64,000 nucleotides of DNA from Candidatus Zambryskiibacteriota bacterium (GCA_048499675.1 JASNZL010000005.1:7386-71385); one strand, 5' to 3'. Shown: positions 1 through 64,000, counted from the stretch's first letter. The notes: generated from the sequence alone by a model not told the origin. Numbers and translations are program-made.

Positions 1-311
1 CCGTTCTTATACCACGGACAAGTGAACCAATATCTCACACCTCCATATCTGCAAGGGGTAGTAGTGAGAGGTATCTTGTAATCAAAGCCCTTTTTCTCCT
101 CTGTGTCTCGGTCCGTCTGGTTGTAGTGGATGCGAAGATATTTATCATCGTATCTTGTTGATACTTCAATACCGACACTGCTTTTATGTTCGCCCCACAT
201 ACCGCTTCTTGTCCAAGTCATCGTGCCAGAGTTCCACCCGCAGAAGTAGTTGTGCTTCTTGAGAAAACTCGTTGATATTTTCTTTGTGTCGTCTGCTGTG
301 CTTTTACTCAT
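1..311 (-). CDS. Partial hypothetical protein with a Cys-containing C-terminal half (MSKSTADDTKK...CRYGGVRYWFTCPWYKNG...), running off the left edge.
   Basis: Manual reverse-complement translation from the ATG at 311. The open frame continues to position 1 and is co-directional with the downstream minus-strand operon. Confidence 0.35.
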   Translation of the reverse strand, partial: MSKSTADDTKKISTSFLKKHNYFCGWNSGTMTWTRSGMWGEHKSSVGIEVSTRYDDKYLRIHYNQTDRDTEEKKGFDYKIPLTTTPCRYGGVRYWFTCPWYKN

Positions 312-427
312 AAAGTGCCGAAATCATTTGAGATTGTCGCTGTTATTTTTCTGATAAAACCGACCTTTTGCTTTTGTATTGCTTGATATTTTCATCTTTT
401 TGAATAAACCGATATTTTCCGATATTT

Positions 428-928
428 TTACGAAACGAACCCATTTTCTTTTCCGTTTGCAATATCAATATCTAATGCAATCGGGGGTGGGACCTTTTCA
501 CCATTTCTCTTTGCTTGAATACGCTCAAGTTCGTGCAGTGCTTTGTATATACCACGCTCAAGCATTGTCTCGTAGCGAAAGAAGCGGTCTGCATCGGCTT
601 TCAATCCGACAGTGCCATCAAAGCTACTCGTGAAGATGACATCATCTTTTTCAAACGAAAGTGCTCGTTTCAATCGCCAGATATTTGATGCGATTTTATC
701 TACGAGCAAGAGTTCAATCTCTGTCGCTGGAGAAAGCTCTGCACGCAAACGCTTCTCAAGTGCAAGAAGTTCCTCCTCGTCTTCGCCGTCAAAGAGTATC
801 TGTTTTGAAAGGATGCCGTGCTTGAGTGCATTGTATTTGCTGACAGCTTTTCCTTCATCGGTTTTCACTCCGCCTTTCTTTCCGTTTTCTCGGTTAGCAT
901 CAATTTGTTTTTGTGATGTATTTTCCAT
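428..928 (-). CDS. Hypothetical protein; last gene of the leftward operon.
   Basis: 166-aa ORF tightly packed after the primase gene; no recognisable motif. Confidence 0.45.
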   Translation of the reverse strand: MENTSQKQIDANRENGKKGGVKTDEGKAVSKYNALKHGILSKQILFDGEDEEELLALEKRLRAELSPATEIELLLVDKIASNIWRLKRALSFEKDDVIFTSSFDGTVGLKADADRFFRYETMLERGIYKALHELERIQAKRNGEKVPPPIALDIDIANGKENGFVS

Positions 929-932
929 AGTG

Positions 933-3122
933 TTAGAAATCTATTTCTTCGCTAGTAATATCTTCACTTTCTTCTTCCGTGTTTTTCACCCCACTCTCTA
1001 TTTCACTATTTCTTTTCTCTGGAGAAAGACGATACAAAGAGGACGGGAATATCATTATTTTTCGCTTGTCGCTCGGGTCCTGTTCTTGAACAATCAATCC
1101 AGCAGTTTCAAGCATCGGGAGTATTTGTTGGCGTAGCTGATGACTATCTAGCATCCTTCCATACACTTCAAAATGCTTATCAAGGACCTCTTGGCGTGAT
1201 AGTCCGAGCTTGCCTGTGATTTCTTCAAACACTTCGCTCCTGTCGCTATTTTTGACCTCCCACGCTGGCAAGATGACCTCTTTGTAGAGGTTGTAGATAT
1301 ATGGCGGTAGATTGAGTTCTTGGCTCACGGCTATCTTGTCCCAGAGCTTGAACGCTTCATTGATGTCCTCCTCGTTTGCAGTGATTGTGGACCCGTTTCT
1401 TTCTCGCCACCACACATTGAGAATTGCAAAAGATTTGATAAGTGAGAGTAATCGTTTGATGTCTCGCTGATGGCGTGGCTTGAGCGTTTTGTTTTTCGTC
1501 AAAAACTTTTCTTCAATCGTCTCGTGCGATGCAATGTTTATCTCCTTTATTTTCTCCAGCTTGATAGCTCGTATACGCTCTTTGAGAAGCATCCTGTCTG
1601 GGTTTTCTTCAAGCCAGCTTTTGAAGTCATCGCTATTTGCTTCCTTGCGGATTGTGGCACTGATACCTTGCTGTATTTTGTCTTGATTGACCTCGGGAGA
1701 GAGAAGAAGAAATCGTGTCGCTTCCTGTTCATCAATACGAAGTCCAGCCGTGCAGAAAATCACTGATGGATAGCCACGCAATAAAATGTTTTTTGTCTTG
1801 GTCCCGTTCTTTTGTGTCTTGTCTGTGATTTTGATAGCAATCTCTTTCTTATCGTGAGAGAGCAGTGGTCGCAATCGTGCAAGAAGTTCATTGTGTGGCT
1901 GGTCCAAAAAAATGAGTATCTTGTGTGAGAGGTCTACCAAGTAGCTGTTTTTATCTTTGTCATACTGACCGACATCGTGAAAGAAAGCCGTGGGTGAACA
2001 GTATGCGATTTCCATCACATCATCTTCGGGGAATAGCCGAGCAATCTCGGTTGGGATGTAGCTTTTTCCAGTTGATGAAGGTGCGTTGTAGCTGATGTTG
2101 AATTGTGCATTTTCGGTATATGCAGAAAGTTCACACAAGAAAGTTGCCAGCTTATTCTCGGCATCGTATTTGATGGTAAGTCCAAGTGTGTCCAAGAGCT
2201 TCTCTGAACTCATTTGAGAAAATTGAGATGTATCAATTCTTTCTGGATATGGTTTTGCATATTTTAAAAATAAGTCATCCACGGACCCTCCGAGTTTTAC
2301 AAAATAATCGGTTATGTCTCCAGCTTCTCCCACTTCTTCGGGAAGTGTGATAATGTGCGTTTCGTATCCACTATTTTCCACCATTTTCGCCACTCGTTCG
2401 GACCCCTTCTTGCCAGCTTCATCGTTATCAAAACAGATATACACTTTTGTATTTTTTGGTATCTTGCTGACCCATTCTTCTTTGAAAGTCATTGCTCCGT
2501 GTGTAGAGGTTATTGCTGACACATTCTTTGAAAGAAGAAGCAATCGGTCCATTTCTCCTTCACTGATAACTAACTGTTTAGCAGTATCAATCTTTGAGAG
2601 AATATCCCAGTCATATACCTGTGCTTCGGCTCCTTTTGGATAGGTGATTTTGTCGTTGCCGAAACTCGGGTCCTGTCTCAATTTGAAAAATGAATAATTG
2701 CCGTAAATATCCTTGATGGGGATAGTAATCCACGGCTTGCGATAGAATTGCCCGTATCCGAGCTTATATTCGTTTATAACCGCATCAGAAAGCCCACGCT
2801 TGTGTAGATACTCTCGGATGTGAGGTGGAAGTGCTTGATGACACTTTTCTACAAGCTCCGCATTGAAAGTGTCTGTCTTCTTTGTCTTGGGACCAGTATC
2901 TCCAAGATGTTTTGCAAGTGTAAAAAGATTTCCTTTTTCTCCACATTTTTTGCAGTCGTATTGTCCTGTCTCAGTGCTGAAATAGAGATGAGCTTCATCA
3001 CCCTTGCTGTCTCTATCGCAGTCATTGAAAAGACATTTTGTAATAAGTTCCTTTCCACTTTCACGAAAGGATATGTTTTTCTCTAACAAGTATTCTCTGA
3101 TAGTAATGTTTGATAGGTTCAT
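933..3122 (-). CDS. DNA primase (zf-CHC2 zinc finger plus Toprim) fused to a C-terminal P-loop NTPase domain; primase-helicase-like protein typical of phage, plasmid or integrative elements.
   Basis: CHC2-type Cys/His cluster (CLFNDCD...HLYF...CKKCGEKG). Toprim E (VISEGEMD) and DxD (ICFDNDEAGKKG). Walker A-like APSSTGKSY and Walker B-like ILIFLDQ. Confidence 0.6.
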   Translation of the reverse strand: MNLSNITIREYLLEKNISFRESGKELITKCLFNDCDRDSKGDEAHLYFSTETGQYDCKKCGEKGNLFTLAKHLGDTGPKTKKTDTFNAELVEKCHQALPPHIREYLHKRGLSDAVINEYKLGYGQFYRKPWITIPIKDIYGNYSFFKLRQDPSFGNDKITYPKGAEAQVYDWDILSKIDTAKQLVISEGEMDRLLLLSKNVSAITSTHGAMTFKEEWVSKIPKNTKVYICFDNDEAGKKGSERVAKMVENSGYETHIITLPEEVGEAGDITDYFVKLGGSVDDLFLKYAKPYPERIDTSQFSQMSSEKLLDTLGLTIKYDAENKLATFLCELSAYTENAQFNISYNAPSSTGKSYIPTEIARLFPEDDVMEIAYCSPTAFFHDVGQYDKDKNSYLVDLSHKILIFLDQPHNELLARLRPLLSHDKKEIAIKITDKTQKNGTKTKNILLRGYPSVIFCTAGLRIDEQEATRFLLLSPEVNQDKIQQGISATIRKEANSDDFKSWLEENPDRMLLKERIRAIKLEKIKEINIASHETIEEKFLTKNKTLKPRHQRDIKRLLSLIKSFAILNVWWRERNGSTITANEEDINEAFKLWDKIAVSQELNLPPYIYNLYKEVILPAWEVKNSDRSEVFEEITGKLGLSRQEVLDKHFEVYGRMLDSHQLRQQILPMLETAGLIVQEQDPSDKRKIMIFPSSLYRLSPEKRNSEIESGVKNTEEESEDITSEEIDF

Positions 3123-3133
3123 ATAGTTTTGTG

Positions 3134-3319
3134 TTAGTTAGTAATGGCTGATGGGACCGCTTCGTCTGCTTTCTTTTTTGCTTCGTGCTTCAAAACAATC
3201 TCCATCAAGCGGATGAGCCGTATGCCTTTTGTGAGAGCTTCGGTAGTGCTGATTTCAACACCAAAATGCTTTTTATACAGCACTTGAAACTCTTTGATAT
3301 GTTCATCCGCTAGTTGCAT
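3134..3319 (-). CDS. Small hypothetical protein.
   Basis: 61-aa ORF inside the operon with a 2-nt intergenic gap. Confidence 0.3.
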   Translation of the reverse strand: MQLADEHIKEFQVLYKKHFGVEISTTEALTKGIRLIRLMEIVLKHEAKKKADEAVPSAITN

Positions 3320-3321
3320 AT

Positions 3322-3681
3322 CTACTCTGAATAAAGTTTATTTTTGAGTGCCTTGAGATGGTCAAAGAACGACCTTGCTTTGACTTCTAACCTGTCCGAA
3401 AAATATCGGTCCGCTACATCTTCAATCTCATCTTCTTTTTGAAAGATGAAAAGAGCTTTGCGTGGGTCCGCTTTGTCTACTGATAAAAGCTGAAAACCCG
3501 CACACAAAAGTGCGGTTGATACGCCGAGGTCGTATGTTGTGAAAACAACAGACGGGTCATCAAGTGGGATGTATCGCCACTCCTCGTTTGTAGATGACTT
3601 TTTGTTTTTATTATTTGCCATATAGATTGGGTAATAATTGTTTGTAAGAGTGTCTTCTTGTCCGACAACAAAAAAACACAC
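3322..3681 (-). CDS. Hypothetical protein; the real start may be the internal ATG at 3621 (MANNKNKK...).
   Basis: ORF in operon context; no motif recognised. Confidence 0.4.
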   Translation of the reverse strand: MCFFVVGQEDTLTNNYYPIYMANNKNKKSSTNEEWRYIPLDDPSVVFTTYDLGVSTALLCAGFQLLSVDKADPRKALFIFQKEDEIEDVADRYFSDRLEVKARSFFDHLKALKNKLYSE

Positions 3682-3748
3682 TTGAAGTGTGCGATTTTTT
3701 GACCAATAAATCGGTCCAGTATTTCTGACTTTTCTCCGTGATTTCTCC

Positions 3749-4726
3749 CTATAATGGGTCCGCCATCATATAATGTCCCTTCGTTGGGATTGTGATGATT
3801 TCATCAATGTATTTCTTGTTTGCCTTTGAACATTTTGTCTTGATTTCATTTTTTATTTTCTGGCAAAACTTTTGAGAAGTTTCGTCCTTTGTCTTTTTTC
3901 CTTCACTTTCTCCCTTGATGAAATTGTGTATCTCGCCGTAGGGTATTTGTCGCATCCAGTTATCCCAGAGATACGAAAGAAGCTGATAATGATTTCCTTT
4001 GAGTGGGGCTGTATAGATGCGATTGTTGTCCAAAAAGAGGTGTCCGTCTTTCTTATCAAAACGAACTCTTCGTATGGCATCAAAGCATTTTACGAACGCT
4101 TTTTTATCAAACACATTCTTCTTATCTTTTGAAGTGATGATTTCTGCCAGCACGCAAGTAAAAAGGTTTTCTTTTCCAGTGATGAGGTCTGCTCTCATCG
4201 TGTTTGTGATGAGCATTTTAGGAAGATTGCCGAGTTCGTTGAAGCGGATTGTCGGTTCAAACGCATCATTGTTGCGAAGGTAATAAACTTCTACTTTCAT
4301 TTTCTTGTCTTTGTCTTCGTATATACCAAGCCGAAAGAAGGTATCGCTTGAGTATGATGCTTCGTCTTTATGTGAACCTCCGTCTACTGAAAGTCCAAGC
4401 TCGTCTGTAAGAGTTTTGAGAAAGTTCGTATTGTCGTAGTCAAAAACAGCTACATCTTCATCGGTTATTTTCTTTGTGCCGTTGCCGTTGTCGCATACAT
4501 AAAAAAGTTTTCCATTCTTATTTCTCACTTGGCACTCGTGGCTTTCATCTGCATCACAAAAATCACAATCAATAGTATCAAGATTGCTTGAGTGTTTGAG
4601 TATTTTCTTTTGAACTAGCTTTGCAAAATCCTCTGCATATTCTGTCCTTTCACTGATGCCGAAAGAGATGGGAAGGGACTGAGCTGATATTCTTTGAAGA
4701 AACCATCTCATAGTTTTATGCGACAT
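3749..4726 (-). CDS. Hypothetical protein with a Cys/His cluster (CDFCDADESHEC...YVCDNGNG).
   Basis: 325-aa ORF overlapping the upstream gene by 11 nt, suggesting translational coupling. Confidence 0.5.
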   Translation of the reverse strand: MSHKTMRWFLQRISAQSLPISFGISERTEYAEDFAKLVQKKILKHSSNLDTIDCDFCDADESHECQVRNKNGKLFYVCDNGNGTKKITDEDVAVFDYDNTNFLKTLTDELGLSVDGGSHKDEASYSSDTFFRLGIYEDKDKKMKVEVYYLRNNDAFEPTIRFNELGNLPKMLITNTMRADLITGKENLFTCVLAEIITSKDKKNVFDKKAFVKCFDAIRRVRFDKKDGHLFLDNNRIYTAPLKGNHYQLLSYLWDNWMRQIPYGEIHNFIKGESEGKKTKDETSQKFCQKIKNEIKTKCSKANKKYIDEIITIPTKGHYMMADPL

Positions 4727-5879
4727 AGATGCCCCAGTCCTTCAATAGCTTTCTTACAATGTCATCTTGGGGACGATTTTTGAGGTCGCAAGTGTTGGGT
4801 GGAGTGATGGATACAGACACTTGCTTTCGGCGACCTTTTCCAATTTGCTTGAATACCACTGTGATTTTTATGCTTTCTGGCTCCCACTCGTTGCTTGCAT
4901 CAAGGTGAAGTTCTTTGAGTATCTTCTGAACCGCATCAGTCCCAGAGTATTGCTCCTTGCCCCCGACATCAATGTAGAGTTTGTGTGGTATACCTTTATT
5001 TTTTAGGCGGATTGATTTCAAATATACTCGTTCCACTCCGTATGATGCGTTTGCGATAAGGTTCAAGTTCGCAAGGTCTTTTACAGAAGAAAGAGAATAG
5101 CGTGTCTCCTCGGTGTTTATTTTATCTATACCAAGAAAGTGAGAACAGAATAGTTTTTGCAGTTCACTCACAATCGGCTTTCCTCCAAGAGCACGAACTC
5201 CGAGCATTTTGAGGTCTGGCTTGTAAATAAAGACGACATCAAACACTGGCTTTCGGATGTGTTTCTCATCAAGCTGTTTTCCGTCAAAAACAGTGTCTCT
5301 TGTTGGTAGGTCTTCAAGGTATGCTCTCAAAATGAGCTTTCCATCGTCTTGAAAAACTTTTATTTTGCATTTTTCACCCTTGAGCGATTTTCTATATACA
5401 TTTTGGACTTTTGTTTCAAACGCTTCAATCTTTGTCTTATCGTTTACTTCTGATAAAGCGACAACACTAGGCAAAGAAAGCTCCTTTACTCCGAGTTCTT
5501 GTATATTCGCCCTACTGTAATACTCATCAAAATCTTTCTGATGATGAGTAAAAGCGAGGAGAGCACGCTCATCGTAAGTGTTCGCACGCTTTTCAATGTC
5601 ATCTTCTCTGTTTATGTCTGGGGACGAGTTGCAGAGAGCAGAGATGTGGTTTTCTGATGAGAGAGAGTTCACATACTCAAGCTCCATAAAAACTTTATTG
5701 CGGAGGTCTTCAGATTGTTTATACATAAAATCAATGAAGCGGTCCGCACACGCTTCTCTTGTTTCTTTTTTATCTCCGATTGCAAAATCTACTCCGTGCA
5801 GTTTCTTCAAATACTCATTGATGAGTTCGCTACTGATATGGAGCACAAAATCTTTCGGGTCTGAATAGTGCGATGACAT
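4716..5879 (-). CDS. Hypothetical protein and first gene of the leftward operon. The long ORF extends to 5936; the likely start is the ATG at 5879 (MSSHYSDPKDF...).
   Basis: 406-aa ORF, divergent from the R-M module; no motif recognised. Confidence 0.5.
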   Translation of the reverse strand: MSSHYSDPKDFVLHISSELINEYLKKLHGVDFAIGDKKETREACADRFIDFMYKQSEDLRNKVFMELEYVNSLSSENHISALCNSSPDINREDDIEKRANTYDERALLAFTHHQKDFDEYYSRANIQELGVKELSLPSVVALSEVNDKTKIEAFETKVQNVYRKSLKGEKCKIKVFQDDGKLILRAYLEDLPTRDTVFDGKQLDEKHIRKPVFDVVFIYKPDLKMLGVRALGGKPIVSELQKLFCSHFLGIDKINTEETRYSLSSVKDLANLNLIANASYGVERVYLKSIRLKNKGIPHKLYIDVGGKEQYSGTDAVQKILKELHLDASNEWEPESIKITVVFKQIGKGRRKQVSVSITPPNTCDLKNRPQDDIVRKLLKDWGIYVA

Positions 5880-5998
5880 AGTAATGTTGCGTAATAGTAA
5901 TAATGGGGCTCTTGTCCCCAGCACGCTTTTTTGCAAAAGAGAGCCCGATGCTGTAAGATAATGGTATCAAATGGTAAGTAGAAAATCAATCAATTTTT

Positions 5999-6217
5999 AT
6001 GTCAAACGACAACAACAAAACGCCACCTGAACAGAAAACGGAGGAGGTCCCAGAACTCCTGACACTGCAAGAAGCGTGTGATTTGCTCAAAGTTCATCCG
6101 AACACGCTCCGCCAGTGGGACAACAATGGCACACTTCCAGCCATCCGTATCGGTGCGAAACGAGTGCGAAGATACCGAAAGGAAGACATTATCAATTATC
6201 TGAAGTCCCACTCGTAA
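5999..6217 (+). CDS. Excisionase/AlpA-type (MerR-superfamily) helix-turn-helix DNA-binding protein; candidate regulator of the downstream R-M genes.
   Basis: LLTLQEACDLLKVHPNTLRQWDNNGTLPAIRIGAKRVRRYRKEDI matches the excisionase-family HTH pattern. The gene sits immediately upstream of mod on the same strand. Confidence 0.6.
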   Translation: MSNDNNKTPPEQKTEEVPELLTLQEACDLLKVHPNTLRQWDNNGTLPAIRIGAKRVRRYRKEDIINYLKSHS

Positions 6218-6245
6218 GGACACATAACCCAAGATTACAATTACT

Positions 6246-8042
6246 ATGAAAAACCAAGAAGCAAAACAACATCAAAAAGTAGAACAAGCGAAAGGTCGTC
6301 CGCTCTTGCAATGGGTCGGTAAGAAACCGCTTGAGAGTGTTCAATTTTATCCAGCACAAGAGACAGAAGTGTATGGAGACAAGGAAGCAAAAGATTTCAA
6401 TAAACTATTTTGGGGCGATAACTTGCAAGTTCTCTCACATCTTTTGAAAGAATATCGTGGCAAGATTGATTTGATATACATTGACCCTCCGTTTGATAGT
6501 AAGGCGGATTATGTTCGTAAGGTTCAAATAAAAGGACAAAAGTATGCTGGTGTTGAGCAGGGTCTTTTTGAAGAAAAACAATACACTGACATCTGGGAGA
6601 AAGATGAATATCTCCAGTTTATGTATGAGCGTCTTTTAATAATGAAAGAGTTGTTGTCTGAAAAAGGTATGTTAGTTTTACATTGCGATTGGCATAAAAA
6701 CTCATACCTCCGTTTGATAATGGATGAAGTGTTTGGTGCTACAAACTTCATCAATGAAATCATCTGGCGATATTTTATGGGTGGTAAATCAAAAGATTTT
6801 TTTGCTCGTAAACACGACACTCTTTTTGTTTATGGTAAAAGTGAAAAAGCAAAGTTGAAAGTAAAAACAAGAGAGAGGATTTTGGATTATAAGCCCACAT
6901 TTATTGATGAGAACTCACTTATCAAGGAGTTCCGTGGAATAGAAACAAAAACAAAGGAAGAAAAGTATTTTTATACGAGCACAGTAAAAGAGGATGATGT
7001 GTGGGAGATTTCTGGTGTTTTCAATATGTCAAAAGAATACTCTGATTATCCTACTCAAAAGCCAGTAGCACTTCTTGAGAGATTGCTGGAAGCAAGCACT
7101 GATGAGGGTGATATTGTCGCAGATTTCTTTATGGGTTCTGGGACCACACAAGTGGTTGCTCAAAAACTCGGTAGAAAGTGGATTGGTTGCGATATAAATC
7201 TTGGAGGTATACAAATAACAACAAAACGGCTCAATCAGATAATTGAGGACCAACAAAAAGAAAAAGCAAAGGGCTTCAAAGGTTCTCTCGGCTTCAAGAT
7301 ACTCAATGTGAACGATTATGATGTTTTCAAGAATGAGATTGAAGCAAAAGAAATCGTAATGGAGATGTATGGCGTAGAGCCAGTGAAGCGAACATACTTT
7401 GACGGCGTGCTTGATAGGAACTTTGTGAAAGTGATGCCGATGAACCGAGTGCTCAACAAGATGGATATTCGAACACTCATCAAAAATGTGGATGATAAAA
7501 AAGACGGCTTCACAGTGAAGACAAAATCAAAAGCTGGCGAGCCAGTGTATGAAGAAGGCGTGCTTGTTATCTGTTCTGGTATGGAACTTGATGTGCTTGA
7601 TTTCATCAAGAAAGAAAACAAGACGGGTGTGAAGATAGAGGTCCGAGACATTTTGACTGACAAGAAAAATCTCATCTTTAAGAAGAAACCAGAAGCAAAG
7701 ATTGATGTGAAAGCAAAAGATAAAAAGCTCACAGTGGAGCTCAAGGATTTCTATTCTCCAATACTGATGCGGAAGCTGGAGATTGAAAATGAAAAGGTTT
7801 TGAAAAAGGACCACAAAGCAAAGGTTGAAGATTTCAAACAGATTATTGATAGCGTGGCGATTGATGTGGACTATAACGGTAAGTTGTTCAATGCAGAAGT
7901 GATGGACTTGCCAGAAAAGAAAGAGGTTATCAAAGCCAAGTATTCGTGGGAGTATCCAAAGAAAGGCAAATACACTGTCGCCATCAAGGTCGTTGATGTG
8001 CTCGGCGAAGAATACTTTGAAACCTTTGAAGTAAACGGATAA
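6246..8042 (+). CDS. mod: Type III restriction-modification Mod subunit (beta-class N6-adenine/N4-cytosine DNA methyltransferase) with a roughly 230-300 aa C-terminal extension of unknown function.
   Basis: Motif IV IYIDPPFDS lies N-terminal of motif I DIVADFFMGSGTT (beta-class order), with a long middle region (putative TRD). Directly followed by res. Confidence 0.75.
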   Translation: MKNQEAKQHQKVEQAKGRPLLQWVGKKPLESVQFYPAQETEVYGDKEAKDFNKLFWGDNLQVLSHLLKEYRGKIDLIYIDPPFDSKADYVRKVQIKGQKYAGVEQGLFEEKQYTDIWEKDEYLQFMYERLLIMKELLSEKGMLVLHCDWHKNSYLRLIMDEVFGATNFINEIIWRYFMGGKSKDFFARKHDTLFVYGKSEKAKLKVKTRERILDYKPTFIDENSLIKEFRGIETKTKEEKYFYTSTVKEDDVWEISGVFNMSKEYSDYPTQKPVALLERLLEASTDEGDIVADFFMGSGTTQVVAQKLGRKWIGCDINLGGIQITTKRLNQIIEDQQKEKAKGFKGSLGFKILNVNDYDVFKNEIEAKEIVMEMYGVEPVKRTYFDGVLDRNFVKVMPMNRVLNKMDIRTLIKNVDDKKDGFTVKTKSKAGEPVYEEGVLVICSGMELDVLDFIKKENKTGVKIEVRDILTDKKNLIFKKKPEAKIDVKAKDKKLTVELKDFYSPILMRKLEIENEKVLKKDHKAKVEDFKQIIDSVAIDVDYNGKLFNAEVMDLPEKKEVIKAKYSWEYPKKGKYTVAIKVVDVLGEEYFETFEVNG

Positions 8043-8046
8043 AAAT

Positions 8047-10590
8047 ATGGACAGTTTATTTCTACAAAATATCCAAAAGCTGGTGGAGAAATGGCGTGCT
8101 GATGGATACAAAGGGGTTCACAAAGAAACCGAAAACATACTCACTCATATCAAGCGAGTGTCTTTTTTGCACGGACCACAGATTGAAGCTCTTGAGACAT
8201 ACATTTTCTTGAAAGAAGTCATCGGCAACAAGTCATCGGTTGAGATTTTCAAAAACTCTTTTGAGAACGAGATTGATTTTATGCAAGGGCTCGGGCTTAC
8301 TGATAAAGAAACGCTTGCGTTGATGCGAGATGCAAAGAAGGAAGAAAAGATACAAGCCATCCTTGATGAAAAGTTTGGGACCTCTGACTATGCAAACCAA
8401 GTGTATGCACTGACGATGGGTTCGGGTAAAACAATTTTGATGGCGGTGATGATGCTCTATGATTTTGTGCTTTCGTATTATCACAAAGACGATGAACGCT
8501 TCGCAAAGAACGCTCTTGTATTTGCTCCCGATACTACAATCATTGAGAGCTTGAAAGAAATCAAAACCTTTGACTATTCTCGGGTCCTTCCAAAAGAATA
8601 CGAGAACATTATTTTGAATATCAAATATCACTATCTTGAGAGCACAGACACAGCTCTTGCTCCCGTTGGCAATTACAATGTTATCGTTTCAAACTCCCAG
8701 AAGATTATCTTGAAGACACGAAGCGGTAATGGCGACAATGCTACCAAGCGATTGTTTGGAGATAAAAACGAGCTTGAGAAAAGAGAGATTGAAAATATGC
8801 GTTTGCAAGCAATCCGACAGCTCGGCTCGCTCCAGATATTCGTGGACGAAGCTCATCACTCATACGGCAAAAACCTTGAAGGAGATTTGAAGAAAACACG
8901 CCAGACGATTGATTATCTTCACAAGCACACTCCACTCATCTCTGTGGTAAACCTCACTGGAACACCCTACGTAAACAACAAGATGATTGCCGATGTTGTG
9001 TATCACTTTGGATTGAAGCAAGGTATTGAAAAAGGCATCTTGAAGAAGGTGAAGATTTTTGACTATGGTGTTGTGCGGTCTCAAAAGTTTATTGAAGAAG
9101 TAGTGGATGTTTTCATCTCTGAATATGGCACAAGACGGCTTGAAGGACGATTGCCGAAAATTGCTTTTTACGCATCAAACATTGCTGATTTGCAAAATGA
9201 TTTGAAGCCAAAACTTGAGCGTATTTTAGCCGAGAAAAATATCTCACTTGATACAATCTTGGAATATCACACAGAAGCCGAAGACAATGCTGATGAGTTC
9301 AAAGCTCTTGATACCGCAGACAGTAAGAAGCGTTTTGTGCTCTTGGTGGGCAAAGGCACAGAAGGATGGAACTGTCGCTCACTTGTCTCTGTGGCACTCT
9401 ACAAGAAGCCGAAAAGCACTATTCTCGTGCTTCAATCTACAACACGATGTCTTCGTTCTATCGGAGACAATTCTACTCGGGCAAGTATCTTTCTCTCAAA
9501 AGAAACAGCTACTATCTTGGACAAAGAGCTTCGCAATAACTTCTCATCAAGCATCAGTGAGTTGAACGCACAGGACCAAAAGATGGTTGAGCATACGCTT
9601 GAAGTTGAGAAGCGAAAGACAATCAAAGTAAAGAAAGTTCTCAAAGAGATTTTAGCGGTGCAAGAAGCAAACGCAGAGAGTATCAAGATTGATTGGAAGA
9701 AATGGAAGCCAGAGCAGTATCAATCATTTGTGAGTGAAGGAAGCATCGCTCTCGGAGAAGACGGCGAAGCTGTATATAAAGAAGCTCGTGCGGTCCGAAA
9801 ACTTGAAGACAAGAGTGATTTCACTTTCTATGAGATAGCAGAAATCATCAATCGTTATACACATCTCCCTTGTCTAACTATTGAAAGTATTATCACTGGA
9901 AGCGGTAAGAAGCGTGATGTTTTTGTTGAGATGGTAAACGAGAACTTTGCTCTCGTGCCTTTTGTGATACAAGAAATCCTCCGCAGTGCATACAAGTATG
10001 AAGAAAAGACGGACATTATTGAAGAAGAAATTGAACTCACAAAACTCTTTCCGTTCAAAATCAGTGTCCAGCAAGGAAGAAATACGCTTGTGATATACAA
10101 AGAAGCCGAAGCAGAAGAAGGACGAAAAGGTCGTCTTGGCTTCCATATCAATCCATACGCTTTTGATAGCGGTGATGAAAAGGATTTGTTCCGATACCTC
10201 CGTGATGTGCTTGATAAAGATGAGACAATCAAAGATGTTTACTTTACTGGAGCTCGTGTATGTGCGGACCCAAGCAGGACTGATTTCTATTTTGAATACT
10301 GGAGCCCAGAGCAAAAGAGAGTGGCACGATACTTTCCAGATTTTCTCATTGAGACAACAAAACGCTTTATTGTGGTGGAAGCAAAAGGAAGTGATGAAAA
10401 AACTGACTACGAAACAAACAAGCAGTCATACAAAGGTAAGATTGAAAATCTTACAAACGAGATTTTGGCAAAAGAGATTGGGTTCAATGAGTTCCAGAGT
10501 GTAAATAAGAACTTCGAGTATCACATCATCTTTGATGCTTCACTCCAGCGTGAGCAGTTGAAGTTGCTTGAAGAACTCAAGAGAAAGTAA
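8047..10590 (+). CDS. res: Type III restriction endonuclease Res subunit (SF2 helicase plus PD-(D/E)xK nuclease).
   Basis: Walker A LTMGSGKT, DEAH box FVDEAHHS, and a C-terminal PD...EAK motif (YFPDFLIETTKRFIVVEAKG). Starts 4 nt after the mod stop. Confidence 0.8.
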   Translation: MDSLFLQNIQKLVEKWRADGYKGVHKETENILTHIKRVSFLHGPQIEALETYIFLKEVIGNKSSVEIFKNSFENEIDFMQGLGLTDKETLALMRDAKKEEKIQAILDEKFGTSDYANQVYALTMGSGKTILMAVMMLYDFVLSYYHKDDERFAKNALVFAPDTTIIESLKEIKTFDYSRVLPKEYENIILNIKYHYLESTDTALAPVGNYNVIVSNSQKIILKTRSGNGDNATKRLFGDKNELEKREIENMRLQAIRQLGSLQIFVDEAHHSYGKNLEGDLKKTRQTIDYLHKHTPLISVVNLTGTPYVNNKMIADVVYHFGLKQGIEKGILKKVKIFDYGVVRSQKFIEEVVDVFISEYGTRRLEGRLPKIAFYASNIADLQNDLKPKLERILAEKNISLDTILEYHTEAEDNADEFKALDTADSKKRFVLLVGKGTEGWNCRSLVSVALYKKPKSTILVLQSTTRCLRSIGDNSTRASIFLSKETATILDKELRNNFSSSISELNAQDQKMVEHTLEVEKRKTIKVKKVLKEILAVQEANAESIKIDWKKWKPEQYQSFVSEGSIALGEDGEAVYKEARAVRKLEDKSDFTFYEIAEIINRYTHLPCLTIESIITGSGKKRDVFVEMVNENFALVPFVIQEILRSAYKYEEKTDIIEEEIELTKLFPFKISVQQGRNTLVIYKEAEAEEGRKGRLGFHINPYAFDSGDEKDLFRYLRDVLDKDETIKDVYFTGARVCADPSRTDFYFEYWSPEQKRVARYFPDFLIETTKRFIVVEAKGSDEKTDYETNKQSYKGKIENLTNEILAKEIGFNEFQSVNKNFEYHIIFDASLQREQLKLLEELKRK

Positions 10591-10835
10591 TGGTCCACAT
10601 TACACCCGAAACTGTCGCTAGTTTCAAAAAGATGTTCAAAGAGAAATATGGGGTTGAGTATTCTGATAGTGAAGCGTGGGAAGCCACTCACAATCTGCTT
10701 GGAGCTTTCGATTGGCTACTCAAGCAGGATATGAAGCAAAATCCACATCTCTACAAGAAAACAAATAGTGATGAACACGGTGGGGTGAAAAAGTATGAAA
10801 ATAAAACTCAAAAAAGAACTTATAAGAAGAATTGA
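10590..10835 (+). CDS. Small hypothetical protein, translationally coupled to res by a TAATG overlap.
   Basis: 81-aa ORF; the ATG overlaps the res stop codon. Confidence 0.3.
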   Translation: MVHITPETVASFKKMFKEKYGVEYSDSEAWEATHNLLGAFDWLLKQDMKQNPHLYKKTNSDEHGGVKKYENKTQKRTYKKN

Positions 10836-11061
10836 ATATGCTGGATACAGAATACATCTATACCCAAAAAAGATGACAGAAAAAGCAATTGAGTTTTATA
10901 TTTTTGACCCAAAAATGAAATTGACCAGAGAAACTATATGGATACCAAAATCATCAATGAGAGACAACAAAGATGGTATTGAGTATTACGGGCTTGATTG
11001 GCTGTTTGATGAATACGAAAAGAAAGAGAAACTTGAAAAGATTGGTTATCGTCTATTTTGA
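10795..11061 (+). CDS. Small hypothetical protein.
   Basis: 88-aa ORF overlapping the previous small ORF; no motif. Confidence 0.25.
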   Translation: MKIKLKKELIRRIEYAGYRIHLYPKKMTEKAIEFYIFDPKMKLTRETIWIPKSSMRDNKDGIEYYGLDWLFDEYEKKEKLEKIGYRLF

Positions 11062-11187
11062 AGTTGTGGCAAAAGCAGGACATCGGTAATAAAACTCGCT
11101 TTCTCCTTGTAGTAAAAGGGTTCTAACTTCGTCCAAGAGGTCCAGCCGTCATATGCTAAGTCAGGTGACTGAGATGCATCAAAATTT

Positions 11188-11682
11188 ATGGAAATAAAAT
11201 CTCAATTTGAATATGATGATAAAATTGCACATGTCACATACAGGGACACGAATTCTTTCGGTGATTTAAGATCTAAAAATGTCACTCAAGTTTACGCTGT
11301 TTGTTTTTGGAAAGATCAGATAGTCCTAGTACATAACAAAAACAGCGACTCTCTAAGTCTGCCGGGTGGAGGTTTGGAAAAAGACGAGACATTTGAAGAT
11401 TGTTTAAAAAGAGAGGTCAAAGAAGAAACTAACATGAAAGTCCTGTCCTTTGCACCGATCGGATATCAGAAAGTTACCGATAACGAATCTCTGGCAGTTT
11501 TTCAATTGAGATATGTCTGCACAGTTGAGCCGTATGGTGATTTTGTTTCCGATCCGGATGGAGATGTGGATCAGATAAAAACTATAAATCCGGAGGAATT
11601 TAAAGAGCACATAAAATGGGGCGAGGTTGGAGACAGAATTTTTGAAAGAGCTATAGAATTTAAAAATAAACTAACAAAATAG
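11188..11682 (+). CDS. Nudix hydrolase (paralog A).
   Basis: Nudix box LPGGGLEKDETFEDCLKREVKEETNM, and a C-terminal EPYGDFVSDPDGDV...GDRI block shared with the other paralogs. Confidence 0.75.
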   Translation: MEIKSQFEYDDKIAHVTYRDTNSFGDLRSKNVTQVYAVCFWKDQIVLVHNKNSDSLSLPGGGLEKDETFEDCLKREVKEETNMKVLSFAPIGYQKVTDNESLAVFQLRYVCTVEPYGDFVSDPDGDVDQIKTINPEEFKEHIKWGEVGDRIFERAIEFKNKLTK

Positions 11683-11684
11683 CC

Positions 11685-12188
11685 ATGGAAATAAAATCAA
11701 CTTTAATAAACAGATCCGGACAGGAATTAGATATTATTTATCATGAAGACGCGAACCCAAACGAAAATTTGGAAGGAAAAATATTACAAGCAGTTCATGG
11801 GCTTTGTTTTTACAATAACAAACTCGTTATCGTCTATGCCGAAGGAAAAGGATATTGGACATTCCCGGGAGGAGGTATAGAACTGGGAGAAACATATGAG
11901 GAAGCAGTAATTCGTGAAGTTAAAGAGGAATCAAACATGAAAGTTCTGCATCAAGAACTCATTGGTTTTCAGGATATTTATGAAAATGGAAAAATAATTA
12001 GACAAACTCGCTCATTTTGTATAGTAGAACCATATGGAGATTTCATTTCTGATCCAGATGGAGATGTTACTGAAATAAAACTTATTGATCCTAAGGATCT
12101 TAAACAATACATTGATTGGAAAAAAATTGGCGATAGAATTTTGGAGAGAGCTTTGGAGATGTTAAAAGAATATAACAAAAATTTATGA
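11685..12188 (+). CDS. Nudix hydrolase (paralog B).
   Basis: Nudix box FPGGGIELGETYEEAVIREVKEESNM; 3-nt gap from paralog A. Confidence 0.75.
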   Translation: MEIKSTLINRSGQELDIIYHEDANPNENLEGKILQAVHGLCFYNNKLVIVYAEGKGYWTFPGGGIELGETYEEAVIREVKEESNMKVLHQELIGFQDIYENGKIIRQTRSFCIVEPYGDFISDPDGDVTEIKLIDPKDLKQYIDWKKIGDRILERALEMLKEYNKNL

Positions 12189-12862
12189 AATTATTTTTAG
12201 GAGGCGGAGGAGGAAAAGAAGACTCAATTGAACTGGATAAAAAATTTGTTGCAAATTTAGATTTGTCTAAGCCTCTTTTGTATATACCAATAGCTATAAA
12301 TACTGGAAAATATCCATATTCGGGCTGTGTAGCTTGGCTTTCAAGTGTTCTCGGGCCTTTAGGAGTCACGAACATTGTAATGTGGGTTGAGGATGATTTG
12401 AAAGGAAAGCAGGAAAAAGATTTTGAGCAATTTGGCGGAGTTTATATCGGCGGAGGAAATACTTTCAAACTTTTGAAAGAACTTAAAGAGTTCGGAACAT
12501 TTGAAATATTAAGAAAATTAGCAAAAAAAGATGTTCCGATTTACGGCGGAAGCGCCGGGGCTATTATTTTCGCCAAAACGGTTATTCCAGCATTATCTGC
12601 GGATGAGAACTTTGTGGAATTAACAGATTTTTCGGCATTCAATTTAGTTAAAAATTATGACATGTGGTGTCATTATTCTGAATCACTGGATCCAATGATA
12701 AAAAGCTATATGGATAAATATAGTCTCAGAAAAATAATAGCGATACCTGAAAATGCTGGGATTTATGTCACAAATAATAATATTGAAATTATTGGTCCTG
12801 CAAACGTGGAAGTTTTTGAAGGAGAGGACATAAAGACCATGGGTCCTGGAATGTTGTTATGA
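12185..12862 (+). CDS. Peptidase family S51 (PepE/cyanophycinase-like, class I glutamine amidotransferase fold).
   Basis: YIGGGNTFKLL and the nucleophile elbow IYGGSAGAII; length about 225 aa as for PepE. Confidence 0.6.
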   Translation: MKLFLGGGGGKEDSIELDKKFVANLDLSKPLLYIPIAINTGKYPYSGCVAWLSSVLGPLGVTNIVMWVEDDLKGKQEKDFEQFGGVYIGGGNTFKLLKELKEFGTFEILRKLAKKDVPIYGGSAGAIIFAKTVIPALSADENFVELTDFSAFNLVKNYDMWCHYSESLDPMIKSYMDKYSLRKIIAIPENAGIYVTNNNIEIIGPANVEVFEGEDIKTMGPGMLL

Positions 12863-13366
12863 CTAAAAATTAGTACTTAAAAAATTGTTGATTTCCTTAT
12901 AAGAAGAAAGTTCCGTGACTTTGTTTTTATGAGGCTCAATCATGGTTTCCAGTGGCAAATCCTGACTGTAATTTTTCTTATATTTTCTGTATGTCACGTG
13001 TTTTAATAGTCCCCACAAATCTTTAAAGCTTTCGTGTTTTCTTTTGAATTTTCTCCTTATTAAAGCTAAATATTGAATAAATATATTTTTGAATTTCAAA
13101 ATATATATCACGTCAGATTTTTCCAGACCTTCTTTGATTAATCTCCTCGTTGTACCTTCTATAATCCAGCTATCTTTCGCGTAAATCTTGGAAATTTCCT
13201 TGACGCTCTCCGCTTTGTCATTCGGCTCAGTGAATTTTACTTTCCAAAAGAAGTCATCGGTAGAATAGTGAGAGATTCCTGTCTTTTTAGAGAGTTTTTG
13301 AGCAAAAGTACTTTTACCTCTGCCGGCATCGCCCAAAATCAAGATTTTTTGATGTTTATATGGCAT
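12863..13366 (-). CDS. P-loop nucleotide kinase-like protein (AAA/adenylate-kinase superfamily, topology-modulation/FlaR-like).
   Basis: N-terminal Walker A ILILGDAGRGKSTFA. Confidence 0.5.
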   Translation of the reverse strand: MPYKHQKILILGDAGRGKSTFAQKLSKKTGISHYSTDDFFWKVKFTEPNDKAESVKEISKIYAKDSWIIEGTTRRLIKEGLEKSDVIYILKFKNIFIQYLALIRRKFKRKHESFKDLWGLLKHVTYRKYKKNYSQDLPLETMIEPHKNKVTELSSYKEINNFLSTNF

Positions 13367-13423
13367 AATGACAATATATCAGATTATAAAAATACAAGGA
13401 AGAGACTAGGAGATTTTAAAAAG

Positions 13424-14707
13424 ATGAAAAAACATATAATTATAGCGACATATGATGGAATTGGAACACACTACAGCGGAGTTGGGACTATTGCAAAAAA
13501 TTTAGTTTTCGCCCTAACAAAGCTTTCGAATAAATATGACTTTAGAGTAAGTATCGCTTACATAAATGTAAACAAACAATCTAAAGTATTTAATAAACAA
13601 TGCTTTGAAGATAGTTCTAATTTGGTCAGTAAAACAGGAGGAACCTTAATACCCCTATGTAACTCAACAAAAGGACAAAGTGAATGGGATATGTGGCGTA
13701 GTTTTAAAGAGTGGGACTATACTAGTGTATCTTTGGTTACTGCACTAAATATTATTCTTGATCCAGATGAAGAGAATTATATTATTCTAAATGACACACC
13801 ATTTTTATTTTTTGCAAAATATAAAGACTTAGTTAATGACAAAAATTTAAGATGTTTTTATTTCCCATTAAGCACAGGAAAGAATCATGCTTTTGGAGAT
13901 ACTGAGTGGAGAAATAATCGAATTAGGGTAGAGCAGACGTGTTTTGATTTAATAACTAACGATAAGAATTCAAAAGTCATCGCCCTTGGTAAAAAGTTTG
14001 CTGAAAGGATGTCAGAAGATTACGGCTTGTCATTTGAAGATGATGATTTCTTGCAAAATGGTTTGTGTTTTGAAAAGTACGAAGATTTTCTGAGTAGTAA
14101 TTTTGATAATCAGTCTTTAAGAAAATATGGAATAGAAATTGAAGATGATAAGCGAATTGTTTTTGCATGGGGTAGGTGCTCAACAGCTAAAGGATTCAAA
14201 GAGTTGGCCCTAGCTTGGTCGATAGCTCATAAAGACTTACCAAACCACTATCTAATTCTTCAGATACCTAATAATTCTGGTGAGGATGCTTATTTTGAGG
14301 AAGTGAAAAATATTTTAAATAGCACTCCTCGTCACATAGTTATTGATGACTTTAATCCTGATATTTGGAAGACTGTTTTAAGGACAGAGGGTACTGATGT
14401 TGTGTGTATACCGTCACTTATGGATCCGTTTCCCCATACATCTATAGAAGCAAAACTTTTCAGTAAGGATATGAATTACATTACTGTTATTAGTGATGTT
14501 GATGGAGCCGTTGATGCATTTGCTAGGGATGAGGCTGTATATGTCGATCCTCGAAACACTGCTTCTTTTGCTAGGGAGTTGGTCAGAGTAATTAACCTGA
14601 GTCCGCAAGAAAAAGAGAAGATTATTGAAAGAAATGTTTCTTCAATTGGTAAATTTAATTTCCCGATGATATTTAGAGATTTTATTAATAAAAATATATC
14701 AAGATGA
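13424..14707 (+). CDS. Glycosyltransferase, GT-B fold (GT4-like).
   Basis: VFAWGRCSTAKGFKELALAW (GR...KG) and a later E-x7-E-like block. The upstream part of the long ORF (from 13268) overlaps the convergent kinase gene, so the start is placed at ATG 13424. Confidence 0.45.
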   Translation: MKKHIIIATYDGIGTHYSGVGTIAKNLVFALTKLSNKYDFRVSIAYINVNKQSKVFNKQCFEDSSNLVSKTGGTLIPLCNSTKGQSEWDMWRSFKEWDYTSVSLVTALNIILDPDEENYIILNDTPFLFFAKYKDLVNDKNLRCFYFPLSTGKNHAFGDTEWRNNRIRVEQTCFDLITNDKNSKVIALGKKFAERMSEDYGLSFEDDDFLQNGLCFEKYEDFLSSNFDNQSLRKYGIEIEDDKRIVFAWGRCSTAKGFKELALAWSIAHKDLPNHYLILQIPNNSGEDAYFEEVKNILNSTPRHIVIDDFNPDIWKTVLRTEGTDVVCIPSLMDPFPHTSIEAKLFSKDMNYITVISDVDGAVDAFARDEAVYVDPRNTASFARELVRVINLSPQEKEKIIERNVSSIGKFNFPMIFRDFINKNISR

Positions 14708-15453
14708 TTTTCAGATGGTCAATATGGGGCGATCATGTTTCTAAAAATATCGAATTACTTCGTTACAGTATTTTATCTTTCAAGAAACACTTTGGGAATA
14801 ATCATCAATACATAGTTTATACGGATGATACAGAGTATGTGTCTCAATATTTTGATTTCGATATTGATCTTAGAGAATTTCCAACACAAGATGATTCAAT
14901 TTTCTCTGTTTCATCAAAAGCAACATGGATGAAATGGTGTCCAACTTCAAGGCTGGATGTCAATCAAACAGAGTTTTATATTGATTCTGATGTCTTTCTG
15001 TTGAGATACCCAAAAGAGATAGATACCTTTTTATCTGATGAGCGTATGGGGTTTGCAATAATGGATGAATATTTTGGCCAGTCCTGGCAACATGGTGCGA
15101 TGGCACGAAAAGCGACAGTAGATACTCCTTTTATAAATGCAGGATTATTTATTCAAAAGGCGGGCTATGATATTACTTCGTCTTTAATAAAAGAATTTAA
15201 TTGGTGGAAAGAAAATATAAGGAAAGAAGACCAGACGCATCATGACGAGCAAGGTGCCTTAGCAATCGCTCTTACGAAGCCAATGTCGGAAGGAGAGTTA
15301 TTGATACTTCCGAAAGATAAATATATGCTCATTGGTCCTAATGAAAATAAGGATGTGACAAATCTTGATAATGTCACAATGTTCCATGCGGTTTACCCTA
15401 ATCATCCCGCGTTCTATAAGTTTAAGGATTATTTAGATGCTTTACTCAAGTAG
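14704..15453 (+). CDS. Nucleotide-diphospho-sugar glycosyltransferase, GT-A fold (GT8-like).
   Basis: DxD motif YIDSDVFLL and INAGLFI (compare the GT8 NSGVM motif). 4-nt overlap with the upstream glycosyltransferase. Confidence 0.45.
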   Translation: MIFRWSIWGDHVSKNIELLRYSILSFKKHFGNNHQYIVYTDDTEYVSQYFDFDIDLREFPTQDDSIFSVSSKATWMKWCPTSRLDVNQTEFYIDSDVFLLRYPKEIDTFLSDERMGFAIMDEYFGQSWQHGAMARKATVDTPFINAGLFIQKAGYDITSSLIKEFNWWKENIRKEDQTHHDEQGALAIALTKPMSEGELLILPKDKYMLIGPNENKDVTNLDNVTMFHAVYPNHPAFYKFKDYLDALLK

Positions 15454-15488
15454 TAATTCTGGTAATTAACCTGAAATGCTATAATTGC

Positions 15489-17183
15489 TTGATGGAGCAA
15501 AGAAAGACCGCAATACTCATGTCCGTGAGGAATGAGGAAGCGTATATAGATTTAAATATTTCCTACCACCTCGACCTCGGGTTCGATTACATTTTTATCG
15601 CTGATCATTGTTCAACAGACGGCACTAAGGATATCCTTGATTCGTATAAAGATGATCCGAAAGTTATTGTGATTAAGGAAACAAATCCTGTGTTTGATCA
15701 CGCGAGAATAACAAACAGTCTTTTAAGATATGCAAAGAATAACTACGAGGTTGACTGGTTCATATTTTTGGACGTTGATGAATTTCTTTCAATAAAAGAA
15801 AAGAATGTACATGAGTTTGTAGATCGCCTAGAAAAAAGCAATATACCCTACGCAACAATCGGCTGGGCTAATGCTCTTTTCGACTACACTTTCAAGGATT
15901 ACACATGCTCTCCGACGCACCCCATTGATACAACAAAATATTTCTATCCGTGGCCGGAGAGGCAATGGCAGGAGTACGGACACTTTAGGAAGGCGATTGT
16001 TAGAAATCATGAAAATATGGAAGTGGTTGTTGGAGGTCATTATGTTCGCACGGAGAATAATCTTGATTTTTTTGGAGCGCACCATTGGAACCCATTTATT
16101 GTCCCATCGACCGAAGCCAAGTTACTTCATTTTGAATTTAGAGGTAAAGCTGAGGATATATATGAAAAGTGGGAAAAACTTGCAGAATTTGAAAATGACT
16201 CTACGTCAAGTTCGGATGCTCCGTGGTTGGAAAGGTTACAGACTATTAAAGGGTATGTTAGAGAGTTCAAGAATAATATTGGAGAGATAAAAAAGAGATG
16301 GTTCTCGGAGCACAGGACATTTTGGGGAACTCTTATTCGCGATGAAAGAATTGTGTACGACGCAACTCTCGTTAAGTGGTATGGGAAATATTTAAGACGA
16401 AAGTTGGAGCGAGGTGATATTGAATCAATATGTCTAGTGAGAAGTGGGCACTTAGGGGATGTCGTAATGACAGAACCCGTTGCAAGATTTCTTTCAAAAT
16501 TTGTTAAGAACGTGTCTCTTGCTACTGAAGTCAAAGAGGCAGATACTCTGTTTAATACCTATGATACGATTTATCCATACAGTGATCTTGTAGAGGGAAA
16601 AATTAGAAGCGATGCTGTTGTTAGACTTGTGCATGAGAGGAGTGATAATGCGAAGACATATATCAATGGATATATGGAATCCGTTGGTTTTTCTGATGTT
16701 GATATTGATGATATTCCTGAACTCAAAGATTCTTGGCAAAGAGTTGAGAAGGAGAAGTATGTTCTTATCGCACCATATACGAGTTTTTGGGAGGAGAAAA
16801 AAAGAAATTGGGGGTATGAGAAATTTATTCAATTGAAAGATCTGATTGAAGACCAGCTTAAAATTAAATGTGTAATTCTAGAAAAAGAATATTCTTTTTC
16901 AGAAATGGTTTCATTAATTCGGCATGCAGAGTCTGTTATAGGTAATGATTCGGGGCCTACGGTTATTGCTCAAAGTTTTAATAAAAAGTCTTGTATCATC
17001 TTCGGAGCTACTCATCCAAAATATTTACATTTATCTAATAATGTGGTATCATTGTACGATAATACTCGCCATGAGTTATGTAGTCATAAGACAAGGGAAG
17101 AAGAGATAAGATGTTGTGAGGAATTCTGTATGGATAGAATTAGGGTTGCTGATGTTTTTGATACCATCAAGGAAAATATATGA
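15489..17183 (+). CDS. Bifunctional glycosyltransferase: N-terminal GT2-like (GT-A) domain fused to a C-terminal GT9 (ADP-heptose:LPS heptosyltransferase-like) domain.
   Basis: N-terminus: MSVRNEEAYI, ADHCSTDGT, FLDVDEF. C-terminus: CLVRSGHLGDVVMTEPV and GNDSGPTVIAQSFNKKSCIIFGATHP, both GT9 signatures. Confidence 0.65.
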   Translation: MMEQRKTAILMSVRNEEAYIDLNISYHLDLGFDYIFIADHCSTDGTKDILDSYKDDPKVIVIKETNPVFDHARITNSLLRYAKNNYEVDWFIFLDVDEFLSIKEKNVHEFVDRLEKSNIPYATIGWANALFDYTFKDYTCSPTHPIDTTKYFYPWPERQWQEYGHFRKAIVRNHENMEVVVGGHYVRTENNLDFFGAHHWNPFIVPSTEAKLLHFEFRGKAEDIYEKWEKLAEFENDSTSSSDAPWLERLQTIKGYVREFKNNIGEIKKRWFSEHRTFWGTLIRDERIVYDATLVKWYGKYLRRKLERGDIESICLVRSGHLGDVVMTEPVARFLSKFVKNVSLATEVKEADTLFNTYDTIYPYSDLVEGKIRSDAVVRLVHERSDNAKTYINGYMESVGFSDVDIDDIPELKDSWQRVEKEKYVLIAPYTSFWEEKKRNWGYEKFIQLKDLIEDQLKIKCVILEKEYSFSEMVSLIRHAESVIGNDSGPTVIAQSFNKKSCIIFGATHPKYLHLSNNVVSLYDNTRHELCSHKTREEEIRCCEEFCMDRIRVADVFDTIKENI

Positions 17184-18208
17184 ACGAATCAGAAATTAAA
17201 TTAAAACTATCTTACGTAATAGGTCTTAAGCCTGTAGTTTTAAAAGAGCTTAAACAGCTCAATTTTGAAATACTTGATGCAGTTGATGATTCTGTTTACG
17301 TATCGTTTTCAAAGAATATTATTTCTGAGATCAAGCATTTAAGGAGTGTTGCCCGAGCATACGTTGTTCTTCATAGCGATAAGTATCATCCTTCATATAT
17401 TTCAAACCACAAATCTATTTTAGGAAGCTTGGTTGATATTGTTATAAATGATGATAAAAAGATATTCAATAGCTTCAAGATTAATTGTGCAGGATCCGAT
17501 TCTCCAGAAGTAAGAAGTATTTCTAAATATATTCAGGAAACATATGATTTGAAAGAAAGTGAGGAGGCAGATTTGAAGATACACATTATTAAACCTGATG
17601 ACATTTGGGAAATTGGCATTCAGATTACACCTCGACCACTATCGGTAAGAGATTATAAGGTTGTAAATATGAGCGGGGCAATGGACTCTACCATTGCTTA
17701 CGCCGTTAATTCTTTTTGTAATCTAGAAAAGGCTACTACCTATCTAAATATCTTTTCTGGAAGTGCCACCTTGCTTATAGAGGCAGGTTTATCTTTTTCT
17801 AATTTGGAAAAATTAGTTGGGTTTGATAATGAAAAGAAACACTTATCACTTTCGGTTCAAAATGTTAAAAAGGCAGGTTTAATTAAAAAGATTCAAATCA
17901 AGGAAGCGGACATTTTTGATAAGCCTGACTTCGGAAAGTTTGATGCGATAGCAACTGATTTACCGTTCGGTATGTTGATTTCAAAGAATGAGAATCTTGA
18001 AAAACTTTATAAGGCTTTTGTTGAATATTGTGAAGAAAAACTGGAACCAAGTGGTAGGTTGGTAGTATATACAAGTGAGCATGAATTGATTGAATCGATA
18101 CTTCTAAAATCACGCTTTAAGATCATTCAATCATTACAATTGAAACTCATAACAAATGCTAATGCGTATCTTAAGCCAAAGATTATTGTCTGTGAATTTA
18201 AAAACTAG
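17180..18208 (+). CDS. SAM-dependent methyltransferase (gamma-class amino-MTase order, DLPFG motif); possibly an N-terminal THUMP-like module.
   Basis: Motif I NIFSGSATLLIEAG followed by motif IV AIATDLPFGM. Confidence 0.5.
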   Translation: MNESEIKLKLSYVIGLKPVVLKELKQLNFEILDAVDDSVYVSFSKNIISEIKHLRSVARAYVVLHSDKYHPSYISNHKSILGSLVDIVINDDKKIFNSFKINCAGSDSPEVRSISKYIQETYDLKESEEADLKIHIIKPDDIWEIGIQITPRPLSVRDYKVVNMSGAMDSTIAYAVNSFCNLEKATTYLNIFSGSATLLIEAGLSFSNLEKLVGFDNEKKHLSLSVQNVKKAGLIKKIQIKEADIFDKPDFGKFDAIATDLPFGMLISKNENLEKLYKAFVEYCEEKLEPSGRLVVYTSEHELIESILLKSRFKIIQSLQLKLITNANAYLKPKIIVCEFKN

Positions 18209-19806
18209 AAATCCATTTTTTCTACAGTACCGTTATAGATAAGGATTTTGGGTCCATCTATTTTGCTATAAATATTTAAACTATCCTCTATTGAGTCTGC
18301 AATAGGATCACCTTTTAAATTTAGTGATGTATTTAATAAAACATATGTACCAGTATTGTCTCCAAAAACTTTTATCAAATCGTAAAGAAATGAATTTGAT
18401 TCTTTGGTGACAGTTTGTACTCGGGCGCTACCATCGTGATGGATAGCTCCTGTTAGTAGTTTTCTTTGAGACTCAACAACATCAAACTTATAGAGCATAA
18501 ATGGCGATTTTTTTGGTCCACTAAAATAATTGTTTACTTTTTCTTCAATGGTTACAGGAGCAACAGGTCTGTAAGATTCTCTTTGTTTTATTTTTTCACT
18601 TAACTTTTTCTTTACTTCAATACTGTCTGGACGAGCAATGAGTGATCTGTTACCAAGTGCTCTTGGGCCGATTTCTGATTTGCCATTGTGTAGAATTACA
18701 ATTCCATTTCGATTTAAGATGTCTACGGCTTTTAATACAGTATCTTTATCGTATGTTATGTTTTCAGCTCCTACTCCTAGATACGGGAGTTTTACATCTG
18801 GGCGACGAGTAAGTTCTTGCATGATCAAAATACTTAGAGCACCCAGCGACTGTCCTGTATCGTCGCAACATGGGGCTATGAATTGTTTTATGTTGGGAAA
18901 CGCATTAAGAATCTCGGTGTTGGTATCAAGATTTAAACTGACCCCGCCTGCCATTACTAAGTTGTTAGGATTTATTCTTGCTTTATCTATTATTCTTGAA
19001 ATATCCTTAACTCTATGTTCAGAAAATAATTTTTGAACCGAAGCAGCAAAGTCCAATTTCTCCTTTTCAAAGACATTGTTACTAAGGCTAATCTCAGAAA
19101 ACTCTTTTCTAAGGATTTTGGTGCTATCAAAATAATGCAGGCGGTTGAGTTCTGAAATAATCTTTTCCAGTTTCCCCAAAATATGTTCATTGGGTTTTCC
19201 GTAACCTGCAAGTGCCATCATCTTTCCTTCGCAGTGCATTTTTTGATAAATAAAATATGAACAAGCTCCATAGAATTTTCCATTAATAAAATCTGTAAAA
19301 TCAACCTTAACTCTAGTTAAGTTGTTGTTATCTGCTTTGAATACCGCGGTACATTCAGAGTCGCCACCACCGTCACATGTAACAACTAAAGCGTTTGTAA
19401 AATTAGACAAATAGTATGTTGCCGCATGAGCTAAGTGATGATTTATAACCAATATTTTTCTTTTTGAATCTAAGATATTGAAATCCATCCAAAACGGTTC
19501 TTTTGGTGTACCGTCATTATCGAAAATATTAATTTGATCATCCCACAGCAGAGGATTTTGCAATGTTGTCATTGCCCAGCCCTCTACATCTGATACGTCT
19601 CTTTTTAAATATTTCAACCCATACTTTATCAGAAATTCCATCTCATCTTTGTTACATCTCTTTCTTTTTTCTTTAAAAATCCTTTCTGCCTCTAATACCA
19701 AGACAACGCTCTCATTTATCGAAAAGGCTACAGAGGAGTCGTGCACATTGTAGGAAAAAGCACAGTAAAGTCGTTCTTTTATCATAATATTGATATAATC
19801 ATACAA
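18205..19806 (-). CDS. Carbamoyltransferase, NodU/CmcH/TobZ family.
   Basis: N-terminal YNVHDSSVAF and NHHLAHAATYY (HHxAHAA signature); length about 530 aa. Confidence 0.65.
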   Translation of the reverse strand: MYDYINIMIKERLYCAFSYNVHDSSVAFSINESVVLVLEAERIFKEKRKRCNKDEMEFLIKYGLKYLKRDVSDVEGWAMTTLQNPLLWDDQINIFDNDGTPKEPFWMDFNILDSKRKILVINHHLAHAATYYLSNFTNALVVTCDGGGDSECTAVFKADNNNLTRVKVDFTDFINGKFYGACSYFIYQKMHCEGKMMALAGYGKPNEHILGKLEKIISELNRLHYFDSTKILRKEFSEISLSNNVFEKEKLDFAASVQKLFSEHRVKDISRIIDKARINPNNLVMAGGVSLNLDTNTEILNAFPNIKQFIAPCCDDTGQSLGALSILIMQELTRRPDVKLPYLGVGAENITYDKDTVLKAVDILNRNGIVILHNGKSEIGPRALGNRSLIARPDSIEVKKKLSEKIKQRESYRPVAPVTIEEKVNNYFSGPKKSPFMLYKFDVVESQRKLLTGAIHHDGSARVQTVTKESNSFLYDLIKVFGDNTGTYVLLNTSLNLKGDPIADSIEDSLNIYSKIDGPKILIYNGTVEKMDF

Positions 19807-19820
19807 TAATTTATTAATTT

Positions 19821-20576
19821 ATGGAGGAACTAGATTTAAAACAGTTTTTAGAAAAATACAGAGGTACATCCGTAGATTTTTACCGTTTTCCCGGTAATTA
19901 TGGCGATTCTCTTATTTGGCATGGTACAAAGGCGTTATTGAAAGTATTAAATATTCGTGAAAATTATGTAGAAATTTCTTCACCAAAAAGCAACGATGTG
20001 TTACTAGTAGATGGCGGTGGTAATTTTGTGGATTATTATTCAGACATAAAAGATTTTTTGGTTAAAAAACCAAATTTATATAAGGAAATTGTTATCCTGC
20101 CTCATACTATTTTTGGAGATGAACAAATTGATGTCTTAAACAGTTTGTCTGGCAGTGTTACAGTATTTTGTAGAGAAAAAGTTTCTTTTGAATTATTAAA
20201 GCAAAAATTCACTAATGGTAATGTTTATTTGTGGCATGATTGCGCTTTTTATAATGTGTTTCAAAAATCTACAAATGGACAGGGGGTGTTGAATGCCTTT
20301 CGTGAAGATAAAGAATCTGTAATGGAAAGCCCATCTGAATCTAATCATGATATTTCTTATAATGGTTACGCAACCAAGCCTTTGGATGAATTTGTGGAGT
20401 ATTTAAGTAAATACAGAGAGATTAATACTGATAGATTACACGTGGCAATTTGCGGGACCTTATTGGGTAAAAAAGTTAATCTCTTTCCTAATTCTTATTA
20501 CAAAAATAAGGCCGTGTTTGGTTATTCTCTTTCTAGATTTCCAAACATTTCATTCTTAGAAAGTGTTAATATTTAA
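19821..20576 (+). CDS. Hypothetical protein (weak polysaccharide pyruvyl transferase-like hints, GGGN).
   Basis: ORF within the glycan locus; weak motif only. Confidence 0.3.
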   Translation: MEELDLKQFLEKYRGTSVDFYRFPGNYGDSLIWHGTKALLKVLNIRENYVEISSPKSNDVLLVDGGGNFVDYYSDIKDFLVKKPNLYKEIVILPHTIFGDEQIDVLNSLSGSVTVFCREKVSFELLKQKFTNGNVYLWHDCAFYNVFQKSTNGQGVLNAFREDKESVMESPSESNHDISYNGYATKPLDEFVEYLSKYREINTDRLHVAICGTLLGKKVNLFPNSYYKNKAVFGYSLSRFPNISFLESVNI

Positions 20577-20578
20577 TT

Positions 20579-21154
20579 ATGAAAATTACCTTTTCAAAAA
20601 TTTCAGAGATATTTTTAGATTTTCTAGAAAACCCTAATAAGGAACTTAATTATGGGGATGAACTTCATCGACTTTTTTACTTAAGCATAAGAACGAATAA
20701 AATTTTATGGGATTTAGAAGATTCTGCAAGGTTATCAGAATTGGGTGATAAGCATGTAGCTGATGCAAAAAAGAATATAGATGTAACAAATCAATCTAGA
20801 AATAATTTGATTAGAGAAATCGATACAATTTTATATAAATCCTTGGACATTGTTCCAAGCTCAGTTGACAAATTTTACAGTGAAAGTCCTGGAATGATCA
20901 TTGATAGGTTGTCGATAATTTTTATTAAACTTTCAATAGTTCGAAAATTAATCTCACTTATAGAAGAAGAGGATTTAAGGTCTGAATATGTAGCCAAAGA
21001 AAGAGTGCTTAGTAATCAAATAGACAATATAGGTCAATTTCTTGATATGTACATTGAAAGGCTTGTAAACAAGGATGTGTTTTTTGAGATACAACAACCT
21101 GTAAAAATTTATAATGACGAAAGGGTTAGAAAATACTTTAAATCCATCAAATAG
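20579..21154 (+). CDS. Hypothetical protein.
   Basis: 191-aa ORF, 2-nt gap to the previous gene. Confidence 0.4.
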   Translation: MKITFSKISEIFLDFLENPNKELNYGDELHRLFYLSIRTNKILWDLEDSARLSELGDKHVADAKKNIDVTNQSRNNLIREIDTILYKSLDIVPSSVDKFYSESPGMIIDRLSIIFIKLSIVRKLISLIEEEDLRSEYVAKERVLSNQIDNIGQFLDMYIERLVNKDVFFEIQQPVKIYNDERVRKYFKSIK

Positions 21155-21287
21155 CTGTTTTTTAATAGAGAGGTCAGGGACTACTTTGTAAATGAGACAG
21201 AGACCGAGACGGGTGTTTTGTGTCTCATCTGTATCATTCACAAAATGACCCCTGAGACCGAGACACCTCATACAAGGAGTAGAAGGG

Positions 21288-22409
21288 ATGGTAAAATACC
21301 CTTACGGGGTCTTACTACGCAAGTTCACATCCGTGACAGTCAGCAAGAGTCAGCGCATTATCGGCGCGACCAGAGAGCATAAAGCCCCTTATGTTATGGA
21401 TGATCAAATTGATTTTGAAAAGTTAAAATATCCAGATCATGAATCAAAGGTATCTGCTCATTTTGGCTATACACACAACCTATTTCTACAAAATGATTTA
21501 AGGAACAAAAATCTGAAGATAGACAACAATCTATCTATAATAAATCAAGAAAAAGGATTTAATTATGTAACATTTCTCTCAAAATTTATTAAAGCAAATA
21601 GAGGGATAAACCATATATCTGGTACTTATTTTTTATACAAGTATACAGGTGAGAGAAAATACTACTTTGAAGCTCAAGATAGGATACGGATGTTTATTAC
21701 CGCTATCAGGATTTATAAAAATACTAGATGTGATTATAAGATTGATTTTTCAATTGAAAATTCTAAATCAAAAAAGTTTTATAAACCTTTTGATTTCTTT
21801 GATTTAACCTCTGACATGTTTGCTACAGATGGAAAATCACAGATCACCTCTAGAAAAGAGTTCAACAAAATCAAGAAAATATATGAAAGATTAAGGGAAT
21901 CGAAATTTGAAAAAAACATTTACTATTCAAAAATCTATAATGCAGTTAAATTTTTTAATCACTCTTATGATGAACATTGGACATTACTTAAAACCACTCT
22001 TGCAATTACAGCACCAGAAAGTCTATTCTCAGATTCAGATAAACAGGAGATAACCTATAAGATTGCAATTAGGTCAGCGTATTTCTTATATCCTAATAAT
22101 CCTGAGCAACGAAAAGAGGTTTTTGATTTAATCAAATATGCGTATGACATAAGGAGCCATTTCGTTCACGGATCTGATGCAGAAAAGAAAGTTGCCAAGA
22201 TCGAAAAGAAATTACATGAAAGAAAGGGCGGTGACTATTACAGTTTTCATCATCATTTTGTAAAAGATTTGAATACGGTGATTACGGGCTGTCTGTCAAA
22301 AGCTCTTCTAGATGACGATTACTTTATGTTTTTTAACTCAACTAAAATTTCTTCTGATGATGAAAGTGAGTTTTATAATAAAATTGTTCTATCAAACAAT
22401 GCTCATTAA
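21288..22409 (+). CDS. Abi_2-family (AbiD/AbiF-like) HEPN-type abortive-infection protein candidate.
   Basis: R-[NS]-x3-H-like motif IRSHFVHGSD in the C-terminal third. The first ~100 nt are GC-rich and the rest AT-rich. Converges on the recombinase gene. Confidence 0.35.
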   Translation: MVKYPYGVLLRKFTSVTVSKSQRIIGATREHKAPYVMDDQIDFEKLKYPDHESKVSAHFGYTHNLFLQNDLRNKNLKIDNNLSIINQEKGFNYVTFLSKFIKANRGINHISGTYFLYKYTGERKYYFEAQDRIRMFITAIRIYKNTRCDYKIDFSIENSKSKKFYKPFDFFDLTSDMFATDGKSQITSRKEFNKIKKIYERLRESKFEKNIYYSKIYNAVKFFNHSYDEHWTLLKTTLAITAPESLFSDSDKQEITYKIAIRSAYFLYPNNPEQRKEVFDLIKYAYDIRSHFVHGSDAEKKVAKIEKKLHERKGGDYYSFHHHFVKDLNTVITGCLSKALLDDDYFMFFNSTKISSDDESEFYNKIVLSNNAH

Positions 22410-23693
22410 TTTAATGTAATAGCCTTATTTTTGAGAATAATCTTGCTTTTTATTGATCCAAGAAATAGCCTCTTCTCTTCAATTGATCCTTGAGTCAGGA
22501 TATACACGACGTATTGTTTTTGATCAAAATCTACTTTGCTTAATTCTGGCTTAACTCCATAGAATTGCTGCTGGAATTTCTTGGCTCGCTCTCGCTCTTC
22601 GTTAAACCTCTTAAGGATAAAATTGTCGTCCAACTCCAGACCACTAATCTGTTCAATTAGTTGTTTGATAATTTCTTCTTCTCGTACATACCCACATTTG
22701 CAATCCCGATTTCTTGATCTTGAGCACCCATAGTATATGTATTTTGCTACTCCACCCTTTGACTAGTTTTTTAAACTTCTCATCAGCAGTAATACCAGAA
22801 CCACAAAGTCCACAAGACATCATTTTTGTAAAAGCGAATTCTTTGTTCTCCGATCGAATAATTGATCTGGTTGTTTGTTCCTGAACTTGATCAAACAATT
22901 CTTTGGTAATTAAAGGTGTGTGTTTACCTGTATACCAATTATTGCTTTTAACAGGATATTCAAATACGCCATAATAAAAAGGGTTCTGTAAAAGTTGAAA
23001 AATATTTCTAAGACTTAACCCCTTATTACCAGTTACACTTTTAAAATTGAGATCAAATTTAAGCCAATTGTATACTTTTCTTCCACTCCATTTTTCGTAA
23101 GCCACTTTCTCAAACATTTTCTTAATAATAGGTCCTCGTTCTGGATCGATAAGCGTCTCACATTTTCTATCCATTCGTTTTTCTTTGAAATATCCAGTTG
23201 GAGCAGGGGCGGGCCATAGTCCAAGTTCACATTTAGTCTTAAGTCCACGCTTCACATTTATACTCTTGTTGTCATTTTCGAGCTTTGCTTGAAAGCCTAG
23301 TATCATAAGAAGGAACTTCTCGTTGGGGTTATTAGTAAAGCTCTGACTGTATGTGCGTATCTCGACTAGCTTTTGTTGATCGAGTAGGTCTACCACTGCT
23401 CCTAAGTCACCGGCATTCCTAGCCAATCTATCTGGATGCCAAACTAATATTCCGTTAAATTTACCTTCTCGTATATCTAGTAATAGTTTGTTATATACAG
23501 GTCGCTGACCACAGTCTTTGGCAGAGTGAGACTCTCTATACATATCTACAATATTGAGATTGTCTCTTTGAGCGATTGTTAGCATCTCCTTGATCTGGCT
23601 GTCGATGCTCATCGCCTGGCGCTCATCCGACTCGGTACTCTTTCTTGCATAGAGGCAGTACCTCAGTTCCTCTCTTGATATGTTTGGTCCCAT
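22406..23693 (-). pseudogene. Large serine recombinase (phage-integrase type) with an apparent frameshift near 22755-22765.
   Basis: N-terminal catalytic motif LYARKSTESDE (Ser nucleophile) and a recombinase domain. The zinc ribbon CGLCGSGITADEKFKKLVKG continues in another frame as GVAKYIYYGCSRSRNRDCKCGYVREEE plus a coiled-coil tail (ORF 22406-22633). Confidence 0.65.
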
Positions 23694-24174
23694 ATATGTT
23701 GTGTGATTATTTTTGTTAATTAATTCCTCGACACAACACAAGGAATGACGCGACCCTTTTGGGGAGTCCAGACCCCGCTGTTGGTAACTTTTGCTTCGCA
23801 AGTCTCTATTACTAAGCTAGAACACAAGGGCCAGCAGGCAGTCTTGGGTCATCGGTTACTACGGTTATCGATGTACTCAAGATTCAAGTCCAATCCGGAT
23901 TTGGCACTGGCGGGAAACCTGTACGCAGGCAGAGGCTCCGATTTCCTGATCTCCACGGAGAGGCGGAGAAACAGAAGCCCTTCCCGCCAGAACCAAGTCC
24001 AGACCAAACGACTTCATATCACCCTAAATTACAGTTTGAGTGAGCACCAAAACATAACTCGTCTTTTGATTTGGTCCTTGTGTGAAGCAATAAATTGTGT
24101 TATGGTGGTGCCGATGAGAAATCCATGGCGGCTTTCTCAAAACAGTTCATTCACAATCAAAAAAGGAGTCAATC

Positions 24175-24897
24175 ATGTCCAGTAAAGGTCTCTTGATGCT
24201 CGAATTGGAGTCCCGACTCCTTTGCGAGTACGATGATGGGAATTTCTGCTCGCTGATATTCGGTCTCAGCCGTAACACAGTGCTTGAACTTCCTTCAGGA
24301 TATACCCATTTCGGCCTACTGGTCGAAGGTCGCGCGGCGGTCTCGCACAATGGAAGAATTCGTCATCTGTATGATGGTGACTTCTTCTCTGTTGTCGGAC
24401 CTGCCAAGGTCATCAGTAAGGGAATGGGAATTGTCACTTCAGCCAAAGGTTACCGAGGATTCAATGTCTTCGGTGGCCCATTGGAGGAAAAAGGCAAGCT
24501 CCGCTACATCAACGGTTGCACCGACACTTTGTTGGTACCTCCGGTGCGGAAAGGTGATCCTTGTCTGAATCACCTGCATTTCCCGCCACACTCTGTGCAG
24601 ACACCCCACACGCACCCTTCGGTACGCGTTAACATCGTCTACCGCGGATCGGGTGTATGCCTGGTGCCAGAAGACGAGAAAAAGCGGGTACCGCTCGTGA
24701 AAGGTTACGTCTTCATCATGAAGACGAATACTTTACACAGCTTCGACACTGAAGATGAAAGCATGGACGTCATCACTTTCCATCCCGATAGTGATGTCGG
24801 AATGACTGATGACGATCATCCCATGGTCAATCGCACGATTGTTGATGGGGTAAGTGCGAAATTCATCGACCACATCAGAACAGGAGGTGGAGAATGA
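24175..24897 (+). CDS. Cupin-domain protein.
   Basis: HLHFPPHSVQTPHTHP-type cupin motif; GC-rich gene with SD AAAGGAG. Confidence 0.4.
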   Translation: MSSKGLLMLELESRLLCEYDDGNFCSLIFGLSRNTVLELPSGYTHFGLLVEGRAAVSHNGRIRHLYDGDFFSVVGPAKVISKGMGIVTSAKGYRGFNVFGGPLEEKGKLRYINGCTDTLLVPPVRKGDPCLNHLHFPPHSVQTPHTHPSVRVNIVYRGSGVCLVPEDEKKRVPLVKGYVFIMKTNTLHSFDTEDESMDVITFHPDSDVGMTDDDHPMVNRTIVDGVSAKFIDHIRTGGGE

Positions 24898-25592
24898 AAA
24901 CACTGCACGTGAGCGCTGGTGGCCGCGGTGAACGTATCGCGGCCTACATCTCATCCATCCGACCGTTTCTCCCGAAGCACCTCTTGCCAATTCCTACGGA
25001 AGGCAGGACAATCTTGGGTGAGATAATCTTCAAAGCACATACGCATTTCGAGGAAATCACGGTCTGGTCAAGCAAGGAGACCTATCCTCGGATTGCGTTG
25101 GCGCTCGAATATCTGATGCCTGTCGGGGTGCGAGTGGATGCGAAAATGACTGGTCCGCTAGGGCCGATGGTACGGAGGTTGCTCGCAACGAGACAGCGCA
25201 CGTTCGGTTGTGCCGGCGACTTCTATTGCGATTTTTCTTGGAAGGAGTTCGAGAAATTCCATGAAGCTCATGGACTCCCGATCTCAATCCTCGTCGCAAA
25301 GAGTGTTCCGGCTCCCGGTGGCGCACGTTTTCATCTGAACGGTGGCGACATCACAGGGTGGGAACGAGTCGAAAAGACTACCAAGGACGATAGGATCAAC
25401 ATTGGCTGTTACATCATTGATCCCGTTCCCGAGGTCGTCGCCTGTCTTGAGGCAATGAAGAAACACAAAGAAGATCCATTCTTTGACATCTTCATACCCA
25501 AGAAGCTCGTTGCCGGATATGACCCAGGCTTATCCGGCTTCAACGTCAATGTTGCGGAAGTGTATGAACATCTCCTGCACGTCTTGGCGTAG
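24894..25592 (+). CDS. Nucleotidyltransferase-family protein (sugar-phosphate/MobA-like NTP transferase).
   Basis: N-terminal LHVSAGGRGERI, G-G-x-G-x-R-like; 4-nt overlap with the cupin gene. Confidence 0.4.
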   Translation: MKTLHVSAGGRGERIAAYISSIRPFLPKHLLPIPTEGRTILGEIIFKAHTHFEEITVWSSKETYPRIALALEYLMPVGVRVDAKMTGPLGPMVRRLLATRQRTFGCAGDFYCDFSWKEFEKFHEAHGLPISILVAKSVPAPGGARFHLNGGDITGWERVEKTTKDDRINIGCYIIDPVPEVVACLEAMKKHKEDPFFDIFIPKKLVAGYDPGLSGFNVNVAEVYEHLLHVLA

Positions 25593-25646
25593 GGAGGGCG
25601 TAGAAGCATGCGTCCTCCCTTTTCCTAACTCAAAACCAAAGGAGCA

Positions 25647-26102
25647 ATGATGAAAGTAATAACTGAGTGCACGATCAAACTCGCCAAGAGGCGAAAGATC
25701 CAAGACGTCATCAGGGCGAGTAAATACGATGAGGTTAATTTCCTCATCACGGAAGGAGCCAGTAAAAAAAGACTGTCTCTTAGTGACGAGGAAGTTGGCG
25801 AGCGGACGATCGTTGTCGTCAGCACTGATGACGAAAGTATCAGTTCAGGCGATGTGCTTTCCGAAGCACGGCGCATGGGATTGGTTCGTCCAAGCTATGG
25901 AGATGCCTTCCTTATCGGGGAGCAACATCCTGACGAGCAGATTGCAGGGCCGATCGTCTTTCTCCACGATCCGCAGTACATGTGGAGCGGACACTCCTTC
26001 AATCTTGTTCTCGACGTAAGTCGGAAGGGGCGGATCATCAGTTTCGTATCTTCCGGCGGTTGGTGGCATAGTGGTTTTCGCTTCGCTTTCAGAAAGAAGT
26101 GA
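25647..26102 (+). CDS. Hypothetical protein.
   Basis: SD AAAGGAG; followed by a strong terminator hairpin at 26139-26176. Confidence 0.45.
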   Translation: MMKVITECTIKLAKRRKIQDVIRASKYDEVNFLITEGASKKRLSLSDEEVGERTIVVVSTDDESISSGDVLSEARRMGLVRPSYGDAFLIGEQHPDEQIAGPIVFLHDPQYMWSGHSFNLVLDVSRKGRIISFVSSGGWWHSGFRFAFRKK

Positions 26103-26138
26103 CGCCAATACTGCGCCATCGCGTCAACCCTAGCAGGT

Positions 26139-26176
26139 AACGGTCAATCGTTACCTGCTTTCTTTTTTCATAAAAA
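26139..26176 (+). terminator. Rho-independent terminator.
   Basis: AGCAGGTAACG-gtcaat-CGTTACCTGCT followed by TTTCTTTTTTC. Confidence 0.6.
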
Positions 26177-26187
26177 TAATTTACAAT

Positions 26188-26760
26188 GTGATCACTATGG
26201 GAAAAACAAAAGTCATTTTTCTGCGCCACGCTGACACACAGAAAGACCCAAATCTCAATGCGGCTATGTGGGGACTTTCCGAAGAAGGAAAAAAACAGGC
26301 CGAAGACATTGCGAGTTTGCCAATCATGAATGAGGTAGACGTAATTTACGTCTCTGAAGAGAGGAAAACAGCCTTGACTGTTGAATCATTGGCAAAAAAA
26401 TTGGGAAAAGAGGCAGTTCCTCTCGCGTTTTTTGATGAGGTAAAAAGAGGGGATAAATTTCTAACGAAAGAAGAGTTTGAAGCGGAGAAAGCAAAACAAC
26501 TCAAAGACCTTGATTATCAGGCTTTTGGTGGTGAATCAGGCAAAGAAGCTCTCGCGCGGTTCAAACAGGGTGTCGAACAAATATTAAAGGAAAATCCGGG
26601 TAAAACAGTTCTCATTGTTACTCACGGCACTGTTCTGAATATTTACTTTGCCGATTTGTTGAATGCGTACGATAAGCTCCCAGAACGTTGGCAAAAGACC
26701 GCCTTCTGCGCGTATGGGGTGGTTGAAGATGGGAGTGTGGCGAAAGATATAATCTCTTAA
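26188..26760 (+). CDS. Histidine phosphatase (phosphoglycerate mutase-like) family protein.
   Basis: VIFLRHADT (RH motif) and LIVTHGTV. Confidence 0.6.
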   Translation: MITMGKTKVIFLRHADTQKDPNLNAAMWGLSEEGKKQAEDIASLPIMNEVDVIYVSEERKTALTVESLAKKLGKEAVPLAFFDEVKRGDKFLTKEEFEAEKAKQLKDLDYQAFGGESGKEALARFKQGVEQILKENPGKTVLIVTHGTVLNIYFADLLNAYDKLPERWQKTAFCAYGVVEDGSVAKDIIS

Positions 26761-26764
26761 CTTT

Positions 26765-28222
26765 TTAAAGTATTGTAATTTCTCCCCTCGTTGCGTCAAC
26801 CCTTACTTTTTGGCCATCTTTCAGAATTCTTGTTGCTTCTTTAACACCGATACAGCATGGTTTGTTAATTTCCCTGCATACAACTGAAGCATGGCTCAAG
26901 ATGCCACCTTCTTCAGTAATGACAGCAGCCGAACGATACATCGCTTCTATTAAATCAAAGTCTGTTCCAATAGCGATCATAATGTCACCTTGGAGAACCT
27001 TGTTACTATCTTCTTTTGTCAAAACAATTTTGCATTCTCCTTCACAGACTCCCCGTGACGCGCATTGTCCGCGAAGAATGTTCGGTGTTGCATCTTCCGA
27101 TTGTATTGGTAATACGTCTGCTGTATGTAATTTAAAATCTTCAAACCGTGTAAATGTTACCCCGTTTGTTTTTCTTGAAATAATTTCTTTTGTGTCCAAC
27201 TTCTTTGCATGACGTAATAAGTCGGTTATTTCTGCCAAAAGGTAGAAGTTGAGGTTATCTCTGGTTTCTAAATTTCTGCTCGCAATTCCATCAAGTATCT
27301 CAAACCGATACTTAACACTTTGGCCCAAAAGAGCTTTGTTAGTATCTCTAAAAAGCCCACCTTGTACCAACAGAGGTACAAGCACATTTAATTTTTTGTT
27401 GTTTATCTTGCGTAGTAAATTACTTGATTCCTTGGAAAGAAGCTTTGGAAGAATAGTATGTTTTTGAGGCTTAACTTCACCCGATAGAAACTTCTGAAAG
27501 TCAGACCAGAAAACTTCAAATTTAGCCGGATCTTCACCGTATGCTGAATAGAGATACTTGTACCTTTCATAATGACGCTGAACGTCCTTTTTGGCTTTTT
27601 GCTCGTTAAAAAACGATAGTTTTTTCAAGACTCTCCATTTTCTAGCGATTTTATAGAGTTTCGTTTTTTCATTTTGTGAGGCAGACGGCTTTTCCGTTTG
27701 AATCAAACGCACAAATAAATCCTCTACCTTTTCTTTGTCGGCCTCTATCTCGCTGATAACTCTTTTAACAGCGATATTTAAACCGTGCTCTACCTGAACG
27801 AAATTCAAAACATACAATTCACCCAAAACGATAGATTGGAAATGAATCAGTAATGATGCTAAGTCCTTGTTCGGTAATTCGGAAAACTTTGTTTGTTGAA
27901 GCTTTTTTATAAAAGCATGAAAATGTTCTCGTTTTCGTCGATAGAGTATTTCAGTGCTCTCTATTAAAATCGGATCAAGCGAATAATATTGGTCGCTAAG
28001 AATTTCTCCTAATCTGTCCCATTCATGAACCGGAGCGTAAGAATTCACAATTCCATCTTTCCAAATGGTGATTGTGTGTCTAAATCTGATTGAGTTTATT
28101 TTTGGTTCATGCCGGTTATAAAGATCATGAATAAATTCAACACCCAGTAAATGGGCAATACTCCGCATATTTATTCGTCTCCATTCGGTCGACTTATTTT
28201 TTACATCTATATTTTCAATCAT
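26765..28222 (-). CDS. PEP-utilising-enzyme mobile (phosphohistidine) domain protein; C-terminal half of a rifampin-phosphotransferase/PEP-synthase-like kinase.
   Basis: C-terminal GGILSHASVVCREINKPCCIGV (swivelling His domain). Lies 4 nt downstream of the ATP-grasp gene. Confidence 0.6.
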   Translation of the reverse strand: MIENIDVKNKSTEWRRINMRSIAHLLGVEFIHDLYNRHEPKINSIRFRHTITIWKDGIVNSYAPVHEWDRLGEILSDQYYSLDPILIESTEILYRRKREHFHAFIKKLQQTKFSELPNKDLASLLIHFQSIVLGELYVLNFVQVEHGLNIAVKRVISEIEADKEKVEDLFVRLIQTEKPSASQNEKTKLYKIARKWRVLKKLSFFNEQKAKKDVQRHYERYKYLYSAYGEDPAKFEVFWSDFQKFLSGEVKPQKHTILPKLLSKESSNLLRKINNKKLNVLVPLLVQGGLFRDTNKALLGQSVKYRFEILDGIASRNLETRDNLNFYLLAEITDLLRHAKKLDTKEIISRKTNGVTFTRFEDFKLHTADVLPIQSEDATPNILRGQCASRGVCEGECKIVLTKEDSNKVLQGDIMIAIGTDFDLIEAMYRSAAVITEEGGILSHASVVCREINKPCCIGVKEATRILKDGQKVRVDATRGEITIL

Positions 28223-28226
28223 AATG

Positions 28227-29174
28227 TTATGGTTTTAAAGTAGTTATAGGTCTTGCTTGCAGAAGCTTAAATCTGCCGTTTTCTGTTGCCCATTCGATAT
28301 CAACCGGATATCCAAAAACTTTTTCAATTTGCAAAACCAATTCTGCAAGTTCTATAATTTCGTTATCAGACAGAACTTGTTTTTCACCTGTTTCTTTTAG
28401 TATTTCGCGCCATTCATTTCCACCTCTTTCTGCACGATAAAGACCTTTTGTTTGAATCTGAATATTCTTATCAATAATCCGCACTGACTGTTTTTCTGCC
28501 ACATAGGTATCCGGTGTAACTTGTCCGGATACGATGGGCTCACCCAATCCGAATCCCGCCTCTATGATAAGTTGATTTCTATCTTGCGTTATTGGATGAA
28601 CAGAAAAAGCGATACCCGACCTATCGCTTTCAACCATTTTTTGGATCACTATAGCGATGGATAGTGCCGAGTCATTTAGGTTTTTCTGAAAACGGTAAAA
28701 GATAGCACGGGGAGCAAATAATGAAGCCCAACATCTTCTGATATTTTCCAACAGATTTTCTTCTGTGGTGTTTAGGTAACTTTCAAGCTGCCCAGCCCAC
28801 GCTGCATTTGTTGAATCTTCAGCGGTAGCCGAAGAACGAACAGCGACATATTTTGAATCAAGGTCCTTGAAAGACCTTTTGATTTCATCAGCAATATCTT
28901 CCGGTATTTCAGCTCCAAATATTAAAGCTTGGATTTTTTCAGAAACATTCTCAATCGTGTGTATTTCTTTGTGATTAACAGAAGCTAGCGCAGCGTCAAT
29001 TTCCACATTCAAATCAGTTTCTTTTAGAAAATTCTCAAAGGCAGTTGTAAGTACGACAAAACCAGATGGAACTGGTATTCCTGCTTTTGTCATTTCTCCG
29101 AGCGAAGCGCCTTTACCTCCGGCAAGAGCAACATCGTTCCTACTGATTTTTTCAATTGATTGTATAAACTCCAT
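28227..29174 (-). CDS. PEP/pyruvate-binding ATP-grasp domain protein (PPDK_N-like); N-terminal half of a rifampin-phosphotransferase/PEP-synthase-like kinase.
   Basis: N-terminal ALAGGKGASLGEM. Confidence 0.6.
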   Translation of the reverse strand: MEFIQSIEKISRNDVALAGGKGASLGEMTKAGIPVPSGFVVLTTAFENFLKETDLNVEIDAALASVNHKEIHTIENVSEKIQALIFGAEIPEDIADEIKRSFKDLDSKYVAVRSSATAEDSTNAAWAGQLESYLNTTEENLLENIRRCWASLFAPRAIFYRFQKNLNDSALSIAIVIQKMVESDRSGIAFSVHPITQDRNQLIIEAGFGLGEPIVSGQVTPDTYVAEKQSVRIIDKNIQIQTKGLYRAERGGNEWREILKETGEKQVLSDNEIIELAELVLQIEKVFGYPVDIEWATENGRFKLLQARPITTLKP

Positions 29175-29271
29175 GAGACATTTATGATTTTATCAAATTT
29201 ACGCTTAGTCTCATAATTCACCAAACAGATCAAGCCTCCATCTCCAAAAAAGATTGTGCTAAAATACACCC

Positions 29272-29757
29272 ATGATCATCTTCCTCAACGGTTCCATAAA
29301 TGCGGGCAAGAGCACGGTGGCGAGACTCTTGGCAAAAGAACTGCCGAATGTAGCACTTGTGGAGATTGACGCTTTGCGCGAGATGATTGCTTGGATGCCG
29401 ATTGACGAGACGGTGCCTATTAATCTCGAGAATGCCGTATCGCTCATCCGCAATTTCGTCAAAAGAGGTTTGAATGTCATCGTCCCATACCCGCTCTCGG
29501 AGAAAAACTATCACTATGTGATGGAAGGATTGAAAGACCTGGGTGCGGTAATACACGTCTTCACGCTTGCGCCGAGTATGGAGGCGGCACAAGCCAATCG
29601 AGGCGAAAGAGAAATCACCATGCAGGAGCGAGAACGGATCAAATATCACTACGACATCGGCATACACAGCCCCTCGTTCGGGGAAGTGATAGACAATACC
29701 GACCAAAGTCCGGAGGAAACAGCGAGGTATATTCTTGAGCGCCTCAAAATTCTTTGA
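29272..29757 (+). CDS. Chloramphenicol phosphotransferase-like (CPT family) P-loop kinase.
   Basis: MIIFLNGSINAGKST...IDALREMIAWMP resembles the CPT N-terminus; about 160 aa. Confidence 0.5.
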   Translation: MIIFLNGSINAGKSTVARLLAKELPNVALVEIDALREMIAWMPIDETVPINLENAVSLIRNFVKRGLNVIVPYPLSEKNYHYVMEGLKDLGAVIHVFTLAPSMEAAQANRGEREITMQERERIKYHYDIGIHSPSFGEVIDNTDQSPEETARYILERLKIL

Positions 29758-30040
29758 CAATCTTTTTAGTCACGGCATCCACAAAAAGTCGAAACGTAGG
29801 CCTGTTTTCTTTTTCATACAACATCCTTATCCCAAGCACATGCCCTTTTGGGCAGGCAAATTCTTTCCCGCTCGTCTCGACTGCTGGCTCATTGATACGA
29901 TCAATGTACATGCGGCGCAAATGTCCCGGTCCGTCTTTTTGATAGAAGCAAATGAAGGCGTTGCATTTTCTACAGCGGATATCCAAAAAACGTGAATAGC
30001 CGCCCCGAGATTTCTTATATTTATCGTTCTTTATTTTCAT
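29744..30040 (-). CDS. Small Zn-ribbon hypothetical protein.
   Basis: CRKCNAF...CPKGH four-Cys/His pattern. Confidence 0.3.
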   Translation of the reverse strand: MKIKNDKYKKSRGGYSRFLDIRCRKCNAFICFYQKDGPGHLRRMYIDRINEPAVETSGKEFACPKGHVLGIRMLYEKENRPTFRLFVDAVTKKIVKEF

Positions 30041-30602
30041 AGATTCGAATAAAGTCTTCTTGGTCTTTTAGTCTTCCTTCTATAACCGCATCATAAATTT
30101 CTTGACTGACCATCGGCAACTTGTTTCGATTGCGATATTCTTTACAAGAGAGAATAAGAGACCGTTGTTCTGCTGAAAGATTCGCCATCCGCGTATCGTT
30201 TGCGGAACGTTTTTTGAATTCTTTTTCACTCACAAACCATACATCCACCTTCCAACGTTCCCCGTTGATTTTCTCTTTTAATCCGATATAGTATCCTTCC
30301 GGAAATTTCGCTCCTTTACGCGGATCATCCCAATCCCCGCCGATAAAGTAGCTACGGAATGTTCCCTTGAAATATAACGCCCTAAAGATTTCAAACACCT
30401 CCTCAACCGCATATGGCTTTTCACGAACCACAGAAATATCGATATCGCCATGCAACATGAGGTTGTATTTATACGCACCGGTGAAGTGTACCGTGCCGTA
30501 GCGTGAGAGATCGGCAATGAAGCCTGTCTTCGACAAGAGCTCATCGGCTTTCTGTTTCCATATATTGGTTGCGATTAGTATGTCGTCCGGTTTTCTATCC
30601 AT
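30021..30602 (-). CDS. Nucleotidyltransferase-fold protein (Pol-beta superfamily; ANT/Lnu-like).
   Basis: FTGAYKYNLMLHGDIDISV (G..10..DxD). Confidence 0.35.
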   Translation of the reverse strand: MDRKPDDILIATNIWKQKADELLSKTGFIADLSRYGTVHFTGAYKYNLMLHGDIDISVVREKPYAVEEVFEIFRALYFKGTFRSYFIGGDWDDPRKGAKFPEGYYIGLKEKINGERWKVDVWFVSEKEFKKRSANDTRMANLSAEQRSLILSCKEYRNRNKLPMVSQEIYDAVIEGRLKDQEDFIRIYENKER

Positions 30603-30625
30603 ATTGCTTCATTTATTCAGTTTTT

Positions 30626-31450
30626 TTATTCATTCTTACTTACACTTTCCCACCACTTCTCGAGCTTCGGCTTGTATCCTTCTTTCCACGATATCGGGAT
30701 CACGAAATCGTCCGACCACTTTTGGTATTCGCCGTGCAGGGTTTTTTCAAAAAGCTGTCTGTAGCAACTCATCCTATCGTCGATATTTTGGCTCGCGGAA
30801 TAACGGTGAAAAAGCGATCGGAAATCCGGGTCATTTTTCTCAAGGTACTTTATCGCCGTCTTTTCCCCACGCCATGGAATATCTCGGAAAGAGAAATAAG
30901 CGGTAATGAGTTCCATGGTGCTATAGAGCAGGCGCATTTCCAAAGCTTCCTGATATAACGTGTCATTCGAGTCATAGTAGCGAGAATTCGCGATGAAGTT
31001 GTAATTGATTTTGATCCAAAAGTCTTTTTTCTCCGCATCGGGAACTTTCTGCATCGGTGGTTTGCTCTTGATCTCCTGCTTCAAGTTTGCGAGTAGATTT
31101 TCATAGTCATATTCCACTTTGCCTTTCGAGAGCCATTCCAAAAACATTCCCTCAAAAGCATTGGAGAGAATTTCCTTTTTATCCCCCAATTTTTGGACAA
31201 AATCAGTATCAAAAAAGAATATATCGGCGAAATGATTTTCCGCCATTGTGTAAACCGATTTTATATCCTCGCTGTTCCTGTCAAGAACAACGACAAGGTC
31301 GATGTCACTCGAAGGAGAAAGGGATGTCGCGGTGGTACCGGTGGTGAAGATCCCCCTCACTCTTGGCGAGGCTTTCAATGTATCTATGAGTTTTTCTAAT
31401 TTCATCGTTCTGCTTATTTTATCAAATTTCCATTCAGTCTCATAATCCAT
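30626..31450 (-). CDS. Aminoglycoside-adenylyltransferase-like nucleotidyltransferase (ANT/AadA-like).
   Basis: GIFTTGTTATSLSPSSDIDLVVVL. The start is placed at the ATG overlapping the upstream stop (ATGGATTATGA). Confidence 0.5.
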   Translation of the reverse strand: MDYETEWKFDKISRTMKLEKLIDTLKASPRVRGIFTTGTTATSLSPSSDIDLVVVLDRNSEDIKSVYTMAENHFADIFFFDTDFVQKLGDKKEILSNAFEGMFLEWLSKGKVEYDYENLLANLKQEIKSKPPMQKVPDAEKKDFWIKINYNFIANSRYYDSNDTLYQEALEMRLLYSTMELITAYFSFRDIPWRGEKTAIKYLEKNDPDFRSLFHRYSASQNIDDRMSCYRQLFEKTLHGEYQKWSDDFVIPISWKEGYKPKLEKWWESVSKNE

Positions 31451-31760
31451 CAAATGGATCGAAATCAGCCATCTCCTCCGTGAGCTTCTCCATCTCCACG
31501 AGGACTTTGCGATAGATGGTTTTGATGCGTTCTTTGTCCGTTCCCTCAATCACAGCGTCGACATCTTCATCGGGCACAAACGAGGCGAGCGATATGTATG
31601 AACCCACCAGCAAGCGAACGCGCTCCTTGATGGCGCGCTTCAGCCGCTTCTTTGATTCGGGAAGGCGGGAAATGCGGTTAAGCAAAACCTTATCCGGCCT
31701 TTCGTGGAATCGGTAATGCTGCGCCTCTTTGATGACTTCCTCGATGTCGTCTCCCTGCAT
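31440..31760 (-). CDS. Small helical hypothetical protein, translationally coupled to the nucleotidyltransferase.
   Basis: 106-aa ORF; ATGA-type overlap. Confidence 0.35.
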   Translation of the reverse strand: MQGDDIEEVIKEAQHYRFHERPDKVLLNRISRLPESKKRLKRAIKERVRLLVGSYISLASFVPDEDVDAVIEGTDKERIKTIYRKVLVEMEKLTEEMADFDPFDGL

Positions 31761-32391
31761 GCTTCAAGGGATGACACTGATCGCTTGGGGAGGCAAGTTG
31801 GTAAGTCAAGGTGACACGTCAGCATAACCAGAAACATGTCACTTTGTGTCACATTCAGCTGCTAATATCCTGCATATTCACCAAATGAGACACCGAAAGA
31901 GGAGTTCTAAGGTGTGTCTCATTTGTCTCTGTCTCACCCTGCTCCTGGCAAAAGTGACACTCCAAAATGCCGTTTTCGTGTCACTTTTGTCACTTTTTGG
32001 GTGCCAGAAAATTGGCATTTGTTGGCATTTGAGACATAGCCTAATACCCCTTACCTATGTCCCATTCGTCTCAGAAAGAGACCCCGACCTAAGAGCGTCA
32101 GTGGCATGGGCGGAAAACGTCTCAAAAACGCTTACGGGGTCTCACTGTCCGGGCACCAGACCTAAGAGGTCAGCAAACGAGGGAAGCTCTGTTTGATGGG
32201 GAGAGCAAAGCAACAGTTTGCTTTGTGGACAGGGCTCGAAAACCTTGAGTATATTTTTGAAAAGCTTTGTTTAGAAAAAATACAAAAGGTGTACAGCGTC
32301 TGTAAGACGAGAGACCCCTGGCTCCCCAGCCAACTTCTCATGTGTTTCAGTTTATACTTGTCGCCTTATATTCCAAAATCTGTTATAATGT

Positions 32392-33129
32392 ATGTATATG
32401 AAAAACATAAAAATAATTGGGGTGGTTGTTGCCCTAGCAATAATTATTGGATTGGTTTGGTTTAATAGAGGTGGAGGAGAGCAACAAGTTTCAAGACTTG
32501 ATGTTGTTGATACTGCAAGAGGTTTTTATGATGAGTGGCTTCTTGCCTTGAAAGAACCAGAAACTGCAGAGCCGAATATAAAGACTTTGGCCAAGTCTCC
32601 TATTTTGAGCAAAGAGCTTAGAGACAAGATTAAAAAAGCGCAAAAGAACGAAGAGGTAGATCCTGTTTTGTGTCAAACTACTGTGCCGGAAGAAATTTCT
32701 ATGAGAAGAGTTTATTTGAGTGAAGAGGAAGTACAAATGCTTGTCACATCAAAAGACACAAATGTTACCGAGCAAGCTCTTGTTGTATTAAAAAGTTTAA
32801 ACGAAGGATGGTATATAAATGATATAAGGTGTTCGCTTGGAGAGTTTGCACCAGAGAGAGAATTTAGTTTTGAAAAAGAAGGATTCTTGCTGAAAGATTC
32901 TGTCCCAGCTCCTTATGACTCAAAAAATTGGCATTTGGTTTTTGAACAAGATGGACAAATGGGTCATGTAGTGCCACTTTTGTTTGATGGAGAGAGTGAG
33001 TGTACTAGTTTGGATGGAACTAAATCTACCTGTGACACAAGCACTTTTGCTGAAGCTCTAAAAGTTGTTGTTAAGAGTCAAATGACTGAAAGGGGGGCGG
33101 AAGTAAAGTATTTGGAGTTTGTTAAATAA
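32392..33129 (+). CDS. Membrane-anchored hypothetical protein.
   Basis: N-terminal TM IIGVVVALAIIIGLVWF; AT-rich host-like composition. Confidence 0.5.
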   Translation: MYMKNIKIIGVVVALAIIIGLVWFNRGGGEQQVSRLDVVDTARGFYDEWLLALKEPETAEPNIKTLAKSPILSKELRDKIKKAQKNEEVDPVLCQTTVPEEISMRRVYLSEEEVQMLVTSKDTNVTEQALVVLKSLNEGWYINDIRCSLGEFAPEREFSFEKEGFLLKDSVPAPYDSKNWHLVFEQDGQMGHVVPLLFDGESECTSLDGTKSTCDTSTFAEALKVVVKSQMTERGAEVKYLEFVK

Positions 33130-33176
33130 ATATCATTGAAGATTGTTGGGGTTTGATTTGTAAAAAATAAAAGAAG

Positions 33177-33209
33177 AGGGTCGGGCGAGTCTGTGACTCG
33201 CCCGACCTC
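33177..33209 (-). terminator. Rho-independent terminator for the minus-strand gene 33215-33529, possibly bidirectional.
   Basis: GGGTCGGGCGAGTC-tgt-GACTCGCCCGACC, with a T-run on the minus strand. Confidence 0.55.
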
Positions 33210-33214
33210 TGATT

Positions 33215-33529
33215 TCAGATATTGAACTGCTCTTTGGCTTCCTTTCGCCCCTTGAAGCGCATTTTGGCGGAGACGCTCCGCATCTCCTCGGTGAGGGCCC
33301 GCCTCTGCTCGAGGAGAGGGTTGAGTACGTCTGTCTCAAAGTTGATGATTTTCGAGACGAGTCCAATTCTCATATAGTTGGAGTCTTCATCATCCCGATC
33401 GCCGAGATCGGCGAGTTTTTTGTTTTGGACTCTCTGGAATTCGAGGACCCCGATTATTCGGTTCTCGATTTTTTGGATCTGGGCAGAGATCCACACAATT
33501 CTCTCAACTCGCGCTTCCTTTTTGGTCAT
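33215..33529 (-). CDS. Hypothetical protein (GC-rich islet).
   Basis: 104-aa ORF ending at the terminator. Confidence 0.35.
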   Translation of the reverse strand: MTKKEARVERIVWISAQIQKIENRIIGVLEFQRVQNKKLADLGDRDDEDSNYMRIGLVSKIINFETDVLNPLLEQRRALTEEMRSVSAKMRFKGRKEAKEQFNI

Positions 33530-33618
33530 CTTGACCTCCTTACTATATTATACCAAATTTGGAGAAAAAAAGCAAGTTTTTTGTTGGGTCAAAATGTATT
33601 AAGAACTTGTGTTAAAAT

Positions 33619-34128
33619 TTGATTATGGAAATAAAATCTAAAATGGTAAATAGGTTGGGTCAGGATTTGGACCTTATATATTATGAAGGACTTAATCCAA
33701 ATGAGAATTTAGAAGGTAAAATATTGCAAGCGGTTCATGGTTTTTGTTTTTATGGAGATAAGATTGTCATTGTTTTCGCTGAAGAAAAAGGATACTGGAC
33801 TTTTCCGGGCGGAGGAATAGAAATTGGAGAAACTTATGAGGAAGCAACAGTTCGTGAAGTTAGAGAAGAATCTAATATGAAAGTATCACATCAAGAACTA
33901 ATTGGATTTCAAGATATTTTTGAACCTGATAGGGTAGTCAGGCAAACTCGCTCTTTTTGTTTGGTTGAACCGTATGGAGAATTTGCAGGTGATCCTGATG
34001 GTGATATTACTGAAATAAAACTAATTGATCCGAAAGATATCAAAAAATATATTGATTGGAAAGAAATAGGAGATAGAATTATGAAAAGAGCGCTCCAAAT
34101 GAAAGAGGAGTATTACAGTAAGATTTAA
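33619..34128 (+). CDS. Nudix hydrolase (paralog B', about 70% identical to 11685-12188).
   Basis: FPGGGIEIGETYEEATVREVREESNM and EPYGEFAGDPDGDITEIKLIDPKD. Confidence 0.75.
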   Translation: MIMEIKSKMVNRLGQDLDLIYYEGLNPNENLEGKILQAVHGFCFYGDKIVIVFAEEKGYWTFPGGGIEIGETYEEATVREVREESNMKVSHQELIGFQDIFEPDRVVRQTRSFCLVEPYGEFAGDPDGDITEIKLIDPKDIKKYIDWKEIGDRIMKRALQMKEEYYSKI

Positions 34129-34143
34129 GCTAGAGATATATTA

Positions 34144-35133
34144 TTGTATTATTACAATATGGAAAATACTTTAGGGATTTTTATAATATTGCTTTTGGCT
34201 TCTGGATTCACTTCGGGAGTTGAAATTGCATATTTTTCTTTGAGCAGGGGTAGGGTGAGGAGTATGGTCACAAATGGATTAAGGTGGGCGAGTCTGGTTG
34301 AAAGATTAAAACAAAAACCAAAAAAACTTCTAATAACAATTCTTACAGCCAATAACCTTATAAATATTTTTGCTACTGCCGTTGCGACACAATACACACT
34401 TTCTCGTTTTGGTTCTAATGGGGTCGCTATTGCAACTGGGGTTGTGACTTTTCTCATTCTTACTTTTGGGGAAATAATGCCAAAAGCTTTTGCTCAAAGT
34501 TATGCTGAAAAAATAAGTCGGTATTCGTCTCCCATTGTCTTTGTGTTAGAAATTATTCTCTATCCCGTTGTTTTGTTTTTTAAAGGAATTATGAATATTT
34601 TTTCTTTTGGTAGTGAAAAACAATCAACCAAAATAGCTGAAGATGAGATTAGGTCACTTTTTCAAATTGGAGTAGAGGAGGGAACGCTTGAGAAAAACGA
34701 AAAGGAATTTGCAGAAAGATTGTTTAGGTTTAATGACTTGCTTGCAAACGCGGTTATGAAGCCACTCCAAGATGTTTTTATGTTGGACGGTAAATTAAAA
34801 ATAGAAGAGGTGCTCAAAATCATTATTGATTCTGGGTATTCCAGAGCTCCAGTTTTTGAAGGTAATTCTAAAAATATAGTAGGTATTGTTCATATAAAAG
34901 AAATTATTAAATCAGATATCGATCTCCACAAAACAGAGGATATATTGAGTATTGCAAAACCTGTCATTTCTGTGGATGAATACGAAATGCTCTCTGATGT
35001 TTTCAGACTTATGATAAGAAAACGAACACAGTTTGTTGTAGTAAGAAATAATTCGGGCGCTCCGGTTGGGATAGTAACTTTTGAAGATGTGATAGAAGAA
35101 CTCTTGGGGAAAATTTATGACGAGACTGATTAG
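34144..35133 (+). CDS. CNNM/HlyC/CorC-family transporter-associated protein (DUF21 plus CBS pair).
   Basis: N-terminal multi-TM region (GIFIILLLASGFTSGVEIAYFSL) and a C-terminal CBS-like region. Confidence 0.6.
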   Translation: MYYYNMENTLGIFIILLLASGFTSGVEIAYFSLSRGRVRSMVTNGLRWASLVERLKQKPKKLLITILTANNLINIFATAVATQYTLSRFGSNGVAIATGVVTFLILTFGEIMPKAFAQSYAEKISRYSSPIVFVLEIILYPVVLFFKGIMNIFSFGSEKQSTKIAEDEIRSLFQIGVEEGTLEKNEKEFAERLFRFNDLLANAVMKPLQDVFMLDGKLKIEEVLKIIIDSGYSRAPVFEGNSKNIVGIVHIKEIIKSDIDLHKTEDILSIAKPVISVDEYEMLSDVFRLMIRKRTQFVVVRNNSGAPVGIVTFEDVIEELLGKIYDETD

Positions 35134-35176
35134 ATAGTCTCAAACAAATTCTCAAAGATTTGAAGAAGTGTTAGAC

Positions 35177-35917
35177 CTATTCTAGAAATAAAAGTAGAGC
35201 CATAGAACCCACTCCAACAGCTATTGATACAAGTTGGAGAATAGATTGGCCAGTTTTGTTTGATTTTTGAAGTTCGGGTACGAGGTCTGATAGGGCAATA
35301 TATACAAAACCGCCAGAAGCGATAGGTATGAGAAACATTGTTATATTTTCTATATATTTGGAAATTGTAAATACAAACAAAACACCAACAATAGAGAATA
35401 GGGCAGAGATGAAATTGTAAAGCAGGGCTTTTGCTTTTGTGTAGCCCGAATGTATCAAAACACCAAAGTCACCAATTTCTTGAGGAATTTCGTGAATGAT
35501 GATTGCAAGTGTGGTTGCGATACCGATTTCTATACTCACAAGATAACTTGCTCCAATAATTAGACCGTCAATAAAATTGTGTATTCCATCAGAAAATAGA
35601 ATCATTTTGCCGACCGGGTGAGGATTTTTGCAATCAGTTTCGTGGTGGTGCCAGTGAAGAAACTTTTCAAGAATAAAGAAAATCAAAATACCTACAATTA
35701 CAAAAATTGAAACGAGGTTTTTGTTTTCAAATTCTTCGTAAGCTTCTGGAAGAAGGTGTAGGAATACATCTCCGAGAAGGGCTCCAACTGCGAGAGCAAC
35801 CAAAACAAAAACATACTTCTTTAATAGGTCCTCCCTTATAGAAATTGTAAGTGCTCCGATTAGTGAAATTAGGCTTACCAAAATGACACTTCCAAACGAA
35901 TAAATATATATTTCCAT
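35177..35917 (-). CDS. ZIP-family metal (zinc) transporter.
   Basis: HNFIDGLIIGASY and HEIPQEIGDFGVL motifs. Confidence 0.7.
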   Translation of the reverse strand: MEIYIYSFGSVILVSLISLIGALTISIREDLLKKYVFVLVALAVGALLGDVFLHLLPEAYEEFENKNLVSIFVIVGILIFFILEKFLHWHHHETDCKNPHPVGKMILFSDGIHNFIDGLIIGASYLVSIEIGIATTLAIIIHEIPQEIGDFGVLIHSGYTKAKALLYNFISALFSIVGVLFVFTISKYIENITMFLIPIASGGFVYIALSDLVPELQKSNKTGQSILQLVSIAVGVGSMALLLFLE

Positions 35918-36005
35918 ACAAATAATTGAGTTATAAAAAGTAATATATTAACAATGAAGAGTATAACATTTTTTTAAATTTCATATTATGGAGTATAATT
36001 GAAAT

Positions 36006-36272
36006 ATGAAAAAAAGTAGCGCTCACAGAATTGGTGTAATGTTGGAATTTTTTGTTTTTGGTGTACTTATTGGTATTACTGAGGATTTGCTTGCTATTAA
36101 ATTTGCAACTGACGCAGAAATTACATGGGATGTTATTTGGATTGTTGTACTAGTAGCAATACCTTTTGCAATTTTAGGGGAGCTGGTGGTGGATAATATA
36201 GATATGGGGAAGTATGTGGAGAAGTGGTTTGATAACAGTAAGAAAGTTCATAAAGGCGCAAGTAAAAAGTAA
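36006..36272 (+). CDS. Small membrane protein.
   Basis: 88 aa with two TM segments. Confidence 0.4.
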   Translation: MKKSSAHRIGVMLEFFVFGVLIGITEDLLAIKFATDAEITWDVIWIVVLVAIPFAILGELVVDNIDMGKYVEKWFDNSKKVHKGASKK

Positions 36273-36481
36273 AGCACAATACAAATATGCCTGCCCGCAA
36301 TGCTACCGCATAAGCGTTGCAGGTGGGCCAATGCGGTTGATAAAAAATTTAAAGTTGAAAAATCAAAATGTAAAATGGCAATTTGAAATACAAAATTATT
36401 ATTAGAAAAAGCCTTGGGATTAAGTTTTTTTACTTTTAATTTTGCATTGCAATTTTGATTTTTGACTTTTACATTTTTAAC

Positions 36482-38629
36482 TTATAGCGGCCACTTTTCT
36501 ACAATCAATAACCCTCTATCTTTTAGGGGCATATGAGACCAAATTTCTTCAGTAACAAAAGGCATAAAAGGATGTAGAACAATCAAGCAATTTTTTAAAA
36601 TTTTGAGTAAGGTTTGTTGTCTCGATTTTTTATTTTCTTCGTTTTCTTCATTTAGTATTGCTTTGCTTTCTTCTATTATTTCATCTGCAAATCTGTGCCA
36701 AACATAATGATATATTTTTTCTGAAGCCAAGTGAAATCTATAGTTTTCGAAGTCTTCGGTGATGTCTTTTAAAATATCTTCAAATTCTTTTATCAAATCT
36801 TTGTCATTCTGGCTCGTTATATTTGAATCATTGTATTCTAAATTTTCGGTATTTTGTAGTACAAATCTCGCTATATTCCAAATTTTGTTTGCAAAATTTT
36901 TGTAACCTTTTATTTTGTTTTCTGACATTGCGGTATCGCTTCCAGCAGGATTTCCTACTACAAGAGACATACGAAGCGCATCTGTGCCGTACTTTTCGGT
37001 CATATCTAAAGGGTTAACAACATTGCCTTTGCTTTTGCTCATTTTTTTGCCTTTTTCATCATTTACTAAACCGTGTAGATATACTGTATGGAAAGGTTCT
37101 TTTTTGGCAAGATAAAGACCAAACATAATCATTCGGGGTACCCATTTAAAAATCAAATCGTGCCCAGTCTCCATTACATCTGTGGGATAAAAATTTTTGA
37201 AATCGATACCGTCTGGATGATTTGTGACAAGAAGAGGCCATTGGCCAGAAGAAAACCAAGTGTCAAAAGTGTCTGGATCTTTGACCCATCCTTCGCCTGG
37301 AGAGTCCACTCCAACTTTTATTTCTCCATCTTTAAACCAAGCAGGAATAGGGATACCCCAAACAATTTGTCTTGAGATATTCCAGTCCAGAGTGTTTTCC
37401 ATCCAATATCTAAAAATCTTTTCGTAGTTGTCGGGAATAAATCTTATCTTTTTTTCGTCCACCGCTTTTAACGCCATCTCTGCAAGAGGTTTCATTTTTA
37501 CAAACCATTGGTCTTTTATTTGTGGCTCGATTAGTGTGTTGCATTTGTAACATCTCTTTGTTACGTGAACATAATTTTCATCTATTTTTTCAACTAAACC
37601 TTTTTCTTTTAATTTCTCGATTATTTTTTCTCTCGCTTCTAGAATTTTCATTCCTTCAAATTCTTTTGCGATAGGTAGTAGTTTACCCCTCCAGTCAATT
37701 ATTTGTTCTGCTTCTAGGTTGTGTCTTTCTGCGATTTCAAAATCTATTTGTGAATGCCATGGGGTAATTGTCATTACGCCCGTACCAAATTCCATATCTA
37801 TGCTAGAATCTTTTATAACGGTGGCAGTGATTTTGCCGTTTATCCATTCTACTTCTAGAGTTTGGCCATGCTCGTAGTCTTTATATCTTTTGTCGTCTGG
37901 ATGCATCACTACATATTTGTCTCCAAATTTTGTTTCTGGTCTTGCTGTAGCTATTACAAAAGGTCCATATTTTAGGTAATAAAATTTGTTTGTCTCTTCG
38001 CTGTTTTCGGTCTCAACATCTGATAGGGAAGTTTGGTGTTTGGGACACCAGTTTATTGTTCTTTTGCCTCTATAAATTAATCCATCATCATACATTTTTA
38101 TAAAAGATTCTTGCACTTTGTTTATGATGTCTGGATCTAATGTAAATCGCTCTCTACTCCAGTCACAAGAAGCTCCCATTTGTTTGACCTGAGCTTCCAT
38201 ATTTTTTTTATTCTCCAAAGTGAAAGAATATATCTCGTCAAAAAGAGCTTGTGGTTGCATTCCAAATCTTGATCTTCCTTCTTTTTCTAATTTTTTCTCA
38301 TACACTACTTGAGTCTCAAATCCTGCGTGATCCGCTCCTGGAATCCAGAGTGTTTTGAATCCTTTCATTCTTTTATAACGAATCATTACATCCTCGAGTG
38401 TTATAAAAAGGGAATGCCCAACATGCAGATTTCCGTTTGCGTTTGGTGGAGGCATTACTATAGTAAAGCTTTTAGGTTCTAGCTTAGAGGTTGAAGTAGA
38501 TACAGGAAGATTGTCGGGGTTAAAAAAACCAGAATCTTCCCAGATCTTGTATATTCTGCCCTCTGTTTCCTTTGGGTTGTACGGTTTGTTGAATTTATCT
38601 TCCGTCATATTTTTTTGCCAGTATAACAC
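36482..38629 (-). CDS. valS: Valyl-tRNA synthetase (short form).
   Basis: PPPNANGNLHVGHS (HIGH) and KMSKSKGN (KMSKS). Possible alternative start at ATG 38608. Confidence 0.8.
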   Translation of the reverse strand: MLYWQKNMTEDKFNKPYNPKETEGRIYKIWEDSGFFNPDNLPVSTSTSKLEPKSFTIVMPPPNANGNLHVGHSLFITLEDVMIRYKRMKGFKTLWIPGADHAGFETQVVYEKKLEKEGRSRFGMQPQALFDEIYSFTLENKKNMEAQVKQMGASCDWSRERFTLDPDIINKVQESFIKMYDDGLIYRGKRTINWCPKHQTSLSDVETENSEETNKFYYLKYGPFVIATARPETKFGDKYVVMHPDDKRYKDYEHGQTLEVEWINGKITATVIKDSSIDMEFGTGVMTITPWHSQIDFEIAERHNLEAEQIIDWRGKLLPIAKEFEGMKILEAREKIIEKLKEKGLVEKIDENYVHVTKRCYKCNTLIEPQIKDQWFVKMKPLAEMALKAVDEKKIRFIPDNYEKIFRYWMENTLDWNISRQIVWGIPIPAWFKDGEIKVGVDSPGEGWVKDPDTFDTWFSSGQWPLLVTNHPDGIDFKNFYPTDVMETGHDLIFKWVPRMIMFGLYLAKKEPFHTVYLHGLVNDEKGKKMSKSKGNVVNPLDMTEKYGTDALRMSLVVGNPAGSDTAMSENKIKGYKNFANKIWNIARFVLQNTENLEYNDSNITSQNDKDLIKEFEDILKDITEDFENYRFHLASEKIYHYVWHRFADEIIEESKAILNEENEENKKSRQQTLLKILKNCLIVLHPFMPFVTEEIWSHMPLKDRGLLIVEKWPL

Positions 38630-38655
38630 TTTTCACTTTCAATTTAAATGTTTTT

Positions 38656-40272
38656 TTGATTGTGTGTTTAAGTTATAATGTCTCTATGTATTCGTTTATT
38701 GCAAGTATTCCATTTTTGGTTTTTTTCCTTTTGATACTTTTTGCTAAAAGGGGAGTGTTGTTTTCTATTGTTATTGCTTTTGCTGTCTTACTTTTTACAA
38801 GTGTAAATTATTGGGGTATGGAGTGGCTCAGAATATTTTCTGCTATGGGCAAAGGAGTTTTGGTTGCAACTGAAATAATACTAATTGTTTTTGGCGCACT
38901 ACTTATACTTGAATCTCTCAAAACAAAAAAGATGCTTTTGTTTTTGAAAGACTTTTTTGAATCTATTTCAATGGACAAAAGAGTTCATATAGTTTTGATT
39001 GCTTTTGCTTTGATTTTTTTTCTTGAAGGCGTTGCTGGTTTTGGTGCGCCGGTGATAATTGCTGTACCAATTTTGATAGCTCTCGGTTTTGCTCCGCTTA
39101 CAGCGGTGATACTCGCTTTGATCGGGGACAGTTTGCCTGTTATTTTTGGAGCAATAGGTTTGCCTATTACTTATGGTATGAGAATACCGCTCGAACAGTT
39201 TATGCTCGGAGCTCTTTTTGAAAATAGTATTACGCTTGTGATAGCAATGTTTAACATTCTTGGTTCTGTAATTATTCCTTTTATATTGCTTTTTGTATTT
39301 ACAAAAATGGAAGACAAACCAATTTCTCATTTTTTTGAATTTATACCGTTTGCTTTTGTTGCTGGATTATCTGCTTCTGTTCCGGCACTTATAACCGCTT
39401 ATTTTATTGGACCAGAATTACCCTCGGTAATCGGTGGAATATGTGCAATATTTTCAATTGCTTTTATGGCAAAGAAAGGCATTTTGATTATTCGTACCGA
39501 GAAGAGCGAAGAGCTTAGACCTGTCGCGGAAACCTCAAGAGAGAATATAAAAATGTTTAAAGCAGTTTTCCCTTACATTCTTATATCTGCAATTCTTTTT
39601 TTGACTAGAATTCCATATCTGCCATTCAAGAATATTGTTTCTAATTTTTCCGTAATAAAAATAGATACGATTTTTGGTGAATATGTAAACTATTCTTTTG
39701 CGCCATTTTATTCAGCGGGGATAATTTTGATATTTGTTGCTTGTGTCTCGTTTTTAATTTTGAGGTTAGATAGGGAAGATTTAAAAAAGACTTTTATAAA
39801 TTCTTATAACAAAATTAAAACTCCGTATTTATCGTTAATTGTGATGCTTGGATTTGTACAAGTGTTTATGTATTCAGGTGAAAATCTTTTTGATTTAAAA
39901 TCAATGCCTACAATTCTTGCAGAAGGAGGGAGTTTTGTATTTGGCTCTGTCTGGCCAATCTTTGCTCCATTTATTGGAGCTCTAGGGTCATTTACGAGTG
40001 GGAGTGCTACAGTTTCTAATCTTATTTTTTCTAGTATTCAGTATGAGACAGCAGTATTATCTGGTTTTTCTCCGGTCATAATACTTGCGCTACAAGGTAT
40101 CGGAGCAGCTGGGGGCAATATGATTGCTCTCCACAATGTAATCGCAGGCCTTGCTGTTGCTGGAATTGTTGGTAAGGAGGGTTTAGTTGTTAGAAAAAAT
40201 ATGATACCTTTAATTTTTTACTTACTTATAATTGGTCTTTTGGGTTTTATAATATCTGTTATTAAAATTTAA
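38656..40272 (+). CDS. L-lactate permease (LctP) family transporter.
   Basis: Polytopic membrane protein; GFGAPVIIAVPIL-type block. Confidence 0.5.
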   Translation: MIVCLSYNVSMYSFIASIPFLVFFLLILFAKRGVLFSIVIAFAVLLFTSVNYWGMEWLRIFSAMGKGVLVATEIILIVFGALLILESLKTKKMLLFLKDFFESISMDKRVHIVLIAFALIFFLEGVAGFGAPVIIAVPILIALGFAPLTAVILALIGDSLPVIFGAIGLPITYGMRIPLEQFMLGALFENSITLVIAMFNILGSVIIPFILLFVFTKMEDKPISHFFEFIPFAFVAGLSASVPALITAYFIGPELPSVIGGICAIFSIAFMAKKGILIIRTEKSEELRPVAETSRENIKMFKAVFPYILISAILFLTRIPYLPFKNIVSNFSVIKIDTIFGEYVNYSFAPFYSAGIILIFVACVSFLILRLDREDLKKTFINSYNKIKTPYLSLIVMLGFVQVFMYSGENLFDLKSMPTILAEGGSFVFGSVWPIFAPFIGALGSFTSGSATVSNLIFSSIQYETAVLSGFSPVIILALQGIGAAGGNMIALHNVIAGLAVAGIVGKEGLVVRKNMIPLIFYLLIIGLLGFIISVIKI

Positions 40273-40286
40273 TTTAATATGTTTAT

Positions 40287-40946
40287 ATGAAGATATCCAT
40301 ATCTGCAATAGCTTTAGCATTAATATTATCTCTGGGTGTTTGGTATTTTGTTAGAACCAAAGAAAAAACCAGTCCTATTTTGGGAAATGAATATGGCCAA
40401 AATCAAAATGTAGAAGCGGGTAATGTTTCAGACAAAAGTCCGTCTTTAGAAAATAATCAACAAAAAATTATGAAAGGAACAATAAACACAAACAAAGGAA
40501 GTATTACAATTGAGTTTTTGGAAAATTTTGCTCCAAATACTGTGGCTAATTTTGTAAAACTTGCCGAGTCTGGTTTTTATAATGGAGTGAAATTTCACAG
40601 AGTAATACCGGGGTTTATGATTCAGGGAGGGGATCCTTTGACAAAAGATGATAGTAAAAAAGCTATGTGGGGCACAGGTGGTCCGGGGTATCAATTTGCT
40701 GATGAGATAAGTGCGAACAATAAAAATTCTTACGGTACGATATCGATGGCTAATTCTGGACCAAATACCAACGGAAGCCAGTTTTTTATAAATGTTGCAG
40801 ATAATAATTTTCTTGATCCTAAACATACAGTATTTGGAAAAGTGACAGAAGGTATGGAAGTTGTAGAAATGATTTCAAAAGTAGCTACTGACGCAAACGA
40901 TAGACCACTTGAGGAAGTTGTTATTTTGAGCATAAAGTTTGATTAA
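40287..40946 (+). CDS. Peptidyl-prolyl cis-trans isomerase, cyclophilin type, with an N-terminal membrane anchor or signal.
   Basis: [15 protein letters not shown]. Confidence 0.85.
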
Positions 40947-40970
40947 TTAATTATAAGCTAATTTAAAAAA

Positions 40971-41336
40971 ATGGTATTAAATACAATATTAAATTGGTTT
41001 TTGTCTGCTCTCGCTATTTTTGCAATTGCATACTTTTTGCCAGGGGTTTATGTGGCAGGATTTTTTACTGCGGTAGTTGTGGCACTGGTATTGGGGCTTG
41101 TGAATGCATTTGTTAAACCAGTCGTGTTGTTGTTAACTTTGCCAATAAATATATTAACTCTTGGACTCTTTACGCTAGTTGTAAATACCCTAATGATACT
41201 ACTTGCAACTTGGATTGTTCCTGGTTTTGAAGTAAGCAATTTTCTTTGGGCGCTACTATTCAGTGTGGTTTTATGGTTTGTAAATATTTTTCTCAAGGGA
41301 AGTGCAAAATCAGTGAACCCTTTGGCCCGAGGATAA
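40971..41336 (+). CDS. Small 4-TM membrane protein (DUF360/phage-holin-4-like).
   Basis: 121 aa, highly hydrophobic. Confidence 0.4.
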   Translation: MVLNTILNWFLSALAIFAIAYFLPGVYVAGFFTAVVVALVLGLVNAFVKPVVLLLTLPINILTLGLFTLVVNTLMILLATWIVPGFEVSNFLWALLFSVVLWFVNIFLKGSAKSVNPLARG

Positions 41337-41352
41337 TTCTCAAAATAAATTT

Positions 41353-42213
41353 ATGAAAGAAAAATTTAAAGTAATTTTATTTTATAAATTTACTAAAATA
41401 AAAAATCCAAAAGCGTTTGTAATAAAGCAAAAAAAGATTTGCTCAGATTTTGGTTTGAAGGGGAGAATTTTGGTTGCAGAAGAGGGAATAAACGGAACAC
41501 TAGAAGGGAAATTGTCTCAAATAAACAAATATAAAAAAACTATGAGGTCAATGGCCCCTTTCAAAGGACTTGTATTTAAAGAAAGTGATAGTTTTGGCAA
41601 ATCATTCACAGGATTAAAGATAAAAGTAAGAAATGAAATTGTCACACTTAAAGCTGGGACTTTTAATATCAAAAAAGAAACAGCAAAAGAAGTGAGTGCG
41701 ATAGAGCTCGAGAGGATGTATAAAAAAGATGAGGATTTTTTGGTCCTTGATTTGCGTAATGATTATGAGGTGAAGGTGGGGCAATTTAATAAAACATACA
41801 ATCCCAAGCTAAATAATTTTTACGAACTACCAAATAAATTAAAAGAATTAGCTCACCTAAAAGACAAAAAATTGGTGGCTGTCTGCACTGGGGGAATAAG
41901 GTGTGAAAAGGCGACGTGTCTACTTAAGCGAGAGGGTTTTAAAAATCTATATCAACTCAAAGATGGAATTCATACATATATAAAAAAGTATCCTAATAAA
42001 AATTTCAAAGGGTCACTATTTGTTTTTGATAATCGGATGACTACACCTGTTGTTGATGTTCCAAAAAGAGAAATAATAGGAAGGTGTGAATTTTGTGACA
42101 GGAAATGCGAAACATTTTTTAGTGACGATTCAGTAAGGCCTTCTAGAAAACTTATATCTTGCAAAGATTGTGCAAAAAATAGGAAAAATTTAAGGGAGAG
42201 CGTTACAGTTTAG
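41353..42213 (+). CDS. Rhodanese-domain protein, UPF0176/TrhO-like (tRNA U34 hydroxylase family).
   Basis: N-terminal ILFYKFTKI...AEEGINGT and a rhodanese Cys loop CTGGIRCEKA. Confidence 0.55.
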   Translation: MKEKFKVILFYKFTKIKNPKAFVIKQKKICSDFGLKGRILVAEEGINGTLEGKLSQINKYKKTMRSMAPFKGLVFKESDSFGKSFTGLKIKVRNEIVTLKAGTFNIKKETAKEVSAIELERMYKKDEDFLVLDLRNDYEVKVGQFNKTYNPKLNNFYELPNKLKELAHLKDKKLVAVCTGGIRCEKATCLLKREGFKNLYQLKDGIHTYIKKYPNKNFKGSLFVFDNRMTTPVVDVPKREIIGRCEFCDRKCETFFSDDSVRPSRKLISCKDCAKNRKNLRESVTV

Positions 42214-42290
42214 CTTGCAAATTTTAGCGAAAAGATGTATAATTATTAGAACAGGCCCGATTTGGGTTTTGTTTTTTCTAGTAAAAAGTT

Positions 42291-44084
42291 ATGGAAATAA
42301 GAAACATTGCAATTATAGCCCATGTTGACCATGGCAAAACAACACTCACAGATGCTATTTTGAAGCAGACAGGTTTTGTCCTAGATGGGGCTTCTATGGA
42401 TTCAAATGCGCTTGAGCGAGAGCGTGGTATTACTATTTACTCAAAAAACGCGTCTATTATTTATCCAAACAAAAATGGAGAACAAACCAAAATAAATATT
42501 GTAGATACTCCGGGGCACGCGGATTTTGGCTCAGAAGTTGAACGAATTTTGAGATCAATTGATTCGGTTTTGCTAGTGGTTGATGCCCAAGAAGGTCCGA
42601 TGCCACAAACTCGTTTTGTACTAAAAAAATCATTAGAGATAGGACACAAACCTATTGTTATATTAAACAAAATTGATAAACCGGGGGCTAATCCGAAATG
42701 GGCTCACGATGAAGTTTTTGAGCTATTTTTTGAGCTTGGGGCTTCTGAAGAACAGCTGGACTTTCCATTTTGTTATGCGGTAGGAAAAGATGGCGTTGCT
42801 TTTTTAAATTTGGAAGATGAGAGAAAAGATATGAGACCACTCCTTGATTTGATTATAGAAAAAGTTGAATGTGCAAAAAATGATAAAGAATCTCCACTCA
42901 AGGCACAACCATTTAATCTGGCCTATGATAATTTTTTGGGTAGACTTGCTATTGCAAGAGTTTATGATGGAATTTTGAAAAATGGTAAAAAAGTTTTTGT
43001 AAAAAAACCAGATGGTACTACAGAAGAAGGTAAAGTCACAAAACTTTTTGTTTTTGATGGAACAAAAAGAAAGGAAGTAGAAGAGGCCGAGGCGGGTGAA
43101 ATAGTTTTGGTTGCAGGACTTCCTAATATATATATTGGAGACACTATTACCGATAGTTTGGAGACTCAGATTTTGCCTACAATTCATGTTGATGAGCCAA
43201 CCATTGCAGTTAATTTTTTGGTCAATAATTCTCCGTTTGCAGGTAAAGAGGGCAAGTTTGTTACAGGAAGACAGATTAGAGAAAGATTAGAAAAAGAATT
43301 GGAAATAAATGTTGGACTAAAAGTTGATTTTTCGGATGACACAATGAAAGTTTATGGTAGAGGAGAATTGCACATAGCGATACTCATTGAAAATATGAGA
43401 AGAGAAGGTTTTGAACTCCAAGTCTCTCAACCTCAAGTAATCATAAAAGAAGAAGGTGGTGTGAAAGTTGAGCCATTTGAAGAAATAACAATAGATGTGC
43501 CAGAAGAAACACAAGGGGTAGTTATTGAGAAGCTTGGAATGAGGGGGGCGGTACTTCACAATGTCAAAAGTCACGATGGAAGAATTCGTCTAATTTTTGA
43601 AGGTCCAACCAGAGGTCTCTTGGGGTACAGAGGACAGTTTATAGTTGATACAAAAGGTGAGGGTATTATGGCGAGTAGAGTGCTTGGCTTTAGACCCTAT
43701 GCCGGTGAAATACAAAAAAGAAATACTGGCTCTATGGTATCAATGGCAAAAGGCAAATCTTTGGCTTTTGCATTAGACAATCTCCAAAATAGAGGAACTC
43801 TATATATCACTCCGGGAATTGAGATTTATGAGGGTATGGTTGTTGGCGACACTTCAAAAGGTGATGATATGACAGTTAATCCGACAAAAGGCAAGCAATT
43901 AACAAATATGAGAGCGAGTGGGAGTGACGACAAGGTTTATTTGGCTCCAGCAAAAGAACTAACAATTGAAAGCGGACTTGAAATAATGTCAGAAGACGAA
44001 TACCTAGAAATTACTCCAAAAAGCGTTAGACTACGAAAAAAGTTTCTTACTGAAGCAGAGAGAAACAAAAATAGGGTGAGTTAG
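42291..44084 (+). CDS. typA: Translational GTPase TypA/BipA.
   Basis: [27 protein letters not shown]; about 600 aa. Confidence 0.9.
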
Positions 44085-44119
44085 TGTTGGGCTATTTAAA
44101 TTTTTTATATAATTAAAAA

Positions 44120-44776
44120 ATGAATATAAAAAATAATCTAAAAAAAATACTAAATAAAGAAGAGTTGAAAATAGTAGAACGCCTAAATACTCCAAGTAAA
44201 ATACAAGATTACATAGATAAAATCCCTTTCAATTTTGAAAAGGATGCCGAAACGTATCACTCTCCAAGGACTGTCCTTGGAGAAAAAGTGATGCATTGTT
44301 TTGAAGGGGCTTTGTTTGCAACCCTTTGTCTTTCGTATCATGGATATAAAAATTTTTTGATTGATTTAAAGATCGACAAGAAATTTAAAAAATTTGATAG
44401 TGACCATGTCTTATCTGTTTTTGAAATAAATGGATATTTAGGTGCTATAAGCAAGACCAATCACTCGGTGCTTCGTTGGCGAGACCCGATTTATAAAGAC
44501 TACAAAGAAATAGCAAAAACTTATTTCCATGAATATTTTTTGGATAGTGGTGAGAAAACTCTGAAATCTTTTTCAAAACCTTTTGATGTTTTTAAAAAAT
44601 TTGGACTTGATTGGGTGACAAGTGAAGAAGATTTGGATTTGGTTGCGGAGGCACTTGATAATTCAGAGCATCTTGATTTTGTGCCGAACAAAAATTTGAA
44701 ATATATTCGTAGGGTTGGTAAAACTGAGATAGAGGGGGCGGGGGTGGAGGAGTGGAAAAATAAGTTAAAAAGTTAA
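44120..44776 (+). CDS. Hypothetical protein.
   Basis: 218-aa ORF; no motif. Confidence 0.4.
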   Translation: MNIKNNLKKILNKEELKIVERLNTPSKIQDYIDKIPFNFEKDAETYHSPRTVLGEKVMHCFEGALFATLCLSYHGYKNFLIDLKIDKKFKKFDSDHVLSVFEINGYLGAISKTNHSVLRWRDPIYKDYKEIAKTYFHEYFLDSGEKTLKSFSKPFDVFKKFGLDWVTSEEDLDLVAEALDNSEHLDFVPNKNLKYIRRVGKTEIEGAGVEEWKNKLKS

Positions 44777-44961
44777 AAAGTTAGAAAGTTTGTAAAGTGA
44801 AATCGGAAAATATCCAAGGGTAACCCTTGGATAATTTATGTGTTGAAAAATAAGGATAAAAACACACCAAGGGCTACCCTTGGTGTGTTTGGGCGGGAGC
44901 GGTTACATTTTTGGTTTAATTATTGTAATATAATGAACATTAATTGATAAAAAACTAAATA

Positions 44962-45477
44962 ATGAAAAATCAAATAACATATATTGTCGTTGGTATCGCG
45001 GTTATTATTGGGGGGATACTTATTTTTACTTATGGAAGTAAACCAGTTTTGCCAGAAGTGGCTGAAGACGGGACAATTAAGGGAAATTATTCTATAGAAG
45101 GTATTATTGCTTTGGGTAAACCATATGTTTGTACTTTTGAAAAAACTGATTCAACATCAAAGGTTTTGGGCATAATGAGAACGGATGGTGAAAATATGTA
45201 TGGAGAATTTAGAATAGAAACAGAATTGATGCCGGCACCATTTTCGAGCTTTCTGATTGTAAAAAATAATGAAACTTATACATGGACGACTCTTGCCCCA
45301 ATGGGTTATAGAGCACCTGTAGCCAAGAGTGCAAACAGAAATGCGTCTCCGGAGGAGCAAGCTCAACTAATAGGAACAAAAGACGAAGTATATTATGAGT
45401 GTGAGGTTTGGGAAGAAGTAGATTCTACATATTTTGATTTACCAGATGGAGTTGTGTTTGAGGAGATGAAGAGTTAG
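44962..45477 (+). CDS. Membrane-anchored hypothetical protein.
   Basis: N-terminal TM ITYIVVGIAVIIGGILIF. Confidence 0.45.
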   Translation: MKNQITYIVVGIAVIIGGILIFTYGSKPVLPEVAEDGTIKGNYSIEGIIALGKPYVCTFEKTDSTSKVLGIMRTDGENMYGEFRIETELMPAPFSSFLIVKNNETYTWTTLAPMGYRAPVAKSANRNASPEEQAQLIGTKDEVYYECEVWEEVDSTYFDLPDGVVFEEMKS

Positions 45478-45792
45478 AAGAAAGGGGGGATTAAATTACT
45501 CTAATTATTTTAATTTCTAATTGTTCTAAAAAAGTCAAAAAAATTCTAAATTACAAATCCCAAATTACAAACAATATAAAAATAACAAAATCCAAATCGC
45601 AAACCTAATCTTATTCTTCGACTTTTATTATTGGCTATGATTAGTGTGCATTAGTGGATTAGCGGGTAACTTTATAAACCTTCAGTTTTTTTGATTTGTG
45701 TTTTTTGTGCTTTGTTTGTAATTTCTGCCTAGTCGGCAGACAGGTGGTTCCTGTGTTTTGTGTTTTCATACTTTTATCCCCAATTTAATTAT

Positions 45793-45821
45793 TTGACACT
45801 TGATGTATTTAGGTGTAATGT
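45793..45821 (+). promoter_or_regulatory. Sigma70-like promoter TTGACA-N17-TAATGT, upstream of 45862.
   Basis: Read directly from the sequence; about 40 nt upstream of the SD GAAGGAG. Confidence 0.4.
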
Positions 45822-45861
45822 TTTTTGAGGTAGTAAATTCGTTTGGTTTGAAGGAGTTCGC

Positions 45862-46254
45862 GTGATCCCTAACAACTTCAAGAGGCCTCAAAAGGGCCAC
45901 CAGAAGAGAAAGCCGGAAGGCTTCAATAGGAGAGAGGGAGGCGACCTTAATCAATTCGAGGTCGTCACACAGCAACCCAAGAGTCCGTTGCGGATTCTGA
46001 AACCTCATCAAGCCCTTCTAATGATTGAGAGCTTGAGCTTGCTCATGTGCGGTGACTCTGTCCCGATACATGTGGTGGGTCACCAGAACGAGGAAGAAAA
46101 ATGTCTCGCTGTTTCGAGGATCCGGGACATTGTTTGTTGCAGGCCCGATATTCCTGTGAAGGTTCTTTTTGGGGAGCCCTCGCAGAGCGCGTTCAGACCG
46201 ATTATCGCACGCCTGAAAGACGGCGAAATTGTGCCCATGACTTTCGCTCGGTAA
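45862..46254 (+). CDS. Hypothetical basic protein (GC-rich islet; GTG start).
   Basis: SD AAGGAG 5 nt upstream of the GTG; ends 8 nt before the terminator. Confidence 0.4.
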   Translation: MIPNNFKRPQKGHQKRKPEGFNRREGGDLNQFEVVTQQPKSPLRILKPHQALLMIESLSLLMCGDSVPIHVVGHQNEEEKCLAVSRIRDIVCCRPDIPVKVLFGEPSQSAFRPIIARLKDGEIVPMTFAR

Positions 46255-46262
46255 AGTTTTCC

Positions 46263-46303
46263 AAAGGCCGTCTGGGAGAGTTTTCCCCAGATGGCCTTTT
46301 CTG
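46263..46303 (+). terminator. Rho-independent terminator.
   Basis: AAAGGCC-gt-CTGGG-agagtttt-CCCAG-at-GGCCTTTTCTGTTGTG. Confidence 0.65.
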
Positions 46304-46387
46304 TTGTGTATTGATTTTTGCTTTGTATTTATGTATAAATAAATAAGATCTTAACCTCCCCCGAGGTAAAGCAGAGAGAGGAGAAGT

Positions 46388-46711
46388 TTGATGCCCAGTC
46401 CAAGCAATGGACATCCACCGGGAGCATACTGCCCTTATTGCCACATTCGCAACGTGTATCGTTGTGAGAATGAAGCATCTTCACAAAAGGGTGTGTACAG
46501 CAAGACATCAAAATGTGAGAGCTGTCATGCCTCACTTTTGTGGCAGAGGGAGCTCCAATTTGATGATAACGGTAAACTTTGTGGTTCTACCGTAACCCTT
46601 GTTTCATCGGAGCCTCCAGCTAAGCGCAATAAGGGGGGAGCAAAACCCGCCACGAAAGGAGGACAAGTTCAAACCAGAAAAATTGTACCGTTGCGCCAGA
46701 TCTACGTTTAG
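46388..46711 (+). CDS. Small Zn-ribbon protein with a basic C-terminus.
   Basis: CPYCH...CESCH; SD GAGGAG upstream. Confidence 0.35.
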   Translation: MMPSPSNGHPPGAYCPYCHIRNVYRCENEASSQKGVYSKTSKCESCHASLLWQRELQFDDNGKLCGSTVTLVSSEPPAKRNKGGAKPATKGGQVQTRKIVPLRQIYV

Positions 46712-46791
46712 GTTTGGCTGTCTCGGGTGGGACAAAAAGAGTGCTTACGCTGTTTCGCTAGGTGCTCTTTTTTTTGTGCTAAAATGGCTAA

Positions 46792-47949
46792 ATGAGTAAA
46801 TTAAATAAAACAAAAAAAATATTACCCGTATTGTTCGTATTCTTTTTCTTTTTTTTAACATCTTTTAGTTTTGTATCTGCTCAGGCGATACACAATGATT
46901 TGCAAGGGGAATGGAAAGCCAAAGTTTTGGAAGTCATGTTTGAAGAAGAGCAAATAATCCCAGGGACGGAAGTGCTAACTTGGTACCAAGAGCTTCGAGT
47001 AGAACTTTTGGAGGGATACAAAGAAGGAGAAGAGGTAATCGTAAAAAATGATTTTCATAGATTAAAAAAGGGAGATAAGTTTTATGTAAACTATTTGATC
47101 ACAGTAAATGGAGAGGAATTTTATGTAGCTGGAGAACCATATAGAATAAATGTTTTGATATTTTTTACTCTTCTATTTTTTGCAACCATTTTAATTTTTG
47201 GTAAGAAAGATGGAATTCGTTCTATAGTATCTTTGTTGGGAAGTTTTTTGGTCCTTATTTTTTTGATGTTGCCGTTTTTGCTAAAAGGTTATCCGCCGGT
47301 GCCAACCATTGTTATTTTCTCGGCTTTGATGCTTGCATCGGCAATGTATATAACCCATGGTTGGAATAGAGTAACGCATTCGGCATTTTTGGGAACAGTT
47401 ATTACTATTGTTGTTGTAAGTATTCTTGCAAAAATTGGAGTGGAGGTAGGTAAGTTATCTGGCTTTGCATCAGATGAGGCACTGTATCTCAATATTAATT
47501 CGGGAGGCACACTGGACCTATCCGGTATACTTCTCGGCTCTATTATAATTGGAGCTCTTGGTATATTGGATGATATTGCTATTACTCAAGCGGCGGCTGT
47601 TAGAGAATTATTTCATCTTGCACCAAATGAAAGTAGAAAAGAAATATACACAAAAGCTCTTAGGATAGGTAAAGAGCATGTAGGGGCGCTTGTTAATACT
47701 CTGGCTCTCGCTTATGCTGGTGCATCTTTGCCACTTTTACTTCTCTTTTCTCAATCTGAAATTTCTACTATTACTATTATGAACAGGGAAATATTTGCTA
47801 CAGAAGTTATCAGAACTGTTGCTGGGTCTATTGGACTTATTCTCGCGGTTCCTCTTGCTACACTGATTGCGGTCGTGTTATTAAAAAAAGAAAAGGACGA
47901 TAATTTAGACAAGGGTAGTCACGGACACGCTCATTTTCATAGACATTAG
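46792..47949 (+). CDS. YibE/F-family membrane protein.
   Basis: N-terminal signal/TM, an extracellular region, then a polytopic C-terminus with a GILDDIAITQAAAV block. Confidence 0.5.
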   Translation: MSKLNKTKKILPVLFVFFFFFLTSFSFVSAQAIHNDLQGEWKAKVLEVMFEEEQIIPGTEVLTWYQELRVELLEGYKEGEEVIVKNDFHRLKKGDKFYVNYLITVNGEEFYVAGEPYRINVLIFFTLLFFATILIFGKKDGIRSIVSLLGSFLVLIFLMLPFLLKGYPPVPTIVIFSALMLASAMYITHGWNRVTHSAFLGTVITIVVVSILAKIGVEVGKLSGFASDEALYLNINSGGTLDLSGILLGSIIIGALGILDDIAITQAAAVRELFHLAPNESRKEIYTKALRIGKEHVGALVNTLALAYAGASLPLLLLFSQSEISTITIMNREIFATEVIRTVAGSIGLILAVPLATLIAVVLLKKEKDDNLDKGSHGHAHFHRH

Positions 47950-47969
47950 TAAGTTGTTATAATTAAAAT

Positions 47970-48995
47970 ATGAATTTAAATTACGATAAATCAAAATATA
48001 TATTTATCTTTGGGATTGGTGGTTCTAATTTGGCATCAAAAGCTATATGGGACGCTATCACATTACATAAAAATAACGACAAAAGAGTTTTTTTTGTTGA
48101 ATCTCCTGATAATAGGGAATATGAGGAAATAGAAAATCTGATAAAAAACGAAATAAATGATAAGGAAGAGATTGCTTTTGTTGCGACGAGTAAATCTGGA
48201 GAAACCACCGAAACACTTTTTGCATTTAGAAAAGTTTTTGAAATGATGGTAGAAAAATTTGGTGACGAAGTTTCAAAAAGAGGTATTGTGATTACTACAT
48301 CTGGAAGAGAGCTACACAAATTAGCAGAAGAAAAAAATATTGAATTTGTTTCTTGGGAAGGTGATGTTGGGGGTAGGTTTAGTGCTTTTACAATAGCACA
48401 CACGTCAGTGCTAGAAATTTTGGGGCTCGATGCGGAAAATTTTGTCTCTGGAGGTAATGAAGCAAATCTATATGACGCAAGTCAAAATTCCGCAGACAAT
48501 TTGGCAAAGACAATTTTTGATGAATATAATGCAGGAAAAAATATTTTGGACTTTTTCTTTTTTAATTCTGAATTAGAGTCACTTGGAAAATGGGCACGTC
48601 AACTTGTGGCAGAAAGTTTGGGCAAAGAAAATATAGACGGACAAAAAGTGGGGATTGTGCCTACTGTTTCTATTGGTCCTACAGACCTTCATTCAATGTT
48701 GCAACTTGCATTAGGTGGTCCACAAAATAGGTTTACTATTTTTGTGAGGTCAATTGAAGAAACAAAAGGAGGAGTAAACGAAAAAGCTTTTAATGATGTA
48801 ATCGGTGGCTACAAAAATGAAGGACTGGGCTTTTTTAAATATGAAATGAAAAAAATCGAAGAAAAGGAAATTGGAAAATTTATGGCTTATATGATGCTTG
48901 TTGTTTTGGAGCTAGGAACACTTCTCGGAGTTGACCCGTATGGGCAGGAGGAAGTGGAGAGGTATAAAGACAAAATTCGAAATTCTAAACTCTAA
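47970..48995 (+). CDS. pgi: Glucose-6-phosphate isomerase (short SIS/PGI type).
   Basis: IFGIGGSNLASKA and VGGRFSAFT PGI signatures. Confidence 0.65.
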   Translation: MNLNYDKSKYIFIFGIGGSNLASKAIWDAITLHKNNDKRVFFVESPDNREYEEIENLIKNEINDKEEIAFVATSKSGETTETLFAFRKVFEMMVEKFGDEVSKRGIVITTSGRELHKLAEEKNIEFVSWEGDVGGRFSAFTIAHTSVLEILGLDAENFVSGGNEANLYDASQNSADNLAKTIFDEYNAGKNILDFFFFNSELESLGKWARQLVAESLGKENIDGQKVGIVPTVSIGPTDLHSMLQLALGGPQNRFTIFVRSIEETKGGVNEKAFNDVIGGYKNEGLGFFKYEMKKIEEKEIGKFMAYMMLVVLELGTLLGVDPYGQEEVERYKDKIRNSKL

Positions 48996-49048
48996 ATCCG
49001 AAGCAAATGAATCAGAAAAGAGTTCATAAAGGCGCAAGTTAGAAAGTT

Positions 49049-49393
49049 ATGAAAGTAGAAAAATTTGAACAAATATTGACATGGCAGAAATCGAGAAATT
49101 TATGTTTATTGGTTTATAGGTATTTTAAGTATGTGAAAGATTATGGTTTTAGAGATCAGGTAAATAGAGCTTCTGTCTCGGTAATGAATAATATTGCAGA
49201 AGGTTTTGAAAGAAAGGGTAACAAGGAGTTTAAAAAGTTTCTATACATCTCTAAAGGTTCTTGTGGGGAAGTTAGGTCTATGTTGTACCTTGCCTTAGAT
49301 ATAGGATATATTAATAAAGAAGAATTCGATGAGTTGTTTGGTTTGTCGGTTGAGATATCCAAAATGCTTTCTGGTTTTATAAAAACTTTATAA
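49049..49393 (+). CDS. Four-helix-bundle protein (23S rRNA intervening-sequence protein family).
   Basis: NNIAEGFERKGNKEFKKFLYISKGSCGEVRSML is characteristic of the family. Confidence 0.75.
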   Translation: MKVEKFEQILTWQKSRNLCLLVYRYFKYVKDYGFRDQVNRASVSVMNNIAEGFERKGNKEFKKFLYISKGSCGEVRSMLYLALDIGYINKEEFDELFGLSVEISKMLSGFIKTL

Positions 49394-49433
49394 ACTTTAT
49401 AAACTTTTTAACTTTATAAACTTTCTAACTTAT

Positions 49434-50204
49434 ATGTATTTACTATTTGACATCGGGAGGACAAAGACGAGGGTTGCTTATTATGAAGGTGGAGATGGTT
49501 TTGAAGAACCTATTGTTTTTGAAACATCGAGTGATTTTGATACGCAAATTGAATTGTTTGTTTCAAATGTGCAAATTGTTGCAAAAGGGAGAGAAATAAA
49601 AGAAGTAGCTGGAGGAATGACAAGAGCGCTCTTTGGTGGTGACTATGAAAATTTTAAAAACAAACTAAGCGAGAAGATGGACGCGGAAGTTTTGGTAGAA
49701 AATGATTCTGCAGTAGTGGGTTTGGGAGAAGCAAATTTTGGTGCAGGGCGGGGTTTTCCTATTGTTGCATACATAACTGTGTCTACTGGTGTTGGTGGGG
49801 CAAGAATTGTAGATGGGGATATCGACGAGAGAGCGATTGGGTTTGAACCCGGCAAACAAATTATAGACATAGTGGATGGGGAAGGTGTTGTTCTAGAAAA
49901 TTTGATTTCTGGCAAGGCGCTACAAGAAAGAACAGGTAAACACCCAAAAGAAATAACAGATTCAGGCGTTTGGGACTTGCATGCAAAATATTTGGCAATT
50001 GGACTGAATAATATTATTGTTGAATGGTCGCCCAATGTTGTTGTACTTGGTGGCTCAATGATTACGGGAGATCCAGTAATACCTCTTAATAAGACCGAAG
50101 ATTATCTGAAAGAAATACTAAAAGTATATCCAGAAATTCCAGTTATAAAAAAAGCAGAGCTCGGTGATTTTGGCGGACTCTATGGTGCAATGAAATTAAT
50201 TTAA
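49434..50204 (+). CDS. ROK-family sugar kinase (glucokinase-like).
   Basis: LFDIGRTKTRVA (ATP-binding), VENDSAVVGLGE, VSTGVGGARIV. Confidence 0.55.
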   Translation: MYLLFDIGRTKTRVAYYEGGDGFEEPIVFETSSDFDTQIELFVSNVQIVAKGREIKEVAGGMTRALFGGDYENFKNKLSEKMDAEVLVENDSAVVGLGEANFGAGRGFPIVAYITVSTGVGGARIVDGDIDERAIGFEPGKQIIDIVDGEGVVLENLISGKALQERTGKHPKEITDSGVWDLHAKYLAIGLNNIIVEWSPNVVVLGGSMITGDPVIPLNKTEDYLKEILKVYPEIPVIKKAELGDFGGLYGAMKLI

Positions 50205-50326
50205 AAAGGTGTGTATAACTCCTATTTGACTATTTTGCTGTAGGGTGTAAATTTATACCAGACTGTCCTGCAGACATGATTGATTCATGTACTGTTACAA
50301 TTAATGTGAACCGCAGGAGGAAACTC

Positions 50327-50404
50327 ATGCCGGCAAACCACTCGCCCCCGGTAGCGATCACCGCCAACCACCGGAACAGCCAGTCCGAGCAGAAGACGAC
50401 CTGA
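50327..50404 (+). CDS. Putative 25-codon small ORF (MPANHSPPVAITANHRNSQSEQKTT) in a GC-rich islet.
   Basis: Perfect SD AGGAGG 6 nt upstream; followed by a terminator at 50428-50460. Confidence 0.25.
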   Translation: MPANHSPPVAITANHRNSQSEQKTT

Positions 50405-50427
50405 AACCGCGCCATGGTCAAAGGTCA

Positions 50428-50460
50428 AAGGGCACCCCCGTGGGCGCCCTTTTAATTTTT
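50428..50460 (+). terminator. Rho-independent terminator.
   Basis: AAGGGCacccccgtgggcGCCCTT followed by TTAATTTTT. Confidence 0.5.
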
Positions 50461-50517
50461 CTATTTTTAATTAATACTTGTTAACTTTTTACTTTATAAA
50501 CTTTTTAACTTATTTAT

Positions 50518-50754
50518 ATGGGCATAAAAGATTTTTTTATGAGAAAAATGATTGAGTCAAAAATGAAAGATGTTCCAAAGGAGGAACAAGAAAGAATTTT
50601 GAATTTGATTCAAAAGAATCCAGAGCTATTTAAAAAAATAGCTGAGGAGATACAAGTGGAGATGGGTAAAGGAAAAGACCAGATGGAAGCTTCTATGGAA
50701 GTTATGATGAAGTATAAGGATGAGGTGGAAAGGGTAATGAAAGATACGAAGTAA
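50518..50754 (+). CDS. Small hypothetical protein.
   Basis: 78-aa ORF preceded by the ACTTTATAAACTTTTTAACTTAT motif. Confidence 0.35.
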   Translation: MGIKDFFMRKMIESKMKDVPKEEQERILNLIQKNPELFKKIAEEIQVEMGKGKDQMEASMEVMMKYKDEVERVMKDTK

Positions 50755-50856
50755 CGAATAGGTTAACGAATTGATACGAATGACACGGATTAAGAACGAT
50801 ATAAGTGGTTGAAAGTTGTGGTTTGGGGGTATATTATTCAGATAGAGAGGTGAGCT

Positions 50857-51105
50857 ATGCTTGCGTCAACCGAGATTTATTTCTTGCAGAACTTGGTACT
50901 TTTTGCAAATGGTGGAGTTGTTACTCCTGATCAAATTAAAAAGGATTGGGACACGATTCTCCGTCACGAAAGAAAAGGATCAAATCAAGTCATCGGTGAA
51001 CTCCAAGAGGAATCGGATCGGCTCCATCATGGGATTCAAATCAAACCGCTTTTGAAAAAGGCGGGAGTAAGGATTCCACCTACCTTCGCAGAAGTGTTTG
51101 GGTAA
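50857..51105 (+). CDS. Small hypothetical protein.
   Basis: 82-aa ORF with SD GAGAGGTGAG. Confidence 0.3.
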   Translation: MLASTEIYFLQNLVLFANGGVVTPDQIKKDWDTILRHERKGSNQVIGELQEESDRLHHGIQIKPLLKKAGVRIPPTFAEVFG

Positions 51106-52045
51106 TAATCAAAAACCCGGGCGTCGACTAAGTGTCGCGCTCGGGTGTTTTGTTCATCTCGGGATGAGGGAACTTACATCGGGAGCTTCCAAACCGTTTG
51201 TGCCGACTTGTGGAATCAAGGCACTTGCAGTGTTGAATAACTCAACCAATGTTTTCTCTCCTGCCGAGAAAACTTCGGACATAAGGAACTTGAGGATAAG
51301 AATCATTAACCCAAGTCCCAACGCGCGTCTAATCATACGATTAAATATTGCGGGGGCTGTATGCGAAGCTGACGAAGCTTTGCATGAGAGTTAATGACTC
51401 TCCTCCCTCCGGATACTGTCCCCACACTTTGTTGGGACCAATATCCGGAGGCTTTCCTTATATCTTTTTCAATTTACCTATATTAATTATAGCAAATTAC
51501 AACACAAAAATCAACTTGTTATTTACAAAAAATGTGATTAAATCTTGATAGAGGCTTAACACAATGAGTATTCTTGATGAACATTTCAAAGAAGAACAAG
51601 AAAAGACAAAGAAGTGTCTTGAGGGTTTAATGCGGTTATTATCGCATGACACTTCTCCTACCCGAAGACAACTCGCAATCCTTCTCAGACAACAAGCGGA
51701 CATGATTCACAACCAAGCTGTAACCGATTCCATTCTCTTTATGAGTCAGCCAATTGTGAAAAAAGGTGGGGAAGGGAAAGATTAGTGCTCAGAATGAAAA
51801 AGGGGCAATGAGAAAGTTAGGTTCCTTGAGTAATGGAGAGCTAAGGAGGACTCGGATTCGTTTCTATCTGGTCCGAGACTCATCTCTTTTTACCCCACTA
51901 CAACATATAAGTGAGCAGGATTATTTCTACGTTGTAAACCTGGTACGTGCCGTTACGTTCAATCGTGACGGCTTTCTTTTGTCTAATTAAGTCTTTTTGC
52001 AAGTCATAATGAATAATGTTAGCTTGATTTAAGAGGTGAACATTG

Positions 52046-52759
52046 ATGTTTAATAGAGATATTATTCTTGTGCGCCATGGTGAATCTATAGGCAACACTA
52101 TGTCTCAAAATGAGAGAGCTCTGCTCGACATTCCTAACCATAAATACCAACTAACTCCAAGAGGGCACGAGCAGGCGAGGTTGGCTGGCGAATACCTTGG
52201 GTCGTTTGTTGATCAGCAGAGAAATTATCGAATTGTTAGAGTGTTTCAATCGACTTTTGTTCGGACACAGGAGACACTTCGAGTAATCATGGAACAACTC
52301 GGATTGAGAATCAATCCTATTACCGACGCGCGACTCGATGAAAAGTGGGACGGAATCTTTCATGAACTCTCAAAGAGTGAGATTGAAATGAGGTATCCTG
52401 AGCAAATTCGACAGAGAGAGCGTTCTGGATATTATCACTACCGAGCTCCGGGCGGAGAAAGTTGTCCTGATGTTGAACTACGAATTCGCAGTTTCATTGA
52501 AGGAGAACTTTTGGCAAGCAATCAGAAATCATCTGAGGATATTTGTGGGTGTGATTTGATTGTGTGTCATGGGAGATGGTTACAAGTGTGTAATAAACTC
52601 CTGCGACGACTTACTGTCGAGGAATTTTTGCACAATATTAAACATGCAGAGATGCCCAACTGTTCCATTACGGTTTACAGTTTTAACGGTAAACTACTCA
52701 TGGATTGTGGGAATCCATGGGAAGGAAAACTTGAAGATGGGAAAAACACCTTTGCTTAG
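52046..52759 (+). CDS. Histidine phosphatase (phosphoglycerate-mutase-like) family protein.
   Basis: ILVRHGESIGN (RHG motif); SD AAGAGGTG. Confidence 0.65.
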   Translation: MFNRDIILVRHGESIGNTMSQNERALLDIPNHKYQLTPRGHEQARLAGEYLGSFVDQQRNYRIVRVFQSTFVRTQETLRVIMEQLGLRINPITDARLDEKWDGIFHELSKSEIEMRYPEQIRQRERSGYYHYRAPGGESCPDVELRIRSFIEGELLASNQKSSEDICGCDLIVCHGRWLQVCNKLLRRLTVEEFLHNIKHAEMPNCSITVYSFNGKLLMDCGNPWEGKLEDGKNTFA

Positions 52760-52856
52760 TCATGGGTTTGGGGCGATCAGAGATGGTCGCCCTTTATTTA
52801 TAGGATTTACGTTTAAATTCGGATAAAAAATATGAGATAATGATTAGTAAAGATAT

Positions 52857-53702
52857 ATGAATTTTTTTAAGAAAAATAAATGCAGAAAATTTTTGTCTGG
52901 GATAGGGATTATTTTGATAGTTTTTGTTCTTTGGCAAATTTTTGATAAACCCTCTATGGATGGGGATTGGCAGGAGCAACTCGAGATTGCTTCTATTGCA
53001 GAATTTGATGGAGATTTGGTTACTGTGAGAAATGTCCGAAACTTCCGTTATTACCCAGAAGAAAAAGATACTCATCCAAACTATTACGACCGACAATATG
53101 ATATGTCTAAAGTAAAACAGGTTTGGTATACATCAGAACCGTTTAATGAGAACAGATTGGCTGGACATACATATGTAACTTTTGAATTTGAGAACGGCGA
53201 TTTTTTGGCGATTACTATTGAGGCAAGAAAAAGAAAAGACCAATCATACAGCATTTGGAAAGGAATGTTGCACACGTATCCTCTAATATATATTGCTGCT
53301 GATGAACGAGACATAACACTCCTGAGGGCAAATTTAAGAAAAGACAAAGTATATGTTTATCCGGTAAAATTGTCAGATTCCAAAAATGGTGGGGTCTTAT
53401 TAAAAAATATGCTGATAGAAATGAATGATCTATTAGAAAATCCAAGGTGGTACAATACAATTTTTTCAAACTGTACTTCTGAAATAGCAAAACATGTAAA
53501 TAAAATAACTCCAAAAAGAATATCAATTTTTTCTTGGCAATTGGTTCTCACGGCATCGGCAGACGAGCTTGCGCTGGAGCACGGACTTCTCGATACGGAG
53601 CTTCCTATAAAAGAAGCTAGAGAAAAATTTAATATCAATGAAGCATCTATGAGAATAGGGGACTCACCAAACTATTCCGCTCTAATTAGAAAATTTAAAT
53701 AA
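52857..53702 (+). CDS. Membrane-anchored hypothetical protein (possibly DUF4105-like).
   Basis: N-terminal TM GIGIILIVFVLWQIF; FSNCTSE block. Confidence 0.4.
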   Translation: MNFFKKNKCRKFLSGIGIILIVFVLWQIFDKPSMDGDWQEQLEIASIAEFDGDLVTVRNVRNFRYYPEEKDTHPNYYDRQYDMSKVKQVWYTSEPFNENRLAGHTYVTFEFENGDFLAITIEARKRKDQSYSIWKGMLHTYPLIYIAADERDITLLRANLRKDKVYVYPVKLSDSKNGGVLLKNMLIEMNDLLENPRWYNTIFSNCTSEIAKHVNKITPKRISIFSWQLVLTASADELALEHGLLDTELPIKEAREKFNINEASMRIGDSPNYSALIRKFK

Positions 53703-54101
53703 AAATTTTGAGCGGTTCTTTGTTGTGTAAATTATAATTACTTCAGGTAATAGTGGTGTTGTTGGTGACCATGTGTCTGGAGTATAACTCCCAAACACTC
53801 TTGTGCTTGCAAACAAAAACTTTCTTGATTAACTTCAGGGAAGTTTTTGTGTTATAAATATGGAATGGCAAATATATCTGTGGGCACGGGCGGAACACAA
53901 ACCAACTTTTTGAAAACCCTCTGTTTTCCAAGCAAATCCCATTCTTTTTTGAGGTAAAATTACCACCTCCACTACGAAGGGGAATAGACTACGGCATCAC
54001 TAAAGACAACCGGTGGGTCTTTACAGTCGACAAATCGGGTAAGGTATAGAAAAAGCCACCCGTTGATGTAATCGCGGGGCGGCTTGGGAAGGACGGTGCA
54101 T

Positions 54102-54647
54102 TTACTTCTCCTGCTGAACTTCTTGAAGGAGGGTCATGCCTTGGTATCGGTGCCAGAAGACCTCTCTTGTCTCGAGGCCGGTTCCACCTTCAGGAATATC
54201 CTCTTTGCTGATCTTCTCCTCTCCGCTGAAGTGATCGAAGGTGCCGATCCAGTTGTTTGTATACTCCAAATGTGGAACGACGGCTGATTTGTCGTGAAGT
54301 TTCCCCCTTCCGCCGTAGAACGTGCGGCTCAGATAGGCTTTGGTGAGGACCACCTTCAGAAGGCCTATGATTTCTCCGTCGTCATTTTCGCACCAGCCGT
54401 GATACTGCATGATCCACGCCGGAACGAAGACGGACGAACCCTCAGGCTTGATATAGATGACCGTTTGGCCACCACTTTGTTCGCCGTTGGTGAAGTAGGT
54501 GTCGATGTAGAGGAAGTTTCCTTTCTCGTATCGATATACCTTTGACTTGGGCAGGCCTTCGATGGAAGTTTTGGTCCCGTGACCAGCATACGTCTCTCGA
54601 GCTGCCTCGAAGAAAAACTCCTGTAATTCCAGGGACAATTGATGCAT
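54102..54647 (-). CDS. Hypothetical protein (DUF5680-like).
   Basis: SD AAGGAG; repeated Y..G / GEE..I blocks. Confidence 0.4.
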   Translation of the reverse strand: MHQLSLELQEFFFEAARETYAGHGTKTSIEGLPKSKVYRYEKGNFLYIDTYFTNGEQSGGQTVIYIKPEGSSVFVPAWIMQYHGWCENDDGEIIGLLKVVLTKAYLSRTFYGGRGKLHDKSAVVPHLEYTNNWIGTFDHFSGEEKISKEDIPEGGTGLETREVFWHRYQGMTLLQEVQQEK

Positions 54648-54746
54648 TCGGACTCCTTTTCCGATGGCATACTAGCAAAAATCGATTGCTATTGCAAGGT
54701 TTGATAAAATATGGTTAAATAGAAAACAGGAAAGGAGTTCTTCAAC

Positions 54747-55322
54747 ATGTTTCTGAATGTTCTGTACGCCTGCTTTATCGGTTTCTTTTTGGGAATGATG
54801 TTTGTCAGACCCGAAGGAACCAACCTGTTTATCGTTGCCGTGATCAGTGTCTTGTTCCACGCTATCGTATTTTTGATGGTGAGGTTCATGATGGACACAA
54901 AGAAGGCACTCGTTACGACGGGCATCACGCTGTCAGTTATGGTCTCAACGATTGGCCTAGCTTTAATTGGTCAGGTGGTCGGCAACAAGTACCACAACGA
55001 TCCGGTATTCCACGCCAAGGTCAACGCCTATGTGTTCATGGATGCTCGGTATCAGGCACAACTTGATTCGGAGTGGTTTGAAAAGAGAAGAGCAAGAATT
55101 GCTCGCTACACTCTCTATGTCCAAGGGATGAGATCTATGTGTGGCGACCCAGTTCACTATCGCCAAGTTGTCGGCACATACAACCGTGTGATCGACGAAT
55201 ACAACACAGTGATCGTCAGCTCGATGGTCGGCAGTCAGTATGCCGAGCCGGTGAAGCAACTATTCGTTCCGCAATTCAACGATCAGCTCGTTCCGTGTGG
55301 AGCAGTGTTCAAACCGATTTAG
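54747..55322 (+). CDS. Membrane protein, 3-4 TM.
   Basis: SD AAGGAG; hydrophobic segments. Confidence 0.45.
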   Translation: MFLNVLYACFIGFFLGMMFVRPEGTNLFIVAVISVLFHAIVFLMVRFMMDTKKALVTTGITLSVMVSTIGLALIGQVVGNKYHNDPVFHAKVNAYVFMDARYQAQLDSEWFEKRRARIARYTLYVQGMRSMCGDPVHYRQVVGTYNRVIDEYNTVIVSSMVGSQYAEPVKQLFVPQFNDQLVPCGAVFKPI

Positions 55323-55331
55323 GAGAAGAAG

Positions 55332-55598
55332 ATGCTCACGTTCAAAGTTTGCAACAACGATCTCGGGCTTCCCGATGAAATCTGTCCGAGCAATAAACCA
55401 CACGGACATCTATGGGATGGAGTGGGACGAGAAATGCCAGTCTCTCTGTATCCAATCCTTACAAACAAAACCATCGCCCTCCAGATCCTATTCGAATTAA
55501 GCGACTTGGTTCTGGCCGGCGGAGCTCTGGGATCTAACCCCAACATTGATCGGGTCAAGAACCAGATAGCGGAGTGTAATCTGCCCGAGGAGGGATAA
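55332..55598 (+). CDS. Small hypothetical protein.
   Basis: SD AGGAG; operon with the flanking genes. Confidence 0.4.
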   Translation: MLTFKVCNNDLGLPDEICPSNKPHGHLWDGVGREMPVSLYPILTNKTIALQILFELSDLVLAGGALGSNPNIDRVKNQIAECNLPEEG

Positions 55599-55874
55599 AT
55601 GACCTTCTTGGTTGGATTGGAAACGCCGTCTCGCGGATCCTATACCCTCGGCTTTATCAAAGTTGAGGACGAGGAAACTCCGAAGAAGACAAGACAGTCA
55701 GCACAAAACAAAGTAGTTGAAGCATTAGTTGCTGCCGGTTTTCCACGAGAGAAGATCGGCATACAAGTTACAGACAATAGTTCCCTTGAGATTGGACTTC
55801 ATCGAGTGGTGATTGTTCCGATCAAAGAGTTCGACGGCCAAGTGGCTTCGGCTCTGGCCGCCTTACTTCGGTAG
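55599..55874 (+). CDS. Small hypothetical protein.
   Basis: SD GAGGAGGG; TAAATG junction with the previous gene. Confidence 0.4.
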   Translation: MTFLVGLETPSRGSYTLGFIKVEDEETPKKTRQSAQNKVVEALVAAGFPREKIGIQVTDNSSLEIGLHRVVIVPIKEFDGQVASALAALLR

Positions 55875-55916
55875 GGCGGTCTTTCTTTTTACCTAAATTT
55901 TCATTACACTTTTAAT

Positions 55917-56432
55917 ATGAGAATTTTAATTACAGGAATATCGGGAACTGGGAAAACGACTACTTTAGCAGAGCTACAAAAGCACGGATATGCTGTTATT
56001 GATCTTGATGCTACTGGCATCTGCAAATGGAAGAATAAAGAGACACAAGAGGTAACAGAATATGGTCCTGATGGGAGAGATTTGGAGTGGCTTAATTTAC
56101 ACGGCTGGTATTGCGATATACCTACACTTCAAAAATTACTTTCCTGTATACGAGAGGACAAGGATGTTTTTGTGGCTGCTATTGCAGAGAATATAGAGGA
56201 AGTGGCAAAAGAATTTAATAGGGTATTTGTTCTTAATACTAGCGATGAGGTGATTAGAGAACGATTAAATACTCGGACCAATAATCACTTTGCTAAAAAA
56301 GAAGAGGAACAGAATTTTATTTTTGAGCAGAGCAGATATTTGATGTCGAAGCTCAAGGATTTTATAGAAGTAAATGTAGATAAAACTCCCGCCGAAATCA
56401 CCGATTATATTTTAAACAATTTGAAAAAATAA
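55917..56432 (+). CDS. P-loop kinase (AAA_33/adenylate-kinase-like).
   Basis: MRILITGISGTGKTT Walker A. Confidence 0.5.
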   Translation: MRILITGISGTGKTTTLAELQKHGYAVIDLDATGICKWKNKETQEVTEYGPDGRDLEWLNLHGWYCDIPTLQKLLSCIREDKDVFVAAIAENIEEVAKEFNRVFVLNTSDEVIRERLNTRTNNHFAKKEEEQNFIFEQSRYLMSKLKDFIEVNVDKTPAEITDYILNNLKK

Positions 56433-56623
56433 TCATGGTCATAGATATAGAACTTACATTAAATAGATTTGGGCTTGGTAAAATTGCAGAGAATAAATTT
56501 CAACTTTTCTTTCTGAGATTTAGTAAATGGAAAATTCCCGGCAAACACTCAATCTCTTTTGAAATAAATTGGAAGACAAAAGACAGAGTGGAAGAAAAAC
56601 AAAAAATAAAGTAGATTGTAGAA

Positions 56624-57640
56624 ATGGCAAATATATCTGTGGGAATCGTGGGGTTACCAAACGTCGGGAAATCGACGCTTTTTAACGCACTTACCAAAAA
56701 GAGTGTGCCTGCTGAGAATTATCCGTTTTGCACAATTGACCCGAGTGTTGGGATAGTTCCCGTACCGGATCCTCGGCTAGAGAAGTTAAATGAATTTTCT
56801 AAGTCGGAGAAAAAAGTTCCGGCCGTCGTTGAATTTACTGATATAGCTGGACTTGTAAAAGGAGCATCAGAAGGGGAAGGACTCGGTAACCAATTCCTTG
56901 CACACATAAGAGAAGTTGATGCGATTGCACAGGTAGTAAGAATTTTTGAAGACAAAGATATTTTGCATGTGGCTGGAAGTGTTGATCCGCTTTTTGATAT
57001 AGAGACAATAAACCTAGAACTTATTTTGGCTGATTTGCAGACAGTTAATAAAAGGTTGGGAACTTTGGAAAAGGATTTGAAAAGAGGTGACAAAGAAGCA
57101 GTTATATTAAGTGAGGCTCTTAAAAAAATAAAAGATAATTTGGAAAATCAAAAATTTGCAAACGACTTGAGTTTTAACGAAAAAGAAATACCTCTTGTTA
57201 AACAAATGCAACTCCTCACAATGAAGCCGATTTTTTATGTACTTAATATTTCTTCTATAAGTGAAAATTTTAATATTGAAAATTTACTTGAAAATTCTAA
57301 ATTGAAAATTGAAAATTTTGTATTGATTGATCCTGTTTTTGAAAAGGGATTTGAAGAGCTCATAAAAAAAGCATACGAAACGCTTGATTTAATAACTTTT
57401 TTCACTACCGGTAAAGATGAGACAAGGGGATGGACAACAAAAAGAGATTCTACTGCTCCAGAGGCGGGGACAGCAATCCACACTGATTTTAGAGATAAAT
57501 TTATAAGAGCAGAAATTATAGAATGGGATAAGCTTTTGGAAGCTGGAAGTTACGCAAATGCTCGCGAAAAAGGCCTCCTCCGCACCGAGGGCAAAGAATA
57601 CATCGTCAAAGACGGTGACGTGATTGAGTTTAAGGTGTAG
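56624..57640 (+). CDS. ychF: Ribosome-binding ATPase YchF (Obg-like ATPase).
   Basis: GIVGLPNVGKSTLFNALT, DIAGLVKGASEGEGLGNQFL, and a C-terminal TGS-like YIVKDGDV. Confidence 0.9.
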   Translation: MANISVGIVGLPNVGKSTLFNALTKKSVPAENYPFCTIDPSVGIVPVPDPRLEKLNEFSKSEKKVPAVVEFTDIAGLVKGASEGEGLGNQFLAHIREVDAIAQVVRIFEDKDILHVAGSVDPLFDIETINLELILADLQTVNKRLGTLEKDLKRGDKEAVILSEALKKIKDNLENQKFANDLSFNEKEIPLVKQMQLLTMKPIFYVLNISSISENFNIENLLENSKLKIENFVLIDPVFEKGFEELIKKAYETLDLITFFTTGKDETRGWTTKRDSTAPEAGTAIHTDFRDKFIRAEIIEWDKLLEAGSYANAREKGLLRTEGKEYIVKDGDVIEFKV

Positions 57641-57663
57641 GAAAATTATTATAGAATAAATTC

Positions 57664-58107
57664 ATGACAATAATTTACGAAACTGAAAACTTTGTAATCG
57701 AATCACATGAAAAGCCAGAAGTAGATAGGCTCGAAGGTGGTCATATTAAGATAAGTCCCAAAGTTGATGTTGAGGATAGAACCAAACTATCTCCACGACA
57801 AGCGATCGAACTTATGAGACTTACCATGGTTGCCGGAGAAGCTCTAGTTAAAATGATGGCTTCAATTGGAGTAGAGATTGGAAGAATCAATTATCAGGAT
57901 AATGGTAATTGGAAACCATCTCTACATGTCCATCTTTACGGAAGAGCCAAAAGTGCAGTAATGCAAAAATTTGGCGATCCAATTATCCCTGGCCACAAAG
58001 AAGAATACGAACCCTTAACTGATTCCGATATTCAGATCTTAAAGGCAGAAGTTGAGGCTAAATCTAGTGAAGAAAAGTATTCAGATGCGGCTTGGGGGTT
58101 GAAATAG
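57664..58107 (+). CDS. HIT-family-like protein.
   Basis: GGHIKISPK and SLHVHLYGR (His-phi-His-phi). Confidence 0.4.
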   Translation: MTIIYETENFVIESHEKPEVDRLEGGHIKISPKVDVEDRTKLSPRQAIELMRLTMVAGEALVKMMASIGVEIGRINYQDNGNWKPSLHVHLYGRAKSAVMQKFGDPIIPGHKEEYEPLTDSDIQILKAEVEAKSSEEKYSDAAWGLK

Positions 58108-58493
58108 AAGACGGAGGTCTCATAGAGTTTAAAATATAGTACCGCGAGGTATTATATTTTAAACTCGAAGATGCCGAAATTTGCCCACAAAGCAAATTTC
58201 GGCGTGGAGAATACGGTCAAAAGAAAGCCTGTGATCCTATCAAGATTACAGGCCTTTGGGCTGAATATTGCACAGTGCGTTCATCTCCGCCGTATGGGGA
58301 AAAGGCAAAAACCACGGGTTCATTGATTCAGCACCCAAGCAATACTCCCTGACGCCTTTATACTTCGGTTGCCCGAAACTATATTAACCGAAAGTATTAG
58401 AAGATGAAAGTACTATAGAATTTAAAATTTAGACAATAATAAAGACCCCTTTACCTTTGCGCTTTTGCATTGATATTGGGGTCTGCCGAAATC

Positions 58494-58563
58494 CGAAGTC
58501 GGAAGTCGGAAGTCGGAAGTCGGAAGTCGGAAGTCGGAAGTCGGAAGTCGGAAGTCGGAAGTC
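58494..58563. repeat. Heptanucleotide microsatellite (GGAAGTC)x~10.
   Basis: Perfect tandem copies read directly; about 255 nt upstream of the next gene. Confidence 0.9.
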
Positions 58564-58819
58564 TTTCTTAATTATACACAATATCGTTTATTTGTCAAAG
58601 TTGCTCAGTTATTAAATTCCAACTCAATCAATTTGAGCGAACAGATGATGGCTGAGAGGTTTCTTTTTTTGAACATTTAGAATTTTTGATTTGTTTAGGA
58701 TTTCTGATTTAGAATTTAGAATTTTATTCTAAAATATGGTATAATAGTCATATTAAAATTAATCGAAGTTGGGTCGCACTCCAATCGGCGTATCGTGCGA
58801 CATGATCTCGCTAAATCAT

Positions 58820-59719
58820 ATGGAAAATAAAACATCGGCAAAAGATTTCTTCCTTCACTTGGGTGTGACAATATCTTTGTACGCTACAGTTATAGCTTTT
58901 CTTAATCTATTATTTAGAGTAATAGACAAAGCTTTTCCAAACATGGTCACAAATGGATATTATTGGAGTAGTGGTGCAGGCATCAGTATGCCGGTCGCAA
59001 CCCTTATTGTCATCTTTCCTATTTTTGTTTTTCTATCATGGCTTGTATATAAAAGTTATGAAGAAAATCAGAGTAAGAAAGATTTAGGAATTAGAAAGTG
59101 GCTCATATACATAACTCTTTTTGTGGCTGGGATAATTTTGGCAGGTGACTTGGTTTCCATAATATACAAATTTCTCGACGGACAAGATTTGACTTATGCC
59201 TTTCTCCTTAAATCACTTTCTGTTTTTGTTGTGATGGGCGCTGTCTTTGGATATTTCTTGTGTGATTTGAGAGATAAAATGACCTCGCAAAAAAGAAAAA
59301 TTTGGACTGTCTCGGTTTCCGTTTTAATCCTGCTTGCTATAATTTTGGGCTTTAGTGTAATTGGAAGTCCTAAGACACAAAGGTTACTCAAGTACGATAA
59401 CGAGAAAATAAATTCACTTTCAAATATGCAGTGGATGGTTGTAAATTATTGGCAAGAAAATGGAATGCTTCCAGAAACATTGCCTAACCCTCCAATTGAT
59501 AGACAAACAGGCAAACCTTTTGAATACAAAAAAACAGGTGATATGACTTATGAAATTTGCGCAGAATTCAATCTTCCAAATGAAATGCAAAATGATAATA
59601 CAGGAATTTATAGAGATAAGTTTATGGGACAAAATGAAGATTGGGACCATTCTGCCGGAAGACATTGTTTTGAAAGAGAGATTGACCCCGTGATGTATCC
59701 AACGAGGGTGAGAGGGTAA
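58820..59719 (+). CDS. Polytopic membrane protein with a C-terminal soluble Cys-containing domain. The long ORF begins at 58769; the likely start is ATG 58820.
   Basis: Multiple TM segments. Confidence 0.45.
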   Translation: MENKTSAKDFFLHLGVTISLYATVIAFLNLLFRVIDKAFPNMVTNGYYWSSGAGISMPVATLIVIFPIFVFLSWLVYKSYEENQSKKDLGIRKWLIYITLFVAGIILAGDLVSIIYKFLDGQDLTYAFLLKSLSVFVVMGAVFGYFLCDLRDKMTSQKRKIWTVSVSVLILLAIILGFSVIGSPKTQRLLKYDNEKINSLSNMQWMVVNYWQENGMLPETLPNPPIDRQTGKPFEYKKTGDMTYEICAEFNLPNEMQNDNTGIYRDKFMGQNEDWDHSAGRHCFEREIDPVMYPTRVRG

Positions 59720-59933
59720 GAAAGTAAATTACTCTAATTTCTAATTGACCTAATTATTCTAAAGGGGAAGCTTAGAGCTTAGAGATAAGAGGTTGGAGGC
59801 AAGAGTGGATAAATTTCTAATTACCCTAATTAATCTAATTATTCTAAATATCAAACGACTAAAACGAGCGGTTTGAGATTTTAGATAAAAAATAAGAAAA
59901 AACTATTATTTTTTAGAATAGTGTTGTATATTT

Positions 59934-62900
59934 TTGTATATGGAAGAAAAAGAAAAAAATAATAATTACGAACATAAAAACATTGAATCTAAGTGGCCCC
60001 ACTCCGCTGAAGCTTTGCGGGGCAAGCAGAATTATAGTCATAAAGAGATTGAGCTAAAGTGGCAAAATATTTGGAAGGAAAATAAACTTTTCGAAACCCC
60101 TAACGAAGTTCCTGGAAAAAAGAATTTTTATACGTTAGTAGAATTTCCATATCCATCTGGTAATTTACATATTGGACATTGGTATGCGTTTGCGGTGCCG
60201 GATATTTTTGCACGAGCAAAAAGAATGCAAGATTATAATGTTTTGTTTCCAATCGGTTTTGACTCTTTTGGATTGCCAGCAGAAAACGCGGCGATAAAAA
60301 GAGGACTTGATCCAAAAAAATGGACCTACGAAAATATTGAATATATGGAGAAGCAACTTGCTTCAATGGGTAACAGCTTTGATTGGTCTCGTAAAGTGAT
60401 AACTTCTGATCCAGAATACTACAAATGGACTCAATGGCTTTTTTTGGAGCTCTTTAAAAAAGGTTTGGCCTACAAGAAAAAGGCGCTTGTAAATTGGTGT
60501 CCGTCTTGTCAGACGGTGCTTGCAAATGAGCAAGTGGTAAATGGTAAATGTGAAAGATGTGATAGTGAGGTGGTGCAAAAAGATTTGGAGCAGTGGTTTT
60601 TCAAAATAACTGATTATGCCGAGAGACTTCTTGCTGATATGGATAATTTGGATTGGCCAGAACCTATAAAGGAAGCGCAGAGGAATTGGATAGGTAAGAG
60701 TGTTGGAACAGTAATAGATTTTAAGATCCAACACTCTTCGCAGAAAGACGCAGAAGAAACGCAGAATAACCCAGAAAATATTCAGCAAAGTTCTGCGTCT
60801 ATTCAGCGTAGTTTTGCGACTTCGGTAGAAGTATTTACAACAAGGGCGGATACTTTGTTTGGAGCAACGTATATTGTTCTCGCGCCAGAATACAAAGAAA
60901 TTGAAAATTTAAAATTGAAAATTGAAAATTGGGACGAAGTCCAAGATTACATAAACGGAGCAAAGAGGAAAACGGAAATAGAGAGGACGGATGTAAAAAA
61001 AGAGAAAACGGGTGTAGAAATAGAAGGAATAAAAGCAGTAAATCCAGCAACAGGAGAAGAAATACCAGTCTGGGTTGCTGATTATGTTTTGGGAAATTAT
61101 GGAACCGGAGCAGTGATGGCTGTGCCAGCTCATGACGAACGCGACTTTGAGTTTGCCAAGAAATATAATTTGCCAATTAGACAAGTCATAGAACCAAAAT
61201 TTGTAGGATTGACTGGGGATGGGGCCGTTAAACCAGATATGGATTTTGTAAAGAGAGAAGCTGTGTGTGCTGTTGTGAGAAATCCAAAAGATGATAGTTA
61301 TCTTTGTGTCAGTTGGAAAAATTTTGTAATGAATGGGCTTGTTACTGGCGGGATAGAAGATGGGGAAGATCCTGTAGATTGCGCAAGAAGAGAAATTAGA
61401 GAAGAGACAGGTTACAAAAATTTGAAATTTGTAAGAAAATCAAATATTGCGATAAATACTTTTTTCTATCACCGTGTAAAAGAACAAAATCGCCACGCTC
61501 ATTTTCAATTTGTCTTTTTTGATTTGGAAAACGAAGAGAAAGATGTGGTGGATGAAAAAGAAAGCGCTTTGCATGAGATCGTGTGGAAAAAGAAAGATGA
61601 GCTAAAAGATTTTTTCACTGTTTTTGAGGGTGATTTTATAGTAAATATTTTGGATGATGATAAATTTGTATATACAGACGAAGGAATCGTGTCTAACTCA
61701 AAAGAATTTAATGGAATGGAAAGTGAGTCTGCGAGGGAGAAGATAGCAGAAAAATTTGGTCAAAAGGAGATTAAATATAAATTAAGAGATTGGCTCTTGA
61801 GTAGGCAGAGATATTGGGGTTGTCCAATACCAGTTGTTTACGATCCGGAAGGCAACCCTCATCCAGTCAAAGAAGAACACTTACCTTGGCTTTTGCCAGA
61901 GGACAATATTGATTTTACTCCAAAGGGCACATCACCCCTTGCGTCATCAAAAGAATTAAAAGAGAGGGTAGAAAAATTATATGGTAAGGGGTGGACTCCA
62001 GAATTTGACACTATGGATACTTTTGTCGATTCCTCATGGTACTTCATCGCGTATTGTATACGCGAAAATCTCAAATCCCAAATTCCAATTTCCAAACAAT
62101 TTCAAAATTCAGAAATTCAAAATAAGCTTAAATCATGGATGCCGATTTCGAGGTATTCCGGTGGGGCAGAACACACCACTATGCATCTTTTGTATTCCAG
62201 ATTTTTTCATAAAGCACTATTTGATTTGGGTTTGGTAAATGAGTCAGAGCCATTTAAAGTGAGAATGAATAGAGGACTTATACTTGGACCAGATGGTCAA
62301 AAGATGAGTAAGTCAAAAGGTAATGTGATTGATCCGGGTGAGTGGATAGAAAAAGTAGGAGCCGATACGGTGAGGATGTATCTTGCTTTTATTGGTCCAT
62401 ACAATGGAGCGGGACAGTATCCATGGGATTTGGGAGGAATTGCAGGGATGAGGAGATTTTTGGAGAGAGTATGGAAGATTCAGTTACTAATCGCTAAGCG
62501 CGAGACACTAACAGAAGAGAAAGATACAAAAAAGCTAGCGACTAGCGACTCGCGTCTAGAAACTTTACTCCACAAAACTATAAAAAAGGTGACGGAGGAT
62601 ATAGAGAGTTATAAATTTAATACAGCTATTTCTAGTATGATGATTTTGTTAAATGAACTGGACACTAATTCACGAGTGAATGCAAATGACACGAATAAAA
62701 TACCAAAAGGAATTTTTGAAATATTTTTGAAGTTGCTCGCTCCTTTTGCTCCACACATAACAGAAGAAATTTGGTCCAATTTTGGCCATACTACATCGAT
62801 ACATTTGGAAGATTGGCCAAAATATGATGAAAGTAAAATAAAGTCAGAAAGTGTTAATATTGCTATTTCTATAAACGGCAAAGTAAGACTTGTAAAGGAG

Positions 62901-63038
62901 TTTAAAGAGGGGATAGAAGAAGAAGAATTAAAAAAGCTGGTTTTGGAGATGGAAGAGGTCAAGAAATGGATTTCTCAAAAAGAAATTAAGAAGATTATTT
63001 ACGTAAAAAACAAGCTAATAAACTTTGTTTTGGGTTAG
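59934..63038 (+). CDS. leuS: Leucyl-tRNA synthetase with an inserted Nudix-like domain and a shortened CP1 editing region.
   Basis: PYPSGNLHIGHWY (HIGH), KMSKSKGN, YGTGAVMAVPAHDERDFEFAKKY. The inserted block GGIEDGEDPVDCARREIREETGY fits the Nudix box GX5EX7REUXEEXGU. Total length 1034 aa. Confidence 0.8.
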   Translation: MYMEEKEKNNNYEHKNIESKWPHSAEALRGKQNYSHKEIELKWQNIWKENKLFETPNEVPGKKNFYTLVEFPYPSGNLHIGHWYAFAVPDIFARAKRMQDYNVLFPIGFDSFGLPAENAAIKRGLDPKKWTYENIEYMEKQLASMGNSFDWSRKVITSDPEYYKWTQWLFLELFKKGLAYKKKALVNWCPSCQTVLANEQVVNGKCERCDSEVVQKDLEQWFFKITDYAERLLADMDNLDWPEPIKEAQRNWIGKSVGTVIDFKIQHSSQKDAEETQNNPENIQQSSASIQRSFATSVEVFTTRADTLFGATYIVLAPEYKEIENLKLKIENWDEVQDYINGAKRKTEIERTDVKKEKTGVEIEGIKAVNPATGEEIPVWVADYVLGNYGTGAVMAVPAHDERDFEFAKKYNLPIRQVIEPKFVGLTGDGAVKPDMDFVKREAVCAVVRNPKDDSYLCVSWKNFVMNGLVTGGIEDGEDPVDCARREIREETGYKNLKFVRKSNIAINTFFYHRVKEQNRHAHFQFVFFDLENEEKDVVDEKESALHEIVWKKKDELKDFFTVFEGDFIVNILDDDKFVYTDEGIVSNSKEFNGMESESAREKIAEKFGQKEIKYKLRDWLLSRQRYWGCPIPVVYDPEGNPHPVKEEHLPWLLPEDNIDFTPKGTSPLASSKELKERVEKLYGKGWTPEFDTMDTFVDSSWYFIAYCIRENLKSQIPISKQFQNSEIQNKLKSWMPISRYSGGAEHTTMHLLYSRFFHKALFDLGLVNESEPFKVRMNRGLILGPDGQKMSKSKGNVIDPGEWIEKVGADTVRMYLAFIGPYNGAGQYPWDLGGIAGMRRFLERVWKIQLLIAKRETLTEEKDTKKLATSDSRLETLLHKTIKKVTEDIESYKFNTAISSMMILLNELDTNSRVNANDTNKIPKGIFEIFLKLLAPFAPHITEEIWSNFGHTTSIHLEDWPKYDESKIKSESVNIAISINGKVRLVKEFKEGIEEEELKKLVLEMEEVKKWISQKEIKKIIYVKNKLINFVLG

Positions 63039-63191
63039 ATTGTTATTCACAGGTATTAAATTATTATAAAATACAGCCAAAAATAAGGATATTTCAATAT
63101 ACACTTTATATTTGACAAAAAAATGAGGTGTGATATTGTGTATAAGTAAATGTGGTATAATATTTAAAACTAAAATACTAATAATTAATTT

Positions 63192-64000
63192 ATGAAAAAA
63201 GAAAATAGACCAAAGACATACTCACTCTCATTTAATGCAAAACAAGTTGTCAAAAAACTTTTAAGCTCGTTGCCTCCAAGAGCGCAAGATGTGCTTATTG
63301 GTAGATTTGGTTTGAATAAGGACGGAGATGAAATGACCCTTGATGCTATAGGCAAAAAATATGGAATAACAAGAGAAAGAGTAAGACAGATTGAAAATTA
63401 TGCCCTAAACCATATCAGGAAATCAGATCAATACGAAAAAGAAAAAGACGTATTTGAGGAATTGACAACCATAATAAATAAAATGGGGGGAATTATTTCA
63501 GAAGAAGATCTTTTGGATACACTATCAAAAGATGATGCTTCAAAAAAATCTATACATTTTATTTTGGTTGTTGGAGATCAGTTTAATAAAGTAAAAGAGG
63601 ATTTGGAATTTAAGCACAGGTGGCATGTTGATAAAAACCTTTCAGATAAAATACACGAAGCTTTAAAAAATCTATACGAAAAATTAGGCGATGATGAGAT
63701 AATTCCGGAATCAGAAATGGTATCCTCATTTTTGGACCACCTAAAAGATGTTTCTGATGATTACAAAAAAGATGAAATTATAACTAGGTGGCTATCTATT
63801 TCAAAAAATATTTCTAAGAATCCTCTTGGTGAGTGGGGAAGAACAAAATCTTCAAATATAAAAACAAAGGGGGTGAGGGATTATGCGTATTTGATTTTGA
63901 GAAAGCATGGTTCGCCAATTCATTTTAGAGAAGTGGCAAAACTAATAGGAGAAGTTTTCAAAAAGAAGGCTCATGTGGCAACCACACACAACGAGTTAAT
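63192..64000 (+). CDS. Partial sigma-70 region-4 (HTH) domain protein, running off the right edge.
   Basis: MTLDAIGKKYGITRERVRQIENYALNHIRK (sigma70 r4-type HTH). Upstream TTGACA and an extended -10 TGtgGTATAAT. Confidence 0.45.
   Translation, partial: MKKENRPKTYSLSFNAKQVVKKLLSSLPPRAQDVLIGRFGLNKDGDEMTLDAIGKKYGITRERVRQIENYALNHIRKSDQYEKEKDVFEELTTIINKMGGIISEEDLLDTLSKDDASKKSIHFILVVGDQFNKVKEDLEFKHRWHVDKNLSDKIHEALKNLYEKLGDDEIIPESEMVSSFLDHLKDVSDDYKKDEIITRWLSISKNISKNPLGEWGRTKSSNIKTKGVRDYAYLILRKHGSPIHFREVAKLIGEVFKKKAHVATTHNEL

Follow-up and report, generated by a model that had tools for sequence, protein, structure and literature searches.

A Nudix hydrolase-fold domain nested in the editing domain of a leucyl-tRNA synthetase from Patescibacteria

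Canonical bacterial leucyl-tRNA synthetases (LeuRS) are represented by the solved enzymes of E. coli (4aq7, 5omw) and T. thermophilus (1h3n, 2bte). In the minimal LeuRS of Mycoplasma mobile (3ziu), the leucine-specific domain is replaced by a GKDG tetrapeptide (PMC3643597) and CP1 is missing altogether. A synthetase with a second catalytic domain is described by the NCBIfam family NF040702 ('isoleucine--tRNA ligase, N-acetyltransferase domain-containing'), and in the bifunctional NadM-Nudix fusion NADM_SYNY3 an adenylyl-transfer enzyme and a Nudix domain share one polypeptide (PMC5389931). Here, we analyzed a stretch of 64,000 nucleotides (the window) from a Patescibacteria bacterium with a tiny genome. 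Its LeuRS has the domain order and fold of the canonical enzymes at 33-36% identity and shares with them HIGH, KMSKS, the T-rich motif of CP1, the editing aspartates and the anticodon-binding domain. It differs from them by an additional Nudix domain of ~150 aa, a 31-aa low-complexity insert and the lack of the leucine-specific domain. Like the M. mobile enzyme it contains a Gly-x-Asp-Gly tetrapeptide, here GPDG, but it keeps a complete CP1 and has gained a domain. As in NF040702, a synthetase is combined with a second catalytic domain. However, the extra enzyme is a Nudix and is nested in the editing domain rather than appended, and in contrast to both NF040702 and NadM-Nudix one and the same host family contains the module at several sites and in multiple copies. 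The module shares the fold and the Nudix box of solved Nudix enzymes (2azw, Lupinus Ap4A hydrolase 1f3y, AvrM14 8dp8; TM up to 0.79). A literature search found no publication describing a Nudix domain nested in LeuRS, and database names of the Nudix-bearing LeuRS are vague. The features of the gene are as follows.

59934..63038, + strand: leuS ORF, bacterial-type leucyl-tRNA synthetase with nested Nudix domain (ORF call, TIGR00396, full-length model)
59934..60026, + strand: N-terminal extension, residues 1-31, probably disordered or partly untranslated (pLDDT, homolog lengths)
60168..60179, + strand: HIGH signature of the class I catalytic site, residues 79-82 (sequence)
60681..61772, + strand: CP1 editing domain, residues ~250-613, split by two insertions (PF13603, T. 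thermophilus alignment)
60732..60824, + strand: site A, 31-aa low-complexity Q/S-rich insert at the N-terminal edge of CP1, residues 267-297
60834..60854, + strand: T-rich editing motif FTTRADT, residues 301-307 (aligns to T. thermophilus T247/T248/T252)
61119..61145, + strand: AVPAHDERD, residues 396-404, with editing-site aspartates D401 and D404 (T. thermophilus D344/D347)
61161..61196, + strand: ascending strand of the CP1 beta-hairpin, KYNLPIRQVIEP, residues 410-421, running into the insert
61197..61667, + strand: site B, nested Nudix hydrolase module, residues 422-578 (Pfam, AF2, Foldseek, boundary alignments)
61347..61415, + strand: Nudix box GGIEDGEDPVDCARREIREETGY, residues 472-494 (sequence)
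61464..61493, + strand: X-loop region with the family-specific residues F511 and Y512 (+17/+18 from the box) and K516-x-x-N519-R520 (conservation)
61668..61703, + strand: descending hairpin strand, VYTDEGIVSNSK, residues 579-590, where the CP1 sequence resumes (T. thermophilus 376 onward)
62286..62315, + strand: GPDG and KMSKS, residues 785-794 (KMSKS 790-794), with GPDG replacing the leucine-specific domain (alignment)
62556..62921, + strand: anticodon-binding (helical) domain, residues 875-996 (PF08264, E=1.5e-26)

The leuS ORF is uninterrupted and encodes 1034 aa when counted from TTG. The true start is likely the ATG at 59940, because an NCBI cluster member (P0281) has 1032 aa. The N-terminal stretch comprises 40 residues, compared with 11-17 in most homologs. 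In the model, residues 1-12 and 16-31 have a pLDDT <50, and the extension holds NYEHKNIESKW, a degenerate duplicate of the true N-terminal motif NYSHKEIELKW. In an NCBIfam profile search, the protein scored 927.3 bits against TIGR00396 (leuS_bact; curated equivalog cutoff 548.4), and it could be aligned over its full length to solved LeuRS structures. The full-length model (pLDDT 86.6) superposes on E. coli LeuRS (5omw/4aq7) with a TM of 0.86, normalised to target. The canonical motifs listed in the initial annotation were all recovered: HIGH (79-82), AVPAHDERD (396-404), KYNLPIRQV (410-418), KYKLRDWLLSRQRYWG (614-629) and KMSKS (790-794). Among 121 LeuRS relatives, H79, G81 and H82 are invariant, as are G785, D787, G788, K790, M791, S792 and K793. 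The neighbourhood DUF5671-leuS-Sigma70_r4/HARE-HTH-DUF8128-YceG of the window gene is found likewise at the insert-free ortholog P0054 and at the insert-bearing orthologs P0023 and L001, and because of this synteny we read leuS as a housekeeping ortholog and not as a paralog. Sequence and gene order identify it as the bacterial-type housekeeping LeuRS of the cell, with a synthetic site (HIGH, KMSKS) predicted to be intact. A HIT-family gene is located two genes upstream of leuS. T. thermophilus residues ~580-636, the leucine-specific domain, have no counterpart and are replaced by GPDG, a feature the initial annotation had missed. Some bacterial LeuRS lack this domain, although most have it; given the GKDG precedent in M. 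mobile, its loss does not exclude membership in the bacterial LeuRS.

About 200 extra residues had been reported between two LeuRS segments. The flanking segments are indeed ~195 residues apart, but only about 146-150 of these are extra. Mapping of the insertion point against other LeuRS revealed a true in-frame insertion inside CP1. Residues 422-578 take the place of the ~10-residue tip of a CP1 beta-hairpin (T. thermophilus 365-375), and at this site insert-free orthologs have 14 residues compared with 165 in the window LeuRS. The ascending strand KYNLPIRQVIEP is beta in the models, and its boundary was set against insert-free orthologs. In the descending strand, G584 and S589 are present in 90/90 sequences with LeuRS-embedded modules. 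Pfam NUDIX matches residues 440-557 (E=6.4e-15; 55.8 bits, gathering threshold 21.1), and within this match GGIEDGEDPVDCARREIREETGY fits GX5EX7REUXEEXGU at every specified position, as had been stated. The initial annotation had called for a structure prediction; the AF2 model of the module (pLDDT 93.4, pTM 0.88) predicts a confident Nudix fold of the alpha/beta/alpha type. When this model was compared with the PDB by Foldseek, 485 matches were obtained at E<=0.001. The best 50 of the 485 are all Nudix enzymes, the best fold match being 2azw (TM 0.79). According to these models, a complete Nudix-fold domain, equipped with the metal-binding catalytic box in its canonical form, sits at the tip of the CP1 hairpin, and the other parts of the LeuRS are canonical.

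Two further kinds of element were considered for the insert. An intein would have Cys/Ser/Thr at the N-junction, His-Asn followed by Cys/Ser/Thr at the C-junction, and a Hint fold. It was rejected, as the junctions (...VIEP|KFVG... and ...DDKF|VYTDEG...) lack intein residues and the fold is Nudix, not Hint. A mobile element at the DNA level was rejected likewise: only short AT-rich chance repeats were found flanking the insert, GC3 is only slightly lower (0.27 vs 0.33), and a search for relatives in viral contigs found none.

A shortened editing region (segment TTRADT...GIKAVNP), as proposed in the initial annotation, is contradicted by the alignments. Query residues 298-421 align to T. thermophilus 243-364 with few gaps (124 vs 122 aa), and the CP1 alignment to T. 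thermophilus then continues from 376 onward. In the isolated CP1 chain 2ajg_A, which we take to be the E. coli CP1, residues 22-143 align to query residues 294-419. The PF13603 match (E=2e-56) has two parts, the first of which pairs residues 250-422 with profile positions 1-143 of 185. If anything, CP1 is larger, as it contains the 31-aa low-complexity insert at residues 267-297. This insert has no T. thermophilus counterpart and a pLDDT of about 50-54; in relatives, site A varies from 11 to 368 aa and in some hosts whole domains. Among the 121 LeuRS relatives, the editing residues F301, T302, T303, R304 and T307 are invariant, as are D401, R403 and D404. The editing site of CP1 is thus predicted to be intact in the window LeuRS.

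Orthologs in sister lineages were searched for the insertion, and the Nudix insert was found in 90 of the 121 closest Patescibacteria LeuRS. Since the remaining 31 are without a module, LeuRS clearly works without it. The view that the architecture is not standard therefore holds in that it lies outside canonical LeuRS; it is not a one-off, being the majority state among these relatives and common in Paceibacteria-type Patescibacteria. Well over 200 independent LeuRS from NCBI, JGI, ENA, Logan and Tara have the same architecture with identical boundaries. Presence and absence of the module are interleaved on the LeuRS core tree, with ~14 changes. The module occurs at four LeuRS sites, namely A, B, C and a site after RDW..SRQRYWG, the last two of which lie outside CP1. 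Sixteen proteins carry 2-3 copies each, and the copies in three-copy proteins are divergent from one another. The 150 closest representatives of the module family, drawn from 1.84 billion proteins, have LeuRS as host or are free-standing, bar a few unidentified fragments; no other identified host, such as IleRS or ValRS, was found among them. LeuRS with near-identical cores also carry exchanged modules: between P0058 and P0125, identity is 94% in the N-terminal 236 aa but only ~30% in the module. The insert evolves ~2.8 times faster than the LeuRS core. By sequence comparison, one Nudix family has been placed repeatedly into Paceibacteria-type LeuRS, at four sites, in 1-3 copies and with cassette-like replacement. 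None of the papers found describes such repeated recruitment into LeuRS, with several sites and as many as three copies. Other domains nested in LeuRS of relatives are Ham1/ITPase, HAD, alpha/beta-hydrolase, ASCH, a DUF559/MTES endonuclease-like domain and nucleotidyltransferase, and one LeuRS of 1722 aa contains five nested enzyme domains.

The catalytic residues were analyzed in the LeuRS-embedded modules. In the Nudix box, G472, E487 and E491 are present in 90/90 modules, followed by G493 (88/90), E490 (84/90), R486 (80/90) and E478 (78/90). An intact Glu triad was found in 169/179 modules at site B and 21/22 at site A, with no exception among the copies in multi-copy proteins. This pattern indicates that the catalytic glutamates are under strong purifying selection, and the Nudix domain is apparently active. 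In the X-loop, K516 and N519 (both 90/90) and R520 (86/90) are conserved together with aromatic residues at 511 (F 75/90, Y 10/90) and 512 (Y 53/90, F 33/90). The K..NR motif was found in 218/248 modules.

Free-standing members of the module family (P0005, P0008, P0013 and others) have ~160 aa. They are 37-44% identical to the window module, including its N-terminal lead-in and the K..NR motif, and the window module differs from them in being nested inside another enzyme. The free-standing homolog P0008 does not adjoin leuS. Three stand-alone Nudix genes had also been reported as paralogs. They are present in the window, but belong to a different family.

11188-11682, 11685-12188 and 33619-34128: stand-alone NUDIX genes (Pfam NUDIX)

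The domains encoded by these genes are similar in size to the insert and 41-76% identical to each other. In contrast, they share only 32-46% identity with the insert, and only around the box, which ends in EE(T/S)N-M in these genes and in EETGY in the insert. Accordingly, a profile of the module gave 235 bits for the insert and 25-30 bits for the stand-alone genes.

The reading we favour, at a little under an even chance, is that the module would be a pyrophosphohydrolase that depends on Mg2+/Mn2+, acts autonomously, and is coupled physically to LeuRS and produced in equal amount. It would cleave a small nucleoside-diphosphate-X compound and take no part in amino-acid proofreading. As a best guess, the substrates would be dinucleoside or nucleoside polyphosphates of the Ap4A/Ap3A type, which are side products of adenylate-forming synthetases, and if this holds LeuRS would carry its own clean-up enzyme. 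Against this, LeuRS is not known as an outstanding producer of Ap4A. The module may, as initially suggested, act on adenylated or dinucleoside-polyphosphate by-products, an idea that gains slight support from the nearest solved relatives of the module, namely an Ap4A hydrolase and Nudix enzymes of the decapping type. Among solved structures, the module is closest in sequence to diphosphoinositol/ApnA hydrolases (DIPP enzymes, 8e-5), the Lupinus Ap4A hydrolase (1e-7) and the decapping enzyme AvrM14, with similar values for NudB, NudC and 2azw; overall, the similarity is weak (E between 1e-5 and 1e-8). The fold matches listed (12-24% identity) show no preference among ADP-ribose pyrophosphatases, RppH, NudI, MutT1 and Ap4A hydrolases, and with no more than this identity to any characterised Nudix enzyme the substrate is not transferable. 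A Tyr ~16-18 residues downstream of the Nudix box marks ApnA hydrolases (Dunn et al. 1999, summarised in PMC5389931). At this position the modules have the aromatic F/Y pair at +17/+18, with Phe the commoner residue at 511, and the marker is non-specific.

Because recruitment is repeated and specific for LeuRS, the data suggest that the linkage is selected, yet not for any set position of the module with respect to the LeuRS active sites. The four sites and the unrelated nested hydrolases (Ham1, HAD, alpha/beta-hydrolase) argue against a mechanism that depends on exact placement beside the synthetic or editing site, and occurrence at four sites fits a looser scaffold relationship equally well. 

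Somewhat less likely is that the module has no functional tie to leucylation at all. LeuRS surface loops would then tolerate insertion of whole domains in these reduced genomes, the module would serve general house-cleaning by sanitation of the nucleotide pool (MutT or ITPase kind), and its restriction to LeuRS would reflect spread by recombination between leuS alleles instead of selected linkage. Nudix, Ham1 and HAD are classic house-cleaning families, and the same sites host the unrelated domains listed above; the 1722-aa protein has five nested enzyme domains. The patchy distribution, the swapped modules, the fast evolution of the insert and the location of P0008 away from leuS fit as well. 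However, a neutral module is not expected to arrive at four sites independently or to persist as three divergent copies in one host protein. A neutral module should also turn up in other large proteins such as IleRS and ValRS, for which there was no case among the 150 closest representatives, and the catalytic residues are kept in nearly all copies. A functional bond between this Nudix family and the LeuRS of Paceibacteria-type Patescibacteria, as independent recruitment to at least four positions, three divergent copies and cassette exchange might indicate, alongside Ham1, HAD, esterase and other hydrolase domains, we consider less likely than not. If the linkage is adaptive, it could reflect an unrecognised coupling of leucyl-adenylate chemistry to a nucleotide-diphosphate metabolite (Ap4A-type alarmones or a lineage-specific compound). 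Alternatively, it could reflect an undescribed form of genome economy of ultra-small cells in which an essential synthetase is the modular scaffold for a set of metabolite-repair enzymes, together with an unknown mechanism that moves whole domains in frame.

An action on RNA 5' ends (triphosphate, NAD or Np4N cap), as known from RppH, NudC and decapping enzymes, is unlikely. The target might be LeuRS-bound tRNA-Leu or its precursors, and LeuRS itself binds RNA. Among solved structures, the mRNA-decapping effector AvrM14 gave the best profile match (5e-8), and NudC also appears; RppH is among the good fold matches listed (TM 0.65-0.68, normalised to target) and gives weak NCBIfam matches (6e-5). 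These RNA-enzyme matches are weak, though, and do not exceed those to Nudix enzymes acting on small molecules. The mature tRNA 5' end is a monophosphate and not a Nudix substrate. With the module at four LeuRS positions, there is no constant placement relative to bound tRNA, and the free-standing family members are without any RNA-binding partner.

Very unlikely is a role in target-linked immunity, in which the nested hydrolases (Nudix, alpha/beta-hydrolase, HAD) would detoxify nucleotide-mimic LeuRS inhibitors at their target. The inhibitors would be aminoacyl-adenylate analogues of the agrocin-84/TM84 or microcin-C type, and an arms race would explain why modules diversify rapidly and are swapped. 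The bond cleaved by Nudix enzymes is a pyrophosphate, which acyl-phosphoramidate and sulfamoyl mimics do not contain. Adenylate-mimic toxins are known to target LeuRS (3zgz is the LeuRS-TM84 complex), several hydrolase classes were recruited to this enzyme, and cassette-like replacement, fast module divergence and the upstream HIT-family gene would be in line with such a role, but all of this is circumstantial. In contrast, the catalytic and family-specific residues are highly conserved and not diversifying, and no toxin or immunity gene was seen in the leuS neighbourhoods examined.

The initial annotation had further raised the idea that the Nudix module replaces or complements lost or shortened editing, for example by hydrolysing misactivated aminoacyl-adenylates. 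We consider this highly improbable. Chemically, aminoacyl-AMP is no nucleoside diphosphate-X, as it contains a nucleoside monophosphate in a mixed anhydride. The module does lie inside CP1, and E. coli LeuRS without the leucine-specific domain shifts towards tRNA-independent pre-transfer editing (PMC3643597). However, as the CP1 core is full-length compared with solved CP1 domains and all known editing residues are invariant in the 121 relatives, there would be no lost editing function for the Nudix to replace. CP1 is moreover the same in insert-free orthologs, and the module also occurs outside it. An artefact would be either a Nudix-like motif arisen by chance or an assembly chimera or frameshift that fuses leuS with a Nudix gene. 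Nothing specific speaks for it, although the assembly of one relative (L001) is error-prone and contains frameshifts, and its probability is negligible: it is excluded by the intact ORF, the in-frame resumption of LeuRS sequence past the module, the architecture and boundaries shared by well over 200 independent LeuRS and the confident fold prediction.

The leuS gene of the window and the other features considered here are listed below; residues are numbered along the leuS product, and P and L numbers denote related proteins and loci from the database searches.

59934..63038, plus strand: leuS, a single uninterrupted open reading frame, 1034 aa from TTG
60732-60824 (residues 267-297): site A insert, 31 aa, Q/S-rich and of low complexity, at the N-terminal edge of CP1; predicted disordered (pLDDT ~50)
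62286-62315 (residues 785-794): GPDG directly before KMSKS, in place of the leucine-specific domain
57664-58107: HIT-family (nucleotide hydrolase/transferase) gene, flanked by YchF and DUF5671 and the second gene upstream of leuS
11188-11682 and 11685-12188: two stand-alone Nudix genes in tandem
33619-34128: a third stand-alone Nudix gene

The host protein was analyzed with Pfam, which detected a class I synthetase core, the editing domain PF13603 in two stretches, an anticodon-binding domain and NUDIX. With the NCBIfam equivalog leuS_bact, whose cutoff is 548 bits, the protein scored 927 bits. HIGH and KMSK do not vary among 121 aligned relatives, and the motifs quoted by the initial annotation were all recovered where it had placed them. 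A full-length model reached a pLDDT of 86.6 and a pTM of 0.77, with low confidence limited to residues 1-31, ~270-297 and 862-870, and its LeuRS body superposes with E. coli LeuRS-tRNA complexes (TM 0.86). The host is beyond doubt a bacterial LeuRS, of the variant without leucine-specific domain. Translation more likely starts at the ATG at 59940, two codons past the TTG, since the NCBI protein in the 99%-identity cluster has 1032 aa. Residues 1-31 (59934-60026) form an N-terminal extension that is missing in most homologs and modelled with low confidence. It contains NYEHKNIESKW, a degenerate duplicate of the genuine N-terminal motif NYSHKEIELKW, and its DNA carries a GC-rich inverted repeat, GCCCCAC...GCGGGGC, amid AT-rich DNA.

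Residue-level alignment to the LeuRS of T. thermophilus (Tth, 1h3n) was colinear over four blocks (query 33-266 = Tth 3-237, 298-421 = 243-364, 579-785 = 376-579 and 790-1033 = 637-876). Residues 422-578 (157 aa) occupy the place of 11 Tth residues and constitute the Nudix insertion. The extra sequence reported in the initial annotation is therefore real, although it amounts to ~150 and not ~200 residues. Compared with insert-free orthologs, the module replaces a β-hairpin tip of ~10 residues (KYNLPIRQ-VIEP[Nudix]FVYTD-EGIVSNSKEF); in the insert-free ortholog P0054 the tip reads SGGDISKEA. The NUDIX profile matches residues 440-557 (E=6.4e-15, 55.8 bits versus a gathering score of 21.1). The Nudix box GGIEDGEDPVDCARREIREETGY at residues 472-494, already recognized in the initial annotation, agrees with GX5EX7REUXEEXGU at every specified position. 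AlphaFold2 prediction of residues 412-590 from a 36-sequence alignment yielded a Nudix-type secondary structure (pLDDT 93.4, pTM 0.88), and the full-length model kept the module at pLDDT 88-97. A Foldseek search recovered 485 PDB structures at E<=0.001; all 50 of the matches listed are Nudix enzymes, and the top fold match among these was 2azw (TM 0.79, normalised to the target). Thus, alignment to LeuRS and fold prediction both corroborated a true in-frame insertion, and membership of the insert in the Nudix superfamily is beyond doubt. A chance Nudix-like motif is ruled out by the Pfam score, the predicted fold and the conservation of the module. An intein or mobile-DNA origin is likewise ruled out, since no intein-type residues at the junctions, no flanking DNA repeats and no copies on viral contigs were found. 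GC3 of the module is slightly low (0.27 vs 0.33).

The same alignments were informative for the editing domain, which the initial annotation had described as shortened and possibly replaced or complemented in function by the Nudix module. The segment TTRADT...GIKAVNP falls in block 298-421 and equals Tth in length, and query 294-419 corresponds at equal length to residues 22-143 of the isolated CP1 chain 2ajg. Therefore, the editing domain is full length and the insertion is no substitute for editing; of the initial proposal, the LeuRS-Nudix insertion itself stands. The editing residues T302, T303, R304, T307, D401, R403 and D404 are invariant in the alignment of 121 relatives. The leucine-specific domain (Tth ~580-636) is missing in the window protein and in all 120 relatives examined, and G785, D787 and G788 of the GPDG are invariant in the 121-sequence alignment. 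This parallels the LeuRS of Mycoplasma mobile, in which GKDG replaces the leucine-specific domain; moved into E. coli LeuRS, the tetrapeptide supported charging and editing (PMC3643597), a functional precedent for loss of this domain. The insert at site A has 57 aa in the close relatives P0017 and P0018, and whole domains of 136-368 aa are found there in others. One insert-free subgroup (P0060, P0066, P0072, P0075, P0079, P0080, P0082, P0084, P0085, P0095 and P0096) is without the entire C-terminal part of CP1 (residues ~418-605 of the window protein, ...SEEAREKI), not just the hairpin tip, and has ...PIKE-ITPDW-SLLEKFGKKV instead.

Conservation was analyzed in 90 embedded modules, with host LeuRS identity down to ~50%. 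G472, E487 and E491 of the Nudix box were present in 90/90, E490 in 84, R486 in 80 and E478 in 78. Residues specific for this family (R441, W461, K516, N519, R520, H547 and W551) are conserved as well. In a larger sample of 248 modules, the catalytic Glu triad was complete in 169/179 at site B (the position of the window's module in the CP1 hairpin), 21/22 at site A and 23/28 free-standing forms, and it was retained in each copy of multi-copy proteins. The near-invariant box and triad bear the mark of purifying selection for catalysis, and activity of the module is predicted on these grounds.

The insertion is not confined to the window. Among the window protein and its 120 best-scoring LeuRS relatives, site B holds 160-178 residues in 90 proteins and 4-35 in the remaining 31. 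The initial annotation had called the architecture, to its knowledge, not standard; among the closest LeuRS it is the majority state, with 90/121 carriers. Named records belong to the Paceibacteria/Parcubacteria group of the Patescibacteria (Kaiserbacteria, Taylorbacteria, Nomurabacteria, Paceibacterota), and insert-free LeuRS include Zambryskibacteria. The insert-free P0054 lies in the order YchF-DUF5671-leuS-Sigma70_r4/HARE-HTH-DUF8128-YceG. The downstream genes are the same for the insert-bearing P0023 and L001 (ERZ25039529 contig_26879), and the window reads YchF-HIT-DUF5671-leuS-Sigma70_r4. Since insert-bearing and insert-free genes share this locus, the gene is the housekeeping leuS; a paralog is rejected on the synteny of the loci compared and on the interleaving of both forms on the core tree. 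The insert-free relative L029 has no HIT gene at the corresponding position.

Searching 1.84 billion representative proteins with a profile of the module gave 198 proteins with E<=1e-30 and 556 with E<=1e-10. Among the best 150, the module was either free-standing (~155-200 aa) or hosted by LeuRS or LeuRS fragments, the only exceptions being a handful of fragments of unassigned kind. P0142 (379 aa, a tandem double Nudix), P0224, P0250 and P0257 carry this family without detectable LeuRS sequence. Four positions within LeuRS were found to hold the module.

Site A, immediately ahead of the T-rich motif: Tara fragment P0011, P0136-P0145
Site B: the window's own site
Site C, flanked by GESPLA and the SSWY motif: P0146, P0226
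Fourth site, directly after RDW..SRQRYWG: P0170

Two copies occur in 14 proteins and three copies in 2, and copies inside one protein are of differing subtypes rather than recent duplicates. The module tree does not separate site-A, site-B and free-standing forms; the site-A module of P0136 and the site-B module of P0091 share 67% identity. The LeuRS core tree implies ~14 changes for site-B presence. Trees were neighbour-joining on simple identity-based distances, so that the number of events is approximate. Divergence of core and module is barely correlated (Spearman 0.11), and the module evolves ~2.8 times faster than the core. Some near-identical cores carry very different modules: P0058 and P0125 share 94% identity in their first 236 aa versus ~30% in the module. 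The qualitative picture, in which modules were repeatedly recruited, lost and replaced like cassettes, is robust. A single ancient insertion followed by vertical descent is unsupported, given the low correlation and the intermixed sites.

Other domains are nested in LeuRS of relatives. At sites A and C we observed DUF559/MTES endonuclease-like, alpha/beta-hydrolase (Ser_hydrolase), ASCH, Ham1/ITPase and HAD domains, and at site B a nucleotidyltransferase-like domain. Classic house-cleaning hydrolases include the Nudix, Ham1 and HAD families. The LeuRS P0370 (1722 aa) contains five nested enzyme domains: Nudix in three copies, one alpha/beta-hydrolase and one HAD. Further examples from Paceibacteria are P0395, P0341, P0348, P0298, P0022, P0053 and P0062, and Nudix-free LeuRS from Zambryskibacteria have the DUF559/MTES_1575 domain too. 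L001 (~7185-7861), P0379 (residues 650-804) and P0370 (residues 1186-1339), all of which also carry the Nudix module, have a HAD_2 phosphatase-like domain of ~200 aa at a third LeuRS site (equivalent to residues ~671-690 of the window protein). Frameshifts interrupt the leuS of L001 and suggest that this assembly is error-prone.

Fold matches of the module share 12-24% identity with it, and no characterised enzyme is close enough for transfer of a substrate. The matches are mixed (ADP-ribose pyrophosphatases, RppH, NudI, MutT1, Ap4A hydrolases). With the single sequence, the nearest solved proteins were diphosphoinositol/ApnA hydrolases and the Lupinus Ap4A hydrolase (E 8e-5 to 5e-4). With the family profile, they were the decapping effector AvrM14 (5e-8) and the Lupinus enzyme (1e-7), followed by 2azw, NudB and NudC. 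A loop ~17 residues past the Nudix box touches the X moiety, and a Tyr in this X-loop marks ApnA hydrolases (PMC5389931). In the module family an aromatic pair, F511/Y512, is conserved in the X-loop, with Phe or Tyr at either position.

Synthetases produce Ap4A-type compounds from their own aminoacyl-adenylates. We therefore favour a module that would act as an autonomous pyrophosphohydrolase, tethered to LeuRS in equal amount, with dinucleoside or nucleoside polyphosphates as putative substrates; this substrate class in particular is rather doubtful. That the module may be an active small-molecule Nudix enzyme whose linkage to LeuRS is selected, and no editing device, we hold tentatively, at somewhat less than even confidence. 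The chief alternative is a general house-cleaning enzyme unconnected to leucylation and carried as a passenger at a permissive site. The patchy distribution, the many unrelated nested domains and the absence of a fixed position fit a passenger, but LeuRS is the near-exclusive host, and recruitment was repeated and multi-copy. RNA-end processing, immunity to an inhibitor, replacement of editing and an artefact are less likely.

The initial annotation had also pointed to three stand-alone Nudix genes, and these exist in the window. They are mutual paralogs (41-76% identity) with an atypical box that ends EE(T/S)N-M, Asn replacing the box Gly, and they resemble the LeuRS insert around the box only. 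By sequence they form a separate family, and as such they are ruled out as source of the insert.

Few enzymes are as conserved as the aminoacyl-tRNA synthetases, and extra catalytic domains in them are seen mainly as a eukaryotic theme, usually terminal. LeuRS-Nudix is a synthetase with an added catalytic domain, unusual by its nesting and by recurrent, host-specific recruitment. A bacterial lineage repeatedly nests an intact second enzyme in the proofreading domain of an essential synthetase and swaps the module among close relatives; to a synthetase specialist, the intact enzyme nested in CP1 and its recurrent, swappable recruitment would be the surprise. If the linkage is functional, it offers a testable tie of adenylate-forming chemistry to turnover of nucleotide by-products or alarmones in organisms of minimal metabolism. 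If it reflects structural tolerance only, CP1 hairpins would be natural sites, validated by evolution, at which domains can be inserted, and LeuRS would be a striking case of domain accretion in reduced genomes. In open-access literature and bioRxiv we found no paper on this architecture or on domain accretion in CPR LeuRS, which is absence of evidence because the search was open-access only. The LeuRS-Nudix architecture extends across the lineage, and databases already contain it; its function we infer.

Many of these proteins are in public databases under varying labels. A few automated labels recognise the architecture: JGI names both parts ('leucyl-tRNA synthetase/8-oxo-dGTP pyrophosphatase MutT (NUDIX family)'), and UniRef labels a Kaiserbacteria protein 'leucine--tRNA ligase'. 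NCBI mostly mislabels them as 'class I tRNA ligase family protein', 'hypothetical protein' or 'alpha/beta fold hydrolase'; as a consequence, automated surveys may score leuS as missing in these CPR genomes. Records labelled in this way are MBP6854862.1, QQR76666.1, MEK7116954.1, MAG12821.1 and MFA7309281.1, from the clusters of P0125, P0045, P0091 and P0101.
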